Positions 1 through 64,000 of a stretch of DNA of 64,000 bases are shown here, one piece after another. Position 1 is the first letter of the stretch. Each line of letters starts with the position of its first letter. Position numbers and translations under genes: made by a program. The stretch is taken from positions 1,344,001 through 1,408,000 of the forward strand of contig CBDCWI010000001.1 of NCBI GenBank assembly GCA_965223325.1, in the 5' to 3' direction. The notes under the pieces were generated by a model that saw only the letters and a program-made list of their open reading frames with translations, ran no database searches and had not been told where the DNA came from. Source of the DNA: Candidatus Multivoradales bacterium. Lineage in GTDB: Bacteria > Acidobacteriota > Thermoanaerobaculia > Multivoradales > Multivoraceae.

Positions 1-2
1 AG

Positions 3-230
3 CGCCAGTTCGGTGTCGACGTCCCCGGCGCCGTCAGCGTGAAGGTGCTCACCGAGTCGGCCGACACGGTCTACGTGGTGCTGCCGCACATCGTCGAGCA
101 GGGTGACGAGCTCTCCGACGCCGACCTCGAGGCGGTCGCCGGCGGCCACTCGATCATCAAGGAGGCCAACTGCCAGGACTCCGATGGTGCGCTCAACACC
201 GTCAACAACTTCGAGATGTCGCTGGTCTAG
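3..230 (+). CDS. NHLP (nitrile hydratase-like leader peptide) RiPP precursor, 5'-truncated by window edge
   Basis: Frame open from base 3: RQFGVDVPGAVSVKVLTESADTVYVVLP...ELSDADLEAVAGG|HSIIKEANCQDSDGALNTVNNFEMSLV. The 'E...tvyvvLP' and 'ELSDxxLExVAGG' double-glycine motifs are typical of NHLP leaders. Confidence 0.85.
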   Translation, partial: RQFGVDVPGAVSVKVLTESADTVYVVLPHIVEQGDELSDADLEAVAGGHSIIKEANCQDSDGALNTVNNFEMSLV

Positions 231-246
231 GTCGACGACTGAGGAC

Positions 247-300
247 GGCGGGTCGGCCTGGTCGACCCGCCACTCCTCGCCCCGTTTTCTGTTCTTTTCC
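247..300 (+). terminator. GC-rich hairpin with downstream pyrimidine tract after the precursor gene
   Basis: GGCGGGTCG (247-255) / CGACCCGCC (263-271) perfect inverted repeat; T-rich tract at about 284-300. Confidence 0.45.
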
Positions 301-410
301 CCGCACCTTTCTTGATCTGATTTCCCCGCTTTGCTTTCTAGTTTGACTTTCTAGTCCCTTCGCTTCGGAGCCACGCTCTTCTCACCTCATCAGGTTCCGA
401 AGCTTCTCGA

Positions 411-451
411 GCCCGGCGCGGCCCCTCAGCCGCTCCGGGCCTTTCTCTTTT
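411..451 (+). terminator. Intrinsic terminator-like hairpin
   Basis: GCCCGG-c-GCGGC / GCCGC-t-CCGGGC stem with a 6-nt loop, immediately followed by CTTTCTCTTTT. Confidence 0.55.
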
Positions 452-507
452 GTGCAGTTCTCGGCGAGCGAGCCCGCGCGCGCGGGGACCGGTACACTCC
501 GCGCACG

Positions 508-1452
508 ATGGGAATCCCACGAGGCAGTGCGCGCCTCTTGTTTCGCGAAGCTCGAGCACGCCCCTTCTCGGGCACGGTGCTGCAGCTCGGCCGGTCTTCG
601 ATCTACTTCACGGAGCGTGAGCTCGAGAACTGGGCCGCGCGTGATCGCTTCGCGCTCACGCCGCGTCGCGGAGAGGAACCTGCGGCACGACTCTCCCACG
701 ACCCGCGCCTCGCGGCCCTGGGCTGTATGGACGACCGGGCATTCTTCGAGCGCCTCGGCTTCGATGCGGTCGAGAGCAGCGACATCGAAGAATGGGAGGG
801 CGCCGATCACATCTTCGACCTCAACGACGAGCTCCCCGAACAACTCGTCGAGCGCTTCGATGCGGTGTTCGAGACCGGCACGATCGTGCAGATCTTCGAT
901 CTTCCACGGGTGCTCTCGAACCTGGCGCGTCTGGTCAAACCCGGCGGGCGGATCATTCACTGCGCCGTCCCGTCGAACAACCACATGGACCTCGGCTTCT
1001 ACATGCTCTGCCCGAGCTTCTTCGCCGACTTCTACTCGGCCAACGGCTGGCGCATCGAGTGCCACTGGCTGTGCGAGTACTACGCCTGGTGGCACGGCGG
1101 CAAGCTGCACTCTGACCGCTGGCGGGTCTATGAGTACACCCCCGGCGCTCTCGACGCACTGAGCTATGGGCGCTACGGCGGTGCCCAGGCGGCGACTTTC
1201 ATGGTGGCGACCAGGGTCGACGGGTCGACCGGAGACATAAGACCGCAACTCGGCCACTACCAAAGAGCGTGGCAGGACTTCGAAGATCAAGGAGGCGCCG
1301 ACGACGCGGTCGCCGGGCTCACCCGTGCCGGGGCGGCCGACAACATGTCGCCCGCCATGCTTCGTTTCACAGCGCCCTGGAAGCGCGTCGCCGAAACCGT
1401 CCGGCGCCGGCTACTACCGCGCCGCATGCCCAGACTCATCGCACGCGTTTGA
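508..1452 (+). CDS. Class I SAM-dependent methyltransferase-like protein
   Basis: VLQLG, DxxxxEGADHIFDLN, FDAVFETGT, LARLVKPGGRIIH motifs typical of methyltransferases in surface-glycan loci. Confidence 0.75.
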   Translation: MGIPRGSARLLFREARARPFSGTVLQLGRSSIYFTERELENWAARDRFALTPRRGEEPAARLSHDPRLAALGCMDDRAFFERLGFDAVESSDIEEWEGADHIFDLNDELPEQLVERFDAVFETGTIVQIFDLPRVLSNLARLVKPGGRIIHCAVPSNNHMDLGFYMLCPSFFADFYSANGWRIECHWLCEYYAWWHGGKLHSDRWRVYEYTPGALDALSYGRYGGAQAATFMVATRVDGSTGDIRPQLGHYQRAWQDFEDQGGADDAVAGLTRAGAADNMSPAMLRFTAPWKRVAETVRRRLLPRRMPRLIARV

Positions 1453-2374
1453 ACCAGAACGATCCGAAGTGGCTGTCGTAGTCGGGCGCCGCAAGCGGCC
1501 GGTAGCCACCCGGGATCGAACCGTCGAGGACTGAGGCGAGGAAGGCCTCGTCGTGGTGACGAATCATCGGTGGTGCGAGCCAGATCTCGAAGTCGTTGTT
1601 GAACGCCAGGAAAGCCTGCAGCAGCATCGCCTCCGTCCAGTAGCGTGGCCACTTTCCGTCGACGACGTTCTGCTGCACCGGGTGCGGCACGTTGTAGGGG
1701 AAGTGAACGTCGTGCGCATGAATGAGAACTCCCGGTGCAAGGCGCGGCACTACTTCGAGATAGAGGTGCGGTACGTCGCCGTCGATCTTGACCACGTGCG
1801 TCGAGTCGATGAACAAGACATCGCCCTCGGCGAGGCATGAAAACCAGTCCGGTGACACGTCCTGTACCGCCTCGCCGCGAACCTCGAGGCCCGGGATGGT
1901 GCGCACCCGGTCGCGCGCGAAGGGGTCGACGGCGATCATTTCGCACTCGTGACCTTCGGCGCGGTTCCGCTCCAGCGCCTGACTCGCCCACCAGGTGGAG
2001 AGACCCGAACCAATCTCGACGAAACGTCGAGGCCTTACGCCACGCAACACGAGATAGAGGAACTGGGAGTCGTGGAGGGTGAATCCCGGGCCGTATCCCA
2101 TGCGCTTCGTCTCGTCGTAGGACGGCAACGCTTCGAGCTCGGAGCCGAAACGCCGAGCGAGATCCCCGAGGCGCTCCTTCATTGCGTCGAGCTCCCAGCG
2201 AAGACCCGGTAGTTCACTCGGCCGGTCCCATCGGGCGCGGTTCCTCAGAACTTCGCTACGAGTTGGCAGCGGCGAGTAGTAGTCGGACGTCTTTGCCAGA
2301 TTGAAGCCGAGTGCTTCAAAGGCACGCACGCCCACGCGCAGGCCTGCCCGGTAGGCGCGACGAAGTGGATTCAC
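1436..2374 (-). CDS. Class I SAM-dependent methyltransferase (Methyltransf_24-like)
   Basis: [31 protein letters not shown] motifs. Start placed at GTG 2374, which overlaps the upstream stop (GTGA). Confidence 0.85.
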
Positions 2375-3441
2375 GGGTTGGCGTCGGCAGCTGAGGCGGC
2401 GGCGTTCGTCCAACAGAGCGCGCGGTCGAGCCGACCCTCGTCCATCAGCTCTTCGAGCCGTTTGAGCCGCACATAGCGACTGCCCTCGAACTGCTCGAGC
2501 GTCAAGCCGATCTCCTGATACGCGGTATGGAGGCGTTTTGCAGCTCGCTCCGGATCCCACTGTGGGTCGAAGGCTGGAACAGCCACCCCGAGGGCATCGC
2601 AGTCGACACGGTAGGTGCGCTGGTCACCGCTGGCGCCTTCGGCGATTTCGACCTCGGTCCCTGGAACCGCCGCCGCGACAATGTCTGCCAACTCGCGGAT
2701 GCGGTAGTTGTGCTCCGTGCGGCCAACGTTGAAGGCGCGATCGAAGACCGCCTCACGATCTGCCTCGACGACCGCCAGGAAAGCCCGCGAAATGTCCTCG
2801 ACGTGCACGATCGGCCGCCAGGCCATGCCGTCGGAAAGCAGTCGCACGCGCCCGGTGGTATGTGCCCAGGCGACCAGGTTGTTGAGCACCAGGTCAAGCC
2901 GCAGGAGAGGCGCGAGACCGTAGGCGGTGGCGTTCCTGAGGTATGTGGGGGTAAAGCTCGGGTTGGCGAGCTCGGAGAGCGCCTGTTCGAGGCGCACCTT
3001 CTCGACTCCGTAGGGCGTGACGGGGTTGAGCTCGGCCGACTCGTCGAGAAAATCGTCGCCGGCAGCGCCGTAGGAACTGCATGACGACGAGAACACAAAA
3101 CGCGGCACTCCCGCCCCGCGCGCCAGCTCCGCGAGCCGTAGCGAGGCGCTGTAGTTGATCTCCGTGGTGAGCTCGGCGTTGAGGTTGCCGAGCGGATCGT
3201 TCGACAGTGCTGCCAGGTGAACGACCGCATCGAAGCCCTCGAGATCACCAACCTCGACCTGGCGGATGTCTTTCGGGGTTCCTTCGCGGCCCGGGCCGGC
3301 TTCGTCGGCGGCGCCCTCGGGAAGGGCGCAGTCGACGAACCATCCGGCGTCGAGCCCTGTGACGTCGTGGCCGGCGCGTTGGAAGAGCGGCACAAGAACG
3401 CTGCCGATATAACCGGTGTGACCGGTGACGAGAACTCGCAT
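2371..3441 (-). CDS. NAD-dependent nucleotide-sugar epimerase/dehydratase (extended SDR)
   Basis: N-terminal [32 protein letters not shown] (YxxxK). Confidence 0.92.
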
Positions 3442-3447
3442 GACGTT

Positions 3448-4653
3448 TCAGTTTCCTTGGACGGTGCCGAAGTTTGCCGCGACAATGGCCAGGTCGCTGC
3501 CGTCGATCGCGAGATCGTCGTTGAGGTCGGCACGCTGGTCCCAACGCGAACCGTTGAGATCGGCACCGAAGGCCAGGCCGAGCAGGATGAGGTCGATGCC
3601 GTCAACGCGACCGTCGCCATCGACATCGCCTCCGAACCCACCACCGACAGCGTCGGTACGGAACTCGGTGATCGCGCGGTCGAAAACGTTGGCCGGGGTG
3701 TCCAGGTCAGCGGCGCGCAGGCTGACGTTGACCGTACCGCTCCACGGTACCGGCGGCTCGTGCTGAATGGTGACATTGCGCGTCGTACCAACGACGGTGC
3801 TCTCGACGATCTGCCCGTCGATCCGCAGCTCGACCGTCGCCATGTCGATGCCGGCGCCGAAGTCCCAGATCTGCACGGTCACCGGAGTGATGTCAGGTAC
3901 CTCGACGGCCTTGTTTTCCGGGCTGATAACGGACGGCACTGGCGGCACGTTGTCGAGACCCTGGAGAACGTCGGCGAAGGTGCGGGCCATCAGGTCGTAG
4001 CCCTGCGGGTTGGGATGGCCAACAGCATCTTCGCTGGCGGGAACCGGGTCGTACAGCGACTGTAGATCGCCCCGGGTAATCCACACCTCGTAGTTATCCA
4101 CCAGGTCGCGCCCTTCGCCACCGGCAATCTCGCGGATCCCACGCACGACGCGGTCGGTGAGCACATTGTCGCTGTCTTGCCGGGCGCTCTCGCGGCGCGG
4201 AATCGGGCTGGCGTGCACGACTGCCATTCCGCGGTTGGTCGCGCGGTTCGCGAGCTCACGCAAGTTGAAGATCGTCGACTCGAGAGACAGCCCCGAACCC
4301 CTCTGCACGTCGTTGGTTCCCAACATCAGAAGGAGCACATCGCCGTCGGCATCGGCGAGGACCGAGTTGATGACCTCGAGCGCCTCTGCCGTGTTGTCAC
4401 CTTCCGTCCCGTAGTTGAGGACGGTGGCGTTGGTGAGCAGCGCTTCGAGCCGTCTCGGATAACCGGCGTCCGGACCGAGCGGTACCGAGTCGCCAGTGCC
4501 GGCCGTGATGCTGTCGCCAAAGGCGACGTAGACCGTCTGCGCGCTCAGGGTAGCACCGCAAACCAGGCCGACGAGGAGCGCCACCATCACGTACCGAACG
4601 GGCAGCGAGCGTTGGGCTCCTGGTAGCAAGCGACAGATGGCGGTAGCGTTCAT
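3448..4653 (-). CDS. Exported SGNH/GDSL hydrolase with beta-rich middle domain and C-terminal dockerin-like double Ca-binding repeat
   Basis: Signal-like segment, AFGDSIT, LGTND, DAVGHP; tail GDVDGDGRVDGIDL...ADLNDDLAIDGSDL. Start codon uncertain. Confidence 0.85.
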   Translation of the reverse strand: MNATAICRLLPGAQRSLPVRYVMVALLVGLVCGATLSAQTVYVAFGDSITAGTGDSVPLGPDAGYPRRLEALLTNATVLNYGTEGDNTAEALEVINSVLADADGDVLLLMLGTNDVQRGSGLSLESTIFNLRELANRATNRGMAVVHASPIPRRESARQDSDNVLTDRVVRGIREIAGGEGRDLVDNYEVWITRGDLQSLYDPVPASEDAVGHPNPQGYDLMARTFADVLQGLDNVPPVPSVISPENKAVEVPDITPVTVQIWDFGAGIDMATVELRIDGQIVESTVVGTTRNVTIQHEPPVPWSGTVNVSLRAADLDTPANVFDRAITEFRTDAVGGGFGGDVDGDGRVDGIDLILLGLAFGADLNGSRWDQRADLNDDLAIDGSDLAIVAANFGTVQGN

Positions 4654-4808
4654 GATCTCGGTTGTCACAGTGCGCCCCGTCCGCAGGAAAACCTGAGGAG
4701 GGCATGAGACGCTCCTCGAGGGCTCTCTTCCAGTGCTCTCCTGAAGGCCGTTCGAAACGGCCGCTGGGCGATGGGCGCAACGCTTCAGATTCTACCGTTG
4801 TCGAACTC

Positions 4809-5609
4809 ATGACCACATTGCATTTTCTCGGTACCAACGGCTTCTACCCTTCGAGAAGCCGCCAAACCATGTGCTTTCTGCTCCGTGACAGCGGCCGCGC
4901 CCTCTTGCTCGACGCTGGGAGCGGGCTCGGGCGGTTGTTTTCGAACGACCTGACGGCCGACCTGCTCGTCGGAACAAAGCGGCTAGATGTTCTGCTCACG
5001 CACTACCACCTCGACCACATCATGGGCCTGGTCACCCTTTCCCATGCCTGGCAGGGAGACCTGGTGATTCACGGCCCCGAGGCTCCGCTGGTCGACGTAA
5101 GGAGCGCCCCGAAGGCACTCGAACGCCTCATCGCCCCGCCGCTCTTTCCCGTGTGCCTGGACGACTTCGCCTCTCAACCCGAAGTGCGCGGCTACGGCGG
5201 ACCGGAGGTGTGCGCCGCCGGCTTCGCTTTCCAGACGCGGCGGCAGAAGCACCCGGGTGGTTCGGTCGGCCTGCGGTTGGATGACCGACTGGCCTACATC
5301 ACCGACACCGCCGGCGACCCAGAGACGACGGTCTTCGCAAGAGGCGTACGGACTCTTCTCCACGAGGTCTGGGTCACCGCCGCCGAGGGCGAGCGAAACC
5401 CTCTTCTGCTGAGCGGCCACGCATCGACCGTCCAGGTCGCCGAGATCGCTCGTGCGGCTGGCGTCGAGCGATTGTTTCCGGTCCACCACCGGCCGGGTCG
5501 CAGCGACTCCGATCTCGAAGCCATCGTCCAGGAAATCAGAGAGGCGGGCGCGCCGCCAACCGAACTCGTGCTCGAGGGAGAGCACCGCGAGGTGGGGCTC
5601 AGGACTTAA
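4809..5609 (+). CDS. MBL-fold metallo-hydrolase (RNase Z-like)
   Basis: LHFLGTNG, LLDAGSG, THYHLDH, YITDT, GHAS, PVHH. ATG at 4809. Confidence 0.88.
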   Translation: MTTLHFLGTNGFYPSRSRQTMCFLLRDSGRALLLDAGSGLGRLFSNDLTADLLVGTKRLDVLLTHYHLDHIMGLVTLSHAWQGDLVIHGPEAPLVDVRSAPKALERLIAPPLFPVCLDDFASQPEVRGYGGPEVCAAGFAFQTRRQKHPGGSVGLRLDDRLAYITDTAGDPETTVFARGVRTLLHEVWVTAAEGERNPLLLSGHASTVQVAEIARAAGVERLFPVHHRPGRSDSDLEAIVQEIREAGAPPTELVLEGEHREVGLRT

Positions 5610-6330
5610 ACAGCGCGTGAGCGCGCGCCAGATCCTCGGGGGTTCCGACGTCGAGCACGCGGCCCGCTTCGAAGCACACGGCAGTAGGCGATCCGCCGGT
5701 CTGGATCTCGCGCCGCAGCAGATCACCAACGTAGAGCTCGGCGCTCGCTCCGGTCTCGAGGTTCTCGGTCATACGCTTGGCGGTCCGAGAACCGAGGAGT
5801 GCTATCGACCAGGTGAAGGCCAAGCCCCGGTCGGGCTGTTTGATGACGAAGTCCCGCGGGCGCCCTCCTTCGTCCAGAACCACCATGTCGCTCTTCTCGG
5901 GCCGGTCGCAGGGGAAAAGTCCCAGGACCAGACCGTCTTCGGTCATGGGTTCCTTCCGCAGGGCGGCGAAGGCGTCGCTGGGCTGGAAGAGAATGTCGGG
6001 GAAGGCCAGGGCAGCGGTGCGGCTCCCGAGGCGTGCGAAGGCGACCGCCAGGGTGTGCGGCACGCTCGGGGTGGGCGGGGTCTTCAGCCACTCGACCTCG
6101 ACCCCGAAGCGCCGGCCATCGCCAATCGCGGTTACGAGATCGGTCTTCTCGGGCCGGACGATGACCATCGCCCGGTGGATCCCACCCTCTGCCAGGCGTT
6201 CGAGGAGGTGGGCCATGAGGGGTCGACCGTCGAGCTCCAGGGCTTCCTTCGAGCCCCTGGGCCCGAGCTCACCGGCAAGGCGGGTCGCACGCCCGGCGGC
6301 CGGCAGTACGGCCACGATCTGCTCACTCAC
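5599..6330 (-). CDS. Sugar-phosphate nucleotidyltransferase (RmlA-like)
   Basis: LPAAGRATRL...SKE, FPD, DVGTPEDL motifs. Confidence 0.85.
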   Translation of the reverse strand: MSEQIVAVLPAAGRATRLAGELGPRGSKEALELDGRPLMAHLLERLAEGGIHRAMVIVRPEKTDLVTAIGDGRRFGVEVEWLKTPPTPSVPHTLAVAFARLGSRTAALAFPDILFQPSDAFAALRKEPMTEDGLVLGLFPCDRPEKSDMVVLDEGGRPRDFVIKQPDRGLAFTWSIALLGSRTAKRMTENLETGASAELYVGDLLRREIQTGGSPTAVCFEAGRVLDVGTPEDLARAHALFKS

Positions 6331-6368
6331 GGGGTTGCACCCGGCGCTGGCCTTTGTCGCCGGGCCAA

Positions 6369-6926
6369 GTGAGCGATAGCCTGCACTTCATGCCGAGCAC
6401 TCTCTCCGCCGACTTCAAGCGGCTGGCCGACTACCGAGAACGCCATTCGCTGTTGTTCTTTCTCGAAACCGCGCTGTTTGACAACGGTTTTCAGGCGGTG
6501 ATGATGCACCGCATTGCCCATCGCCTCAAGCGTTGGCGTATTCCCGGAATGGCGCCGCTGGTGGCGAGGCTCAATATCGCGATGACCGGCGTCGACATCT
6601 CTCCGCGCGCCGAGATCGGCCCGGGTCTTGTGATCAGTCACGGCGTCGGCCTGGTGATCGGCGGCAGCGTGACGATCGGGAAGAACGCCCTTCTCCACCA
6701 CGGGGTAACGGTGGGTGCCCCCACCCCAGGACGCATCGTCCAGATGCCGACTATCGGAGACGACGTCGTCCTCGGAACTGGCGCCACGGTGATCGGACCG
6801 GTGACCATCGGCGACGGTGCCTTCATCGGTGCCGGTGTTCTCTTGACGCGCGACGTTCCAGAGTGCGCCAAAGTGACCGTCGCCGGTGAGCCGCACATCG
6901 AGGTCGCCACCGATGAGTCGAGTTGA
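6369..6926 (+). CDS. Serine O-acetyltransferase-like left-handed beta-helix acyltransferase
   Basis: HRIAH, TGVDISPRAEIGPGLVISHG, hexapeptide repeats, PTIGDDV. Start GTG 6369 or ATG 6390. Confidence 0.85.
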   Translation: MSDSLHFMPSTLSADFKRLADYRERHSLLFFLETALFDNGFQAVMMHRIAHRLKRWRIPGMAPLVARLNIAMTGVDISPRAEIGPGLVISHGVGLVIGGSVTIGKNALLHHGVTVGAPTPGRIVQMPTIGDDVVLGTGATVIGPVTIGDGAFIGAGVLLTRDVPECAKVTVAGEPHIEVATDESS

Positions 6927-6934
6927 GCTCGCGG

Positions 6935-8353
6935 CTACTCGACGAGGTGCCATTCAGTTTGTCGACCGCCCAGGTAGTGCACATCTTCGCCGTCGAATAC
7001 GGCGCCCTGCTCGAGCTTGATCAGCACTGGCCCATTCCAACTTTCGAGTGCGACCTTGGCATTGCCTTCGATCGCATAGGTGGTGTTCGCATGGAGCGGC
7101 CAGTCGCCGCGCACCGGGGTATCGCCCTGGTTATCCCACATGCCGATCGTCGGCCCGACCGAGTGGCCGAAAACGCCGAGCGGATGGGTGTAGGTCATCG
7201 TGCTGAGACCCTCGGCCTGGGCGTCACGAATGGTGCCGGCGAGAATCTCGTTGCCGGTGCGGCCGAGCTCGTAGTTGCTGGTCAAGATGTCCTGCCAGCG
7301 GTTGCCATCTGAAAGAGCGCGCACCAACTCCGCCGGCACCTCGGTTTCGCCGAGACGCATGACGTAGCCCATCTCCTGGTTGTCGGTGCAAAGCCTCAGG
7401 TAGCAGATCCCGACATCGGTGTGCAGCACGTCGCCACGCTCGATGACCACGTCGCCACTCTCGCCACAGAAGGTGTCGTGGTCGCATTCGAACTCGGCAC
7501 GTTGGACGTCGACCGACGGTTGAAACCAGATCGGCAGCTCGAGTTCGGAGAAACGCTCCCTGATGTACCAGGCGACGTCGGCAGCGGTCGTGGCACCCGG
7601 AGTGACCACCTGTTCGGAGAACGCCTCGGCGATCACACGCCGGGCGATCGACACGATGTGCGGAAAGACCTCGAGCTCGAGCTCACTGCGGGTCTCGATC
7701 CAACGCACGACCAGGTCTTCGGCCGGAACCACGCGCCCCTTCAGCCCCGGTGGCAGAACTTCGATCAAGCGCTCGTGCAGGCCGTGGGTCAAGCCGTCGG
7801 CCACTGGCCAGTGGCGACTCGTGTTGATCGCAATGCGTTTCGGGTCACGCTCGGCGATCAACGCGCCCAACGCCCGCCACTGGTCTTCGAGGTCGCCGCC
7901 CTCCCAGGCCGCTTCATAGAGGCGCCCGAACGGATAGCGGTTGACTGAAAGGCGATCGACACCGGCCTCTTCGCCGCGATCGTGGAACACCAGCATCGTG
8001 GTGCGCCGCGCCGCGAAGACCGGCTCTGGCACCAGGCTCCAGAACACAGGGTCTTCCGCGTACTCCCGGTTGATGACCACCCACATGTCGATTTCGGTGT
8101 CGCGCATCAGGCGCGGCAACAGGTTGACCAGGCGATCTTCGAGAATGCGGTTGACCACCTCGACCCGTTCGCGGTGGCGCAGGATCTTGGGCATTTCCGT
8201 CACCACACGCCCTTCGCGATGCTCGCGCGCGTTGACCTCAGGGCGCTCGCCATCATCGGCTGCCACTGCCGGTGTCGGAAGGACTGCCGCACTGACCAGC
8301 ACGACAAACCATGCGCTCGAAAACAATAGGGAACTTCTGGATGCCGACATCAT
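6935..8353 (-). CDS. Exported M24 family (Xaa-Pro aminopeptidase-like) metallopeptidase
   Basis: Signal peptide; GDVLHTDVG, TDNQ, THPLG, H, AIE metal ligands; GGAGG RBS. Confidence 0.88.
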   Translation of the reverse strand: MMSASRSSLLFSSAWFVVLVSAAVLPTPAVAADDGERPEVNAREHREGRVVTEMPKILRHRERVEVVNRILEDRLVNLLPRLMRDTEIDMWVVINREYAEDPVFWSLVPEPVFAARRTTMLVFHDRGEEAGVDRLSVNRYPFGRLYEAAWEGGDLEDQWRALGALIAERDPKRIAINTSRHWPVADGLTHGLHERLIEVLPPGLKGRVVPAEDLVVRWIETRSELELEVFPHIVSIARRVIAEAFSEQVVTPGATTAADVAWYIRERFSELELPIWFQPSVDVQRAEFECDHDTFCGESGDVVIERGDVLHTDVGICYLRLCTDNQEMGYVMRLGETEVPAELVRALSDGNRWQDILTSNYELGRTGNEILAGTIRDAQAEGLSTMTYTHPLGVFGHSVGPTIGMWDNQGDTPVRGDWPLHANTTYAIEGNAKVALESWNGPVLIKLEQGAVFDGEDVHYLGGRQTEWHLVE

Positions 8354-8490
8354 GCACCTCCGTTGACAGAAACGAACTCAAGGTCGGGAATGCCGGCATC
8401 CTACGGCACTCTTCGTTACTACGGAGAGAATCGGCAGGCACGCCCTGGGGAGCGGCGGCCTATCGACGACCAGAGGTGTACGACCCGGGA

Positions 8491-9591
8491 TCAGGTCATG
8501 GTGCCGATGGCAGGCCCCTCGTAGCGACCATGCTCACGGCGAAGGCTGTTCTCGGTAGCCTCCAAGCGTTCGGCCAACTCCGCGCGGTCGAGCAAGAGTG
8601 ACGCGAGTCGCGCACCTTCTTCCAGGATGTCGGTGTGCTCGATCTTTCCGTTGAGCGTCACGTCGCCATAGAGCACCAGGAAGGCCGCGCCGCTCGCAAA
8701 CAGCGGGACCGCCATGGTTTCGAACGGCAAGTCACCGCCCAGCCGGTCGAAGATCGACTGTTCGAGATCGTTGCCGAGGGGGGCCTGGCGGACCAACCGC
8801 CCCGCCTGCAGTGCGTGGTTGAGAATCGAGGGTGGCGCGGTGGGAATCGACAGGTCGCCGAGATCGAAGGCTACCTCTTCAGCCTGGCCGAGGCCGGCAG
8901 AGGCAAACCCCCGTAGGCCGTCGGCCGAACAGAAGAACAGCGCTGCCCGATCGACGAAACGCAGCGCGAAAGGCAGCAACTGCCAGGCCACCTCTTGCGG
9001 GTCGCAGGCCGTTCGCAGGCTGCGCGAAAGGTGAAAGTAGGCGTTGAGATGGCCAGCCCGCGACGCACCCACGTCATCCCAGCGCGCCTGCGCTCCCGAG
9101 GCCGTCACATCTACCTCGGTTGTCCCGAGGATCGGACCGAGGGGAATCGCCTCGCCGACCTGCAGGTGCACTTCCAGGGGCTCGAAAGAGTAGTGCCCCG
9201 AGTGCCAGGTCATGACCTGCTCGAGCAACTCCTCGACTTGAATGCGCAGCGCACGCGTCAGGTCGGGCTCGGCAACGTCGGCGGTCGCGCGCAGCAAGAA
9301 GCCGAGTTTGTGGCCGCCCGACGAGCGCTCCTGGCGGTCGAGAGCACGGTCGAGTGACGCGCGGGTCACCAGCGCCCGGCTCAGGAGAACCTCGCCCAGC
9401 AGCTGACGCTTCCACGACGTCCAGGTGTCTGCGACCTTTCCCTTGCTCACCAGCATGGTGGCCTGGCGACCCGGGCCCGTGAGCGTCAGCTTGCCGCTAC
9501 GCCCGCTCTGAACCAACTGTTCGAGCACCTGCCGGACGCGGCCGGCGTTCAGAACACCGCGGTAGATCATGACCTCCTCCAAGCCTGCCAT
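8491..9591 (-). CDS. DUF4388-like domain + MshEN-like helices + GAF-like domain protein
   Basis: YRGxL...LEQL...RSGKLTL...GKV, WHSGHYSF (DUF4388); C-terminal DRAALF...AVPL...VLYGD (GAF-like); AGGAGG RBS. Confidence 0.75.
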   Translation of the reverse strand: MAGLEEVMIYRGVLNAGRVRQVLEQLVQSGRSGKLTLTGPGRQATMLVSKGKVADTWTSWKRQLLGEVLLSRALVTRASLDRALDRQERSSGGHKLGFLLRATADVAEPDLTRALRIQVEELLEQVMTWHSGHYSFEPLEVHLQVGEAIPLGPILGTTEVDVTASGAQARWDDVGASRAGHLNAYFHLSRSLRTACDPQEVAWQLLPFALRFVDRAALFFCSADGLRGFASAGLGQAEEVAFDLGDLSIPTAPPSILNHALQAGRLVRQAPLGNDLEQSIFDRLGGDLPFETMAVPLFASGAAFLVLYGDVTLNGKIEHTDILEEGARLASLLLDRAELAERLEATENSLRREHGRYEGPAIGTMT

Positions 9592-9810
9592 CGAACGCCG
9601 TCACCTCCTGTGCTCAGGGACCATGGATCGAGATGACGGTCGCCCCGACACCTACCGGGTTATTCAACGAGTGTGCCAACGGATTCTTTCACGATAACAA
9701 TTCACAACAAGTATCCAGGCCTTTCGATCTATCTCAATGCGTCATTGCGCACTTCAAGGGAGGACCTGCGCGTTGTCCCATCACCGCCACACCGTTCCCA
9801 TTCGGACCAC

Positions 9811-9893
9811 GGGACCCGGGTGGGGTCCCGGGTGACGACCCGGGTGGGGGCCCGGGTGGGGACCCGGGTGGGGGCCGGGCGGGGGCCCGGGTG
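9811..9893. repeat. Tandem 12-bp G-rich repeat, consensus GGGACCCGGGTG, 7 units
   Basis: Units start at 9811, 9823, 9835, 9847, 9859, 9871 (11 bp) and 9882; abuts the SPFH stop codon. Confidence 0.9.
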
Positions 9894-10766
9894 TCAGTCT
9901 TCGCCGAGTTGGACGAGGACGTTGGCCGACTCGGGGAGCACGTCGATGCGCGCACCGGAGGCCAGGAGCTTTTCGGTTTCCATGACCTCGAGCACCGCCT
10001 CGAGAATCTCGGGATCGTGCCCCTTGAGTTGGTTGAGGGTCCCGCCGACGATTGCCGGTCGTGACGCCGAAGCCTCGGCAAGTTTCTGCGACACCTTCTT
10101 GGCGGTCTCACTCTGGATCAGACCAACCCGGTTCTCACCGTCCTGGCGCATGGCGCTGGTGACCTGCACCAGGCGCTTGACGACCTTCTCGGTGATGTTC
10201 TCAACCATCGCACGGTCGGTAAACGCGACCTTGCGGATGTAGACCGAACCCAGCTTGTAGCCCCACTTCTCGCTCAGCGGCGAGACCGCGGCACGCACCG
10301 TGCGACTGAGGGAGTGTCGGTTCTCGAGCATCTCCTCCATCTCGAGGTTCGACAACGTCGAGATCGTCGAGCTCGACACGTTGGCCTGCAACGAACCGTC
10401 GGGATTGGCGTTCTTGAACAGGTATGACACCGGGTCGCTGACCCGCATCTCGTACCAGATGCCGACACCCATCGGAGTGCCCTCTTCCGAGTTGACCATC
10501 TGCGAACGCAGGTAGTGCTGGCGCAGCGCCGTTGATACTCGTTGACGACTGCCGAAGAAGGGAACGAGAAGCGCGCGCGGGCCGAAATTGCTCACGGGGA
10601 TGCGCAGTCCCGGCTCGTCGAGTACCCCGATGACCTTTCCGAACAGGGTGTAGACGTGCGCCTCACACTCACCGACGACGGCGTAGAGACCGAAGAAGCG
10701 CGCGAACGTCGTCATGACGGGAATGATCAAGAGGCCGAGAACGAACGCGATGGCTGGGAGAATCAT
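9894..10766 (-). CDS. SPFH/Band 7 family membrane protein
   Basis: N-terminal TM helix, LFGKV..VLDEPGL, YEMRVSDP; ATG 10766 overlaps the upstream stop (ATGA). Confidence 0.85.
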   Translation of the reverse strand: MILPAIAFVLGLLIIPVMTTFARFFGLYAVVGECEAHVYTLFGKVIGVLDEPGLRIPVSNFGPRALLVPFFGSRQRVSTALRQHYLRSQMVNSEEGTPMGVGIWYEMRVSDPVSYLFKNANPDGSLQANVSSSTISTLSNLEMEEMLENRHSLSRTVRAAVSPLSEKWGYKLGSVYIRKVAFTDRAMVENITEKVVKRLVQVTSAMRQDGENRVGLIQSETAKKVSQKLAEASASRPAIVGGTLNQLKGHDPEILEAVLEVMETEKLLASGARIDVLPESANVLVQLGED

Positions 10767-11755
10767 GCCCCGCCCTCCTGTTCGCCGCTCATCACCACGC
10801 GACGGGCACGCTCGAAAAGCGGCACCCTCAGGTTGCGACGGTAGGCAGACAGCGCCGCCGAGCCGCCCTCGGCCTTGATCTTCGAAAGGATCGACCCGAG
10901 CTCGCGCAGCGGCGCGACCTCGGCCTCGGCGTTGTTGCGAGCAATCTCGACTGCGCGCTCGCTCATGGTGATCTGCTGCTCGGCGTCGGCGCGCGCAGTC
11001 GAGATGTCGGCCGCCACCTGGTTGCGCGTCGAGTTGATCGCCGACAGCGCCCGATCGACTTCGGGCGGCGGATCGATCTCGGTGATCAAAGCAGCCTCGA
11101 GCTCGATCCCGTAGCGCCCCGACGTCGGCCGGCACTGCTGCTCCATGTAGTCGTTGATCAGCGGTAGGTTCTTGCGCAGGTCGTTGATCGAAACGCCCTC
11201 TGAAAGGTCGACCGCTACCTGACTGGCGCCATCGACGTCGCCGGTCTCGACCAGACTGGCGCCCCTCGGGTCCTCAAAGTTCGCGATGCGCTCACGAAGA
11301 ACAGAAACAAAGAAGCCCATGACGTGCTCGAGCGGGCTGGCCACTCCAAACAGGAAGGGATAGAGATTGTTCTCGCTGACGCGATAGCGCAGCTGGCCAT
11401 TGACACCGGTGGTCAGGTTGTCCTTGGTGACCGCCTCGATCGTGCTTTGGCGTTTCGTGGGGTCCCAGATGATGTCGACGGTCTGGGTGGCAGCCGAGAC
11501 CTTGTGCACCTTCTGCCAAGGCATTTTGAGGTACGGGCCCCCGGGACCGATCACCTTGAGGCGCGGGTAGCGATAACGCTCCTGCTCATCGTCGCTCAGG
11601 CTCGGATCGGGAGCCTCGAGGCCCGCGAGCCGCTCGGCGCGACCGAAGCTCGTGCGCACCGCCCGTTCGTCTGGCTTGACCGTGAAGAAGCCGCGGATGC
11701 CGATTCGCACGACGGCATAGATCGCCAGCCCGAGAAGAAATCCCAACAGAGTCAT
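10763..11755 (-). CDS. SPFH/Band 7 family membrane protein
   Basis: TM helix, FFTVKPDERAV..FG, GPGGPY..PWQ, VTKDN, ITEIDPP, Ala/Glu-rich coiled coil. Confidence 0.88.
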   Translation of the reverse strand: MTLLGFLLGLAIYAVVRIGIRGFFTVKPDERAVRTSFGRAERLAGLEAPDPSLSDDEQERYRYPRLKVIGPGGPYLKMPWQKVHKVSAATQTVDIIWDPTKRQSTIEAVTKDNLTTGVNGQLRYRVSENNLYPFLFGVASPLEHVMGFFVSVLRERIANFEDPRGASLVETGDVDGASQVAVDLSEGVSINDLRKNLPLINDYMEQQCRPTSGRYGIELEAALITEIDPPPEVDRALSAINSTRNQVAADISTARADAEQQITMSERAVEIARNNAEAEVAPLRELGSILSKIKAEGGSAALSAYRRNLRVPLFERARRVVMSGEQEGGA

Positions 11756-11874
11756 CGAAAGCCCCCCTTCTTGACCGCGCCGCGCCTCGAACGAAACCAG
11801 GCGCGCATGGCCCTAGCCTAGACCAGAAAACCAAGTTTTCCAGTAAGCACCCCTCTCCGGCTCGCGGGGGCTCC

Positions 11875-12939
11875 CTACTGGCCTGCGATCCTGTCGATCA
11901 GGAGAGCCTGGAACTCGGGAGCGGGGTCGGTGAGGTAGAGCACCGAGCGCTCAGAACCGTCCCCAGGCGCCGCTTCTTCAACCACCAGGAGCGGCTTCGT
12001 GACCCCGCTGCCGGGCTGGGTGTCGTCTGGACCTTCGGTGATCCTTGCAACTCCCTCGAAGCCCGAAAGCAGCTCGGGATGGGTCACCCAGGCAACCGCC
12101 AGGGTGTCGAAGGGGTTGAACCCCGGCGCGCCGAGGGTTGTCTGCCAGCGCTCGAGCCAGGTCGCTGTGTTCTCGGCCGCCCACTGCCCCACCGGACCGC
12201 GGCTTGCCAGCTCGGCAATCTCATCCGGCCCGATCCACACCTTGGAGGAGACCTCCCAGGGCGCCAACACCAGGCGCACGTCGCTGTCGAGCAGGACCTG
12301 CATCGCAACTGGATCGAGCTCGAAGTTGAAGTCGCGAAACGCGCGTGCGCCTTCTTCGATCTGGAAGCTCTGACCTGGACGACGCCCCGCCACGATGACG
12401 ATCGCCTCCAGGCGGTCATGCAGTTCGGGGTGGAGCATCAAGAGCGACGCGGCATTGGTCAGCGGCCCGACGGCGAGCAGGGTGAGTGGCTCCCGTTCGA
12501 GGGCCGTCGCCATCGCCCGCACCGCCTCGGTGTCTTCACCCAGCTGGTTGGCCGAGTGCGCGCCAGGGAACACTCCGATCGGCGTGCCGTCCGGCTGACG
12601 GGGCGCGAAGCGCTCTGTGACATCTCGAGCAATGGGTAGCGCGTTCTCGAACTCGGTGTTGCCGAACACCACGCTGATGCCGCGAATCGAGATCTCGGGT
12701 GAGTGGAAGGCCTGCAGCATCATGAGACCGTCGTCGACCTCGCGCTCCGGCAGGCCGATCGCCGGGTCGACATCGAGCCATACCGGTTTCGGCTCGACGT
12801 GCTCGGCTGCTTCTCGGTTTGTGTTTGTGCCATCGACTGCCTGGCCAGCCGGGCGTTCTGGTTCGAAACGACAAGCCACGCTCGCGCCGAGCACCGTAGT
12901 CACAACTGAGACGACCAATAGGGTGGGGATGGTCTTCAT
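11875..12939 (-). CDS. Inosine/uridine-preferring nucleoside hydrolase family, with signal or lipoprotein-like N-terminus
   Basis: WLDVDP...DD, VFGN, AVGPLTN, FNFELDP, PFD motifs. Confidence 0.88.
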   Translation of the reverse strand: MKTIPTLLVVSVVTTVLGASVACRFEPERPAGQAVDGTNTNREAAEHVEPKPVWLDVDPAIGLPEREVDDGLMMLQAFHSPEISIRGISVVFGNTEFENALPIARDVTERFAPRQPDGTPIGVFPGAHSANQLGEDTEAVRAMATALEREPLTLLAVGPLTNAASLLMLHPELHDRLEAIVIVAGRRPGQSFQIEEGARAFRDFNFELDPVAMQVLLDSDVRLVLAPWEVSSKVWIGPDEIAELASRGPVGQWAAENTATWLERWQTTLGAPGFNPFDTLAVAWVTHPELLSGFEGVARITEGPDDTQPGSGVTKPLLVVEEAAPGDGSERSVLYLTDPAPEFQALLIDRIAGQ

Positions 12940-14000
12940 GCCTTGAAAGCCTCCAGCGAGCCCGAGATGACAACCAGACGAGCACGCTCGAGCATCTCAG
13001 ACCGCCAGCCGCGGGTTGGGGCGATCGGAAGCTGCGCGACCCCGATCAGGCGACGAATGACTTCGACTCCGGCAAAGCGCGCCAGCAGTTCCTCGTCGAG
13101 GGGTCCGGCACTCACCGCGCGCGCGGCTGCCAGAAACGTCGCGGGGATGTCCCGGTCATGCCGCGCCAGCACCAGGTGCGCAACGGCCACCGCCAGGTCG
13201 AACTCCGCTGGGCCCAGGAACCCAAACTCGGGGTCGATGACCCGCAGACCACGGTCGGTGCGCAACCAGCTGCCCGGGTAGTAGTCGCCATGCAGCAGGC
13301 AGGGACCGTCGGCCAGATACTGCCGACCGACCAGGGCGAACTGCTCGGCGAGTTTCGGGTCGCCCTGCAGCCTACGCGCAGTCTCCTCGAGCCGAGGCTC
13401 GAAGGCGTCGAGCTCGAGGCCGTTGCCGGCATCGAGCGGCACGACAAAAAGGTGCTCATGATTGAGCTCACGCATCTCTCGGTTGGCGAGCAGCGCGCTG
13501 GCTCCCTCCAGACCACGGGTGCCGTGATGGAGGCGACCGATCCAGTCTCCCAGGGTCTCGGCCTCCGAAGCGAGCAGAACCTCATCGCCGTACAAAGAAG
13601 TCAGATCCCGCGCCACCCCGAGGTCTTCGAACAGAAGAACCCGTGCTCGATCATCGGAGCCGAGCAGCCGAGGCATGCTCGCAGCCACCGACGGCAATCC
13701 CCGAATGCGCTCGTAGAACGCCTTCTCGACCAACGCCCGGTCGAAGGGAGCTGGAATCGTCTTGTACTTCTCCACCCACGGGCGGGACTGCTTGAGCACC
13801 ACACTCTGTCGGTCGCTGACCAGGCGCAAGACGAGGTTCATGTTGCCCTCGCCGGCCCGTTCGACCGAGAGGAGGTTCTCGCCTTCGGCGAGCCAACCGG
13901 CCGCCCTCGCGAACTCTTCGATCTTCTGGGGCTCGCTCTGCCGCAACAGAAGCTCCTCCAGATCGACTTCCGGAGCTTCGAGGTTCGAAGCGTCGTTCAT
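12936..14000 (-). CDS. APH-family phosphotransferase, 5-methylthioribose kinase-like
   Basis: GEGNMNLV, VLKQSRPWV, LLHGD, VIDPEFGFLGP, RRLIGVAQ motifs resemble MtnK. Confidence 0.8.
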   Translation of the reverse strand: MNDASNLEAPEVDLEELLLRQSEPQKIEEFARAAGWLAEGENLLSVERAGEGNMNLVLRLVSDRQSVVLKQSRPWVEKYKTIPAPFDRALVEKAFYERIRGLPSVAASMPRLLGSDDRARVLLFEDLGVARDLTSLYGDEVLLASEAETLGDWIGRLHHGTRGLEGASALLANREMRELNHEHLFVVPLDAGNGLELDAFEPRLEETARRLQGDPKLAEQFALVGRQYLADGPCLLHGDYYPGSWLRTDRGLRVIDPEFGFLGPAEFDLAVAVAHLVLARHDRDIPATFLAAARAVSAGPLDEELLARFAGVEVIRRLIGVAQLPIAPTRGWRSEMLERARLVVISGSLEAFKA

Positions 14001-14225
14001 ATGCGATTCATCCTATTGTGAAACCTCGACCGTCGTGAACCGACCTGGCTGGCCGGATGGGTCGCCGCTCCTCAGGGTTCGTTGTCCGGGCACCGGCGGT
14101 TCTATTTGACGATTCACATCTGCGCCTGGTTCGGCCCTCCCCGCACCCTGCGGACAACGGCCATTCCCTCAACCGAAAGCGTTGCTATCCTGCCCCTCCC
14201 CATCCTCACCTGGAGCGGTCTTTCG

Positions 14226-14984
14226 ATGAGCCGAGCGCGATACATCGCGATGTGGTCCGGGCCGCGCAACATCTCGACTGCGATGATGCGCTCATTCGGA
14301 CAACGCGCAGACACCTTCGTCTGCGACGAGCCCCTCTACGCTCACTACCTGCTCGAAAACGGCCACGACCATCCCGGCCGAGCAGACATCCTCAGAGCCC
14401 AGGAGAGTGACGCGGTACGGGTCGTGGCATGGCTCACCGACGAGATCCCCGAAGGTCGCTCGGTCTTCTACCAGAAGCAGATGGCGCACCATCTCTTGCC
14501 CGACGTGCCACGCCAGTGGCTCGATCGGGTGACCAACGCCTTTCTCATTCGCGAGCCACGCGCCATGCTCGCCTCGCTCGACCGCATCCTGCCGGCGCCA
14601 GAGCTCCTCGATACGGGTCTACCGCAACAACTCGAGATCTTCGAGCGAGTGGAACGCCGCACCGGTTCGACCCCACCCGTCATCGACTCGCGTGACGTGT
14701 TGATGGACCCGCCAGCGATGTTGCGGGCTCTGTGTGAGCGTCTCGGGCTCGAGTTCGAGGAGGCCATGTTGTCGTGGCCACCCGGGCGGCGCGAGACCGA
14801 CGGCGTCTGGGCGCCGCATTGGTATGACGCGGTCGAAGAATCGACCGGCTTTGCACCCTGGCAGCCGCAAGAGGTCGAGCTTCCCGCACGGCTGGAGGCC
14901 GTTCTCCGCGACTGCCAACCGATCTACGACCGCCTGTCGCAATTCAAGCTCACCGTCAGCAACCGCGCCAGGACGGCCAGCTGA
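14226..14984 (+). CDS. Sulfotransferase-like P-loop domain protein (type often linked to branched-chain aminotransferases)
   Basis: IAMWSGPRNISTAMMRSF, DEPLYAHYL, FLIREP, WAPHWY..V..STGF. Confidence 0.82.
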   Translation: MSRARYIAMWSGPRNISTAMMRSFGQRADTFVCDEPLYAHYLLENGHDHPGRADILRAQESDAVRVVAWLTDEIPEGRSVFYQKQMAHHLLPDVPRQWLDRVTNAFLIREPRAMLASLDRILPAPELLDTGLPQQLEIFERVERRTGSTPPVIDSRDVLMDPPAMLRALCERLGLEFEEAMLSWPPGRRETDGVWAPHWYDAVEESTGFAPWQPQEVELPARLEAVLRDCQPIYDRLSQFKLTVSNRARTAS

Positions 14985-15026
14985 ACCCTCCTTCGCCAGC
15001 GGAACGACCACAGAACGGAGCTCCCG

Positions 15027-17057
15027 ATGAAGTCTCGCATCCACCTGTCCACACTCCTAGCATTCTCCATTGTTCTTCCGGGCTCGCTCCTCCTCGCACA
15101 AGCAGGTGCCCCGGGCGGTGAATGGCCCACCTATCACGGCGACCTCGGCGCCACCCAGTACTCGGCCCTCGACCAGATCGACGCGTCGAACTTCGATGAG
15201 CTCGAGGTCGCGTGGACCTGGACACCTCCCGACGGCGCAGTCGCCGAGGGCAAACGGGCGCTGACAACTTTCGGCTACAAGTCGACGCCGCTGGTGGTCG
15301 ACGGCCGCATGTACATCAACACGTCGCTGGGTTTCGTCGTCGCGCTCGATCCGGTGACTGGAAAGGAACACTGGGCCTACGACACCAAGGCCTACGAAGC
15401 CGGGCGGCCCACCAACCTCGGTTTCAACAGCCGCGGGGTTGGCTACTGGACCGACGGCAAGCAAGAGCGGGTCTTTCACCCCGGCAACGACGGTTACCTC
15501 TGGGCGATCGACGCGCAAACCGGCGAACCCGTCGGCGGCTTCGGGACCAACGGCAAGGTCGACCTCATCGCCACCTACCGTCGCGAGGTGCCGCGTCGCC
15601 TGGTGACCTTCATGTCGTCACCTCTCGTGGTGGGCAACGTCGTAGTGGTGGGCTCGTCGATCTCCGACGGCCCAACCCGCAAAGAAATGCCACCCGGTGA
15701 CGTGCGCGGCTACGACACGCGCACCGGCAACCTCGTATGGACCTTCCACAACCCGCCCGCTCGAGGAGAAGTCGGCTACGACACCTGGGAAGACGGTTCT
15801 GCCGAGTACACCGGCAATGCCAACGTTTGGACCAACATGTCGGCCGACGCGGACGCCGGCCTGATCTACCTACCCTTCGGCACGCCCACCAACGACTGGT
15901 ACGGCGGCCATCGCAAAGGCGACAACCTGTTTGCCGAGTCGATCGTGTGTATCAAGGCAGCCACCGGCGAGTACGTCTGGCACTTCCAGCTCGTCCACCA
16001 CGGCCTCTGGGACTACGACATTCCGGCCGCCCCGACCCTTCTCGACGTCGAAATCGACGGCAAGCCGCGCAAGATCGTTGCAGTGGTCTCCAAGCAGGGC
16101 TTCAACTACGTCTTCGATCGCCTGACCGGTGAGCCGGTCTGGCCAATCGAAGAACGCCCGGTCCCTCAGAGTCGCGTACCGGGTGAACAAACTTCAGCGA
16201 CCCAGCCTTTCCCGACCAAACCGCCGGCGTTCGAGTCTCAGGGCATCAGCGATGACACCGTCATCGACTTCACCCCCGAGATGCGCGCCGCGGCCATGGA
16301 GACCCTCTCGCACTACGAGTACGGGCCGATCTTCACTCCGCCAATCGTCGCCGGCTCAGAAAAGAACGGCAAGAAACTAAACGGTACCGTGCAGCATCCG
16401 GGCTGGGCGGGTGGCGCCAACTGGTGGGGCGCAGCGGTCGACCCAGAAAACGGCCGGCTCTATGTGCCGTCGTTCTCGAGCCCGATCGTCGTCGCATTAG
16501 ACAAGCCCGATCCGGCGCGCTCGAACTTCAACTACGTGCGTGGGCAACCCGGCCAGGAAGGGATGCCCGAGGGGCATACCGCAACCCGCGGCTCGATCCC
16601 CGGCCCGCACGGCCTGCCGATCATCAAACCACCCTACGGGCGCATCACCGCCTACGAAATGTCCAAGGGTGAGATTCTCTGGCAAGTTCCTCACGGCGAA
16701 GGGATCCGCCAGAAGATCATCGACCTCGGAGCACCCGACCCCGGCCCCGTCGGTAGCAACAGTGGCAGCGGCCCGCTGCTCACCGAAACACTCCTGATCG
16801 TTGGCAAAGGCGCCGGCGGACGCGGTGCCCGCAGCGGCAGCGGCGACCAATCGCAGCTCTTCGCCTACGACAAGGCGAGCGGCGAGCTCATCGCAACTCT
16901 CGACATCGACGCGCCGCCAACCGGAACGCCGATGACCTACATGGCCAATGGCCGGCAGTACATCGCCTTCGCCGTCGGCGGCTTGAACGCCGCCAAGCTG
17001 GTGGCGGTGGCGCTACCGGCGAGCGAGGGCGAAACGCCGGGAGCAGGCGGGCCCTAG
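15027..17057 (+). CDS. Exported PQQ-dependent glucose-dehydrogenase-like quinoprotein
   Basis: Signal peptide; WPTYHGD...YSALDQI, STPL, RGVGYW, WHFQLVHHGLWDYD, GGANW, PPYG, TPMTY...GRQY. Confidence 0.92.
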   Translation: MKSRIHLSTLLAFSIVLPGSLLLAQAGAPGGEWPTYHGDLGATQYSALDQIDASNFDELEVAWTWTPPDGAVAEGKRALTTFGYKSTPLVVDGRMYINTSLGFVVALDPVTGKEHWAYDTKAYEAGRPTNLGFNSRGVGYWTDGKQERVFHPGNDGYLWAIDAQTGEPVGGFGTNGKVDLIATYRREVPRRLVTFMSSPLVVGNVVVVGSSISDGPTRKEMPPGDVRGYDTRTGNLVWTFHNPPARGEVGYDTWEDGSAEYTGNANVWTNMSADADAGLIYLPFGTPTNDWYGGHRKGDNLFAESIVCIKAATGEYVWHFQLVHHGLWDYDIPAAPTLLDVEIDGKPRKIVAVVSKQGFNYVFDRLTGEPVWPIEERPVPQSRVPGEQTSATQPFPTKPPAFESQGISDDTVIDFTPEMRAAAMETLSHYEYGPIFTPPIVAGSEKNGKKLNGTVQHPGWAGGANWWGAAVDPENGRLYVPSFSSPIVVALDKPDPARSNFNYVRGQPGQEGMPEGHTATRGSIPGPHGLPIIKPPYGRITAYEMSKGEILWQVPHGEGIRQKIIDLGAPDPGPVGSNSGSGPLLTETLLIVGKGAGGRGARSGSGDQSQLFAYDKASGELIATLDIDAPPTGTPMTYMANGRQYIAFAVGGLNAAKLVAVALPASEGETPGAGGP

Positions 17058-17150
17058 TGCCCCGTAGCCCGAGGGCGCAGATCTTGCGCTCCCGCCCCGA
17101 GGTCAGGCGACGGCCCGCAAAGCCGGCAGCGCAGCGTTAAGCTTCCCGTC

Positions 17151-17699
17151 ATGAAGAACACGCACTCGCCCACGCTCCGCCCGGCCCCGCGGGCCCCGCT
17201 TTCCTCGCTCGCCTGCTGCCTCCTGGCGCTCGCCCTCGCGGGCTGCTCGAGCTGGACGCTCACGCCGCCCGCCTTGACGCTTGCCAACCTCGAGGTCGTC
17301 GAGATCACTGCCCTCGAAACAACGACACGATTGGCGGTGCGGATCGCCAACGAGAACGATGAACCGCTCTACATCACCGGCGGCGTTTTCAACCTCAGCC
17401 TCGGCGGGATTCGGGTTGGCAAAGCCCTCTCCAATGAGGCCGTTGAGGTGCCACCACTCGAGTCGGTGGTGCAGGAGGTCGATCTGTTCCTCAACAACAT
17501 CGCCCTCGCGACCCGACTCGCCCCGATCATGAATCGCGGAGAGGTCGACTGGCGGTTGCAGAGCAAGGTCTACCTCGATGGCCCTCTCATGGGGCGGCGC
17601 AGCCTCAAGGTCACCAATCAGGGTTCGTACGTCTTGCCGGAGTCTTGGCAGGATTCTCTGAGCCAGCTCGACAGCGCGGCAACCCAGCCTGAGGTCTAG
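17151..17699 (+). CDS. LEA type 2 (WHy domain) lipoprotein
   Basis: Lipobox LAGC, VRIANEN..PL.I.G....L.L.G. Confidence 0.78.
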   Translation: MKNTHSPTLRPAPRAPLSSLACCLLALALAGCSSWTLTPPALTLANLEVVEITALETTTRLAVRIANENDEPLYITGGVFNLSLGGIRVGKALSNEAVEVPPLESVVQEVDLFLNNIALATRLAPIMNRGEVDWRLQSKVYLDGPLMGRRSLKVTNQGSYVLPESWQDSLSQLDSAATQPEV

Positions 17700-17720
17700 G
17701 ACAGGGCAGCTGGTTTCAGA

Positions 17721-18653
17721 GTGATCGACCTGATCAATCTCGACGTTCCCGCACTCGAGCTCCGCTTCGTCGTCGAGTGTTCGCACTGCGGGCTCCAGTT
17801 CGCGTCGTCAGAGCGCTCGCCGGGTGACCGACTCCACTGTGCCTGCGGTCTGGTGCTCGAGGTTCCCGAGCTCGATGCACACGATGAGGCGGTGGTCTTC
17901 TGTAGTAGTTGCGGAACCGAGCGCGCGCCGGGGGCCGAGTTCTGCTCCGAGTGCACCCAGGTACTCCAGACCGATCGGCAGCTGATGCACACCATCTGCC
18001 CGGATTGCGCGACGCGTATCCGAGACGATGCGCGCTTCTGTCATTCCTGCGCCAAGAGCATCGACATCGCGCGAGAAACGCTGTCTGTGTCACCCTTCCA
18101 GTGCGTCGACTGCCAACCCCCGGTTCAGTTGCTCGAACGCACGATCTTTCCCGGCTGGAAGCCGCGCGGCGAACGGGTCGCAGGCGTGACGCGTCGGCAG
18201 GAAAGAGGCGTCACCTTCAGCGAGTGTCGGCAATGTGTCGGCCTGTGGTTCGAGAAGGAGCCATTCCGACGTCTGGAAGAACAGGCGGCCCGAGCGGAGA
18301 AGGTTGCCGGTGAACCGCCAGCACCACCAGCTGGGGCCGAACAAAAACCTCGCCGCAGCTGCCCGCGCTGCAACGACGAGCTCAACCGCTCGACCTACGA
18401 CAACTCGAGCGGAGTCGAGTTCGACATCTGTGCCCGCCATGGCCTGTGGCTCGATGAAGGTGAACTGGCCGGCATCATTCACTGGATCCAGTCGCGACCG
18501 CGCGGTTGGCAACGGATGGGCGAGCGCCCCGCCCGTCGCCAGGAATCGCGCAACCGCACGCCGCCCGACCTCGGAAACATGGTCGACAGCGAGCTGGCCA
18601 TCGACGTCTTGTTTGGGGCACTCGAGTTGCTCGTCGAGTTTCTCGACGACTGA
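17721..18653 (+). CDS. Multi zinc-ribbon protein (double zinc ribbon + zf-TFIIB-like)
   Basis: Many CxxC pairs; CRQCVGLWF and CPRC...DICARHGLWLDEGEL. Confidence 0.75.
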   Translation: MIDLINLDVPALELRFVVECSHCGLQFASSERSPGDRLHCACGLVLEVPELDAHDEAVVFCSSCGTERAPGAEFCSECTQVLQTDRQLMHTICPDCATRIRDDARFCHSCAKSIDIARETLSVSPFQCVDCQPPVQLLERTIFPGWKPRGERVAGVTRRQERGVTFSECRQCVGLWFEKEPFRRLEEQAARAEKVAGEPPAPPAGAEQKPRRSCPRCNDELNRSTYDNSSGVEFDICARHGLWLDEGELAGIIHWIQSRPRGWQRMGERPARRQESRNRTPPDLGNMVDSELAIDVLFGALELLVEFLDD

Positions 18654-18678
18654 CGACTCGGCGAGGAAAGGACCCTGA

Positions 18679-19554
18679 TCAGGTCGCGACTTGCCGGGGC
18701 TCGATGATCGCCGTGTGGCGGACCCTCGCCCGCACGACATCGCTTGCGGCAGGATCGTTCAGGGAGATGAGAGCACCATCGATCTCAACCGTCTTGTGGC
18801 CTGACCGCTCATAGGCTCGAGCGATCTTGCAGCGCAGCTCGAGCGCCTCGCTGCGAGGTGGAATGCCATAGAGCTGCAGCTCGCTGGCGGCGTGAATCCA
18901 GGGGCCCATCTTGACCGTCGACACCAGGGCTTCGTTCGCCATCGCCAGGATCTCGGCGGGGTGAAGCGCTGCTTCTTCGCCTTGCCAGATGGGCGACGTG
19001 TCTCGGTAGCGGTTGGCGATCTCCAGGAGGCCGTCATCATCGCGCGGCGCGAGCGGCACCATGGCAAGCACGGTTCCTACGGGGAGAGCCGCGAGCGAAG
19101 CCGGAGGGCGCTCGCCGCGCTCCGGCGCAGGCTGGCTGGGGAAACTCGATGGCTCCGGTGGCTCGGGGACTGCCTGAACTTCCGGAACCCACGCGGCCCC
19201 TTCGGCACACAGACCACGGGGGGTGTGCAGCTCCAGAGCGAGCTCGCACGTAACCGGCGCGTTTCCCGGCGCGACGCGCTCGCTGGCGGGTACAGCGACC
19301 GCCTGGACCTCCTCGCCGTCGTAGACCGGGGCCTTGAAGCGGGCCTTCATCGCCCCTCTTTGGAGCCACTCGGCGCCCAGTCGGTCCGCCACCGGGCGTA
19401 CCATGTACGCGAAGTCGGCAACCCCTGGCACCAGTCCACCGGAGAAACCAAAGCGCCGCGCGGTCAGATCGTCATGGATCTTGTTCTCCGAGTCGTGGGC
19501 GTAGTTGAAGGCGAGAACGGAGTAGCGGGTTTCTTGCAGATCTTCGACTGACAT
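18679..19554 (-). CDS. Double hotdog-fold (MaoC-like) protein
   Basis: SENKIHDD..ARRFGFSGGLVPG, RFKAPVYDGE, PWIHAAS. Start at ATG 19554 (uncertain). Confidence 0.72.
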   Translation of the reverse strand: MSVEDLQETRYSVLAFNYAHDSENKIHDDLTARRFGFSGGLVPGVADFAYMVRPVADRLGAEWLQRGAMKARFKAPVYDGEEVQAVAVPASERVAPGNAPVTCELALELHTPRGLCAEGAAWVPEVQAVPEPPEPSSFPSQPAPERGERPPASLAALPVGTVLAMVPLAPRDDDGLLEIANRYRDTSPIWQGEEAALHPAEILAMANEALVSTVKMGPWIHAASELQLYGIPPRSEALELRCKIARAYERSGHKTVEIDGALISLNDPAASDVVRARVRHTAIIEPRQVAT

Positions 19555-19658
19555 CGTGACGTTCCTTTTTGCCGGCTGGCGGGAGAAGCCCGCGGTAGAG
19601 CCCATGCTAGCTTCCCTAAGATCAGTCAAACTTCACCACCGCACCAGGGAGCTCCGCC

Positions 19659-20480
19659 ATGCGTAGTGGCAGCCGGTTCGCGCTTTTCTTCTTTGTCGCA
19701 GCACTCCTGTCCTACCCTCCCCCCGTCGCAGCCGACGACCTGCGGGTGCTCTTTCTCTCGAAGTCGGCCGGTTTCGAGCACTCGGTCGTTCGCCGCACAG
19801 GGGGCGAGCCGAGTCACGCGGACCGGGTCCTGGCCGAAATCGCCGAGCGAGAAGGCTGGGAGCTCACCACCACCAAAGACGCCAGCCTGATCAACGCCGA
19901 GGATCTGGCGAAGTACGACGTCGTCATCTTCATGACCACCGGCGATCTGACCGCCACGAACGAGCACCGCGGAATCATCGGCGGCGAAGGTTCGCCGACG
20001 ATGCCCGCCAATGGTGTCGCCGACCTGACGGCGTGGGTCGAGGCCGGCGGTGGCTTCGTTGGTTTCCACTGTGCCACCGATACCTTCCACGGCGCGGACG
20101 GCGAGGTGTCGCCATACATCGCGCTCATCGGTGGCGAGTTCAAGACCCACGGCGCTCAGTTCGAGGGCACCGTTTCAAGGGCCGCACCCGAACACCCGGT
20201 CGCGGCTTCGTTCCCGGAGAAGTGGAAGATCAAGGACGAGTGGTACGTACTCACCAACATCAGCCCCGATGTCGAAGTGATCGCCGAGCTTCTCCCGGGT
20301 CCCGCGCGCGAGGCACAAAAGAAGATCTACGACTTCGAGTCGCAAGCCATCGCCTGGACGATCGAGCGGGGCGAGGGGCGGGTCTACTACAACGCCATGG
20401 GGCACCGTGAAGACGTCTGGTCGAACGCCACCTTCCAGCGAACCGTCGTTGACGCCATCAACTGGGGGGCCGGCAATTGA
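19659..20480 (+). CDS. ThuA domain-containing exported protein
   Basis: Signal peptide; VLFLSKSAGFEH, GGGFVGFHCATD, DEWY, GRVYYNAMGH. Confidence 0.9.
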   Translation: MRSGSRFALFFFVAALLSYPPPVAADDLRVLFLSKSAGFEHSVVRRTGGEPSHADRVLAEIAEREGWELTTTKDASLINAEDLAKYDVVIFMTTGDLTATNEHRGIIGGEGSPTMPANGVADLTAWVEAGGGFVGFHCATDTFHGADGEVSPYIALIGGEFKTHGAQFEGTVSRAAPEHPVAASFPEKWKIKDEWYVLTNISPDVEVIAELLPGPAREAQKKIYDFESQAIAWTIERGEGRVYYNAMGHREDVWSNATFQRTVVDAINWGAGN

Positions 20481-20490
20481 ACCCTAGGGC

Positions 20491-21981
20491 CTATTGACCT
20501 CGCCAGTACCCATCCGGAGCGCGCAGCTTGACCCCTGCTCTTGTGGTGTCGATCTCGAGGCGCCGCCAACCCGGCCCCCGGGCCTCGCTCCGGAAGCCAA
20601 CCCGCAGCTGAGAGGCGAGCTCCGCCGCAATGTCTTGCCAGACCCCGCTCACTTCGTCGACCGTGCCCAACGACGAAACGTGGCCGCCGGTCTGTCCGAC
20701 GAAGTGATCGAGCATCATCCAGCGGCCTGGCCGTCGTATCAGGCCCTCCTTGCCTTCGAGTCGTACCAGGAAGAGCGGCAGGCCGGCACGACGAACGACC
20801 GTCGATGCCTGCTGCAGAGAAAAGCGACCGCTGCTGTCGCGGCCATCGGTCAACAGAACAACCGCCCGTCGACCGACGACGCCGCGCAGCTGGACGACGG
20901 CGTAGGCCATTGCCTCGTGCAGGGCGGTGGAGCTGCCCACTTCGATGCCTTCGAGCGCCGCACGCACGGCAGCACCATCGTCGGTGGGCCCGATGACGTG
21001 CTCGGGACGCTCTGAGAACGCCACCACCAGAGCGCGATCACCGGGTGCCAGGCGCTCGACGAATTGCTGAGCCGCGGCGCGCACGGTCTCCTGATCGTCT
21101 TCCATGCTTTCGGAGGCATCGAGAACAAGAGCCACCGTCAGAGGAATCATCGGAACCGGCTCGACGAAACGAACCGGCCGCTCCTTGCCGGCTTCACGAA
21201 CGATGAGTTCCCCAGCCTCGAGGTCGAGCACCGAATCACCTCTTCCATCGCGCGCCGAGACGTAAAGTTCGACCATCGACACCTCGCTCTGGTAGCGATA
21301 GTCCCTTTCGTCGCCTTGCGGCATGACGATGTCTTCGGCCGCCGGTTGCAGACCGTCTTTGCCGTCCCGGTCAAAGGCAACGGCTCGTAGCCAGCTCGGC
21401 GTACTGGGAAACTCGATCACCCTACGGTAGGGCGGACCGTCGAAACGATGAAGCAGCTGCTCGCCCCAGCGGAGCTCCACCGGCACCGGGCGACGACCGC
21501 GAGGGAGATCGACGTCGAGGTCGACAAGCACCCGCTCGCCAGGTTGAAGGGTCGTGGGGCGCCGGATCTGGACACTCAGCCTCCCCTGTCCCTTGTTGAG
21601 CGAACGACGGTCTCTACTGGTGAGTTCACCCATCTCATCGAAGGCCTGGACCTCGAGCACATGAGGCTCAGGCAGCATCCCGAGTTTGAGAGCCGCCCGC
21701 CAAGGCGGGCGCACGAGACTGGCGACAGTCTGGCCATCGAGCAGGACCTCGAGCCGGGCGACTCCTTCTCCGACCTTGAACTCGACCGGCACACGTCCCC
21801 AGACCATCGCCCGAAAGGCGGCCTCGATCTCAACGCTCCCCGGCTCCGGGGCTTGCCCTTCTTCTACCCGTGGTGGTGGGCCGACGGCCGCGAGCTGCGT
21901 CGTTGTGACCGCCAGCACTGTCACCAGCGCCGTCACCCGCAACGACGCCACAAGGGGAGGAGCAACTTTCACCGGCGACAC
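20491..21981 (-). CDS. VWA domain protein (acidobacterial VWFA-related) with N-terminal Ig-like domains
   Basis: VELYVSARD..G..V.DL, VLDASESM (MIDAS), TALHEA, LLTDGRD. GTG 21981 follows GGAGGG; the longer ORF overlaps the neighbouring gene. Confidence 0.85.
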   Translation of the reverse strand: MSPVKVAPPLVASLRVTALVTVLAVTTTQLAAVGPPPRVEEGQAPEPGSVEIEAAFRAMVWGRVPVEFKVGEGVARLEVLLDGQTVASLVRPPWRAALKLGMLPEPHVLEVQAFDEMGELTSRDRRSLNKGQGRLSVQIRRPTTLQPGERVLVDLDVDLPRGRRPVPVELRWGEQLLHRFDGPPYRRVIEFPSTPSWLRAVAFDRDGKDGLQPAAEDIVMPQGDERDYRYQSEVSMVELYVSARDGRGDSVLDLEAGELIVREAGKERPVRFVEPVPMIPLTVALVLDASESMEDDQETVRAAAQQFVERLAPGDRALVVAFSERPEHVIGPTDDGAAVRAALEGIEVGSSTALHEAMAYAVVQLRGVVGRRAVVLLTDGRDSSGRFSLQQASTVVRRAGLPLFLVRLEGKEGLIRRPGRWMMLDHFVGQTGGHVSSLGTVDEVSGVWQDIAAELASQLRVGFRSEARGPGWRRLEIDTTRAGVKLRAPDGYWRGQ

Positions 21982-22024
21982 CAGGAGGCCCTCCAGTACC
22001 AGCGCCGACGCGACCGAGCGGTGC

Positions 22025-23260
22025 TCAGTTCGCCTGGCGAGCAGTCGCAAGCCCCAGAAGGACGCGCTGGCCTTCGAGATACTCCGGCACGTCGACGTAC
22101 TCGTCGATGGTGTGGGCATTGTGCTGACCCGCCCCCAGGGTGACGGTGGGAACGCCTTTCGCATTCAGGTAGTTCGCATCGAGGCCACCGTTGGCGATGT
22201 ACTGCACAGGCTTGCCGCCCTGATCACGGATGATCGCCTCCGCCAGTTTGACCGGCGGCGCCTGCTTGTTCATCACGAACGCCTCGTAGTCGCGCTCGGC
22301 GTGGAAGTCGACGCTGCCACACGCGCCCGAATCGTTGCGCACCGACTTCGCGGCATCCTTGAACGCTTTCTCCCACGCCTTCGTAATGCGGTTCAAGAAG
22401 GGCTTCGAGTGGCTGCGCGACTCTCCCTTGACGTAGACGTGGTCGGTGACCTGGTTGGTCGCTTCGCCACCCTCGAGCACCCCAACGTTCGAGGTCCCCC
22501 GGCCGCCGCGCTTCTCGATCTTGCCGAACCAACCATCCGCCGCTGCCCCGGCAATGGCGCGGCTGGCGATCAGCGAAGCCGAGATTCCGTCCTCCGGCCG
22601 CACCCCGGCGTGCGAAGAGCGGCCATTCACGTGGACGTACCAGCGATCGGCACCCGTGGCACCGATGATGACGCGATGGGGATCGCCCGAGTCGACGTTG
22701 AAACCCATTCTTGGGTTGCCCAGGTCCTTGAGCTTGACCATGCGCGCTCCCCACAAGCCGACCTCTTCGCCAACCGTGAAAAGAAAAGTGAGCGGCGGCC
22801 GCTCGAGGTCTTTGGTGAGAATCGTTTCGAGAACGGTGACCAGCGCTCCAATCGAAGTGCGATTGTCGCCGCCAAGAGCGGTCTTCCCCTTGGGCACGAT
22901 GCGATCGCCTCGAAGGACAGGCACGGCGCCACGACACAGAGGTACCGTGTCCATGTGCCCCATGAACAGCCGTCGCGGCGCGCGAAAGGTGCCCGGCACT
23001 TTGACGATCAGATTGCCAATCTCATAGTCACCTGGGATGCGGCGGTTGGCGGTGTCGTACTTGACCCAGGCCTTCTTCGCTCCGGCCCGGGCGAGTTTCT
23101 TCTCAATCGTCTTGGCGACCTGGGCCTCGTTACCCGACGCACCCTCGATGGCCAGGAAATCCATCAAATGCGCGAGCGCCCTGCGGTCGGTGGCATCGCG
23201 CCGGTTCTTCTTCGCGATGGTGCTTCTGGGGGCGGCCTTCTTTGTCTTCTTGGCTGGCAT
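22025..23260 (-). CDS. M20/M25/M40 family metallopeptidase (peptidase T-like)
   Basis: GHMDTV, LGGDN, VGEEVG, GRSSHAG, GGLDAN, HTIDE. Confidence 0.92.
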   Translation of the reverse strand: MPAKKTKKAAPRSTIAKKNRRDATDRRALAHLMDFLAIEGASGNEAQVAKTIEKKLARAGAKKAWVKYDTANRRIPGDYEIGNLIVKVPGTFRAPRRLFMGHMDTVPLCRGAVPVLRGDRIVPKGKTALGGDNRTSIGALVTVLETILTKDLERPPLTFLFTVGEEVGLWGARMVKLKDLGNPRMGFNVDSGDPHRVIIGATGADRWYVHVNGRSSHAGVRPEDGISASLIASRAIAGAAADGWFGKIEKRGGRGTSNVGVLEGGEATNQVTDHVYVKGESRSHSKPFLNRITKAWEKAFKDAAKSVRNDSGACGSVDFHAERDYEAFVMNKQAPPVKLAEAIIRDQGGKPVQYIANGGLDANYLNAKGVPTVTLGAGQHNAHTIDEYVDVPEYLEGQRVLLGLATARQAN

Positions 23261-23327
23261 CGAGAGACGGTACCAGAGCACCTCACTCCCGTTCTGGGCC
23301 GCGGTTTTCTCCCCATTTGACCTCTAC

Positions 23328-24386
23328 TCAATCCGACCGGGGTGTTCCGTCGGCACGCACACCGAAGCGCTGGCGCAGAAAGGTCGCGCTGTCGCCAACC
23401 GCACTCTCGGCCCTGGGCACCATGGGTGCCAGGCTCCAGAAGAGGTGGAACAGGTCCTCGTAGACCTTGAGTGTCGTGTCGACTCCCGCTTCGGAAGCGC
23501 GCTCAGCGAACCGCTGCACCTGATCGAGGAAGACCTCGGCGGTGCCCACCTGGACCATGAGGGGCGGCAAACCGCGCAGGTCGGCGCGCAATGGCGCCAA
23601 CCGCGGGTCGTCGATCTCCGGGCCCCATTCCCCGGTCTCAGGGTTCTGGGACAGAACCGCCTGCAGGCACTCCGAGATAAAGCCCGGACCAATGGAGTCA
23701 TCGTGATCGTTTTCAGCCATCGAACCGTCGTCGGCACGCGGATCGACCCAGGGTGAGAAGAGAACGGCCCCAACCGGCATCTCGAGAGACTGGTCGCGCG
23801 CCTGTTGCAAGACCGAAACAACGAGTGCACCGCCCGCAGAGTCTCCCGCCAGGGCAATCTTGCACGCGTCTTGCGACTGTGAAGCGACCTCGAGCAGGCC
23901 GCGATAGACCGCCAGACAGTCATCCTGGGCGGCGGGGAATGGGTGTCGCGGTGCCAGCCGGTAGTCAGGTGCCAGCACCCGCGCGCGCGCTTCGATGGCG
24001 AGACGTGCGATGACGTCACGGTAGAGGCTCGGCGAACCAAGTGCGTAGCCCCCGCCATGGAGATAGAGCAGGACCCGTTGGCCACTTTGATAGTGCGAGG
24101 TTGCAATCTTCTTCGGCCGACACCAGATGCAGGGAACTCCCGCAATGGTGGTCTTCTCCGTTTCGACCATCCGGGCCAGCGGCGTCGTGCGCGGCAGGAG
24201 CCGCTCGGTTCGCTTGGCCCACGGTAGCCCGAACTGCACCGCGCCGTCGGTGTAGGTGCGCACGATTGTTCGCAGGAACTCTTCGCGCTTCGACCAGGTC
24301 GGTCGACGACGACCGCGAACCAGACGCAACGGCATCACCGCCGCCGCCGCAGCCAGAACGCGGAGAAAGAAGAACACTGTGCGCAA
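23328..24386 (-). CDS. Alpha/beta hydrolase (HSL-family esterase)
   Basis: YLHGGGY, DYRLAP, GDSAGG, catalytic His in FHLF. Confidence 0.92.
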   Translation of the reverse strand: MRTVFFFLRVLAAAAAVMPLRLVRGRRRPTWSKREEFLRTIVRTYTDGAVQFGLPWAKRTERLLPRTTPLARMVETEKTTIAGVPCIWCRPKKIATSHYQSGQRVLLYLHGGGYALGSPSLYRDVIARLAIEARARVLAPDYRLAPRHPFPAAQDDCLAVYRGLLEVASQSQDACKIALAGDSAGGALVVSVLQQARDQSLEMPVGAVLFSPWVDPRADDGSMAENDHDDSIGPGFISECLQAVLSQNPETGEWGPEIDDPRLAPLRADLRGLPPLMVQVGTAEVFLDQVQRFAERASEAGVDTTLKVYEDLFHLFWSLAPMVPRAESAVGDSATFLRQRFGVRADGTPRSD

Positions 24387-24587
24387 GGGCGCTCCTGCGG
24401 GAAGTCGTGGGCACGGCGATCGGCGTCTTCAAGACAGCGCGATCATGGCGGTCGAGAAACGGTGCGCACATTGTACGGGGCAGGCCCGTCCAGGAACGGC
24501 CACCCCACGTGGCGGACCCTCTCGCCTCCGGAGGCCGCTGATGGCCCAGCCCTCGCGTTATGGCCGGGCGCTCGAAACCGCGCCGCT

Positions 24588-25958
24588 TCAGTCGGCGTCG
24601 GTGCTCTCGCCATCCGGCTCTTCGCTGACTCCCTCATGCAGACCGAAGTGCTTCTCGAGCACCTCGGCGATCGTCAGTTGGCGCGAGTCGGTCGCCGAGT
24701 AGGTGACGTAGCCGAGCATCATCTCGTCCCAGGTCTCGGGGCCCCAGTCCATGGCAATGTCCGGGTTGGGGTTGTTGGGGTTCTCATCCGAGTTGTCGTA
24801 GTGCACGCTGTATTCGAGGCGCGTACCGGCAGGCAACTCGAGCGGCTCGGCGAAGGAGTAGTCGGTCTGCCAGTTGAAGTCCCACACCGGCACCGAAAGG
24901 ATCTCCCGGCGCGTACCATCTGGATAGATCGCTTCGTACCTGGCGTCGCGACCACGCAGATGCATATGCGGGTGCATGGCGATCAGGGTGGTGTCTTCTT
25001 CGAACACTCGGGCGGCACCGACCTTCCAGTTCGGGTGGCCGGGAGGGATCTCGAACCAACGGTTACCGATCGCGTTGTGTTCGACGAAGTGCTCGATGGC
25101 AGCGTCCTCGTCGTAGAAACGGAAGGCCACCTGCGACTCATCCCAGACGCCGGTGCCCTCGCCCTTCTCCTTGTGATAGTGCATCGAAAAGACGATCTTC
25201 GACCCCGCGATGAGCAGCTTGGCGTAGCCATCGGGGAAGATCATTGGCTCTTCGCCCGGGGCGATTGACCCGAGACCGTAGGCCTTGGTGCGGTCGCCTT
25301 CAGCCCCTGGCGGATAGCCATAGCCGACGATGTGATGAACCGGCTCCGAGCCGCCGCGCCACTCAATGCCTTTGATCCAACGACTGGCTGGCAGCATGTC
25401 TTCGGTGACTTCGACGACCAACTGCTCGTAGTGGGTATCGGCGTCATCGGGCACGAAGAACCGCGGCGCGGTGACGACGAGGTCGGGCTTGCCGATTCGC
25501 CAGCCGTGATCGGAGAACTCGAGCGATGGCGGCGCGTCGGCGATGTCGCCAGCAGGCGCGCCAGTCTGCGCCCAACGGACGACGGTCTCGATCTCTTCGT
25601 CGGCAAGGGTGCGCTCGTTCTTGAACACCCCGTGGTACTTCGAATCGGCGTACCAGGGCGGCATGAGGCGGGCCTTGACGTTCTTGGCGATCGACCGCGC
25701 CCACGGTCGCGTTTCCTCGTAGGTCATGAGCGACATCGGCGCCACCATGCCGGTGTAGTTGTCGCCACCGGCGCGATGGCACGCCTGGCAGTTCTCCTGC
25801 AAGATCGGCAGGACGTCACGATGGAAGGTCGGCTGGGCGGCTACGTCCTTGTTGGTGCTCGGCTCGCTCGACGACACGGCGGCTGTGGGGCCAACAAACA
25901 GGGCAGTGGCCAGCACGATCCCGGCAAGCGTGGACGTGAGCGTACGGTGCTTGAACAT
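24588..25958 (-). CDS. Exported c-type heme domain + copper type II (PHM/DBH-like) monooxygenase protein
   Basis: Signal peptide; CQACH, MPPW, VHH, MHYH, PHMH, WDFNWQ, DEMM. Confidence 0.82.
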   Translation of the reverse strand: MFKHRTLTSTLAGIVLATALFVGPTAAVSSSEPSTNKDVAAQPTFHRDVLPILQENCQACHRAGGDNYTGMVAPMSLMTYEETRPWARSIAKNVKARLMPPWYADSKYHGVFKNERTLADEEIETVVRWAQTGAPAGDIADAPPSLEFSDHGWRIGKPDLVVTAPRFFVPDDADTHYEQLVVEVTEDMLPASRWIKGIEWRGGSEPVHHIVGYGYPPGAEGDRTKAYGLGSIAPGEEPMIFPDGYAKLLIAGSKIVFSMHYHKEKGEGTGVWDESQVAFRFYDEDAAIEHFVEHNAIGNRWFEIPPGHPNWKVGAARVFEEDTTLIAMHPHMHLRGRDARYEAIYPDGTRREILSVPVWDFNWQTDYSFAEPLELPAGTRLEYSVHYDNSDENPNNPNPDIAMDWGPETWDEMMLGYVTYSATDSRQLTIAEVLEKHFGLHEGVSEEPDGESTDAD

Positions 25959-26048
25959 CGGTAGCCTCCAGTGCGCGCGCTGCGCATTGATCGCAAGTTC
26001 TGCAGATTGTCTCAGGCCACGGCAGAAGCCGTCAAACCGACCCTCGAC

Positions 26049-28400
26049 TCAGAAGCTGAGTTTGAGTGAAAGACTGATGTCACGACCGGGAAGTGGCACG
26101 TTGTCCTTCAGATACGAGGTGTGCCGGCGGGCTTCTTCGTTGGTGAGATTGCGTGCCCGCAGCAACAGGTCGAAGACCTGGTTGCCAACGAACACCCGGT
26201 GGCCGACGCTGGCGTTCACCATAGAGTAGCCGTCGGTCGGCGTTTCGTTCGGCGCCAGGTTGGTCGCGTCGTCCGTCCAGCGTAGCTCGACCATCCCATT
26301 CCAGCGCGTGCTATGGAGGTGCAGGCCGCTCCACGCTCGCCGCGGAGGAATGCGCGGCAGGTTCTGATTGCCGTCGTCGAGAGTCGCCCGCACGTAGTCG
26401 CCGCCGAGACTGAGGTGAAGGTCGGCGCCGTTCTCCCACTCGACTAGCTCGACCCGCCCGGTGAGCTCCACACCTTCGAACGTCGCGTCGTTCTGGGTAA
26501 AGAGCACCACCGGTAGACCGTCCTCCTCGAGGCCGGTCGGCGCTTCGTAGATGTAGTCATCGAACCGGTTGTGAAACAGCGTGACCTCGCCCTGTACTAC
26601 GCCCTGGGTTCGTCGCAGGGAGAGATCGAGACCCAGGCTGGTCTCTTCGCCGAGCTCGGAGTTGCCGACTTCGAAGGTCTGGGTCGCCAGGTGCGGACCG
26701 TCGGAAAACAGCTCCTCGGTGATCGGTAGCTTGACCGAGCGCGCCAGCGAACTCGCCAGTGACCAGCCCTCAGACAGCTTCCACACCACGCCCACGGAGG
26801 AACTGAGGCCGCTGTGTGAGACGTCTCCTCGACCCACTGCCTCGAGGTCCTGATCTTCGTAGCGCGCACCGAACTGCCAGGTGACCGGGCCAGCCTCGAT
26901 CTCCTGAAAGGTGAACAACGACATGCGCTTCGCCGTGCTGGCTGGAATGAAGGCTTCCGCGCCGATGGCCTCGAGCTCACGCATCGTGAACTGCAACCCG
27001 ACCGAACCCGACGATCTGGCCCTTTCCTTCTGAACCAGTTCCACCCGTCCGTCAAACGATTCGTTGAAGAAGCGAGTTCCGATCTCGTCGCCTTCGAGCT
27101 CGACGTGCTCGTAGTCGGTCACGCCGATCCGCCCACGCCATCCCCGGAAGATCGAGAACGGCTGGTTGATCTCAGAACGCAGGTCGACCCGTCGCTGCCG
27201 CATGTCGATGCGCACGGGCGCTTCCTCGTCCTCTTCGCCATCGTGATCGTCGTCATCATCATGATCATCGTCGTGGTCATCGTCGTGATCGTCCTCGTCC
27301 CCGTGGTGATGCGCGCCCTCACCCGGTATCCCGTAGTTGGTGTCGAAGCCCGCCACTGAAATACCGAGGAAGCCCCGGTCCCCGAAAAAGCGGGTCACGC
27401 CCAGGCGGCCGCTTTCGGTCTCCAGGTCGCTGTTGGGCAAACGATCGAGCGGTTCCTCGTCGCCGTCAATGTCGGCCGAACCAGGAATGTCATAGTCCCC
27501 GGCATCTCGGGCGCTCACCCCGAAGTGATAGGCCCAGTCGCCAGACCCGCCTTCGAGGAGGAGAGCGGCTGCCTTTTCGTCTGCCACGGAGGCGGCGCGC
27601 ACTTCAACACTGCCCGAGATTGGCTCGATCGCGCGATAGGTCGGAATCCTCTCGTCGACGACATTGACCGCACCACCGATGGCACTCGAACCGTAGAGCA
27701 GCGTCGATGGCCCGCGGAGAACCTCGATACTGTCGGCGAGCATGGTGTCGGAGGCCACCGCGTGGTCGGCACTGACCGCAGAGGCGTCTCCTATGTCGAC
27801 GCCGCCCTCGAGAACGCGCACCCGGTCGCCCGACTGCCCGCGAACGATCGGACGGCTGGCACCCTGACCGAAAGACGTGGAGCTCACCCCGGCGAGTCCG
27901 TCGAGTGTCTCGCCGAGCGTCGCTTGGCGTTTGAGGTCGAGCTCGAGCCCGACCAGCGAGTCGATCGGTTGCGCCATCTCCAGCGCCAGGCGCGCCTCAC
28001 CAGCACTGACGACCACCTCGTCCTTGTGGCTGGTGACCCCAAGGGCAATGTCGACCTCTGCGCTCTCCCCAGCGACCACCTCGACACGAGCAACGCCGGC
28101 CCCGCCCGGGCCGCTCGCCTGCAGCAAATAGGAACCCGTGGGAACGTCGGCGAACGAAAAGGTGCCGTCGGCAGCGACGGCCACCTGGCGACCGAGCTCA
28201 ACCAGGCGAACTTCGACGAGGGCAATACCTTCGCCAGATTCGTGGCGGTCAGCATGCCGGTCATGAACGACCCGCCCTTCGATCGCACCGAGCTCCTCGG
28301 CACTGAGCGACCCGGGAACGACCGAAAGGATGAGAAGCAGCTGGCAAGCGCCAAACAGACTCCGGATCAACTGTCTCGCATTCCAATACATCATCATCAT
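26049..28400 (-). CDS. TonB-dependent receptor, ZnuD-like, with His/Asp-rich loop
   Basis: Signal peptide; TLGETL, SRPIVRG, IEVLRGPSTLLYGSSAIGGAVN; C-terminal PLPGR...LKLSF. Confidence 0.93.
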   Translation of the reverse strand: MMMMYWNARQLIRSLFGACQLLLILSVVPGSLSAEELGAIEGRVVHDRHADRHESGEGIALVEVRLVELGRQVAVAADGTFSFADVPTGSYLLQASGPGGAGVARVEVVAGESAEVDIALGVTSHKDEVVVSAGEARLALEMAQPIDSLVGLELDLKRQATLGETLDGLAGVSSTSFGQGASRPIVRGQSGDRVRVLEGGVDIGDASAVSADHAVASDTMLADSIEVLRGPSTLLYGSSAIGGAVNVVDERIPTYRAIEPISGSVEVRAASVADEKAAALLLEGGSGDWAYHFGVSARDAGDYDIPGSADIDGDEEPLDRLPNSDLETESGRLGVTRFFGDRGFLGISVAGFDTNYGIPGEGAHHHGDEDDHDDDHDDDHDDDDDHDGEEDEEAPVRIDMRQRRVDLRSEINQPFSIFRGWRGRIGVTDYEHVELEGDEIGTRFFNESFDGRVELVQKERARSSGSVGLQFTMRELEAIGAEAFIPASTAKRMSLFTFQEIEAGPVTWQFGARYEDQDLEAVGRGDVSHSGLSSSVGVVWKLSEGWSLASSLARSVKLPITEELFSDGPHLATQTFEVGNSELGEETSLGLDLSLRRTQGVVQGEVTLFHNRFDDYIYEAPTGLEEDGLPVVLFTQNDATFEGVELTGRVELVEWENGADLHLSLGGDYVRATLDDGNQNLPRIPPRRAWSGLHLHSTRWNGMVELRWTDDATNLAPNETPTDGYSMVNASVGHRVFVGNQVFDLLLRARNLTNEEARRHTSYLKDNVPLPGRDISLSLKLSF
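27224..27311 (-). repeat. Low-complexity His/Asp coding repeat (HHHGDEDDHDDDHDDDHDDDDDHDGEEDEE)
   Basis: Read directly in the receptor translation. Confidence 0.85.
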
Positions 28401-28404
28401 GAGA

Positions 28405-28458
28405 ACCTCCGCCGTTTGAGCCTCGTCACCGCCCTGGGTGTCTGACCCAGACGGAGGT
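28405..28458 (-). promoter_or_regulatory. SD / anti-SD pairing in the TonB receptor leader
   Basis: SD CGGAGGT (complement of 28405-28411) is perfectly complementary to the leader segment at 28452-28458; nested 6-bp hairpin at 28434-28450. Confidence 0.45.
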
Positions 28459-28613
28459 GGATAGGCCCCGATTGTGTTCCGGGGTCACGTCGCTTCGCCC
28501 CACTCGCGTGAGAGCCGGAGCGACGGAGAACGTCGCGGTTCGACTGAGCGACCCACTGTGAGGCTCAGGAACCCTTTGACTCGCCTACTGGCGGTCAGCT
28601 ACGTGGCGACGGT

Positions 28614-29078
28614 CTAGAGCGCAACGGGCGGTCCCCGGCGGAGGGGAAGGGCGATCTGTTGGTCGGCGAAAGCTTCGGGTGCCCGACGCGCCAGCCGCTG
28701 ACTACCGTCGGCGTTGCCCCCGCGCGCCGGCACCGAGCGTTCGAGCGCCACACGGTGGGTGGACGCTGAATGACAAACGGCACAACCGTGGCGATGGGCG
28801 CGCGGCGAGCCGGTGAGCTGCGAGTGCCCGGGCTCGTCGGCATCGCGTTGTAGAAGGCCAGAGGATCTTGGTCCGCCGGCTTCGACGTGATCGAGGTTAC
28901 AGAGCGCGTCACCGACCGGCGCGACGGCCAGCGTGTCGTGATCATGAGCCCAGTCGAGCGGCCCGCTGCCGAGCACCAGGCAGGCGCCCACCACCGACCA
29001 CACGACCGCCCTGCAGGCCGATCTGAAGCAGTGTCGCGCGGTCTTCGAGGCCGACGCGCTCTTGATCAGACTCATCAC
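28614..29078 (-). CDS. DUF2946/CruR-like metal-sensing upstream ORF with RGPP arrest-type motif
   Basis: Hydrophobic segment, HDHD, HRHGCAVCH, C-terminal LRRGPPVAL; directly upstream of a TonB receptor on the same strand. Confidence 0.7.
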   Translation of the reverse strand: MMSLIKSASASKTARHCFRSACRAVVWSVVGACLVLGSGPLDWAHDHDTLAVAPVGDALCNLDHVEAGGPRSSGLLQRDADEPGHSQLTGSPRAHRHGCAVCHSASTHRVALERSVPARGGNADGSQRLARRAPEAFADQQIALPLRRGPPVAL

Positions 29079-29096
29079 GCTGGCAATTCTACTAAA

Positions 29097-31136
29097 TCAA
29101 CGATCTGGGGGAAGCGTCAGTGCGACCAGCTCGGGCGGCGACCCCGCCACGGTGATCGCAACGTACTGACGCCCGTCGACGCGATAGGTCATTGGCGTGC
29201 CGATCGGGCGTGCCGGTAGCTCGACCTCTCCGACGACCGCGCCAGTCGCCTTGTCGCGTGCGACCAGAGCCCCGCGGCCGCTTGCTCGGCCACCCGGTGC
29301 CTCACCCTGGACGAGCAGCGTGCTGGTGACCAGAGGCCCGGTCACGCCGTCGCCTCCCAGAGGACCGAGCTCGAGCCCCGCCAGCGCTTCGTGGTTGCGG
29401 ATGTGATCACCATTGCCGGTCGGAACAGTCCAGAGAATCTCACCTCGCGCCAGATCAATCGCCGTCATGCGGGAGTACGGCGGCTTGAGAAGCGGCAGGC
29501 CCGCGGGGCCCCGCGGGCCACCCGCCGAGCGATGGGTATAGCGCACCGTGCCACCTTCGTCGGGGTCGGGCGAATAGAACTCGACGCCGCTCAGTGAATT
29601 GCGCGAGGGAACGAAGAGCACACCGGCTCGAGGATCGACGCCGGCCCCCCACCAGTTCGCGCCGCCACCGATTCCGGGGCGCTGGAGCGTGGCCCTCTTT
29701 CCTCCGGGAGTCTCGAGGATGGGTGGCGTAAACAGCGGCCCGAGGCGGTACTCGGCGGCAATCTCGAGCGCCGCCTGGCGCAGCTGGGGCGTGAAGTCGA
29801 TCAGGTCGTCCTCGCTGATTCCCTGGCTTTCGAAGGGCGGCGGCCGGGTCGGGAAGGGCTGGGTTGCCGACAGCTTCTCGCCGGGAATGTCGGAAGCGGC
29901 TACCGGGCGTTCTTCGATCGGCCAGATCGGTTCGCCGGTGGCACGATGGAACACGTAGGTGAAACCCTGCTTCGAAACCTGTGCCAGGAGCGGCACCGTC
30001 GCGCCGTCGATCTCGACGTCGACGAGGTTCGGCGCTGCCGGGAAGTCGTAGTCCCAGACCCCGTGATGAACCGCCTGGAAGTGCCACACCACCTCACCGG
30101 TTTCGGCGCGCACTGCGACGACACTCTCGGCGTAGAGGTTGTCGCCCGGGCGATGACCGCCGTAGAAGTCGTTGGTGGGCGTTCCAATCGGTAGATAGAC
30201 CAGCCCGAGCTCGGGATCGGCGCTCATCATCGTCCACACATTCGTGTTGCCGCTATAGCGCCAGGATTCCTCCTCCCAGGTTTCGTTGCCGGGCTCACCG
30301 GCCTGCGGAATGGTGTGGAAGGTCCACCGCAGTGCGCCGGTCCGCGCATCCCAGCCGCGTACGTCGCCGGGTGCCGCTTCCTTGGTGATCCGCCGATCGG
30401 CGATCGACGAACCGGTGACGATCACGTCGCCCACCACCAGTGGCGGCGAAGAGCTCGAGTAGGGCAAGGCGTTCAGGTAGTCGCGCTCGCTGCGCGCCGC
30501 GCCCCGAATGCCTGCGGTGAGATCGACGCGCCCGTTGTCGCCGAAGCCGAGGACGGGTCGACCGGTCGCGGCATCCACCGCCACCAACCAACCGTCGCCG
30601 GTTCCCCAGTAGATGCGACGGTCGCGTTCACCGTCACTCCAGGTCGCCACCCCGCGGTGGTTCCACAACAGACTCATCGTCGGAGTGCCGCTTTCGTAGG
30701 CCCGCGGGTCGAAGACCCATTCGGTCTCACCGGTCACCGCGTCGATGGCGGCGCCCTGGTAGAGCGGTGTGGCGAGGAAGAGCGTGCCGTCAATCGCCAG
30801 CGGAGTCGCCTTGAGACTGCTCAACCGCGGGGCAAGTCCGCCACGCCAGAGGTCGGGGTCGGCCGCATCGAGCTCCTCGAACAGCACCGACGACGGCCCC
30901 GTCCACGACCCTCCGGCCACTTCCCGCGACAGGAGCGCGTCCACCGAGCGCCAGCGCCAGGCGACTTCGAGGCGCGCGAAGTTCGATGCGTCGATGTCGG
31001 CCAGCGGTGAGTACTTGCTCGACGCCAGGTCGCCGCCATAGTGATGCCACTCACCCTCGGCCGATGGCTGGGCAGCCGCCGGCGCGGCGATCGACAGGGT
31101 GGCCAGTAGAACAGAGGTCAAGCTGTAGCGTGGCAT
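29097..31136 (-). CDS. Exported PQQ-dependent glucose-dehydrogenase-like quinoprotein (paralog)
   Basis: Signal peptide from ATG 31136; WHHYGGD, ATPL, WHFQAVHHGVWDYD, GGANW, TPMTY...GRQY. Confidence 0.92.
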   Translation of the reverse strand: MPRYSLTSVLLATLSIAAPAAAQPSAEGEWHHYGGDLASSKYSPLADIDASNFARLEVAWRWRSVDALLSREVAGGSWTGPSSVLFEELDAADPDLWRGGLAPRLSSLKATPLAIDGTLFLATPLYQGAAIDAVTGETEWVFDPRAYESGTPTMSLLWNHRGVATWSDGERDRRIYWGTGDGWLVAVDAATGRPVLGFGDNGRVDLTAGIRGAARSERDYLNALPYSSSSPPLVVGDVIVTGSSIADRRITKEAAPGDVRGWDARTGALRWTFHTIPQAGEPGNETWEEESWRYSGNTNVWTMMSADPELGLVYLPIGTPTNDFYGGHRPGDNLYAESVVAVRAETGEVVWHFQAVHHGVWDYDFPAAPNLVDVEIDGATVPLLAQVSKQGFTYVFHRATGEPIWPIEERPVAASDIPGEKLSATQPFPTRPPPFESQGISEDDLIDFTPQLRQAALEIAAEYRLGPLFTPPILETPGGKRATLQRPGIGGGANWWGAGVDPRAGVLFVPSRNSLSGVEFYSPDPDEGGTVRYTHRSAGGPRGPAGLPLLKPPYSRMTAIDLARGEILWTVPTGNGDHIRNHEALAGLELGPLGGDGVTGPLVTSTLLVQGEAPGGRASGRGALVARDKATGAVVGEVELPARPIGTPMTYRVDGRQYVAITVAGSPPELVALTLPPDR

Positions 31137-31256
31137 GCCACGGACGCTAGCACTCGCTGGCGGGCAACGCGGTCGGCGCCACGCTTCCTGATAAGGCCGG
31201 CTGACAGGGGGGTGCCTCGTGGGGGCCGGCTTTGCCGCAGCCAAAGCCCAACCGGG

Positions 31257-32945
31257 CTAACCCGTGGGGACGATCTTGCTCCAGGGGTCGATACCGTTCT
31301 CGAAGTCGTCGCGCGCGATGTAGGGGTCGAACTCATCCTGATGAATCAGAATGGGCGTTGCGTCCCAGAAGTCGATTCCATCCGGGTTGCGCAAACGATA
31401 GACCATTGCAGCATCGGCGCCGAGCTCGAACGGGAAACCGTCGAGCGTTGCACTGGCGGCGGTACCGTTCTCGATCGCCTGCTCGAACGCCAGGGCGTCA
31501 TCGCCGGTGATCTCGAACCATGAGTTCTCGACTCGCACCAGGACTTCGAGCAGCTCGGAAGCCGGGACCACTCCTCCACCGGCTTCGAGTTCGAGGCGTA
31601 GTTCATAGCCGTCGCCACTCGCACGATTGCTGCGCCGGCGATGGGCTGCGCAAGGGACGCACGGCCGGCTTCCGGGACTGGGGTTGAATGAAGTGGCGGC
31701 CTGGTCGGCGAAGCTCACTCCCAGGTCGGGAGCCTCGACCGCCGACAACACCAGGTGAAGGTTCTCGCTGGCGTTGAGAGCGTTACAGACCGCGGGGTGT
31801 AGGCCGATGGCCGTTTCGAGAATCCGGTTGGGAGCCTCGAGATCAGAGCCGGCAAGGATCTCGGTGCCCCGTACCAGGGCAGCGCGACCACCCATCAGGC
31901 GCGCCACGCCGAGTGGCGGGTACGGTTGGCCCGAGCGCAGGAAGTCGAGCGCTCCAGGCACCGCGTCTTCCCACGCCAGGAGCCACCCGGTGGCAAACGC
32001 ACTGGCGTAAGAGGTGCCGGGCGGAGCCGCCCACACGCCGGGACCGTCGGGTTCTTCGAGGTAGAGACCGTAGCCCGGGAAGACGGCGTTCGAAGTCTCG
32101 GGGCTGTAGCTGTTTTCGGCGGTCGATCCGGTGGCACCGAAGCTCGAAACATCGAGATTGCCCACCGCAAGCACCGCGGGCGCGCGCGCCGGATACAACA
32201 GTTGACCGTGGTTGCCAGCTGCCGCAACGCCAATAGTGCCGAAACGGTCGCGCATGTCAGCGAGCACCTCCTCGACCTCACACTCCAGACTGTCTTCGGC
32301 TCCCGGGCCACATCCTGAGCCGTCGAGATCAAGCCGCCCGAAGCTCATGTTCACCGCCGCCGGTCCAACGCCGCGCACGTCGTTGTGAATGTGGCATAGC
32401 TGCGCGAGCACATGAGCGTCCGAAACCTCGGGGCGGGCCGCAATCAGCTCGACCTCGGGAATCTCGAGATCGTAGAGAAGAACCGCGAGGGGATCTCCCG
32501 TCATGTCGGAAGCGGCATGCTGAATCGTTCCGGCCACCGTGTGCCCATGGCTGTCATCCCAATCGATGACCGCTGCCCACTTCCCATCCGGCACATCTTC
32601 TGAGAAGCAAGATCCCCCAGCGCACGGAACATAGGCAGGTGCCACGAGCGCCGGCAACTGCAGCGCCGCGGGGTCCTGAACCCCGGTGCCGAGCAGCTCA
32701 CAGTTCCCACCGCGTTGCAGGTGGGAACGGTTCGGATCGAAGAAGATGTACGTGCCGAAGTCGCCGCAGGCCAGAACGTTGGGGCCGGTGACTCCGCAGC
32801 GCGGTTCGAGCAACTCCCAACCGAGGTCCTGTGCAGCCGCGGGCTGGACAGAGGCCAAGGCGAAGAAGAGCGCCACACCGACCACGGGCAAGGTTGCCTG
32901 AGTCGGTTTGGTCGAGCTAGTCGTTTTTGGGTTGCGCCTGGGCAT
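31257..32945 (-). CDS. Exported S8 family (subtilase) serine peptidase, Cys-rich
   Basis: AVID (Asp), DSHGHTVAG (His), VNMSFG, AAAGNHG, PGTSYAS (Ser); signal peptide; C-terminal IARDDFENG tail. Confidence 0.85.
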   Translation of the reverse strand: MPRRNPKTTSSTKPTQATLPVVGVALFFALASVQPAAAQDLGWELLEPRCGVTGPNVLACGDFGTYIFFDPNRSHLQRGGNCELLGTGVQDPAALQLPALVAPAYVPCAGGSCFSEDVPDGKWAAVIDWDDSHGHTVAGTIQHAASDMTGDPLAVLLYDLEIPEVELIAARPEVSDAHVLAQLCHIHNDVRGVGPAAVNMSFGRLDLDGSGCGPGAEDSLECEVEEVLADMRDRFGTIGVAAAGNHGQLLYPARAPAVLAVGNLDVSSFGATGSTAENSYSPETSNAVFPGYGLYLEEPDGPGVWAAPPGTSYASAFATGWLLAWEDAVPGALDFLRSGQPYPPLGVARLMGGRAALVRGTEILAGSDLEAPNRILETAIGLHPAVCNALNASENLHLVLSAVEAPDLGVSFADQAATSFNPSPGSRPCVPCAAHRRRSNRASGDGYELRLELEAGGGVVPASELLEVLVRVENSWFEITGDDALAFEQAIENGTAASATLDGFPFELGADAAMVYRLRNPDGIDFWDATPILIHQDEFDPYIARDDFENGIDPWSKIVPTG

Positions 32946-33013
32946 GAGGATCGTCTTGGGAAAGAAGGGGGCGGGCGGATAGAGACCGCGCCGCCGCCCG
33001 GGGGTTTCGGCTA

Positions 33014-33919
33014 CTACCGGGCGTCGACCATTTCACTCGCCGGGCCGACGATGGTGACGTCGACCGGGTAGACCAGGCGTTGCCCGTTGTCTGCCAACAG
33101 CTCGGCGGCCTCGGCGCCCTCGGCATCCAGCGCCTGAGGCAGCTTGCCCTCGCGAGCGACAGCGACCCACAGGCGACGAGTTCCGGGTTCCGAACCGATC
33201 AGGTCGGCTGCGATGACCTCGAAGCGTGCCGCGCCGCGGTCGACGGCCGCGCGGGCCGAGGAGCGCACCAGGCTGTTGCCTTCGAGGGTGTAGAGACCGA
33301 AGTCGAGGTCGCGAGTCACCATTCCTTCTGGCAGCGCCTCGAGACGAAGCAGTGTCTCCGGTTCGGCCTCCAGGCTGGTCGTGGCAACGACTTCTTCGCC
33401 GCGCACCTGGGCAAGACCCGTCGCACGCACGTCGTAGTGGACGCCCTGCGGCATGCCCGTGTTGCCGCGCGGAACCAGGACCACTGCCAGCAAGAGCGCT
33501 GCGGCAATCGCAAGTGGCACGGCGAACTGGCGAACACGAGTAGAGAATGGAATGACCTTCGCAGCCTCTTCCGTCATTGCGGCCTGCGTGCCGGTCTCGA
33601 TGGCAGAAAGAACGCGATCGCGCGTGCCCTCGGGAAGTTCGGTGTGATCGAGGCCGACAATGTTCGCCAGCGTACGACGCGCCTGAGTGCTCGAAGCAAG
33701 AGCGCGCTCGACGCTCTGTGCCTGACGTTCGGGAAGACTCCCGTCACGGTAAGCCGCCAAGATTTCGTCCTCGATATCGATTCCGAGGTCCTCGGCGGAG
33801 GCCAGGATGCGTTCGTCATCCTGACGGCTCAAGTTCCACAAGAGGCTGCTCTGGGCGCGGCTCAGGTCGCGATCGGTTTCGAGGTCGGGGCGGACGTCTT
33901 TTTCGTTGTTCTCGTTCAT
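33014..33919 (-). CDS. Anti-sigma-factor-like membrane protein (degenerate zf-HC2-type domain, TM helix, extracytoplasmic domain)
   Basis: EILAAYRDGSL....QSVERAL, KVIPF, LAIAAALLLAVVL. ATG 33919. Confidence 0.65.
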   Translation of the reverse strand: MNENNEKDVRPDLETDRDLSRAQSSLLWNLSRQDDERILASAEDLGIDIEDEILAAYRDGSLPERQAQSVERALASSTQARRTLANIVGLDHTELPEGTRDRVLSAIETGTQAAMTEEAAKVIPFSTRVRQFAVPLAIAAALLLAVVLVPRGNTGMPQGVHYDVRATGLAQVRGEEVVATTSLEAEPETLLRLEALPEGMVTRDLDFGLYTLEGNSLVRSSARAAVDRGAARFEVIAADLIGSEPGTRRLWVAVAREGKLPQALDAEGAEAAELLADNGQRLVYPVDVTIVGPASEMVDAR

Positions 33920-34136
33920 GATTCTGCTCTCCTCGACTTCTTGGGAGTCTCCCTCGAAGGAGTTTTCCCCCCCTCCACCCAAAAAAGATGGAAATCTCTG
34001 GTTTCAGGCCCAGAAACGGCCAGGTTCTATAGCCCGCGATCGAATGACTTGACGGCTCTGGCGCCCACTCTATGCGCTCTCACACCTGAATCGTCAGGGA
34101 GCGGGTCACAGAGGCCGCGCGGCTGGGTGCAGGCGG

Positions 34137-37091
34137 TCAGGAAGAGCCGGCAGAACGCAGGAGCATGAGGCCGCCCCAGACCGAAGCGGGTTGGTCCTTC
34201 CGCAGCTCCGCGAGGGCTGCCGAGTATGCCTGTGGTGGCGATTCCCCGGCTGCAATCTGGCGATAGAACGCCCGGTTGAAGGTCACCGCGACCTGGTTGT
34301 CCAGCTTGCCGCGACTTGCGATCACCCAGCGGGCGCCGAGTCGGGCCAGGAGCCCCCCAAGTCCGAAAGAACCCGCATCAGCCGTGGTCGGCCAGAGGCC
34401 GCTCTCACAGGCGCTCAGATTGGCAAAGTCGAGGCTGACCGACTGGTCGGCGATCTCGATCCAGCTCAACGATCCGTCGGCGAGGCGCAGCGACGAAAGC
34501 TCTGGGAACGCTGGATCGTGCACGGCATGCGCGTCGGCGTGGAAGAAGGCGGCTGCCCCGAGTGCCGAGGAGAAGCTCTTGCGACTCGCCTCTTCACCGG
34601 CCAAGATGGTGGCATCGGGAAAGAGCGAGGCGTAGTACGTCTGCAGCTCCCGAGAACCGCGCAGGTTGCGCTCGGGATCGACGATGAAGAGTGCCGGTCC
34701 CATCTCGTTCGTGGCACCTGCAGCGACCGCCCCAGAGGGCCAGAAGGCGGCGGTGGTGTACTCGGCAAGCCACTCGCGGCCCGCTCCGCCCACCGGCAAG
34801 GCCCCGACCGGCACCCGTTGCAAACGACCGTGCAGTGCATAGGTCGTCACCGGTCCGAGCGACTTCAGATCCTCGGGCAAGAGCGCCTCGGCCAGGGTCT
34901 CGAGAGTCGCCGACCATTCGGAATCGCTGATCTCGACGCTCGGATCCAGTACCTTCTCCATCAGGCGCTCGGCATCCTGCAGATCGCGCGCGCTGATCGC
35001 GGTTCGCCGCGCAACGCTGGTCCGACCGGCCTCTCGACGGAGTAGAAAGATCTCGTCATCGACCCAGAAGGCGCGCAGGTCGACCTGGTCGTCCGAACGC
35101 ACGACGCCGCGCTCACACCCTGGCCATTCGCGCCACAGGTCACGCAGTCTTTCCTTGATGCGCTCGTGGTCGGCGCGGCCCTGCCCGATCGAGCGCTCGT
35201 CTTCTGCTAGCTGGCCGAGAAGCGTCGCCGACTCGCGGTCGAGCTCGTTCCAGCGTTCCCAGGCGGCGGAACCAGGCTTGGCCTGCTGCCGGCAATGCTG
35301 GCGCTCGGCTTCAACCCGGGCACCCTGGTCGAGGCGCAGCATCTGTGCCCAGGCGGTGGCCCCGTCACCTCTGGCAATCGCCAGTCGTGCCAAACGTGCG
35401 TAGTCGACCGAGCTCTGGCCGGGGCCGATTCCTCGACGCTCTTCCACCGCATCACTGGTGAACTGCTGCAACAGAATGGCGCGCTCGTAGTCGGCTGCGG
35501 CACCGCTCGAGTCGCCCAGCTGTTCTCGCGCCCGCCCGACACAGCTCGACGCCGCCGCGGCCAACTGGCCGTCGTCGGACGACGTCAACAGGCGGCAACG
35601 GTCGAGGGCCTTCTGGGATTCGGCGAGTCGTAGATGCTCGAGCCCTTCAGTCAACCTCACCCAGCCCGAGAGCACCGCCGCGCGACCGGTACCCTCGGCA
35701 GCATCGAGAATCTCCTCGGCCTCCTCGAGGAGGCTCTGTGGACCGACGCCGCGCCGAATACCGAGAAACGCTCCGTTGATCAGGCGATTGGCGCGTTCGA
35801 GCGGATCTTCGGTCTCCTGCTCGAGGATGACGGTCAAGAACTGCTTGGCGAGATCGAGGTCTGCCGGACTAGCCTCGGGATCGAGGAGCGTTTGCCACAG
35901 CAGCTGGTTGCGCGCATGATCGGCATACCAGGCATCCAGCGACACCGCCGCCTGCTCCTCGCTGAGCTCCCGAATGCGTGCTTCCGCCGCCTCCAGTTCG
36001 ACGCGCAGCCGGCGTGAAGCTTCACGAAGAGCGCCCATGCCGGCGAGAATGTCGGCCTGGCCGAGTACTGCCGGCATCGTCGACTCGGCAACCCGAGCGA
36101 GCAGATCCTCGGCTCGCTTGAGGTCGGTCCAAGCGTTCGAAACGCGCCCCTCCGACAGTTCGAAGGCGGCACGCTGATAGGCCGCAATCCCACCGAAGTA
36201 GCTCATCACCGGTTCGTCGAGCCAGCCGGGAAGGGCGTCGAGCCGCCGGCGGGCTTCCTCCTTGCCCTCGCCGGCAACGGTCAGGAAGTGCACTGCCGAG
36301 AGCTCGATCTGAATCGCAAGGCCGAGGTAGCCAGCGTCAGCAGCGCGCGCCGAAAGTTCATCGAACTCTGCGATCTGTTCAGAAAGGGTGGCCTCACTCG
36401 CCCGGCTGTGGAGCTCCTCGACTTCTGCCTCGAGACTGGCGTGGGTCTCATCCTTGGCGCGATAGATGAACGGCAGGCAGGAAATCTCGCGCCGCGTCTC
36501 TTCATAGGTATCGACGAGAGTCGCGCACAGCTCGTGTGTCGCATCACTCTCGAGGTTGAGAGGCGGCGACCACTCGAAGCACGCAAATCTCGCGCTGCGT
36601 GAAGTCGGCGAGACTCCTGCCTTCGCCGCCGCGTCGCCGACCGACGGCTCGAGCAACCAGCTGCGGGTGTCGGCATCCCCTGACGCCTCGATGCACAAGC
36701 CGAGCTGGGTGGGAGCGATGTAGAGCGGCAAGCGTTCGCCGCTCCGTTCGCCTGGAGTCACGTCGATGTGCTTGTTGGCGACCACGAGACCCTCGAACGG
36801 TGGATCGCTGCCACTGCACGCCAGAAGCGCCAGACAGGAGAGACACGCCAGGAAGAAGGCCAGGGTACGAAGAACCCGGTACTGCGCACCTAGAAAAAGG
36901 GGGCCCGGCGTTTCCACCGAGCCCCGAAATGGGGGAAAGAAAACTCGACCGAGCAGATCCCTAAGGACCGCCGATCGAAGTGTGGCTGTCCATTCCGGAG
37001 TCGCGACAGCGGCGCTTTGCCGCGGCGAAATAGCTGCGTTTTCTGGGGTCGCCTGGCTTTGCGCCCGGTGCGCCTGGCTTCTCTGCCTCAT
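34137..37091 (-). CDS. TPR-like helical + CHAT (caspase-family) domain protein, possible lipoprotein
   Basis: LHGRLQRVP..AL, HADAHA (His), NLSACESG (Cys), FNRAFY, WGGL; hydrophobic stretch ending LLAC. Start uncertain (ATG 37091 or GTG 36917). Confidence 0.88.
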   Translation of the reverse strand: MRQRSQAHRAQSQATPENAAISPRQSAAVATPEWTATLRSAVLRDLLGRVFFPPFRGSVETPGPLFLGAQYRVLRTLAFFLACLSCLALLACSGSDPPFEGLVVANKHIDVTPGERSGERLPLYIAPTQLGLCIEASGDADTRSWLLEPSVGDAAAKAGVSPTSRSARFACFEWSPPLNLESDATHELCATLVDTYEETRREISCLPFIYRAKDETHASLEAEVEELHSRASEATLSEQIAEFDELSARAADAGYLGLAIQIELSAVHFLTVAGEGKEEARRRLDALPGWLDEPVMSYFGGIAAYQRAAFELSEGRVSNAWTDLKRAEDLLARVAESTMPAVLGQADILAGMGALREASRRLRVELEAAEARIRELSEEQAAVSLDAWYADHARNQLLWQTLLDPEASPADLDLAKQFLTVILEQETEDPLERANRLINGAFLGIRRGVGPQSLLEEAEEILDAAEGTGRAAVLSGWVRLTEGLEHLRLAESQKALDRCRLLTSSDDGQLAAAASSCVGRAREQLGDSSGAAADYERAILLQQFTSDAVEERRGIGPGQSSVDYARLARLAIARGDGATAWAQMLRLDQGARVEAERQHCRQQAKPGSAAWERWNELDRESATLLGQLAEDERSIGQGRADHERIKERLRDLWREWPGCERGVVRSDDQVDLRAFWVDDEIFLLRREAGRTSVARRTAISARDLQDAERLMEKVLDPSVEISDSEWSATLETLAEALLPEDLKSLGPVTTYALHGRLQRVPVGALPVGGAGREWLAEYTTAAFWPSGAVAAGATNEMGPALFIVDPERNLRGSRELQTYYASLFPDATILAGEEASRKSFSSALGAAAFFHADAHAVHDPAFPELSSLRLADGSLSWIEIADQSVSLDFANLSACESGLWPTTADAGSFGLGGLLARLGARWVIASRGKLDNQVAVTFNRAFYRQIAAGESPPQAYSAALAELRKDQPASVWGGLMLLRSAGSS

Positions 37092-37819
37092 GCTGTCCGC
37101 CCCAGAAGCGCCAGAAGAGCAATCGTCGCGTGCTCGACTCGCAAGATGCGCTGACCGAGGCCAACGCCGCGAAGTCCCGCCGTCTCGAGCAACCCGAGTT
37201 CGAAGGGTACGAAGCCACCCTCGGGGCCGACGACCATCACGGCCGGTCCGATCTCGCCCACCCGCGGACAGGGGGCATCGAAACTCGGGTCGGCCACCAG
37301 CCCTTCGCGACCCGCCAGGAGCTCGGGCAGCCGATCTTCCACAAAAGGACGAAAGCGCCTCGCGAGCTCGACTTCGGGTGGAACGGTGTCGACCGCTTGT
37401 TCGAGCCCCAACCGCAGGTGGCGCTCGATCGCCTCCGGTGCCAGGACATGACTCTGCCAGTAACTCTTCTCGACCCGCGCCGAATGCAGGAGCACGATGC
37501 GCTTGACCCCCATCGCACTGCTCGCCTCGAGGATCCGGCGCAGCATCGGAGGGCGTGGCAAGGCCAGGACCAGATCGACTTCGAGAGCCCCTGGCGGTGG
37601 CTGGTCGAAGACCCCCGCAAGCGTCACCTGCTGCTGGTCGAGACTCTCGATCTCGGCGGTGCCGAGTGCTCCCCCGAGCAGGCCGACCCGCAACTCCTGC
37701 CCGACCTCGGCGCCCAGAACCGAGCGCAGGTGATTGAGCCGATCGTCGGCCAGCGAAGCACGGAACCTGGGGCCGTCGACCTCAGCCAGTTCGCGCCCTT
37801 CGAGCAGGAGAAGGTTCAA
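37088..37819 (-). CDS. rsmE: 16S rRNA m3U1498 methyltransferase
   Basis: HLRSVL, LALPRP, GLEQA, VGPEGGF, LGQRILRVE. Confidence 0.93.
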   Translation of the reverse strand: MNLLLLEGRELAEVDGPRFRASLADDRLNHLRSVLGAEVGQELRVGLLGGALGTAEIESLDQQQVTLAGVFDQPPPGALEVDLVLALPRPPMLRRILEASSAMGVKRIVLLHSARVEKSYWQSHVLAPEAIERHLRLGLEQAVDTVPPEVELARRFRPFVEDRLPELLAGREGLVADPSFDAPCPRVGEIGPAVMVVGPEGGFVPFELGLLETAGLRGVGLGQRILRVEHATIALLALLGRTA

Positions 37820-37924
37820 GGGTGGAGCGCCTCAGGAGGGGGATAGCGAGAACAAGGGCGGCGACGCGCCGCCAATCTAGGAATTCTTGCAAATCCGCCC
37901 CACAAACCGAAGCGAAAGCCACCC

Positions 37925-37960
37925 AGGGCCCGGGTAGGGACCCGGGTGGGGACGTGGGAC
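37925..37960. repeat. Second locus of the GGGACCCGGGTG repeat (2 units plus partial)
   Basis: AGGGCCCGGGTA GGGACCCGGGTG GGGAC; abuts the stop codon at 37961. Confidence 0.75.
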
Positions 37961-39553
37961 TCAGGCGTCGGCGCGGGAGCCGTCCCACTCGGTCTTGCGA
38001 CCGTTAGCGGTCATGACGGTCTTGATCGATCCGGACTCCGGATTGACTTCGCCTTCGAGTGGCAACGGGCCCCAGGGTGACAGGAGCTGACCCGAGAACT
38101 GGTTCCCGTCCCAGACCAGATCCGAGATGGTCGAGGCCATTAGACCGCGGTCGCCCCAAATGACCCAGAAGGTACCGTCACCTTCTGCTGGAAGATGGAT
38201 CGGCGCCCAGGCTTCCGGGTCGTCTCGCTTCTCCGGTTCGCGACCCGAGACCTTCCACACCTCACCGGGGTGTTCTTTCGCTACTTCCGAGACCAGTCGG
38301 CCACGAATCTGGAAAGGCGTTAGCGGCGCCACGCCTTCGTCGACGATGAAGTCGAGGAAACCGATCATCATTTCGTCGTACGACTCATCGCCGAAGGTCA
38401 CGTCAATCGTTGGATCGGGGTTGTCCGGGTTGCCGGCTGAGTTGTCGTAGTGCGCGATCACTTCGACCCGCGTACCGGCTGTCACTGGGATCGGATCCTC
38501 GAGCTTGTAGTTGGTCTGCCAGTTGAAGTCGTAGTCAAGGACCTTGAGCGGCTCGATCGTACGACCGTCCGGATAGTGCACGCGGTAGACGAACTTCTTT
38601 CCGCGGTAGTGCATGTGGGGTGCAAAGGCCATGATGCGGCCGTCCTGCCAGAACAGGCGTTCGGCACGAACCTCGTGATCGCTGGCGCCAGCCGGAATCT
38701 TGAAGTTGTCGTTCATGATCCAGATGTTGGTGAGTTCTTTGGCCGGCGGTTGATCGGCAAAATGCAGGCCGATCCGCGTGATGTCCTTCTGCTCGGTGTC
38801 GGTGGGGTGGTAGTGCATGTCACCGATGAGGTTGGAACCCTTCTCGAGCAGCCGCCCGGTACCCTCGGCAAACACCATCGGGTCGGTGCCCGCTGCCCAG
38901 GCACCCAACCAACCACCGACGGGATCGACGTCGAAGCCCTTGACGGCAAAGGTAATGACGTGGTGTACGACGGTCGAGTTGCCCGGCAGGATCTCGACGG
39001 CGGTCACCCACTTGTCTTCGTCGAGTCCTAGCTGGCCGACCAGGTTGTGGAACTGGTCCGGTCCTCCGGCGGGAACGGTGACCTCGGGCAGCTCGACGAT
39101 GTGATCAGGCTCGCCGAGCCTCCATTTCCCGGTTGGGAACTCCGGCGCTGCTGGTTCTTTCGAAAGATCTCCAGCCGGCGCGCCTCCCTTGGCCCAACGC
39201 ACGATGGTGTCGATCTCAGACTCTTCGAGACTGCGATCGTTGCTGAAGCCAGCGCTCCCCGGAGCGGCATGCCAGGGCGGCATCTCGCCCGTCTCGACCT
39301 TGCGGGCAATCGACTTCGCCCATGGCCGCACCTCGTTGTAGGAACGCAGCGACATTGGTGCACCCTGTCCCGGACGGTGGCAACTGGTGCACTTGGAGTG
39401 AACGATCGGCGCCACATCGGACGCCCACTGCGGCAGGTCGGCCGCGTTGTTGTTCGGCGCCGGTTCGCTCGCTCCTACCAGCGAGGCAGCAACAGAAAGA
39501 ATGACGGCGAGTGACAGAGCCTCGGCAAGGCGTGGAGCGGGAGTCTTGAACAT
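37961..39553 (-). CDS. Exported c-type heme domain + copper type II monooxygenase protein (paralog, extra C-terminal domain)
   Basis: CTSCH, MPPW, VVHH, MHYH, PHMH, YDFNWQ, DEMM. Confidence 0.82.
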   Translation of the reverse strand: MFKTPAPRLAEALSLAVILSVAASLVGASEPAPNNNAADLPQWASDVAPIVHSKCTSCHRPGQGAPMSLRSYNEVRPWAKSIARKVETGEMPPWHAAPGSAGFSNDRSLEESEIDTIVRWAKGGAPAGDLSKEPAAPEFPTGKWRLGEPDHIVELPEVTVPAGGPDQFHNLVGQLGLDEDKWVTAVEILPGNSTVVHHVITFAVKGFDVDPVGGWLGAWAAGTDPMVFAEGTGRLLEKGSNLIGDMHYHPTDTEQKDITRIGLHFADQPPAKELTNIWIMNDNFKIPAGASDHEVRAERLFWQDGRIMAFAPHMHYRGKKFVYRVHYPDGRTIEPLKVLDYDFNWQTNYKLEDPIPVTAGTRVEVIAHYDNSAGNPDNPDPTIDVTFGDESYDEMMIGFLDFIVDEGVAPLTPFQIRGRLVSEVAKEHPGEVWKVSGREPEKRDDPEAWAPIHLPAEGDGTFWVIWGDRGLMASTISDLVWDGNQFSGQLLSPWGPLPLEGEVNPESGSIKTVMTANGRKTEWDGSRADA

Positions 39554-39744
39554 GGAGAGGCCTCCGAGAGGGGTTTGCGACGTCGGCGGTACGTCTGAGG
39601 GACGGTGTTGGGACGTCTCGGGGATCGAAGAACCTCGGTTCTCCGCGAGGGGTCTCGATCGATTCCTTTTCTACGACTGAGACGCCTCGTCAGTTTCACC
39701 GTTACACCGAACAGCGGCACGGATGGCGAGCGGAACGAGGGCGC

Positions 39745-42423
39745 TCAGGGTTCGCAAGCTACCTCGACCACCACCCGGCGGTAGACCCCGTTCGACTCGA
39801 CCGCCCACTTCCCGTCCCAGAAGTTCAGACTTGCGTAGTCGTGGCTCTCTGAGTTCGTGCTGCAGCAACTCGCAAAGTTTTCGAAGGAGAGCGGTGTCCC
39901 GTCGACCCACACAAACGTTCCCTCCGTCGCACTGTCGGTGAGGCCCAGCCACACGCTTTCGCTGGTGTTGTCGAGGATGAACCGGTTCTTGGCCGGGCTA
40001 TCTACCACCACCGGGCTCGCGTCGACGGATTGGGCAAGCGCCAACTGCTCGGTCCAGGGAGCCTTCTGATCACTCAGGAAATACTCGTTGCCGTCGAACT
40101 CACCGAGACTCGTAAAGCCTGAAAGGCTCTCGGGACAGCTCGGCTCTGCCGGTTCACACGCCAGCTCGAGAACCGCATGGCGCCACACCAACTCGCTATC
40201 GAAGCTCCACGACCCTCCCCAGAAGTTGGCTACCGCGTAGTCCCGCGACTCGCTATTGCCACTGCTGTTGTCATAGGTCACGGCGTCGCCGTTCGACCAG
40301 CGGAGTATGCCCTCCTCTCCTTCATCGTTGAGCCCAATGAACGCCATCGTGCCAGAGGACGCAAGCTGTCCGGCCAGCCAACTGTCCTGTGTGGCGGAGT
40401 GGATCGAAGCGAGATCGCCACCGGCCGCGAGCGCTCGACTGCGGGCCACCGGCCAGGTGCGTTTGTCGTCCGAGAGAAAGAAGTGTCTTTGGCCAAACGC
40501 TCCAAGAAAGGAATAACCATCGACCGCTTCGGGGCACGGACCGGTCGCAGGCTCGTAGAGTTCGAGGACCGCACTCAGCTGATCATCCGCCATCCGAATC
40601 TCCGGCAGAAAGCGGTTGCGCGAAAGACTCATCAAAGTATCCCGCCAACCAATCGCTTCGAGTGCAGATGACTCGTTGAGGTACGAAAGGATGCGGTTGT
40701 CCAGCCCCCCTGACGATGTCTGATCGCTCGAGCGCCGAAGCACGTAGCTGCCGACATGACCAACCGCCAGGTCGTGCTCGAATCGCCACGCCACGTGGGC
40801 GATCTCGTGGGTGGTGATACTGGTCGCGAGGCGTCGATCGTTCGACGTGTCCCAGACGGTACTCGGAGCATGCACCGTTGGGCGACCCCAGAGACCGCTT
40901 CGCTGGTAGTCGATCGAAAAGAGCGGCTGTCGAAAGGCGGTCTGAATCTCGACATCGCTCTGGCCGGCGCCCGACCCGGAGCTCGTCGCCCAGGTCATGT
41001 ACACCGTGAGGTCTTCGCCGGCACTTCGCGTCGGCCGCAGTGCTTCGAGCTCGGCAGCGACCTCGAAACGGTTTTCGGTTGCGTAGATCTGGCGGATCAG
41101 CTCGAGGTCCCCCTGGTCCCCAGGATCGAGCGCCCGCGTCGGATCATGGGCGAGGCCATTCCACCAGTCGAGATAGTCGATCGGAAGATCCGCCAGCGGC
41201 ACCTCTTCCATCGTGACCTCGAGGGTGAACCACTCCTTGGTAGCAAAATGAAAGTAGTCCTCGACGTCCTCGGCGAACGCGGCATAACGTGTGCTTCCGA
41301 GACCGAGGTCGGGAAAAACGATACGGACATCAAAACTCTCGAGCACCTCGCCGGAGCTGACCGGTACGGTCCCAGCGGGAGAATCTAAGAGGGTGAGCAG
41401 TGTCGAAGCCGCGCCGCCTACCGTTGGCCCGCTCGGGTCGCTCGGTTCGGTCCCCGGCGGCAGCGGTAGCAACCCTTCGTCCCAGTGGGTGAACGTCGCC
41501 GTTGCCCGAAGGGTGCCCGAAAGATCGACCGACAGGAGATCGGGCGGGAGGTGAAAGAACTGGACGAGCACCGGTCCCGCCTGTTGCTGGATCGTCGATG
41601 CCGCGACGGCTTCGCCAGCGGCGACCCAGGCGGCGGCCGGATAAACCTCCAACCACGGGAACTCGCCGCCACCGGTCATGAGTGCCAGGTCGAGGGTCAC
41701 GCGGTTGTCGAGGTCCGCCATTCCGGATGTGTTGATCGCCAACGCCACCGGCTGACCAGTCGTCGCCGAAGCGGTCGCCGAGAGGGGCTGTCCACTCATG
41801 TCGTAGAGACGAACGACGGCCGGCGACGCCCCGGTCATCTCCGACTCGATGGCCTCGACCAGCGCCGAGATCGTCGCCTGGCTCGACGAAGGCGGCAGCA
41901 GATCGTCACTCAGCCCCTCTGCGATCGTGATCACGTTGCTCGAAAGAAACAGCGCGCCGCCCTGTGAATCCGTCAGTACATCGCCTACTTCGTCGTAGAA
42001 CAACCCCACCAAACGGTAGTCACCCGGGGCGAGGCCGAGGGTCGTCCACTCAAACGAGGTGGTCTTGTCCGCGTCGAAATAGACCCGGCGAACGAAGGCG
42101 TGGGCATTCGAACCGTCGTTCAGTTCAGGAGTGACCGTGCGCGCCAGGTTGGTCACCCAGCCGTCTGGCTGTGGAAGTGGAGACTGCACACGCAGGGCGC
42201 GCCCGATGCGATCACCCGGATGAGAAACCACATCGACCGTCAATCGGGCTCCGGACGGTACGACGATGCTGCTGCCGGCGGGCTGGCCCGGGGCGCTGAT
42301 CGAGATTTGCGACTGCTGCGCGATGCCTGGGCTGCCGATCGCCACAGCGATCGCAAGAGCAATCAGCGTGAACAGGGCGAGACGTGAACCTTTCAGTGCA
42401 CAACATTTTCGGATGGCGGGCAT
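39745..42423 (-). CDS. Large exported protein with zincin-like HExxH motif and two C-terminal C-type lectin domains
   Basis: Signal peptide from ATG 42423; THEIAH; CP.....LG.F....YF, GGDLASI, FIGLND / WLGLTD, EGTFVWVDG. Confidence 0.78.
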   Translation of the reverse strand: MPAIRKCCALKGSRLALFTLIALAIAVAIGSPGIAQQSQISISAPGQPAGSSIVVPSGARLTVDVVSHPGDRIGRALRVQSPLPQPDGWVTNLARTVTPELNDGSNAHAFVRRVYFDADKTTSFEWTTLGLAPGDYRLVGLFYDEVGDVLTDSQGGALFLSSNVITIAEGLSDDLLPPSSSQATISALVEAIESEMTGASPAVVRLYDMSGQPLSATASATTGQPVALAINTSGMADLDNRVTLDLALMTGGGEFPWLEVYPAAAWVAAGEAVAASTIQQQAGPVLVQFFHLPPDLLSVDLSGTLRATATFTHWDEGLLPLPPGTEPSDPSGPTVGGAASTLLTLLDSPAGTVPVSSGEVLESFDVRIVFPDLGLGSTRYAAFAEDVEDYFHFATKEWFTLEVTMEEVPLADLPIDYLDWWNGLAHDPTRALDPGDQGDLELIRQIYATENRFEVAAELEALRPTRSAGEDLTVYMTWATSSGSGAGQSDVEIQTAFRQPLFSIDYQRSGLWGRPTVHAPSTVWDTSNDRRLATSITTHEIAHVAWRFEHDLAVGHVGSYVLRRSSDQTSSGGLDNRILSYLNESSALEAIGWRDTLMSLSRNRFLPEIRMADDQLSAVLELYEPATGPCPEAVDGYSFLGAFGQRHFFLSDDKRTWPVARSRALAAGGDLASIHSATQDSWLAGQLASSGTMAFIGLNDEGEEGILRWSNGDAVTYDNSSGNSESRDYAVANFWGGSWSFDSELVWRHAVLELACEPAEPSCPESLSGFTSLGEFDGNEYFLSDQKAPWTEQLALAQSVDASPVVVDSPAKNRFILDNTSESVWLGLTDSATEGTFVWVDGTPLSFENFASCCSTNSESHDYASLNFWDGKWAVESNGVYRRVVVEVACEP

Positions 42424-42708
42424 GGAGAATCTCCACTCGAGTGATGACAGTGAATCCACCCCCACCGGTCGACGCGACGACGTGACCCGGACTTCACGCG
42501 CTTGACTTTGCGGCGCCAAAAACCGCGCCCCGCCAATCAACGGATCCGCTGATCGAAATGGGAGCGAGGGCTCATCGGACAGACTATCGGGCGTGGAAGG
42601 CCATCGATTCTACCAAGCGATCTGCGCTCGCCTTCGCCCTCGAGTCGCCTCGACTCTGGCTGACCGGGCCCAGCGAGCGCTGCCTCCAACCTCCTCGCGT
42701 CGCGAGGT

Positions 42709-43794
42709 TCAGCCAGAAATGGCTTGCTGGCGGAGGGCGTGATCGGCGAGAACAAGGAGGACCATGGCCTCCCCCATCGGCACGAAGCGCGGTAGGAGGC
42801 AGGGGTCGTGACGGCCGACGACGGTGATCTCGGTCGCCTCGCCAGCAGAATCGACGGTGCCCTGAGTACGGGGGATGCTCGAGGTCGGCTTGACAGCGCA
42901 GCGCAGCACGATGGGCATGCCCGAAGAGATGCCTCCGAGCATTCCGCCGTGGCGATTGGTTTCAGTTCGAATCTCTGAGCCGGCACGCATGAAGCGATCG
43001 TTGTTCTCGCTTCCACGGCTGGTTGCAACGCTCCAGCCAGCGCCATACTCGACCCCAACGACCGCCGGCAAACTGAAAAGGGCCTTGCCGAGATCTGCCT
43101 TGAGCTTGTCGAACACTGGTTCACCCCAGCCCGCCGGCACGCCGGTGGCGACGATCTGGGAGACACCGCCGATCGAGTCACCGTCGTCGCGCAGGTTTTC
43201 GATCAGGTCGATCATGTGCTCGGCAGCCTGCGGGTCAGGACAGCGCACGATGTTGGCCTCGACCTGTTCCAGGCTCACCGACGCTGGATCGGCGACGCTC
43301 GCTTCGATCTCACCGACCTGTTGCACCCAGCCGACCACCGCGACACCAAAGCGTTCGCTCAGGAACTTGCGCGCAATCGCTCCGGCGGCGACTCGAACTG
43401 CGGTCTCGCGAGCACTCGCCCGACCACCGCCACGGTGATCACGGCGGCCGAACTTGGCGTCGAAGGTGAAATCGGCATGGCCGGGACGGTAGGCGTCCTC
43501 CAGGTTGCCGTAGTCGCGCGAGCGCTGATCGGCGTTCCTGATCAGGATCCCGATCGGAGTGCCCGTGGTCTGACCGTCGAAGACCCCCGACAGGATCTCG
43601 GGAGCGTCGGCCTCATCGCGCTGGGTGGTGACCTTCGACTGCCCTGGCCGGCGGCGCTCGAGATCGGGAATCAGGTCTTCCACGGACAGCGCGAGGCCTG
43701 GCGGTATGCCATCGACGATGGCGACGTAGCCGGGGCCATGGCTCTCGCCGGCGGTCGTGACGCGGAAACTGTGGCCAAAGGTGCTACCGGGCAT
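42709..43794 (-). CDS. aroC: Chorismate synthase
   Basis: GESHG, RPGHAD, RGGGRASARETA, GGMLGGIS, KPTSSI, GRHDPC. Confidence 0.97.
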   Translation of the reverse strand: MPGSTFGHSFRVTTAGESHGPGYVAIVDGIPPGLALSVEDLIPDLERRRPGQSKVTTQRDEADAPEILSGVFDGQTTGTPIGILIRNADQRSRDYGNLEDAYRPGHADFTFDAKFGRRDHRGGGRASARETAVRVAAGAIARKFLSERFGVAVVGWVQQVGEIEASVADPASVSLEQVEANIVRCPDPQAAEHMIDLIENLRDDGDSIGGVSQIVATGVPAGWGEPVFDKLKADLGKALFSLPAVVGVEYGAGWSVATSRGSENNDRFMRAGSEIRTETNRHGGMLGGISSGMPIVLRCAVKPTSSIPRTQGTVDSAGEATEITVVGRHDPCLLPRFVPMGEAMVLLVLADHALRQQAISG

Positions 43795-43875
43795 GCTGGG
43801 GATTATCCATGATCGAGCGAATCCTCGGAGGCGAGAGCCGCACGCGGCAGGCGTCAGGCCTTAGTCTAGGGAGCA

Positions 43876-46179
43876 ATGAAGCATCCAGACAGCGCGACGC
43901 GGGAACTCGTCCTGGTCGGCGGCGGACACACCCATGTCCAGGTCCTGCGCCGGCTGGCCATGGCTCCGATCGATGACCTCGGGGTCACGGTGGTGCTCGA
44001 CGTGCCGGTAGCGGTCTACTCCGGCATGGTGCCGGGGTTCGTTGCTGGCCAGTATGACCGCCGCGAGCTCGAGATCGACGTCGTACCGCTGGCGCGCCGA
44101 GCCGGTGCGCGGGTGGTGCTCTCGGCGGCCACCGCGATCGACGCGGCTGCCAAACAGATCCACCTCGAGAACCGGGCTCCAATCTCCTATGACGTGGCGT
44201 CATTAGACGTCGGCTCGACGGTCGCTGGCCTGGAAACTCCCGGCGTGCGCCAGTTCGCTTTGCCCACTCGGCCAGTCGCGCGCCTCATCGAGCACATCGA
44301 TCGCTACCTGGCGCACAAGATCAACGCCGACACCGAGGAGCCGCCGCGCATCGCCGTCGTTGGCGCCGGTGCAGGTGGGGTCGAGTTGGCCTTCGCGATC
44401 AGGAATCGCCTCGCCAATGCCGGCCGCGGCTCACTCGTTTCCCTGGTGTTTGCAACCACACGCCCGCTTCCATCGTACCGCGAGAGCGTCGCCGCCAAGA
44501 TCATCAAAGAGGCAAAGCGCCAGCAGATAGCGCTCGTGCCCGCCAGCCGCGTCGTTGCCGTTTCCGCCACTGGCTTGGAGCTGGAGAGTGGCGAGCGCAT
44601 CGCCGCAGAAGCCGTCATCTGGGTGGCAGGCGCTGCTCCGCCAGCGGTGATTCGGGACTCTGACCTCCCCAAGGACGACCTGGGTTTCGTGCGCATCGAC
44701 GATTCGTTACGCGTCATCGGTCACCGCGACCTGTTCGCCGCCGGCGACTGCGCCAGCTTGGCGGCCGACCCGCCGGTTCCCAAGGCCGGCGTGTACGCGG
44801 TGCGCCAGGGGCCGGTGCTGGCTGAGAACCTGACCGCCCGGTTGACCGGCGGACGCCTGCGCTCCTATCGGCCGCAGCGCGACTTTCTCACCCTCCTCAA
44901 CCTCGGCGACGGACGGGCGCTGGGAACCAAGTGGGGTCAGAGCGCGCTCGGGCCTTACATGATGCGCCTGAAAGACCGTATCGACCGCGAGTTCATGCGG
45001 CGCTTCCAGGTCCTCCAGGAGGACGGGCAACTGACCGACGAGTTCGCCTCGGCACCTGCGATGACAGACGATTCCGAAGAAATGCGGTGTGGCGGCTGCG
45101 CCGCCAAGGTCGGCCAGAGCGAACTGGCACGTGCCCTGGCACGGGTCGGTGACCTGGCAGGCGACGTGGCAGCTAGCACCAACCAGCAACTCACAGCGAC
45201 CAAGCGTGCGATCCAGATCAGCGGTCCGCTCGGTCGTTCGCTGCTCGGTGTCCGCGGGGGCGATGACGCCTCTGCCTGGCAGACGCCCTCGGGCGATGTC
45301 GTGGTCACCAGCGTCGACGCCTTCAGTGCCTTCACTCGCGACCACTGGCTGGTCGGCCGGGTGGCGGCGGTGAACGCAGCCTCTGATCTGCATGCCAAGG
45401 GCGTCGAGCCAAAGGTGGCGCTGGCGATCGTTTCGTTGCCCGAGGAGCTCGAGGGTCAGAGCGCCGAAGAGGCCCTCTTTCAGATTCTCGCCGGTGCCCG
45501 AGCGACCTTCGACCCTCTTGGCGTCGTGCTGCTCGGCGGCCACACCACGGCAGGACCAGATCTCCGCGTCGGCTTTCAGGTCGAGGGCACTCTCGACCGA
45601 ACCCGCTCCGCGTTACCCGTTGAAGGTCTCGAACCAGGACACGCCGTAGTCCTCAGCGCGCCGCTGGGCACCGGAGTCATCTTCCATGCCGACATGAAGG
45701 GTCGCTGTCGCGGCCCGTGGCTCGAAGCCGCGATCGACTCGATGGTGCGCGGCAACCGGAGCGCCGCAGCCCTCGCCCGCCAACACAACGTCTCAGCCTC
45801 GACCGACGTCTCGGGCTTCGGACTCGCCGGTCACGCAGCAGAAATGGCCTACCACTCGGGAGTCGACATCGAACTGCACACCGGGCAGATCCCCGCCCTC
45901 CCCGGGGCGCTCGAACTGCTCGAGCTCGGAGAGCGCTCGACATTTCACGACCGCATTGCCCGCATCCGTCGCGGCCTGCGCATCGACGGAGGCATCGAGC
46001 GAGCGCGGTTGGAGTTGATCTTCGATCCCCAGACGGCCGGCGGGCTCCTGCTCGGGTGTGCAGCCCTTGGAGCAGAGGAGCTGGTCGAGGCACTGCGGGC
46101 CGACGGCCGGCAAGCGGCCATCGTCGGCCAGGCAAAAAGGCCCGATTCAGCAAGCGGCAACCTCCACATCACCACCTAG
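43876..46179 (+). CDS. selD: Selenide, water dikinase fused to N-terminal pyridine nucleotide-disulfide oxidoreductase
   Basis: VLVGGGHTH, GAGAGGVE, FAAGD; CGGCAAK, GDDA, GGHT, TDVSGFGL.GH, DPQTAGGLL. Confidence 0.93.
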   Translation: MKHPDSATRELVLVGGGHTHVQVLRRLAMAPIDDLGVTVVLDVPVAVYSGMVPGFVAGQYDRRELEIDVVPLARRAGARVVLSAATAIDAAAKQIHLENRAPISYDVASLDVGSTVAGLETPGVRQFALPTRPVARLIEHIDRYLAHKINADTEEPPRIAVVGAGAGGVELAFAIRNRLANAGRGSLVSLVFATTRPLPSYRESVAAKIIKEAKRQQIALVPASRVVAVSATGLELESGERIAAEAVIWVAGAAPPAVIRDSDLPKDDLGFVRIDDSLRVIGHRDLFAAGDCASLAADPPVPKAGVYAVRQGPVLAENLTARLTGGRLRSYRPQRDFLTLLNLGDGRALGTKWGQSALGPYMMRLKDRIDREFMRRFQVLQEDGQLTDEFASAPAMTDDSEEMRCGGCAAKVGQSELARALARVGDLAGDVAASTNQQLTATKRAIQISGPLGRSLLGVRGGDDASAWQTPSGDVVVTSVDAFSAFTRDHWLVGRVAAVNAASDLHAKGVEPKVALAIVSLPEELEGQSAEEALFQILAGARATFDPLGVVLLGGHTTAGPDLRVGFQVEGTLDRTRSALPVEGLEPGHAVVLSAPLGTGVIFHADMKGRCRGPWLEAAIDSMVRGNRSAAALARQHNVSASTDVSGFGLAGHAAEMAYHSGVDIELHTGQIPALPGALELLELGERSTFHDRIARIRRGLRIDGGIERARLELIFDPQTAGGLLLGCAALGAEELVEALRADGRQAAIVGQAKRPDSASGNLHITT

Positions 46180-46200
46180 CGCGGACCCCCGGCGGGCGCC

Positions 46201-46228
46201 GGGACCCAGGTGGGGACCCGGGTGGGGG
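46201..46228. repeat. Third locus of the GGGACCCGGGTG repeat (2 units plus partial)
   Basis: GGGACCCAGGTG GGGACCCGGGTG GGGG, just after the selD stop. Confidence 0.75.
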
Positions 46229-46249
46229 CGGCCACCTATACTCGCCCGC

Positions 46250-47269
46250 ATGACGGAAACCGAGTCAACCTCTCCGCCGGGTCCAGGTGCGCCGCTCACC
46301 ATCGCGGTGATGGCGGCCGGGATTGGCTCGCGCTATGCGAGCGGTAACGCCGGCGGCGCGCTCAAGCAGCTCGAATCGGTCGGCCCGGACAGGGCCACGA
46401 TTACCGACTACATCGTCTTCGACGCCTGGCGCGCCGGCTTCGAAGAAGCTGTATTCGTGGTTCGGCCCGAGATCGAAGCAGACTTCCGCGAACGGATCGG
46501 TGATCGCATCGCTCGTCACCTGCCGGTGCGCTACGTTCATCAGACGGTTGAGAGTTTCGTGGCGCCCGCGACCCTCGAGGCGATCGAAGCCACCGCCGGC
46601 GCGCCACGCACGAAACCCTGGGGCACCGCCCATGCCGCGCTCTGTGCCGCCGCGACCATCGACGGCCCCTTCGCGCTCGTCAACGCCGACGACTGGTACG
46701 GGCCGCAGGCGTTCGGACATCTCGCGCGCGAGCTCACGAACCCAGCGGCAAGCAAGAGCGATCACGCCCTGGTGGGCTATCCGATCCGCGAGACTCTCTC
46801 GGACGAGGGTCCGGTTTCGAGAGGAGTTTGCGTGCTCGACGACGCCGGTGCTCTCACCGGGCTCTTGATCACGCCAGCCATCGAGCCCGACGGCGACAAC
46901 GCGGTCTACGAAGGCGAAGACGGCGAGCGCCACGCGGTTCCAGGCGGCGCCCTCGCATCGATGAACTGCTGGGGGTTCCGCGGCGGAATCCTGCCGGAGC
47001 TACGCACTGCCTTCGCCGACTTCATCGACAAGGTCGCCTCCGATCCATCGCCTCTTTCGGCTGAGATCGGTTTGCCCAACGTCGTGCTGACGGCGATCAG
47101 GGAGGGTCGAGCCCGGGTCAAATCGCTCCGTACAGACGATCGTTGGCTGGGCCTGACCCATCCCGGCGATCTCGAGCCCGCTCGCTCGAGCATCCGACGC
47201 TTCATCGACGCTGGCAGCTACCCGGAAACTCTCTGGCCAAGCGGTAGCACGCGGGAGGCGAGAGACTGA
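46250..47269 (+). CDS. Sugar-phosphate nucleotidyltransferase family protein
   Basis: MAAGIGSRY..GALKQ, RTKPWGTAHA, VNADD.YG, VSRGVC, SMNCWGF. Confidence 0.9.
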   Translation: MTETESTSPPGPGAPLTIAVMAAGIGSRYASGNAGGALKQLESVGPDRATITDYIVFDAWRAGFEEAVFVVRPEIEADFRERIGDRIARHLPVRYVHQTVESFVAPATLEAIEATAGAPRTKPWGTAHAALCAAATIDGPFALVNADDWYGPQAFGHLARELTNPAASKSDHALVGYPIRETLSDEGPVSRGVCVLDDAGALTGLLITPAIEPDGDNAVYEGEDGERHAVPGGALASMNCWGFRGGILPELRTAFADFIDKVASDPSPLSAEIGLPNVVLTAIREGRARVKSLRTDDRWLGLTHPGDLEPARSSIRRFIDAGSYPETLWPSGSTREARD

Positions 47270-48417
47270 ACACCAGGGAAAGAAGTAGCAGGGAAGAACG
47301 CGATCGGCAGGCGCTCGAAGAAGCCCGAACGGGGCTCAGGGCCTGGGGCATCGACCGGGAAACCGCAGCGATCTCCCCGATCGGCCACGGGCACATTCAC
47401 GAGACCTGGGAAGTTCGCGATCCGTCCGGCGAACGCTATGTCTTGCAGTGGCTCAACGGCAGCGTGTTCCCGGATCTCGAAGCGGTGGCCCAGAACATCG
47501 CAGTCGTCAGCGCGCACTTGCGACGAGCGGCCGAGCGCCGCGGCGAGGACCTCGGGCGCCGCGCTCTCGAAGTCCTCCCCGCCCGCGACGGCTCCAGCTG
47601 GATACCGCTCGAGCGCTCTCTCGACCAACCCCCCGCCGGCCTCAGGCTCTTGCGCTACATCGAAGGCTCGCGAGCGGTCGCCGAAGCCCGCAGCATCGAA
47701 GACGTGCGTGAAGTCGGGCTCACGGTGGCGCGGTTTCAGGCAGACCTCGAGGAGTTGTCGGTCGATGAACTCGCCGAAACCCTGCCAGGTTTCCATGACA
47801 CGCCGAGCCGCTTCGACGCTCTCGAAAGGTCCGCGGCCCGCGACCCCCTCGGACGCCTCGCCGAGTGTCGGGATGTTCTAGACGCCTACCGCACCCGCCG
47901 TGAGAGCGCCGGCCGCCTGCTCGAAGCGGCCGAACGCGGCGACATCCCGTGGCGGGTGGTCCACAACGACGCCAAGATCGCCAATGTGCTCTTCGACGAA
48001 ACCAGCGGAGAGGGCCTGTGCATGATCGACTTCGACACCGTCATGCCGGGGCTCAGGCTCTGGGACTACGGCGAGATGGTGCGCTCGATGGCCTCGCGGG
48101 TGCCCGAAGACGGTCGCGGGCCCGAGGGGCAGCGACTCGAGGTCACGATCGAAGCGCAGCGGCTCGACGTCCTGCGAGACGCCTATCTGGAAGTCCTCGG
48201 AGATCTCCTGACCCCGACCGAGCACATCATGCTCGAGCATGCCGGCGAGCTCCTCACCGCCGAGAACGGCGTGCGGTTTCTCGCCGACCACATCGAAGGC
48301 GATCCCTACTACCCGGTCTCACGCCCCGGCCACAACCTCGACCGGGCCCGCACCCAGCTGGCACTGCTCGAAGCTCTCGAGCGCTACCGCCTGGGCCGCC
48401 GGAAGGGGCGCCGCTAG
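47266..48417 (+). CDS. APH-family sugar kinase (N-acetylhexosamine 1-kinase-like), probable CTG start
   Basis: GHGHIHETW loop lies upstream of the first canonical start (TTG 47443); YVLQ, LPGFHDT, VHNDAKIAN, IDFDTVMPG, RFLADH. Confidence 0.85.
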   Translation: MNTRERSSREERDRQALEEARTGLRAWGIDRETAAISPIGHGHIHETWEVRDPSGERYVLQWLNGSVFPDLEAVAQNIAVVSAHLRRAAERRGEDLGRRALEVLPARDGSSWIPLERSLDQPPAGLRLLRYIEGSRAVAEARSIEDVREVGLTVARFQADLEELSVDELAETLPGFHDTPSRFDALERSAARDPLGRLAECRDVLDAYRTRRESAGRLLEAAERGDIPWRVVHNDAKIANVLFDETSGEGLCMIDFDTVMPGLRLWDYGEMVRSMASRVPEDGRGPEGQRLEVTIEAQRLDVLRDAYLEVLGDLLTPTEHIMLEHAGELLTAENGVRFLADHIEGDPYYPVSRPGHNLDRARTQLALLEALERYRLGRRKGRR

Positions 48418-48430
48418 GACCGGTTGTCGC

Positions 48431-49135
48431 TCAGTTGGCGGTGCACAGTCGCATCGGCGCAAGAAACTCCGCGATCCGCGCCGCGTCACCCACCGAACCG
48501 CTGAGATCGATCGCATCGGCAGAAGCCTCGGGTTGCGGGTCCGGCCCCCACCAGATCGCCGTGCGCCGACCGCCCTTTTCAGCGCAGCGAAACATCACCA
48601 CTGTGTTGAGCCCGTCGCGCGAGTCCTGGAGCACATCAACCTCGCCGCGATGAGTGACCCACAGGGCCTTACCACCGGCAATGTCGACTTCGCCGCGGCC
48701 CACCCGTTCGTCGAGGCGCAGGTTGATTCCGGCTTGTTCGAGAGCCTTGTCGTCCTCGGTGCGCCCTTCGAAGAAGTCGAGCAGTCGATCCTCCCCACCG
48801 ATCTTGAGTGTTCGGGTGTAGAGGAAGCCGTGCTCGCCACGAAACTGTGGGCGGCGCACGTCACCATCAGGGGCCGCTTCGCCATCGGTCAGGATCACGG
48901 TGTCGAGAACCATCGGGATGCCCATCGCAACCCCAACCTGGTAGCCCTCGGGGAGCTGGTCGAGGCCGAGCAGTTCTTCTGCCTTCTCAGCCCGCCGATC
49001 GGCGCTCTTCATGTCTTCTTGAAGGTTCCGCGCCCAGAGGGCGAGCAGGATCGAACCGGCGACGCCAACGGCGATCATGAAGAGACAGCCACAGCCGACG
49101 TAGAACCAGGGGGAACGTCCACTCTCTTGGGTCAT
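48431..49135 (-). CDS. Hypothetical membrane-anchored protein
   Basis: SPWFYVGCGCL followed by a TM helix; GGAG RBS; fills the gap between neighbouring genes. Confidence 0.7.
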   Translation of the reverse strand: MTQESGRSPWFYVGCGCLFMIAVGVAGSILLALWARNLQEDMKSADRRAEKAEELLGLDQLPEGYQVGVAMGIPMVLDTVILTDGEAAPDGDVRRPQFRGEHGFLYTRTLKIGGEDRLLDFFEGRTEDDKALEQAGINLRLDERVGRGEVDIAGGKALWVTHRGEVDVLQDSRDGLNTVVMFRCAEKGGRRTAIWWGPDPQPEASADAIDLSGSVGDAARIAEFLAPMRLCTAN

Positions 49136-49249
49136 CAGGGATTCTCCGAGCGCTTTGTTCTGTCATGCTAACCGCGTCCGTCTACGAGAAGCAGCTACGG
49201 CTGCGGGCGAAACGCTATTCACCGCTCAGTCACCCCTGAGTCACCGCAC

Positions 49250-49609
49250 ATGCACGAGCACCCTGAAACAGTCGACCGCCAACCCGGTGGCCCCGTCGAG
49301 ACCGAGATCCGCCAACTGCTCGCCTCCGCGATCGACTGCACACATCTCGAAGTGTGGAACGAGAGCTCCAACCACTCGGTGCCGCCCGGATCCGAAAGTC
49401 ACTTCCGGGTTCTCGTTGTGTCTCCGTCGTTCGAAGGTGAGAAGCGCCTCGCTCGTCATCGACGCATCCACCGGGTTCTGGCGACACCGCTAGCTGGCCC
49501 GGTGCACGCCCTTGCGATCGAAGCGCACACCCCAGCCGAGTGGCAAGCAAGGGGCGGAGCCGTGGCCATCTCACCAGACTGCCTGGGTGGCTCGAAGAAC
49601 GACGCCTGA
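49250..49609 (+). CDS. bolA: BolA family protein
   Basis: NESSNH, ESHFRVLVVS..FEG..RLARHR, VHALAI, SPDCLGG. Confidence 0.92.
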   Translation: MHEHPETVDRQPGGPVETEIRQLLASAIDCTHLEVWNESSNHSVPPGSESHFRVLVVSPSFEGEKRLARHRRIHRVLATPLAGPVHALAIEAHTPAEWQARGGAVAISPDCLGGSKNDA

Positions 49610-49654
49610 GGCCCGCTCCCCTGAAGACGCTGACGCGATCGTCGGGCTCGAGAC

Positions 49655-50356
49655 CTACCAGGGCAAAGACTCGCCCTTGTAGTCGAAGAAGCGCCCATTG
49701 AGCGACGTCGCGGGACGCGCGAGAACTTCCTTGAGGCCTGCCGCACTCTCCTCCGGTGTGATCGCCGCACTCGGCCCACCCATGCGAGTCTGGACCCAGC
49801 CGGGATGGAGCGCTACGACGGCCACCCCGTACTTCGCGAGATCAACGGACAGGCTCTTGACCACAGCGTTGGCCGCTGCCTTCGATGATCGGTAGGCATA
49901 GTGCCGCCCGTCACCGTGAGCAATCGAACCCATGATGCTCGAGATCACCGCTACACGACCATCGCGACTCCGCCGGATGTTGTCGAGCAAGGCCTCGGTA
50001 ACTCGCGCAGGTCCGAGCACGTTGATGTCCAGGACCTCGCGCCAGGACTCGTAGTCGAGCGAGCCGATATCTTGGCCACCGCTGTCGCCGGCCGGTCCGT
50101 AGACTCCGGCGTTGTTGATCAGGAGGTCGACCGGCGTTCCAGCCAGAGCGTCTGGCAGACCAGCCAACGAGTCCGCGTTGGTGACCTCCAGGGTGTTGAT
50201 GTTGAGACTAGCCTCTGCGCTTGCCAGCTCCTGGAGCTCGGTCGCGTCGGAGGGTTCTCGGCAACAGGCATGGACCGTCCATCCGTCAGCGGCATAGGCG
50301 CGAGCAAGCGCCAGGCCGATTCCACGGTTCGCTCCGGTGATAACAGTTGTGGGCAT
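49655..50356 (-). CDS. SDR oxidoreductase (CsgA/C-factor-like)
   Basis: ITGANRGIG, INNAG, YRSSK, HPGWVQT.MGG. ATG 50356. Confidence 0.92.
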   Translation of the reverse strand: MPTTVITGANRGIGLALARAYAADGWTVHACCREPSDATELQELASAEASLNINTLEVTNADSLAGLPDALAGTPVDLLINNAGVYGPAGDSGGQDIGSLDYESWREVLDINVLGPARVTEALLDNIRRSRDGRVAVISSIMGSIAHGDGRHYAYRSSKAAANAVVKSLSVDLAKYGVAVVALHPGWVQTRMGGPSAAITPEESAAGLKEVLARPATSLNGRFFDYKGESLPW

Positions 50357-50572
50357 GTTTGTCCTTGGGCCTTTCTCTTCGGGACCGTCGTTCTGTTGGC
50401 GGAGAGCCAGCGCAACAGGCCGTCTGCCTTTCGCGTACACAGGGCAAAGGGCGGTTCGGCTCAGATCGCTGGTCAATCTTTGGGATCAGTGCGAATGCTA
50501 TCCAAAGCTCTACGTACTAGAAGGGCCACTCCTAAGATACCGTCGCAAAACAAGAACCAAGGACCTGGAACC

Positions 50573-52357
50573 ATGAGACCACGCCTTGCCATGCTGTCGG
50601 TCGTTGCCTGCGCCCTGTGCGCAAGCGCACTCACGGCCGAGATCACCGCTATCGAGAACGTACGTCTTTTCGACGGCGAAACCGTTCGAGAAAACGCCAC
50701 GATCGTTTTCGATACCCACGTCATCGCGGTCGGAACGAGCGCCGATATCGAGATTCCCGGCGGCGCAAAACGCGTCGACGGTAAGGGCAAGACGGTGCTC
50801 CCTGGTCTGATCGATGCCCACACCCACGTCTTCGGCGCGGTTCTTGCGGACGCGCTCAACTTCGGCGTCACCAGCTGCCTCGACATGTTCACCCACCCCC
50901 AGATGGCCAAGGGCATGCGAGCACAACAGAAGGACGGTGGACCCGCCAACCGCGCCGACCTGTTCTCGGCAGGCTTTCTGGTCACCGCAACTGGCGGCCA
51001 CGGCACGCAGTTTGGGCTCGAAGTCCCAACCCTCGACGACCCGGAGGAAGCCGAGGAGTTCGTCGCCGCGCGGGTGGCCGAGGGTTCTGACTACATCAAG
51101 CTGATCTACGAGGGCGGCGAGAATATCGGCCGCCCGTTGCCCACCCTTTCCTACGAAGCGCTCGAAAAGGCGATTGCGGCGGCGCACGCTCACGGGAAGC
51201 TCGCCGTGGTCCACGTCAGTACGCTCGAACGCGCCAAAGAAGCCGTGGCGGCAGGTGCCGACGGCCTGGTCCACATCTTCTACGACCAGGAAACCGACGA
51301 CGCCTTCGTGGAGGCCGCGCGCGAGAGAGGGATCTTCATCGTCCCAACCCTGGCGATCACCGAAAGCGTGCTCGGCAATGGAGAGGGCAAGAAACTGGCC
51401 GAAGACGAGGCCATTGCGGCGCATGCGACGCGCGAGCAGATCCTCAACCTCGGCCGCTCTTTCCCGGCCCGCGAGGGTTTTTCGATCGATGCCGTTCTCG
51501 CGTCGGTCGGGCGCCTCGATGAAGCAGGCATTCCAATGCTCGCCGGCACCGACGCCCCCAACCCGGGCACCGCCTTCGGCATTTCGATGCACCGCGACCT
51601 CGAGCTGCTGGTCGAGGCAGGTGTGGCGCCGATCGCGGCACTTAGAGGCGCAACCGCTCAGACCGCCGCCGCCTTCCAGCTCGAAGACCGCGGCACGTTG
51701 GTTCCCGGCAAGTTGGCGCACGTAGTTCTCGTCGATGGCGACCCAACGACGGACATCAAGCGAACCCGCAACATCGCCGGCATCTGGAAGGGCGGCGAAC
51801 GGTTCGAACGCGAAGTAGCCGAGCCCCAGACCGAACACCCCTCCCATGCCGCCGGCCTGGTCACCGACTTCGAAAGCGACGAGGCAGGCGAATCGCCCGA
51901 AGCGGCTAGCTGGGGCGGCACCTGGACCGTCTCGACCGACAAGATGATGGGCGGTGGTTCGACCGGGACAATGCACATCGTTACCGAGAACGGCAACAAC
52001 GTCCTCGAGGTCTCAGGCGAAATGAAGCCGGGCGCCCCGAACATGTGGTCAGGCCCCATGCTGGGAGCGGCGGCACAGATGATGACTCGACGCAGTCTCG
52101 AGGGCGACCGTTTCCGCATCCGCCTCAAAGGCGAAGAAGCCGGACAGGTCTACCTCTATGTGTTCGCCGAGTCGCTCGGCTTCATGCCCTCGATCCACCC
52201 GGTCTCAGTGACCACAGACTGGACGATCGTCGAAGTGCCATTCGATGACTTCTCAGGCTTCGACGCCTCCGGCTTTCAGGCGATTCTGTTCTCGGGGCCA
52301 CCGCAAGAAGGCACGTTTCGCTTCTGGATGGACGACTTCGAAGTGGTTGCGGACTGA
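50573..52357 (+). CDS. Exported amidohydrolase with C-terminal CIA30/carbohydrate-binding-like domain
   Basis: Signal peptide from ATG 50573; PGLIDAHTH, DYIK, VH, GLVH, AGTD; C-terminal STD.MMGG.S...FWMDDF. Confidence 0.88.
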   Translation: MRPRLAMLSVVACALCASALTAEITAIENVRLFDGETVRENATIVFDTHVIAVGTSADIEIPGGAKRVDGKGKTVLPGLIDAHTHVFGAVLADALNFGVTSCLDMFTHPQMAKGMRAQQKDGGPANRADLFSAGFLVTATGGHGTQFGLEVPTLDDPEEAEEFVAARVAEGSDYIKLIYEGGENIGRPLPTLSYEALEKAIAAAHAHGKLAVVHVSTLERAKEAVAAGADGLVHIFYDQETDDAFVEAARERGIFIVPTLAITESVLGNGEGKKLAEDEAIAAHATREQILNLGRSFPAREGFSIDAVLASVGRLDEAGIPMLAGTDAPNPGTAFGISMHRDLELLVEAGVAPIAALRGATAQTAAAFQLEDRGTLVPGKLAHVVLVDGDPTTDIKRTRNIAGIWKGGERFEREVAEPQTEHPSHAAGLVTDFESDEAGESPEAASWGGTWTVSTDKMMGGGSTGTMHIVTENGNNVLEVSGEMKPGAPNMWSGPMLGAAAQMMTRRSLEGDRFRIRLKGEEAGQVYLYVFAESLGFMPSIHPVSVTTDWTIVEVPFDDFSGFDASGFQAILFSGPPQEGTFRFWMDDFEVVAD

Positions 52358-52428
52358 GACAGGACTACGCTCACCCTCGCGATGAATGAGAACGAAGCCC
52401 ACAGGTCGCCCACGTTGGGGTCACCGCC

Positions 52429-52746
52429 CTACTCGTCCGGAACGACGAATCGTCCTGTCGGTGTTGGCCTGGGGTTCCTGCGCAGATCATCGTCGATCTT
52501 TTTCCAGGATTCTGGATAGTCCTCGCGCGAAGGGCGCGCCCAGAGGGGAGGCCAGTTGTCGATGTCGCCGACCTGCTCGCCGTCGACGAAGACGGTCCAC
52601 ATCGGCTCCGCGGGGAAGTCGTTCAACCTCAACCGGATCTCATGGTCTTCCAAAAGGCAGATCATCGGATAGTCGACGTCCTCGAAGTACTCGAAGACCA
52701 GTTGCCTCTCCTGCAATGCGCTCAAGGTTACCTTCGGCATACTCAA
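52429..52746 (-). CDS. Putative immunity protein B
   Basis: 105 aa, overlaps the toxin stop; RLNDFPAEP.WTVFVDG...DNWPPLW; paralog at 55177. Confidence 0.7.
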   Translation of the reverse strand: MSMPKVTLSALQERQLVFEYFEDVDYPMICLLEDHEIRLRLNDFPAEPMWTVFVDGEQVGDIDNWPPLWARPSREDYPESWKKIDDDLRRNPRPTPTGRFVVPDE

Positions 52747-54902
52747 CTCACCTTCTTGGTCACGGCCGCGTTGGTCTTCGAAGACGTTCCTATGATCCTC
52801 TCATAGGCTTCTTGAGGGGAGTGGCCAGCATCTAGGTACTTCCCGACGAGTTCGGCGAACGACGGTCCGTCGGAGTAGCCATGGTGGAAGAGGTCCCGAT
52901 GCTGAAGAAGCAGAACGTCTCTGGCGGATCCCATCATCGCGCGAGCCTCGAGCCGTGCCTGATGGCGTACTGTCCAGGCCCTGAAAGCGCGCTCCTCAAC
53001 GCCTAGCCCACTCGCAAGCCAGTCATGGTTGAGGCGCTCGACAGAGCCCGCCTGGCGGTTGTACCAATCCCGGATGACCGACGGGTCAAGATCTCCGACG
53101 GGTCGAGGGCTCAGGATAGGTTTCCAACGCGCGTCCAGGCGCCACTCTAATCCCTCGTTGGCGGCGCGATAGGCAAGCCGATCAAGTGAGCGTTGGTCTC
53201 CGAGACTCCGGACTTCTCTGGTCAGACTCGAGACTTCGGACCACGAGATCTGACCAAGCATGAGCCCATCGAGCTCAGCCGAAAGCCTCGCGAGCTCATC
53301 GGGTGACGCGGAGGAGGCGATGTCACGAAGCCGTGCTGCGTTGTGCGAGGGTGCAAGGTCGAACACCCTCCCGAGAGCGGTCGCGCGAGCGGCACTGAGG
53401 CCGGCCCGCACACTCTGCTTTGCAACGCTTGCTCCTGCTCCGCCGGCGGCGCTGGCGAAGGCGTCGAAGGTCACTCTGCCTGCGGCTTCTGACATGTAAC
53501 GGGCGGTGGTGCCGGTTCGCTTGGCTTCTTGCCAGCCGTCGCGTAAGGTCTCCCAGGCCATTTGTGCACCGAGTAGAAGCTCGGCCTGTGCGTCGGACTG
53601 GGCCTCGGGATCGACGACGCCAACGCCGAGGTTGGTCGCTTTGACGACTGTGGTTCCCAGGGCGCCCAGGTCTTTCCAGGTCTGGGCGCGGAAGAGGGAC
53701 TTGAAGGCTTCCACCGCCTCGACCCCACCTTCGGCCATTCCCTCGACGTAGCCGTACCCGACCTGCTCGAGCACTGGCTCGAGGTACTCAATCGTGGAGC
53801 CGCCCAGGTTGTGGATCTGCTCCTGAACGAGTTCTCGGTAGCGGGGATCGAGAGAGGTCATGAGCTCCTCGTCGAGGGCCATCTTGCGCAGCGCTTCGAT
53901 GAGGGCCGGCCCTTCGCCCGGGCCGGCGCTGGCGATGGCCTTGCGAATCTCGACCACCTTCGCCATCTCGGTGCCGCTGCTCTCTAAGGCGGCGTGGATG
54001 CGCTCGGCGGCGGTGTAGGCGTTGGCGTGTCCTCTTACGTTGACGGTTTCGCCGTGCGTCCAGGCCGGGACGGCGAGCGTCTGGCCGATCTGGAGAACGC
54101 TTTCTCGGGTGATGTCGGGGTTGACCGCGAGTAGATCGTCGACGGTCACGCCGAGCGACTGGGCAAGCGCCGAGAGGCTATCGCCCTGTTCGATGGTGAG
54201 CTGGAAACCCGGGGCGTCGGGGTTGGGTTCGAGAGCCGGGTCGCGAAACACCGGCGCCCAGGATGACTCGACGCCTGCTTCGCCGAGGCCATGGAACCAG
54301 GCCGCATCATCGAGGTTGAAGTCCCCGCCTGCCTCGAAGTCATTGGTGAAGGAGAAACCGCCGAAGTCGACGCTCGCTTCCGGCCAGGCGTCGTCTTGCT
54401 GCGGCAGACCGCCCCAGAGGCTGAACTCTGCAGGCTCGGTGTCAAAGCCTGGGGCATCCCAGTTCCATTCGAAGTCGTCGAGCCCCAACCCCAGCTCCTG
54501 ATCTTCGGTGGTGCCGATGTCCCAACCGAAGTCCCAGCCGAGGTCGAACTCTCGCGGTTCTTCGTGGAGGTTGGAAGTGCCGAAATCGTAGGGCGACCGG
54601 TCGAGACTCCAGTCGGCACCGAACGGATCGCCATAGGAGAAGTCGGAGCCGGTGTTCCAGAGATTCTCGGCGTTGGCGCCGAAGTCAGTGCCGAAGTCCG
54701 CATCGAACTCGAACCCGAGGTCGAAGGTCGCGGGCGGCTTTGTGTTCGAGTCGAAGAGTGAGCCGAAGCCACCCGAAGCTGACGGTTCGTAGCTGTCGTG
54801 CCCGAGGCTCGGCGAGGTCCCGAAACCGCCGTCAGTGCCTCCGAAGGTGTCACCCAGGTCGAGGCTGAAACCCGAGGGGTTGTCGTTTCTGATGTCGGTC
54901 AT
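52743..54902 (-). CDS. Putative polymorphic toxin B: acidic FG/aromatic-rich N-terminus, LysM, helical linker, C-terminal tip
   Basis: LysM IEQGDSLSALA..LGVTVDDLLAVN...LQIGQTLAVP; tip IRDWY...EERA..A...RH.AR..AR..M...RD...G..DGPSF...II.TS.KTN. Confidence 0.75.
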   Translation of the reverse strand: MTDIRNDNPSGFSLDLGDTFGGTDGGFGTSPSLGHDSYEPSASGGFGSLFDSNTKPPATFDLGFEFDADFGTDFGANAENLWNTGSDFSYGDPFGADWSLDRSPYDFGTSNLHEEPREFDLGWDFGWDIGTTEDQELGLGLDDFEWNWDAPGFDTEPAEFSLWGGLPQQDDAWPEASVDFGGFSFTNDFEAGGDFNLDDAAWFHGLGEAGVESSWAPVFRDPALEPNPDAPGFQLTIEQGDSLSALAQSLGVTVDDLLAVNPDITRESVLQIGQTLAVPAWTHGETVNVRGHANAYTAAERIHAALESSGTEMAKVVEIRKAIASAGPGEGPALIEALRKMALDEELMTSLDPRYRELVQEQIHNLGGSTIEYLEPVLEQVGYGYVEGMAEGGVEAVEAFKSLFRAQTWKDLGALGTTVVKATNLGVGVVDPEAQSDAQAELLLGAQMAWETLRDGWQEAKRTGTTARYMSEAAGRVTFDAFASAAGGAGASVAKQSVRAGLSAARATALGRVFDLAPSHNAARLRDIASSASPDELARLSAELDGLMLGQISWSEVSSLTREVRSLGDQRSLDRLAYRAANEGLEWRLDARWKPILSPRPVGDLDPSVIRDWYNRQAGSVERLNHDWLASGLGVEERAFRAWTVRHQARLEARAMMGSARDVLLLQHRDLFHHGYSDGPSFAELVGKYLDAGHSPQEAYERIIGTSSKTNAAVTKKVS

Positions 54903-55003
54903 GGCGCGGGGCTCCGGAAGGCAGGGGTGAGCTGTCAATCGCCTTCTTCCGACATCGAGCGACGTTGTTACCGGCCAACGGAGCGGGCCATTGCGCCCGA
55001 AAC
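54237..55003. repeat. Direct repeat copy 1 (toxin 5' region plus upstream DNA)
   Basis: Matches 57173-57939 at offset 2936; core 54327-54929 shows one mismatch by eye (54860 C / 57796 T). Confidence 0.93.
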
Positions 55004-55176
55004 CAGTGGGAGTCCAATCGGGCTCTCGCCCTTGTGTCGCTCTGGATCATCGCCCGCCTTGTCCAGCACACCGAACATCAAGGCGACCGGCGCGAATAGC
55101 GGAGGAGGACGCCGGAGTGCTCTCTCGGTGGGGTGCAGTTGGAGTTCGCAGGCCCCCGCGCTGGGGAGCTAACGTG

Positions 55177-55494
55177 CTATTCGTCCGGAACGACGAATCG
55201 TCCGCTCGGTGTTGGTCTGGGGTTCTTGCGCAGATCGTGGTCGATCTTTCTCCAGGACTCTGGATAGTCCTCCCGCGAAGGGCGCGCCCAGAGGGGAGGC
55301 CAGTTGTCGATGTCGCCGATCCGCTCGTCGTTGACGAAGACGGTCCACATCGGCTCCGCGGGGAAGTCGTTCAACCTCATCCGGACCTCCTGGTCTTCCA
55401 GTTGGCAGATCATCGGATAGTCGACGTCCTCGAAGTACTCGAAGACCAGCTGCCTCTCCTGCAATGCGTTCAGGGTTACCTTCGGCACCTTCAA
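55177..55494 (-). CDS. Putative orphan immunity protein B'
   Basis: 15 of 105 residues differ from 52429-52746 by my count. Confidence 0.75.
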   Translation of the reverse strand: MKVPKVTLNALQERQLVFEYFEDVDYPMICQLEDQEVRMRLNDFPAEPMWTVFVNDERIGDIDNWPPLWARPSREDYPESWRKIDHDLRKNPRPTPSGRFVVPDE

Positions 55495-55546
55495 GTCACT
55501 CTCTTGTTCACGGCCCCGTTGGTCCTCGAGACGTTTCGATGATCTT
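55491..55546 (-). pseudogene. Frameshifted remnant of a toxin-B-type C-terminal tip
   Basis: Reads KIIETS/(1-nt deletion)RTNGAVNKRVT* versus RIIGTSSKTNAAVTKKVS* in toxin B. Confidence 0.75.
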
Positions 55547-55619
55547 CGCGGTTCTTTTGGGTCCCTGGGCAGTGCCGAAGTCGCAAGGCGAAAGACCGAG
55601 ACGCCAGAGCCCGAACGCG

Positions 55620-56072
55620 TCAGGTCTCGGTCTCAACGAAGGACGCGATCTTGATCTCATCGCGGTCCAGGCCCTCGTGGTCCATGAGAACGGCGCGGAC
55701 CTTGCCGTCTCGCGAAATCCAATCCCACTGGCTTGGGCCCGGATGCGCTCCTGGCGTAACAGCGTCGCAATCGAGGGTGCGGCACAGAGCCTTGGCGAAC
55801 TCCTCGAAGATGGCGGTGTTCTCGGCGTCGTTGGTTCCAAGGCCAAGTCCCTCCTCCACTTCGTCGAAAACATCCGTCGAAAGCTGTAGCGGGTAGTCGC
55901 CGTAGCGCGGATAGCGGATGAGAATGACGGAATGCTCCCTCGGTGGGTGCAGTTCGTCGAGGTCTCGAAAGATCCCAACGCGTTCCGGCGGCACTTCGCA
56001 CACCTCGGCTACGGCGGCGCGCAGCGTCTCGTCGTCATAGCACTTGTCGAGCAGGATCTCATTCCAGATCAT
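55620..56072 (-). CDS. Putative immunity protein A
   Basis: 150-aa acidic protein; ATGA overlap with the toxin A stop. Confidence 0.7.
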   Translation of the reverse strand: MIWNEILLDKCYDDETLRAAVAEVCEVPPERVGIFRDLDELHPPREHSVILIRYPRYGDYPLQLSTDVFDEVEEGLGLGTNDAENTAIFEEFAKALCRTLDCDAVTPGAHPGPSQWDWISRDGKVRAVLMDHEGLDRDEIKIASFVETET

Positions 56073-57838
56073 TGCAGTCGCTCCCAGACCTGCAGGGCCT
56101 TCTGGCGTTCTGCCTGGCCGACCTTTCTCAGGTCAAGAATCTTGTTCGCCCAGGCGGTGTTGCCGAACTTATTGTAGACGCCCAGGGCACCGTACTCAGC
56201 CCGTGTGAGAGGGTGCAGGCCCAACCCCGAGACAGGAAAGAAGCTCGAGTTGTGGACGCCGTAGATCCGCCCGTTCACCAGGAACTGGTCTCCCACGCGT
56301 ACGGCTCTCCCGGCGCGAATGGCCTGCACGTCTGCCGGCATGTTGACCCACGGTTCAGCCACTGTGTTCGCGTCCTTCTTCACTGACCCCTGGCTCACCT
56401 TCTCCGCTCGATGGCGAACGCCGGGGTTCCCGTAACGTCCCCAACGCTCGACGTCGTAGTTGGGCCGCGAGGCAGAACTGTTCGACGGTGCCACCCGCTC
56501 GGCCTGGAGCGGTGCCGAGCCGCGCGGGGTGAAACGGCCAAGCCATCGCTGCCCCATCGCACCCATTCCCATCATCGCCAGGTAGGAGGTGAGTTGAAGC
56601 GCCTTCTCCCCCTGGTTGACCCTGGTGCCCTTGACGGGTTCCGTCCCCGTAGCTGCGGCGATGCCGGTCTCTGTCAGGAAGTGTGCCGGGTTGAGGCCCT
56701 TGACGAACTCGTACGTCATGTCGATGTTCTTCCGCCAGGCGTCGTTGCCGAAGAGCAGGACATACTTGGCTCGCCTTTCGTTCTTCACGGCTGCATCAGG
56801 GCCGCTAGCGATCTCCCAGGCATCTTGCTGCCCCAGGATGGCGATCGCCTCTTCCTCAGTGAGCCGTATGCTTCCGATCTCGTTGGCCGTGAGGTTGCCG
56901 TCTCCCAGCGCACGGTAGAGTTCTGTCGTGGGCAGTGCCGGCTGCCGGGACGCCGGGACGGTTCGTTGGGCCGAGTCGGTGTTGGCTTCCTGACTGACTC
57001 GGCCCGGGACCGTAACGCGTTGGCCGATCTGGAGCCTGGTCGGGTCGACATCGGCATTGGCTTCTAGAAGATCCTCGGTCCTCATGCCGAGCGAGTTCGC
57101 GAGGGCGTCTATGGTGTCGCCGTCCTGAATGACGACTTCGAAGCCTGAGCCGGCCTCGGATAGGACGAGAACCGGGTCGCGAAACACCGGCGTCCAGGAT
57201 GTCTCTCCCTCTGCTTCGCTGAGGCCGTGGAACCAAGCCGCGTCATCGAGGCTGAAGTCTCGGCCTGCCTCGAAGTCATTGGTGAAGGAGAAACCGCCGA
57301 AGTCGACGCTCGCTTCCGGCCAGGCGTCGTCTTGCTGCGGCAGACCGCCCCAGAGGCTGAACTCTGCAGGCTCGGTGTCAAAGCCTGGGGCATCCCAGTT
57401 CCATTCGAAGTCGTCGAGCCCCAACCCCAGCTCCTGATCTTCGGTGGTGCCGATGTCCCAACCGAAGTCCCAGCCGAGGTCGAACTCTCGCGGTTCTTCG
57501 TGGAGGTTGGAAGTGCCGAAATCGTAGGGCGACCGGTCGAGACTCCAGTCGGCACCGAACGGATCGCCATAGGAGAAGTCGGAGCCGGTGTTCCAGAGAT
57601 TCTCGGCGTTGGCGCCGAAGTCAGTGCCGAAGTCCGCATCGAACTCGAACCCGAGGTCGAAGGTCGCGGGCGGCTTTGTGTTCGAGTCGAAGAGTGAGCC
57701 GAAGCCACCCGAAGCTGACGGTTCGTAGCTGTCGTGCCCGAGGCTCGGCGAGGTCCCGAAACCGCCGTCAGTGCCTCCGAAGGTGTCACCCAGGTTGAGG
57801 CTGAAACCCGAGGGGTTGTCGTTTCTGATGTCGGTCAT
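56069..57838 (-). CDS. Putative polymorphic toxin A: shared N-terminus, LysM, pre-toxin TG-like segment, basic C-terminal tip
   Basis: LysM IQDGDTIDALA..LGMRTEDLLEAN...LQIGQRVTVP; AATGTEPVKG; tip DVQAIRAG...NGRIYG...FPVSG.G...L.R..Y.ALGVYNKFG. Confidence 0.75.
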   Translation of the reverse strand: MTDIRNDNPSGFSLNLGDTFGGTDGGFGTSPSLGHDSYEPSASGGFGSLFDSNTKPPATFDLGFEFDADFGTDFGANAENLWNTGSDFSYGDPFGADWSLDRSPYDFGTSNLHEEPREFDLGWDFGWDIGTTEDQELGLGLDDFEWNWDAPGFDTEPAEFSLWGGLPQQDDAWPEASVDFGGFSFTNDFEAGRDFSLDDAAWFHGLSEAEGETSWTPVFRDPVLVLSEAGSGFEVVIQDGDTIDALANSLGMRTEDLLEANADVDPTRLQIGQRVTVPGRVSQEANTDSAQRTVPASRQPALPTTELYRALGDGNLTANEIGSIRLTEEEAIAILGQQDAWEIASGPDAAVKNERRAKYVLLFGNDAWRKNIDMTYEFVKGLNPAHFLTETGIAAATGTEPVKGTRVNQGEKALQLTSYLAMMGMGAMGQRWLGRFTPRGSAPLQAERVAPSNSSASRPNYDVERWGRYGNPGVRHRAEKVSQGSVKKDANTVAEPWVNMPADVQAIRAGRAVRVGDQFLVNGRIYGVHNSSFFPVSGLGLHPLTRAEYGALGVYNKFGNTAWANKILDLRKVGQAERQKALQVWERLQ

Positions 57839-57939
57839 GGCGCGGGGCTCCGGAAGGCAGGGGTGCGCTGTCTATCGCCTTCTTCCGAAATCGAGCGACG
57901 TTGTTACCGGCCAACGGAGTGGGCCATTGCGCCTGAAAC
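57173..57939. repeat. Direct repeat copy 2
   Basis: See copy 1. Confidence 0.93.
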
Positions 57940-58096
57940 GACTGAGATGCCCGTCGAGACCTCGCCTCGTTTCGCCTGGATCAACCCACGGCAACCGGCT
58001 TCGAGCCCCTGGAGACCCGCCCTGAGCGGCCGGACCTCTGGCTGCACAGGTCAAAGCGCACCATTTTCGGGGCAATTCTCACGTTTTTCAGCCTAA

Positions 58097-58130
58097 AAAT
58101 GTGCAGATCATCACATAAAACTCCTATAAT
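58097..58130 (+). promoter_or_regulatory. Sigma70-type -10 (TATAAT) with CRP/FNR-like box
   Basis: aaaTGTGC-agatca-TCACAt at 58100-58115; TATAAT at 58125-58130, 6 nt before the ATG. Confidence 0.55.
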
Positions 58131-58136
58131 GAATGC

Positions 58137-59444
58137 ATGAACAGGAGCCTCTACGCTGAGCTGGTGGCCTGGAAGGCCTCACAGCGCCGGAAGCCTCTCC
58201 TCCTCCGCGGTGCGCGCCAGACGGGCAAGACGTTCCTTCTTCGCGATTTCGCCGCGCGCGAGTACGAGCGGGTCGTCTATCTCGACTTCGAGGAAGACCC
58301 CGCACTCGAGGGTTTCTTCGAGCGCGACCTCGACCCTCACCGCATCGTGTCTGAGTTGTCGGTCTACCAGGGCGTCGACATCGAGCCCGGGAGGCACCTC
58401 CTGGTCTTCGACGAGATCCAGGTCTCCAACCGGGCTCTCACCTCCCTCAAGTACTTCCACGAACAAGCCGCCTCCTTCCACGTCGCTGCGGCCGGTTCTC
58501 TTCTCGGCGTGAAGATGTCTGAGCCTGGCTCGTTCCCGGTCGGCAAGGTGAACCTGCTCGATTTGTATCCCCTCAGCTTCTCGGAGTTCCTGGCCGCGAT
58601 GGGAGAGGGCCGCTACGCCTCGCTGCTCTCAGGGCTCGAGGGGCCGGAGCCGCTTCCCCCACCGATCCATGCGGACCTCATCGCTCTGCTGCGCGCGTAC
58701 TACTTCGTCGGTGGCATGCCCGAAGCGGTGGCGCACTACGCTCAGTCGCGGAACGCGCGAGAGACTCGGAAGATACAGGCCGAAATCGTCGAGTCCTACG
58801 TCTTGGACTTCGCCAAGCACGCCGCGCCCACAGACATTCCGAAACTGAGCCTGATCTGGAGTTCGCTGCCTCGGCACCTGGCCAAGGAGAACAAGAAGTT
58901 CATGTTCTCGGCGGTCCGCAAGGGCGCCCGTGCTAGGGAGTACGAAAACGCTCTTTCATGGCTTCGCGACGCCGGCCTGATTCACTACTGCCATGCGGTT
59001 TCGGCGAGTCGGTCGCCGCTTTCGCACTACGCGGAGCGCAGCATCTTCAAGGTCTACGCGCTCGATGTGGGTCTGCTCGGTGCCATGGCGCGCACGCCCA
59101 TCGAGCTTGGAGTCCAGGGTGAGCGCCTCTTTACCGAGTATCGCGGCGCGCTAGCCGAAAACTATGTAGCGCAGGAGCTGGTGGCGAGAGGTCAACCGGA
59201 GCTCCACTACTGGCGGAGCCGGGGCGGACGAGCAGAGCTCGACTTCCTGTGTCAGCTCGGAGATGCCATCGTTCCGGTCGAGGTCAAGGCAGGTGAAAGT
59301 CGCCGTAGTCGGAGCCTGCACTCCTATGACCAGCAATTCGAACCGGACACGATGGTTCGGGCCAGCCTTCGGAATCTGAAGAAGGACGGGAAGATCTGTA
59401 ACGTTCCGCTGTATGCGGTCTCTGAGCTGGAACGTCTCGTCTGA
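58137..59444 (+). CDS. AAA+ ATPase (AAA_14 + DUF4143, C-terminal PD-(D/E)xK-like)
   Basis: GARQTGKT, VFDEIQ, AAGSLLG, GGMPE, KVYALDVGL, ELDF...PVEVK. Confidence 0.93.
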   Translation: MNRSLYAELVAWKASQRRKPLLLRGARQTGKTFLLRDFAAREYERVVYLDFEEDPALEGFFERDLDPHRIVSELSVYQGVDIEPGRHLLVFDEIQVSNRALTSLKYFHEQAASFHVAAAGSLLGVKMSEPGSFPVGKVNLLDLYPLSFSEFLAAMGEGRYASLLSGLEGPEPLPPPIHADLIALLRAYYFVGGMPEAVAHYAQSRNARETRKIQAEIVESYVLDFAKHAAPTDIPKLSLIWSSLPRHLAKENKKFMFSAVRKGARAREYENALSWLRDAGLIHYCHAVSASRSPLSHYAERSIFKVYALDVGLLGAMARTPIELGVQGERLFTEYRGALAENYVAQELVARGQPELHYWRSRGGRAELDFLCQLGDAIVPVEVKAGESRRSRSLHSYDQQFEPDTMVRASLRNLKKDGKICNVPLYAVSELERLV

Positions 59445-59523
59445 CGGCGGTGGCGCGCCACTCCAGAGTGGGTCCATCGGTTGGCGGGCAGTCTGCCGCA
59501 AGCGTCGAAGCACCCAGCTTCGG

Positions 59524-59570
59524 GTCATCGAGGTTGACGTCTCGGCCCGCCTCGAGGTCGTCGGCGAGGG
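59524..59570 (-). pseudogene. Degenerate relic of the toxin N-terminal region
   Basis: 39/47 nt match to 57242-57288; translates LADDLEAGRDVNLDD versus FTNDFEAGRDFSLDD. Confidence 0.6.
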
Positions 59571-59629
59571 CGCCCTCTCCTCGAGCCCCGTGTCGAGTTA
59601 ATCTGTCTCACTCACTGACTATGATTGTC

Positions 59630-59638
59630 TGATACTAT
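59630..59638 (+). promoter_or_regulatory. Extended -10 promoter element (TGaTACTAT)
   Basis: TGn + TACTAT in an AT-rich patch, 8 nt upstream of ATG 59647; no SD visible. Confidence 0.45.
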
Positions 59639-59646
59639 TCTTTGTA

Positions 59647-60150
59647 ATGTCTGCCATTGATCTCGAAGCGTCTCTCGAGAAGGCCCAGGAGAGGCTGGGC
59701 TCCGACAAACCGCGTCGCCCACGCAGCGACCGGGGCGAGCCGCGCCTGGACCCTGCGATTCGCCAGGAGATCCAGCGACTGTTGCTTGCTCAGGAGCGGC
59801 CAGCGGTCAAGGCGATGCAGGCTGAACTCGAAGCGTTCTGCAGGCAGCGAGGAAAGAAGATGCCCGCGCGGTCCACGCTCTATCTGGCCATGGCGTCGTT
59901 TCCCGCTCACGCCTACCGGATCGAGGACCTCCCGCCTGGCCCGCGCCGCGCCCTCTACAACCTTCCGACGACAGGAGAGGTGCCGGGGCACCAGCTGGCG
60001 TTCTACTGCCTCAACTACGGCGACCTCGAAGCGATCAGCTTCGCCGGCGGTATGCCCTGGCTGGCGCTCTACCAGGCAGCTCGCATGCGGGGCTGGCGCG
60101 AGCGCAGTCGTGGCCTTCTCGATGCGATCTGCCGTGTCCGCCGCATCTAG
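59647..60150 (+). CDS. Putative DNA-binding antitoxin partner (HTH resembling TnsB/TniA DNA-binding domain)
   Basis: RRPRSDRG..RL......I..LL....RP...........C...G...P.RSTLY; directly upstream of the AbiEii-like gene. Confidence 0.62.
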   Translation: MSAIDLEASLEKAQERLGSDKPRRPRSDRGEPRLDPAIRQEIQRLLLAQERPAVKAMQAELEAFCRQRGKKMPARSTLYLAMASFPAHAYRIEDLPPGPRRALYNLPTTGEVPGHQLAFYCLNYGDLEAISFAGGMPWLALYQAARMRGWRERSRGLLDAICRVRRI

Positions 60151-60162
60151 GGAAGCCTGAAG

Positions 60163-60828
60163 GTGAGTCGCTACAAGCCGGAGCAGGTCATCCCAGGCGC
60201 GATTCGACCGGTTGTCGAACCTCTTCCCTACTGGTTCGTCATCGGCGGCCACGCCGTACGCTGCTTCTGCCCTTATCGCCCGACCCGCGATGTCGACTTC
60301 GGGGTGCGCGAGGCGCCTTCGATCGAGGCCCTGCTCGGCGCGCTCGAAGAAAGCGGCACGACCGAGGTTCTCGACAAGAGCGCCGACACGGTGCATCTCA
60401 CCTGGAACGGCATCGGGGTATCGATCTTCCTGCTCGAGGAGATCGGCCGCTACACCGAGGAGCGCCGCCTGGACGTCAAGGGCATCCTCGCCACCAAGGT
60501 GCACGCCATCATCGACCGCGGCACACGTCGCGACTTCTTCGATCTCTACGTGACGCTCCAGGACCAGCAACTGGGGATCGCCGAGGCGTTGGTCGCGCTG
60601 CGTACGGTCTACGCCCAGGAGATCAACGACTCGCTGGTGCTGCGCGCGCTGACCTGGTTCGAGGACGCTGAGCGCGAGGCCCCACTGCCCGGAGAGGGCG
60701 GGAAAGACTGGCAGAAGGTCCAGGACTTCTTTCTGACGCGCGTTGGCTCGCTGATCGTGCCGCCTTCTCATGTCCTCGAGATCCAGCGTCTGCTGGTCGA
60801 TGTCGATGGAGAACCATCCAGCCCCTGA
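60163..60828 (+). CDS. AbiEii/AbiGii-family nucleotidyltransferase toxin
   Basis: VIGGHA, RPTRDVDF, KVHAIIDRGTRRDFFDLY. Confidence 0.85.
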   Translation: MSRYKPEQVIPGAIRPVVEPLPYWFVIGGHAVRCFCPYRPTRDVDFGVREAPSIEALLGALEESGTTEVLDKSADTVHLTWNGIGVSIFLLEEIGRYTEERRLDVKGILATKVHAIIDRGTRRDFFDLYVTLQDQQLGIAEALVALRTVYAQEINDSLVLRALTWFEDAEREAPLPGEGGKDWQKVQDFFLTRVGSLIVPPSHVLEIQRLLVDVDGEPSSP

Positions 60829-60899
60829 GGCCGCCTGGAAAGAGCCGCCACCCGACCACCGTCCCGGACCGACCGCCTTCCTGGCGGTAGACTCAGCCC

Positions 60900-61835
60900 A
60901 TGTCCCAAGCTGCCTCGATCCCATGGGCGCCTGTCGCCAGCATTTCCGACGTTCCTCCCTCGCCACCTGTCGATCAGGTGGGAGCTGACGAACGTGCCGC
61001 GCGGCTGGGGACGCGCTCGATCAAGAAGGAAAGCAAGCGCGAGGCGCTTCACCTTGTTCTTTCAATGATCGACCTGACGACCCTCGAGGGCGCCGACTCG
61101 GAGGGCAAGGTCAAACGGCTGTGCGCGAAGGCAAAGAACCTGCATAGTGCGCTCCCCGGCCTGCCGCACGTCGGCGCGGTGTGCGTCTATCCCAACTGGG
61201 TGAAAACGGCAGTGGCACAACTCGAAGGCACCGGCATCGGCATCGCTTCGGTGGCCAGCGGCTTTCCCAGCGGTCAGATTCCGCTCGAACTGCGTATCGA
61301 AGAAACCTCCCGCGCAGCCGCAGACGGAGCAACCGAGATCGACATGGTCATCTCGCGCGGTCGTTTCCTGGCTGGCGATCATGACTACGTTTTCGAGGAA
61401 GTTCAGGCGCTCAAGGAAGCCTGCGGCGACGCGCACCTCAAGGTCATCCTCGAGACCGGCGAACTCGAGACCTACGACAACGTGCGGCGCGCGAGCGATG
61501 TGGCAATGTACGCCGGCGCCGACTTCATCAAGACCTCGACCGGCAAGGTCAAACCCGCAGCCACCCTACCGGTCACGCTGGTGATGCTCGAGGCCATTCG
61601 TGACTTCTGGTACGCCACCGGTCACCGGGTCGGGATGAAACCGGCGGGCGGCATCTCGAACTCCAAGCTGGCCATCAAGTATCTGGTCATGCTCCAGGAG
61701 ACTCTCGGGCGCGACTGGATGAACCCCGAGCTCTTCCGCTTCGGCGCATCGTCGCTTGCTAACGACGTGTTGATGCAGATCGCCAAACAAGAGACCGGCC
61801 ACTACCAGTCTCCCGACTACTTCTCTCTGGGTTGA
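60900..61835 (+). CDS. deoC: Deoxyribose-phosphate aldolase
   Basis: IDLTTL, AVCVYP, GATEIDMVI, LKVILETGEL, FIKTSTGK, KPAGG, RFGASSL. Confidence 0.96.
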   Translation: MSQAASIPWAPVASISDVPPSPPVDQVGADERAARLGTRSIKKESKREALHLVLSMIDLTTLEGADSEGKVKRLCAKAKNLHSALPGLPHVGAVCVYPNWVKTAVAQLEGTGIGIASVASGFPSGQIPLELRIEETSRAAADGATEIDMVISRGRFLAGDHDYVFEEVQALKEACGDAHLKVILETGELETYDNVRRASDVAMYAGADFIKTSTGKVKPAATLPVTLVMLEAIRDFWYATGHRVGMKPAGGISNSKLAIKYLVMLQETLGRDWMNPELFRFGASSLANDVLMQIAKQETGHYQSPDYFSLG

Positions 61836-61843
61836 ACCGCGCT

Positions 61844-63376
61844 ATGTCTGAAACCACTTCGAACGGCTTCGCAAGCCGCCGCCTGAACCTCGGCGGCCTC
61901 GCCTACGCGCCCGCACCCGAGAACACCGAGCCGATCAACCTCCGTGAGCGCTACGGTGTGTTCATCGACGGCGAATTGCGCGAACCCCGTTCTGGGCAAT
62001 GGTTCAAAACCATCGACCCCGCGACCGAGAAACCCCTCGCCGAAGTCGCCGAGGCCGGCGAAAGAGACGTCGACGCGGCGGTCGCCGCAGCGCGTCGTGC
62101 CTTCGACGGCGAATGGTCGGCCATGCCGGCGCGAGAGCGCGGCAAGGTACTTTTTCGCGTCGCGCGGCTCATTCAGGAGCGGGCGCGCGAGCTGGCCGTG
62201 GTCGAGTCGATGGATGGTGGCAAGCCAATTCGCGAGTCCCGAGACGTCGACATTCCGCTGGTGGCTGCCCACTTCTTCTACTACGCCGGCTGGGCCGACA
62301 AGCTGGCCTGGGCCGCACCGGGGGCATCAACGAAGCCGCTGGGCGTCGCCGGGCAGGTCATTCCGTGGAACTTTCCACTCCTGATGGCGGCCTGGAAGTT
62401 GGCGCCCGCGCTGGCGGCCGGCAACACGGTGGTTCTCAAACCAGCCGAGACCACTCCCCTCACCGCCATGCTGCTCGCCGAGATCCTCACCGACGCAGGC
62501 CTCCCGGCCGGCGCAGTCAACATCGTTCCAGGGGCCGGCGCCACCGGCGCCGCTTTGGTGGGTCACCCGGGAGTCGACAAGGTGGCCTTCACCGGCTCGA
62601 CCGAAGTCGGCAAAGAGGTCCTACGCACGCTCGCACCGACCGAGAAGCGCTACACCCTCGAGCTCGGCGGCAAGGCCGCCAACCTCGTGTTCGAAGACGC
62701 CGCCATCGACCAGGCCGTCGAAGGCATCGTCAACGGCATCTTCTTCAACCAGGGGCACGTGTGTTGTGCCGGATCGCGGCTTCTGGTGCAAGAAGGCATT
62801 GCCGATGTGATCGTGCAGAAGCTCCAGGACCGCATGGACACCCTGATCGTCGGCGACCCGCTGGACAAGAACACCGATATCGGTGCGATCAACTCAAAAG
62901 AGCAGCTCGAGCGCATCGAGGGCTATCTCGAGATCGGCCGGGACGAGGGCGCGGGCATCTACCAAACGTCGTGTGCCGTCCCCGAATCCGGCTACTGGTG
63001 CCGGCCGACGCTCTTCCTCAACGCCAGCCCAGCACATCGCGTCGTCCAGGAGGAGATCTTCGGCCCGGTTCTCAGCGTCCAGACCTTCCGTACCGTCGAC
63101 GAAGGGATCAAACTTGCCAACAACACGCCGTACGGTTTGTCCGGTGGCGTGTGGACCGACAAGGGCGCCCGCGCCTTCCGCGTTTCGAACAAGATCCGAG
63201 CCGGCGTCCTGTGGGCGAACACCTACAACAAGTTCGACCCCACCTCGCCGTTCGGCGGCTACAAGGAAAGCGGCAGCGGTCGTGAGGGCGGGTTGCACGG
63301 TCTCGCCGAGTACCTCGACATGACTCCCCTGGGAACGCCCGAAAGTTCATCGGTATCCCAAGGAGGTGCAGCATGA
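61844..63376 (+). CDS. Aldehyde dehydrogenase
   Basis: IPWNFP, KPAE, FTGST, LELGGK, GHVCCAG, EEIFGP. Start ATG 61844 or TTG 61832. Confidence 0.95.
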   Translation: MSETTSNGFASRRLNLGGLAYAPAPENTEPINLRERYGVFIDGELREPRSGQWFKTIDPATEKPLAEVAEAGERDVDAAVAAARRAFDGEWSAMPARERGKVLFRVARLIQERARELAVVESMDGGKPIRESRDVDIPLVAAHFFYYAGWADKLAWAAPGASTKPLGVAGQVIPWNFPLLMAAWKLAPALAAGNTVVLKPAETTPLTAMLLAEILTDAGLPAGAVNIVPGAGATGAALVGHPGVDKVAFTGSTEVGKEVLRTLAPTEKRYTLELGGKAANLVFEDAAIDQAVEGIVNGIFFNQGHVCCAGSRLLVQEGIADVIVQKLQDRMDTLIVGDPLDKNTDIGAINSKEQLERIEGYLEIGRDEGAGIYQTSCAVPESGYWCRPTLFLNASPAHRVVQEEIFGPVLSVQTFRTVDEGIKLANNTPYGLSGGVWTDKGARAFRVSNKIRAGVLWANTYNKFDPTSPFGGYKESGSGREGGLHGLAEYLDMTPLGTPESSSVSQGGAA

Positions 63377-64000
63377 GCATCGCCCCCGAAAAGGAAGCCA
63401 GAGACCGCCCAGCAGTCGACCTGGACGGCCTGGATCAGACACAGGGCGCCTCGAAACGCCAGCGGCTCGCGGTTTCAAAAACCTACAAGCTCTACATCGG
63501 GGGCGCCTTCCCGCGTACCGAGTCGGGGCGCTACGACCGCGCCGCGAACCCCAAAGGCGAGCTGTTGGCAAACGTCTGCCGAGCGTCGCGCAAAGACTTT
63601 AGGGAAGCAGTCGTTGCAGCGCGCGCCGCCCAACCAGGCTGGGCCCAGCGCTCGGCCTACAATCGCGCGCAGATCCTCTACCGCATCGCCGAGATGCTCG
63701 AAGGCCGCGGCGAGCAGTTCGAAGCCGAGCTGCGTGCTCACGGTGCGTCGGCGAAAGACGCGCGGCGCGAGGTCGAAGCCACCGTCGACCGGCTGGTCTA
63801 TTACGCCGGCTGGGCAGACAAGTACCAGCAGGTCTTCGGGTCGGTGAACCCGGTCGCCTCGTCGCACTTCAACTTCTCGCTCCTCGAACCGATGGGCGTG
63901 ATCGCGCAGATCGCCCCCGAGGCAAGTGCCCTGCTCGGCCTGGTGTCGCAGATCGCACCCGCGATCGTAGGCGGCAACACCGTTGTTGCGCTCGCGTCAC
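63373..64000 (+). CDS. Second aldehyde dehydrogenase family protein, 3'-truncated by window edge
   Basis: AGGAGG RBS and ATGA overlap; KTYKLYIGGAFPRTESGR, YYAGWADK, EPMGV. Confidence 0.9.
   Translation, partial: MSIAPEKEARDRPAVDLDGLDQTQGASKRQRLAVSKTYKLYIGGAFPRTESGRYDRAANPKGELLANVCRASRKDFREAVVAARAAQPGWAQRSAYNRAQILYRIAEMLEGRGEQFEAELRAHGASAKDARREVEATVDRLVYYAGWADKYQQVFGSVNPVASSHFNFSLLEPMGVIAQIAPEASALLGLVSQIAPAIVGGNTVVALAS

Follow-up and report, generated by a model that had tools for sequence, protein, structure and literature searches.

Does the DNA between positions 52429 and 57939 encode a polymorphic toxin-immunity system and, if it does, by which route would the toxins be delivered? The locus lies in a stretch of 64,000 nucleotides (the window), for which a sequence-only reading had proposed the minus-strand order toxin A, immunity A, broken tip, immunity B', spacer, toxin B and immunity B. 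All of these ORFs were found in our analysis, and we consider it highly probable that the region represents a polymorphic toxin-immunity family restricted to its lineage, with two modules in tandem and a third that has decayed. Its features are as follows.

57839..57925, minus strand: leader of toxin A, a conserved upstream stretch
56069..57838, minus strand: toxin A, an ORF of 589 aa with a putatively disordered acidic part (residues 1-~215, 57194-57838), LysM (residues 236-278, 57005-57133) and a unique basic C-terminal part (residues 279-589)
55620..56072, minus strand: ImmA, a candidate immunity protein (150 aa, net charge -19) against tip A
55495..55619, minus strand: 3'-end remnant of a B-type toxin, with a match to the last ~20 codons of toxin B
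55177..55494, minus strand: ImmB', 105 aa, an intact orphan immunity gene
54903..54992, minus strand: leader of toxin B, a conserved upstream stretch
52743..54902, minus strand: toxin B, 719 aa (the ORF as such spans 52743..54938), with a putatively disordered acidic part (54258-54902), LysM (residues 236-279, 54066-54197) and a helical middle (residues ~280-500, 53403-54065)
52746-53120, minus strand: tip B, the last ~125 residues of toxin B, conserved with standalone relatives
52429..52746, minus strand: ImmB, 105 aa, net charge -10, putative immunity partner of tip B

The GC3 and GC2 values of all five ORFs (0.75-0.82 and 0.36-0.49, respectively) are as expected for real coding frames in DNA of 63% GC. 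The most likely start of toxin B, based on alignment, is the ATG at 54902, which aligns with the starts of toxin A and all paralogues. Each toxin stop had been said to overlap a small downstream ORF, and this was the case, with the start of ImmA overlapping the stop of toxin A (ATGA) and that of ImmB the stop of toxin B (TTGA). The broken tip was also identified at 55495-55619, where the sequence matching the last ~20 codons of toxin B is split across two frames by a 1-nt indel. ImmB' and ImmB are 86% identical in protein and 92% in DNA, with 15 non-synonymous and 7 synonymous codon differences between them.

Toxins A and B are 85% identical across residues 1-279 and have no likeness beyond residue 279, consistent with the earlier description of about 220 shared N-terminal residues and a LysM followed by complete divergence. 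The match is nearly perfect over residues 1-~215 (3 synonymous and 7 non-synonymous codon differences) and much weaker over LysM; at the DNA level the two genes are identical over ~580 nt, with conservation reaching ~100 nt upstream. The LysM assignments are supported by Pfam (E 3.7e-8 and 1.2e-9, residues 236-279) and LysM was the only domain matched in toxins A and B by Pfam and NCBIfam at E<=1. An all-helical middle domain (residues ~280-500 of B) is present in B, D and E, the latter two being paralogues described below.

The N-terminus had been described as an acidic FG-rich domain. It is best read as an acidic, aromatic-rich disordered region of ~220 aa rather than a folded domain, with disorder judged by three proxies: charge-hydropathy, composition and low pLDDT. 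The region is Gly/Ser-rich with recurring [FLW]D[LF]G[FLW][DE] motifs, and contains 17% F+W+Y, 21% D+E and 1.9% I+V+M+C. In the charge-hydropathy test it fell on the disordered side in all five members examined, and all other parts fell on the folded side. In the AlphaFold model of toxin A, the N-terminus had pLDDT values of 28-40 and almost no secondary structure, compared to 56-72 for LysM, although low pLDDT from alignments of 5-7 sequences is no proof of disorder. Mean pLDDT values were 34.4 for toxin A (seven-row alignment) and 43.8 for residues 281-719 of B (five rows), and these poor models therefore provide no evidence on the folds of toxins A and B.

Neither a signal peptide nor a transmembrane segment was found in the toxins (maximum Kyte-Doolittle 19-residue mean 1.31), and no PAAR, VgrG, Rhs, LXG, WXG100 or TPS domain was matched in them by Pfam or NCBIfam at E<=1, in agreement with the absences listed in the sequence-only reading. 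Profile searches of the N-terminus likewise matched no known trafficking domain, and the delivery route stands, as had been supposed, without assignment to a recognised domain or signal. A double-glycine leader and a Tat signal were considered and rejected by eye, and the NCBIfam leader models were also without match.

The genome, which is 98.2% complete in two contigs and whose GyrB is 63-64% identical to those of Thermoanaerobaculia/Acidobacteriota MAGs, encodes six full members of this family (589-764 aa) and one 48-codon stub; four paralogues in addition to A and B are thus located outside the 52429-57939 locus. The five scaffold-aligned paralogues, A-E, bear five different tips. That of paralogue D is EndoU_bacteria (E 5.6e-16), the sole EndoU in the genome, while the remaining four (the tips of A, B, C and E) have no counterpart among described toxin families. 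Tip exchange is also apparent between strains, as P0009, a metagenome protein of a sister strain, matches B at 90-100% identity in windows of 30 columns to ~residue 470, has only 10-50% identity past that point and ends in EndoU. Based on this alignment, P0009 represents a tip swap on a near-identical B scaffold. At the D locus there is a 20-residue tip remnant along with a second immunity gene (67% identical), a second instance of a remnant plus an orphan module. The toxin and immunity genes have a stop-start overlap in A, B and C, and are separated by 10 nt at D and 36 nt at E. The hallmarks of polymorphic toxins claimed for the locus are supported by the four extra paralogues, the EndoU tip, the sister-strain tip swap, the second remnant-plus-orphan module and the adjacency of tip B and ImmB in 11 of 11 loci described below, and we consider it highly probable that these genes form a polymorphic toxin-immunity family.

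The family shares with the polymorphic toxin systems outlined by Zhang et al. 2012 (PMC3482391) a conserved N-terminus, variable tips, immunity genes directly downstream, 3' remnants, orphan immunity genes and, in one member, an EndoU tip; LysM is listed among the adhesion modules of some polymorphic toxins in that source. It differs from the systems described there in having no Sec signal/T2SS, TPS, PAAR/VgrG/Hcp, PVC metallopeptidase, WXG/LXG/LDxD, TcdB/TcaC, PrsW or MuF, no Rhs or filamentous repeats and no pre-toxin or HINT domain, and in the shortness of its proteins (589-764 aa).

Conservation among members extends to the leader, which is common to toxins A and B, to paralogues C and D and to the stub. 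Upstream of toxin A the order of its motifs is GTAACAA .. CGGAAGAAGG .. GACAGC .. CCTTCCGGAG, in which GGAG is likely the ribosome-binding site. A predicted hairpin overlaps GGAG, but its sequence is mostly invariant, without convincing covariation, and the hairpin is for this reason unproven. No sigma-70-like promoter was identified, and terminator-like sites occurred at chance frequency. Of the sampled words of the window, a fraction of 0.88-0.95 was present in four sequencing runs of one study, which gave only fragmented contigs and cross-mapping paralogues; no RNA sequencing runs containing the window were listed.

Searches of Pfam, NCBIfam, PADLOC and PHROGs assigned neither tip A nor tip B to a toxin family, with PADLOC giving a single weak match at chance level (E 0.0083) and PHROGs matching only the LysM stretch. 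Nothing significant was found for the tips and immunity proteins in the PDB by sequence or profile, and hhalign profile comparison showed no relation of tips A and B to the EndoU tips. The putative toxicity of tips A and B therefore rests on their position and context. The net charges of tip A (+9), ImmA (-19) and ImmB (-10) would fit a nuclease-inhibitor pair.

Tip A had been likened to the C-termini of Rhs or hemagglutinin-type proteins, but this likeness was not supported and its sole relative is in P0005, a 98% identical orthologue of toxin A. A word-index search of proteins of 323-1031 aa returned only tip A itself and this orthologue, and tip A was found in none of 400 other Acidobacteriota genomes. 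In the protein atlas there were only sub-threshold toxin-like leads, the best of which (0.87) was Ntox35. ImmA had no family match in Pfam, NCBIfam or PADLOC and no match in the PDB.

For tip B the same likeness was not supported either, as its relatives are short standalone proteins (121-154 aa) rather than the tips of long toxins, and have no disordered region, LysM or middle domain. These relatives were found in other Acidobacteriota and soil metagenomes at 11 loci (L193-L203; nine distinct tip sequences), in all of which an ImmB-like sequence lies 9-27 nt downstream of the tip-B-like gene. Identities to the foreign relatives are 35-44% for the last ~110-125 residues of tip B and 30-38% for the ImmB core. 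In two of the nine distinct loci the tip gene has a stop or frameshift and the partner is intact. The foreign pairs match our locus in gene order and in their tight spacing, but they lack the scaffold. In no fewer than five of the nine distinct loci (6 of 11 loci) the ImmB-like part makes up the N-terminal ~85 residues of a larger protein, an ArnC-like GT2 glycosyltransferase. Because of this fusion, the tip-B fold may be a partner of an ArnC-like enzyme and not a classical toxin. On a bolder reading, tip B may have arisen from a protein that naturally partners undecaprenyl-phosphate glycosyltransferases of the ArnC type, and ImmB would be a free-standing decoy copy of the enzyme's N-terminal docking domain. 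Word-index searches with residues 280-719 of B (proteins of 395-1259 aa) and with tip B (308-2000 aa) returned only self or orthologue, and the protein atlas held nothing for tip B.

A predicted complex of tip B and ImmB scored 0.53 (runs of 0.48, 0.53 and 0.68; best control 0.12), with the runs agreeing in at least 67% of contacts and a partner pLDDT of at least 76, and was rated as weak support. This rating was attained for 58 of 80 solved complexes and for 2 of 110 mismatched pairs, although only seven of the 80 solved complexes, along with both of the passing mismatches, passed at a score of 0.60 or below. The coupling of tip B and ImmB, evident from their adjacency, thus receives weak support from modelling as a candidate binding pair.

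We propose that the toxins are synthesised as cytoplasmic proteins that have no Sec or Tat signal, each composed of an acidic disordered region of ~220 residues, one peptidoglycan-binding LysM, a helical middle in B, D and E, and a toxic tip at the C-terminus that can be exchanged. In the producer, this tip would be bound and neutralised by the small acidic protein whose gene lies just downstream. Recombination within the conserved scaffold and leader would swap tips, leaving behind 3' remnants and orphan immunity genes that could still protect against kin.

The delivery route that we tentatively favour, by analogy, is a release and import similar to those of colicins or S-type pyocins. Release of the toxin-immunity complex would need no dedicated secretion signal. 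In the target, the disordered N-terminus would thread through an outer-membrane protein and so act as the translocation region, and LysM would hold the toxin on peptidoglycan. In the nuclease bacteriocins described in PMC5536347, the nuclease is at the C-terminus, immunity is co-expressed, N-terminal disorder is found in five of eight groups, and release is by lysis proteins or prophage genes; threading of a porin by a disordered N-terminus is described in PMC6455109. As outlined in these two sources, the E-type colicins and S-type pyocins share with our toxins the absence of a signal peptide, a disordered N-terminus, a C-terminal cytotoxic domain, a small acidic immunity gene co-expressed from directly downstream and a size of 550-770 aa. 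They differ from them in that the toxins here have no colicin/pyocin translocation or receptor domain and no lysis gene, have LysM in place of a receptor-binding domain, have an N-terminus that is far more acidic and aromatic, and come from an acidobacterium, the bacteriocin groups being from Enterobacteriaceae and Pseudomonas (PMC5536347, PMC6455109). In our own searches no colicin/pyocin translocation or receptor domain and no known bacteriocin nuclease domain was matched by Pfam at E<=1, no lysis gene was found at the locus and no Tol or Ton box was recognisable in the toxins. The toxin N-terminus is also much more acidic than what we take to be usual for colicin N-termini.

A less likely alternative is that the same toxin-immunity family is exported by an injectisome-type T3SS, with the N-terminus as signal and chaperone-binding region and the immunity protein stripped at the ATPase. 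Substrates of T3SS have no Sec signal and have disordered N-termini, as would be the case here, and the genome has one FHIPEP (SctV) gene of a rare injectisome-type T3SS, whose neighbours are an EscN-type ATPase, YscO-like, FliK/SctP-like, FliMN_C and two YscD-type FHA proteins; the genome gave no match to a flagellin N-domain. FHIPEP is rare in the clade (four of 41 genomes including our own, and none of the 24 others in its family), and the scaffold is similarly rare (1 of 41). The scaffold is, however, in none of the three other FHIPEP-positive relatives, which leaves one co-occurrence only, no T3SS chaperone gene adjoins any member, and LysM would have no obvious role. Nor are we aware of any T3SS effector acting against bacteria that is paired with an immunity protein of its own. 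A T3SS-like apparatus of Myxococcus does serve contact killing of bacteria in the accounts given in PMC12075869 and PMC10433427. On balance we regard it as improbable that the acidic, aromatic disordered N-terminus is a new trafficking module sending antibacterial polymorphic toxins through an injectisome-type T3SS.

Still less probable, in our view, is a purely intracellular role as toxin-antitoxin or abortive-infection modules, without any export of the products and with the N-terminus as a sensor or regulatory region. The lack of a signal peptide would suit this explanation, as would the defence-type neighbours (AAA_14/DUF4143 and AbiEii beside A and B, GmrSD beside paralogue C and SLFN/AlbA_2 beside paralogue D) and the occurrence of tip B and ImmB elsewhere as a two-gene cassette without the scaffold. 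However, LysM binds peptidoglycan, which is outside the cytoplasm (Pfam), EndoU_bacteria is described as a domain of secreted polymorphic toxins (PMC3482391), and a 220-residue scaffold common to different tips, together with tip displacement, 3' remnants and orphan immunity genes, is typical of exported polymorphic toxins and not of toxin-antitoxin loci. PADLOC gave nothing beyond its one chance-level match (E 0.0083). Delivery by a contractile injection system (T6SS or eCIS) or type VII system, with LysM as spike adaptor, is very improbable since, although an N-terminally fused LysM is reported to aid VgrG-effector interaction in T6SS toxins that similarly have LysM before the toxic domain and a cognate immunity gene (Wang et al. 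2023, PMC10673891), no T6SS genes were found here and there is no vgrG neighbour, VipB/TssC, Phage_GPD/VgrG, Phage_sheath_1 and WXG100 were unmatched in the 98.2% complete genome, and the toxins have no PAAR, MIX, LXG or DUF4157. A search of the genome for the T4 gp19 tube gave no match, but is uninformative as its control was likewise silent. Release and import in the manner of nuclease bacteriocins is the route that we tentatively retain for these toxins, whose export we infer.

The scaffold (acidic N-terminus, LysM and middle) was found only in this genome and in two ENA metagenome contigs (39,417 and 25,514 bp), which carry P0005/P0009 and P0010. Against 1.84 billion representatives the N-terminal profile had five matches: two of the genome's own paralogues, one orthologue of A, one stub and one spurious eukaryotic repeat protein. 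The same profile had no match in the genomes of 40 relatives (the scaffold is thus in 1 of 41, counting our own), the genome contig collection or the JGI metagenome contigs. The LysM+middle profile also had no match in the genome contig collection, and in 400 other Acidobacteriota genomes it matched generic LysM only (query positions up to 117; 130 genomes irrelevant). Given this narrow distribution, the scaffold may be of limited general reach.

The classification of polymorphic toxins follows their N-terminal module, which links each of them to a particular secretion machine. On the profile searches, the scaffold described here matches no known module despite belonging to a clear polymorphic toxin family and, as its host has no T6SS, eCIS or T7SS markers, it offers a tractable case for finding a delivery route, whether a bacteriocin-like one outside the Proteobacteria or a new export route. 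The case comes from the Acidobacteriota, a major soil phylum whose means of competition have, to our knowledge, been little studied. If the T3SS explanation were true, no interbacterial toxins with cognate immunity proteins would have been known before these to be delivered by a T3SS. The tips of A, B, C and E are new candidate toxin domains, with immunity families that have no relatives in curated libraries, and tip B and ImmB are tied to a two-gene cassette that is conserved elsewhere and, in one clade, occurs as a fusion with an ArnC-like glycosyltransferase.

The shared scaffold, differing tips, downstream immunity ORFs and a tip remnant beside an orphan immunity gene support the polymorphic toxin system proposed in the sequence-only reading, and the logic here is classical. 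All of the elements claimed for the minus strand of 52429-57939 were found by ORF reading, in the order proposed:

57838..56069, minus strand: toxin A, ORF of 589 aa
56072..55620, minus strand: ImmA, candidate immunity ORF of 150 aa
55495-55619, minus strand: 125-nt spacer between ImmA and ImmB', holding a B-type tip remnant
55494..55177, minus strand: ImmB', orphan ImmB-like ORF of 105 aa
274 nt, minus strand: spacer between the ImmB' and toxin B ORFs
54902..52743, minus strand: toxin B, 719 aa, ATG at 54902 being the most likely start
52746..52429, minus strand: ImmB, candidate immunity ORF of 105 aa

All five frames are read as coding because the codon-position GC pattern (GC3 0.75-0.82, GC2 0.36-0.49) supports each; the toxin B ORF is open upstream as far as a TTG at 54938. 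The toxin stops overlap the small downstream ORFs, as had been described, through ATGA (A/ImmA) and TTGA (B/ImmB). The claim of a common N-terminus and LysM followed by complete divergence also held, A and B being 85% identical over residues 1-279, beyond which similarity is gone. LysM lies at residues 236-279 in A and B (Pfam; E 3.7e-8 and 1.2e-9) and was their only Pfam domain at E<=1, NCBIfam adding LysM-containing families only. The two genes have 10 codon differences in the first ~215 and ~580 identical nt, and their conservation reaches ~100 nt 5' of the start. The broken tip, in the spacer 5' of ImmB', proved to be the 3' end of a B-type toxin gene (its final ~20 codons), placed in two frames by a 1-nt indel; ImmB' itself is the second immunity copy (86% identical to ImmB).

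The genome (6.69 Mb, 2 contigs, 98.2% complete; GyrB 63-64% identical to that of Thermoanaerobaculia/Acidobacteriota MAGs) carries the N-terminal region five times: in A, B, the paralogues C (610 aa) and D (764 aa), and a 48-codon stub. A further full member, E, was found by local tblastn and ORF reading (725 aa if the earliest possible start is used); its N-terminus is divergent, acidic and similar in composition, its LysM scores E 1.7e-7, and its middle domain is 43% identical to that of B. This middle domain, like tip B, is predicted at low confidence to be all-helical, and is shared by B and D (~80% identity across LysM and middle). In C, LysM is no longer recognisable and has apparently been lost. 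D ends in EndoU_bacteria (residues 654-761, E 5.6e-16), the sole EndoU in the genome. A small ORF follows every member, overlapping it in A, B and C and separated from it by 10 nt in D and 36 nt in E. Approximately 3 kb 3' of D, 20 residues of its tip persist as a remnant, along with a second copy of its downstream ORF (67% identical), the same layout as the remnant and ImmB' in the window.

Sequence conservation also delimits a leader of ~80 nt, kept 5' of the stub and four of the full members:

57839-57925 and 54903-54992, minus strand: leaders in the window
L007:7801-7890, L006:4650-4739 and L008:4583-4672: leaders at own-genome loci
C2:4449967-4451799 (L007:5968-7800): paralogue C
C2:4464672-4464815 (L008:4673-4816): 48-codon N-terminus stub, with leader

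CCGGAAGAAGG ... CCTTCCGG is predicted to form a hairpin overlapping the GGAG ribosome-binding site; as the hairpin is mostly invariant, it is unproven as a structure. The leader could be a regulatory element or merely a portion of the recombining unit. Two ORFs of ~320-350 aa flank the stub and resemble REP-associated or IS200-type transposases, which they may be. Tip C, which has no Pfam family at E<=1, contains a GS...DLDFAV pattern that resembles the minimal nucleotidyltransferase motif.

No neighbouring gene was common to the A/B, C, D and E loci, which lie respectively beside AAA_14/DUF4143, AbiEii and amidohydrolase genes; GmrSD; IS elements and SLFN/AlbA_2; and sulfatase and Lhr helicase genes. 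Other genes noted in the window are:

58137-59444, plus strand: AAA_14/DUF4143 ATPase
59647-60150, plus strand: 167-aa ORF with no Pfam family
60163-60828, plus strand: AbiEii-type nucleotidyltransferase toxin gene, directly behind the 167-aa ORF
43876-46179, plus strand: 767-aa fusion of a pyridine nucleotide-disulphide oxidoreductase domain and AIR-synthase-related (SelD-like) domains
39745-42540, minus strand: 931-aa protein whose C-terminus matches the C-type lectin domain twice

The AbiEii-type gene and the 167-aa ORF are likely a type IV toxin-antitoxin pair, and with the adjoining ATPase gene they make up a small island of defence-like character next to the toxins. To our knowledge, C-type lectin domains are uncommon among bacteria.

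Searching 1.84 billion representative proteins with the N-terminus profile gave five matches: two own paralogues, the stub, P0005 (a truncated protein, 98% identical to tip A, from a 39,417-bp metagenome contig) and a eukaryotic repeat protein that is a spurious hit. Word-index searches added P0009 (759 aa; contig likewise of 39,417 bp) and P0010 (767 aa; 25,514-bp contig), each with an acidic N-terminus, LysM, middle domain and EndoU. In 30-column windows the identity of P0009 to B is 90-100% until roughly residue 470 and 10-50% thereafter, and P0009 ends in EndoU. P0009 is the B scaffold with an EndoU end, direct evidence that closely related strains carry different tips on a common scaffold. 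Searches for the scaffold found none in 40 relatives, including the other genome of the genus, in 185,579 species genomes scanned by pattern, in JGI metagenome contigs or in 400 other Acidobacteriota genomes, where the generic LysM part alone matched; within the reach of these searches, it is restricted to a single acidobacterial lineage. This combination of a disordered acidic region, LysM and a helical domain is new as a scaffold, and of the five tip types all but that of D are new (A, B, C and E).

The sequence-only reading described an acidic, FG-rich domain at the N-terminus. Acidic and rich in Gly and Phe it is: the 215 residues have a net charge of -41, with one Lys and four Arg, and comprise 14% Gly, 14% Asp, 11% Phe and 9% Ser (by class, 17% F+W+Y, 21% D+E, 40% G/S/T/N/P and 1.9% I/V/M/C). 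A folded domain, however, is disfavoured by three proxies, namely this composition, a charge-hydropathy test that placed the N-terminus on the disordered side in 5/5 members tested (LysM, middle domain and tips on the folded side), and an AlphaFold model from a 7-row alignment in which residues 1-221 had pLDDT 28-40, almost without secondary structure (LysM 56-72). Because of these proxies we read the region as probably intrinsically disordered with short linear motifs; [FLW]D[LF]G[FLW][DE] occurs in 2-5 copies per protein, and the divergent E has it too.

Outside this genome, the ImmB profile matched one of the 400 other Acidobacteriota genomes, in which a 127-aa ORF 24 nt 5' of the match resembles the C-terminal 110 residues of toxin B (37% identity, E 7e-14). 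Alignment-based scans returned this locus again, along with a Pyrinomonadaceae MAG and nine JGI metagenome contigs. All loci (11/11; nine distinct tip sequences) have a short tip-B-like ORF of 121-154 aa and, 9-27 nt beyond it, an ImmB-like sequence (30-38% identity); the B scaffold is present in 0/11. The ImmB-like protein is free-standing (~106 aa) in three loci, whereas at least five distinct loci have it as the N-terminal ~85 residues of a GT2 glycosyltransferase 401-418 aa long (Pfam Glycos_transf_2, E 2.4e-33; the top NCBIfam match, the ArnC model, was under cut-off). In two loci the tip-like gene has an in-frame stop or frameshift, possibly an assembly error, and the partner is intact. 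The tip family alignment has many invariant arginines, plus Asp and Glu, the ImmB family alignment has an RxNxFP...W...W core, and neither family matched Pfam, NCBIfam or PDB sequences.

Complex prediction for tip B (residues 545-719) with ImmB gave 0.53 (runs 0.48, 0.53 and 0.68; best control 0.12), which is graded as weak support: of 80 solved complexes 58 attained the mark, as did 2 of 110 mismatched pairs, scores of 0.60 or below taking in just seven of those 80 and both mismatches. The runs shared at least 67% of contacts, with partner pLDDT of at least 76. Given the predicted complex and the conserved adjacency together, the pairing of tip B with ImmB is in our view well supported. As the ArnC-like fusion recurs, the tip-B fold may have begun as the partner of an ArnC-like enzyme. 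The foreign loci (L193-L203, from other Acidobacteriota genomes and soil metagenome contigs) constitute an unnamed cassette of two genes. The first encodes a helical, arginine-rich protein of ~126 aa, and the second a ~85-residue RxNxFP..W..W domain that is either free or joined N-terminally to an ArnC-like GT2; a toxin-antitoxin-like module or a pairing of regulator and enzyme are both conceivable.

For tip A, the sole relative by protein word-index search and among the 400 other Acidobacteriota genomes was its own orthologue, P0005. The protein atlas leads were all below threshold and all toxin tips (Ntox35 0.87, CdiA-CT/EndoU 0.84, MafB 0.82, RNase A-like 0.81). Tip A has a net charge of +9, ImmA of -19 and ImmB of -10; a basic toxin with an acidic inhibitor is the usual pattern of nuclease-type toxins.

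No hydrophobic signal or membrane segment was seen in the N-terminus, and none of the trafficking modules listed by Zhang et al. 2012 (PMC3482391) was present in the toxins by Pfam or NCBIfam. The best anatomical fit is to colicins and S-pyocins, which, according to PMC5536347 and PMC6455109, lack a signal peptide, begin with a disordered region, end in the cytotoxic domain and have a small gene for acidic immunity protein immediately 3'. The window toxins are also signal-less, with an N-terminus disordered by proxies and an acidic immunity ORF directly 3', but the defining domains of colicins and S-pyocins are absent from them and no lysis gene was seen. By this analogy, colicin-like release and import would be a tentative proposal, at clearly less than even odds.

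Export by a T3SS is unlikely in our estimate, even though the genome, in which no flagellin N-domain was detected, encodes an injectisome-type cluster:

C2 ~1,105,000-1,119,000 (L186:6469-19969), outside the window: T3SS cluster with SctV/FHIPEP, EscN-type ATPase, YscO-like, FliK/SctP-like, FliMN_C and two YscD-type FHA proteins

FHIPEP occurs in 4/41 related genomes and in 0/24 others of the same family. The scaffold is present in 0/3 of the other FHIPEP-positive genomes, so its occurrence together with FHIPEP is a single case. That the toxins are never exported seems very improbable. Delivery as T6SS, eCIS or T7SS cargo is unlikely, indeed barely credible, because VipB/TssC, Phage_GPD, Phage_sheath_1 and WXG100 were unmatched in the genome (the T4 gp19 search carries no weight among these negatives, its control being silent), although T6SS effectors bearing LysM are known (PMC10673891). 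Some other route takes the remainder of these rough odds.
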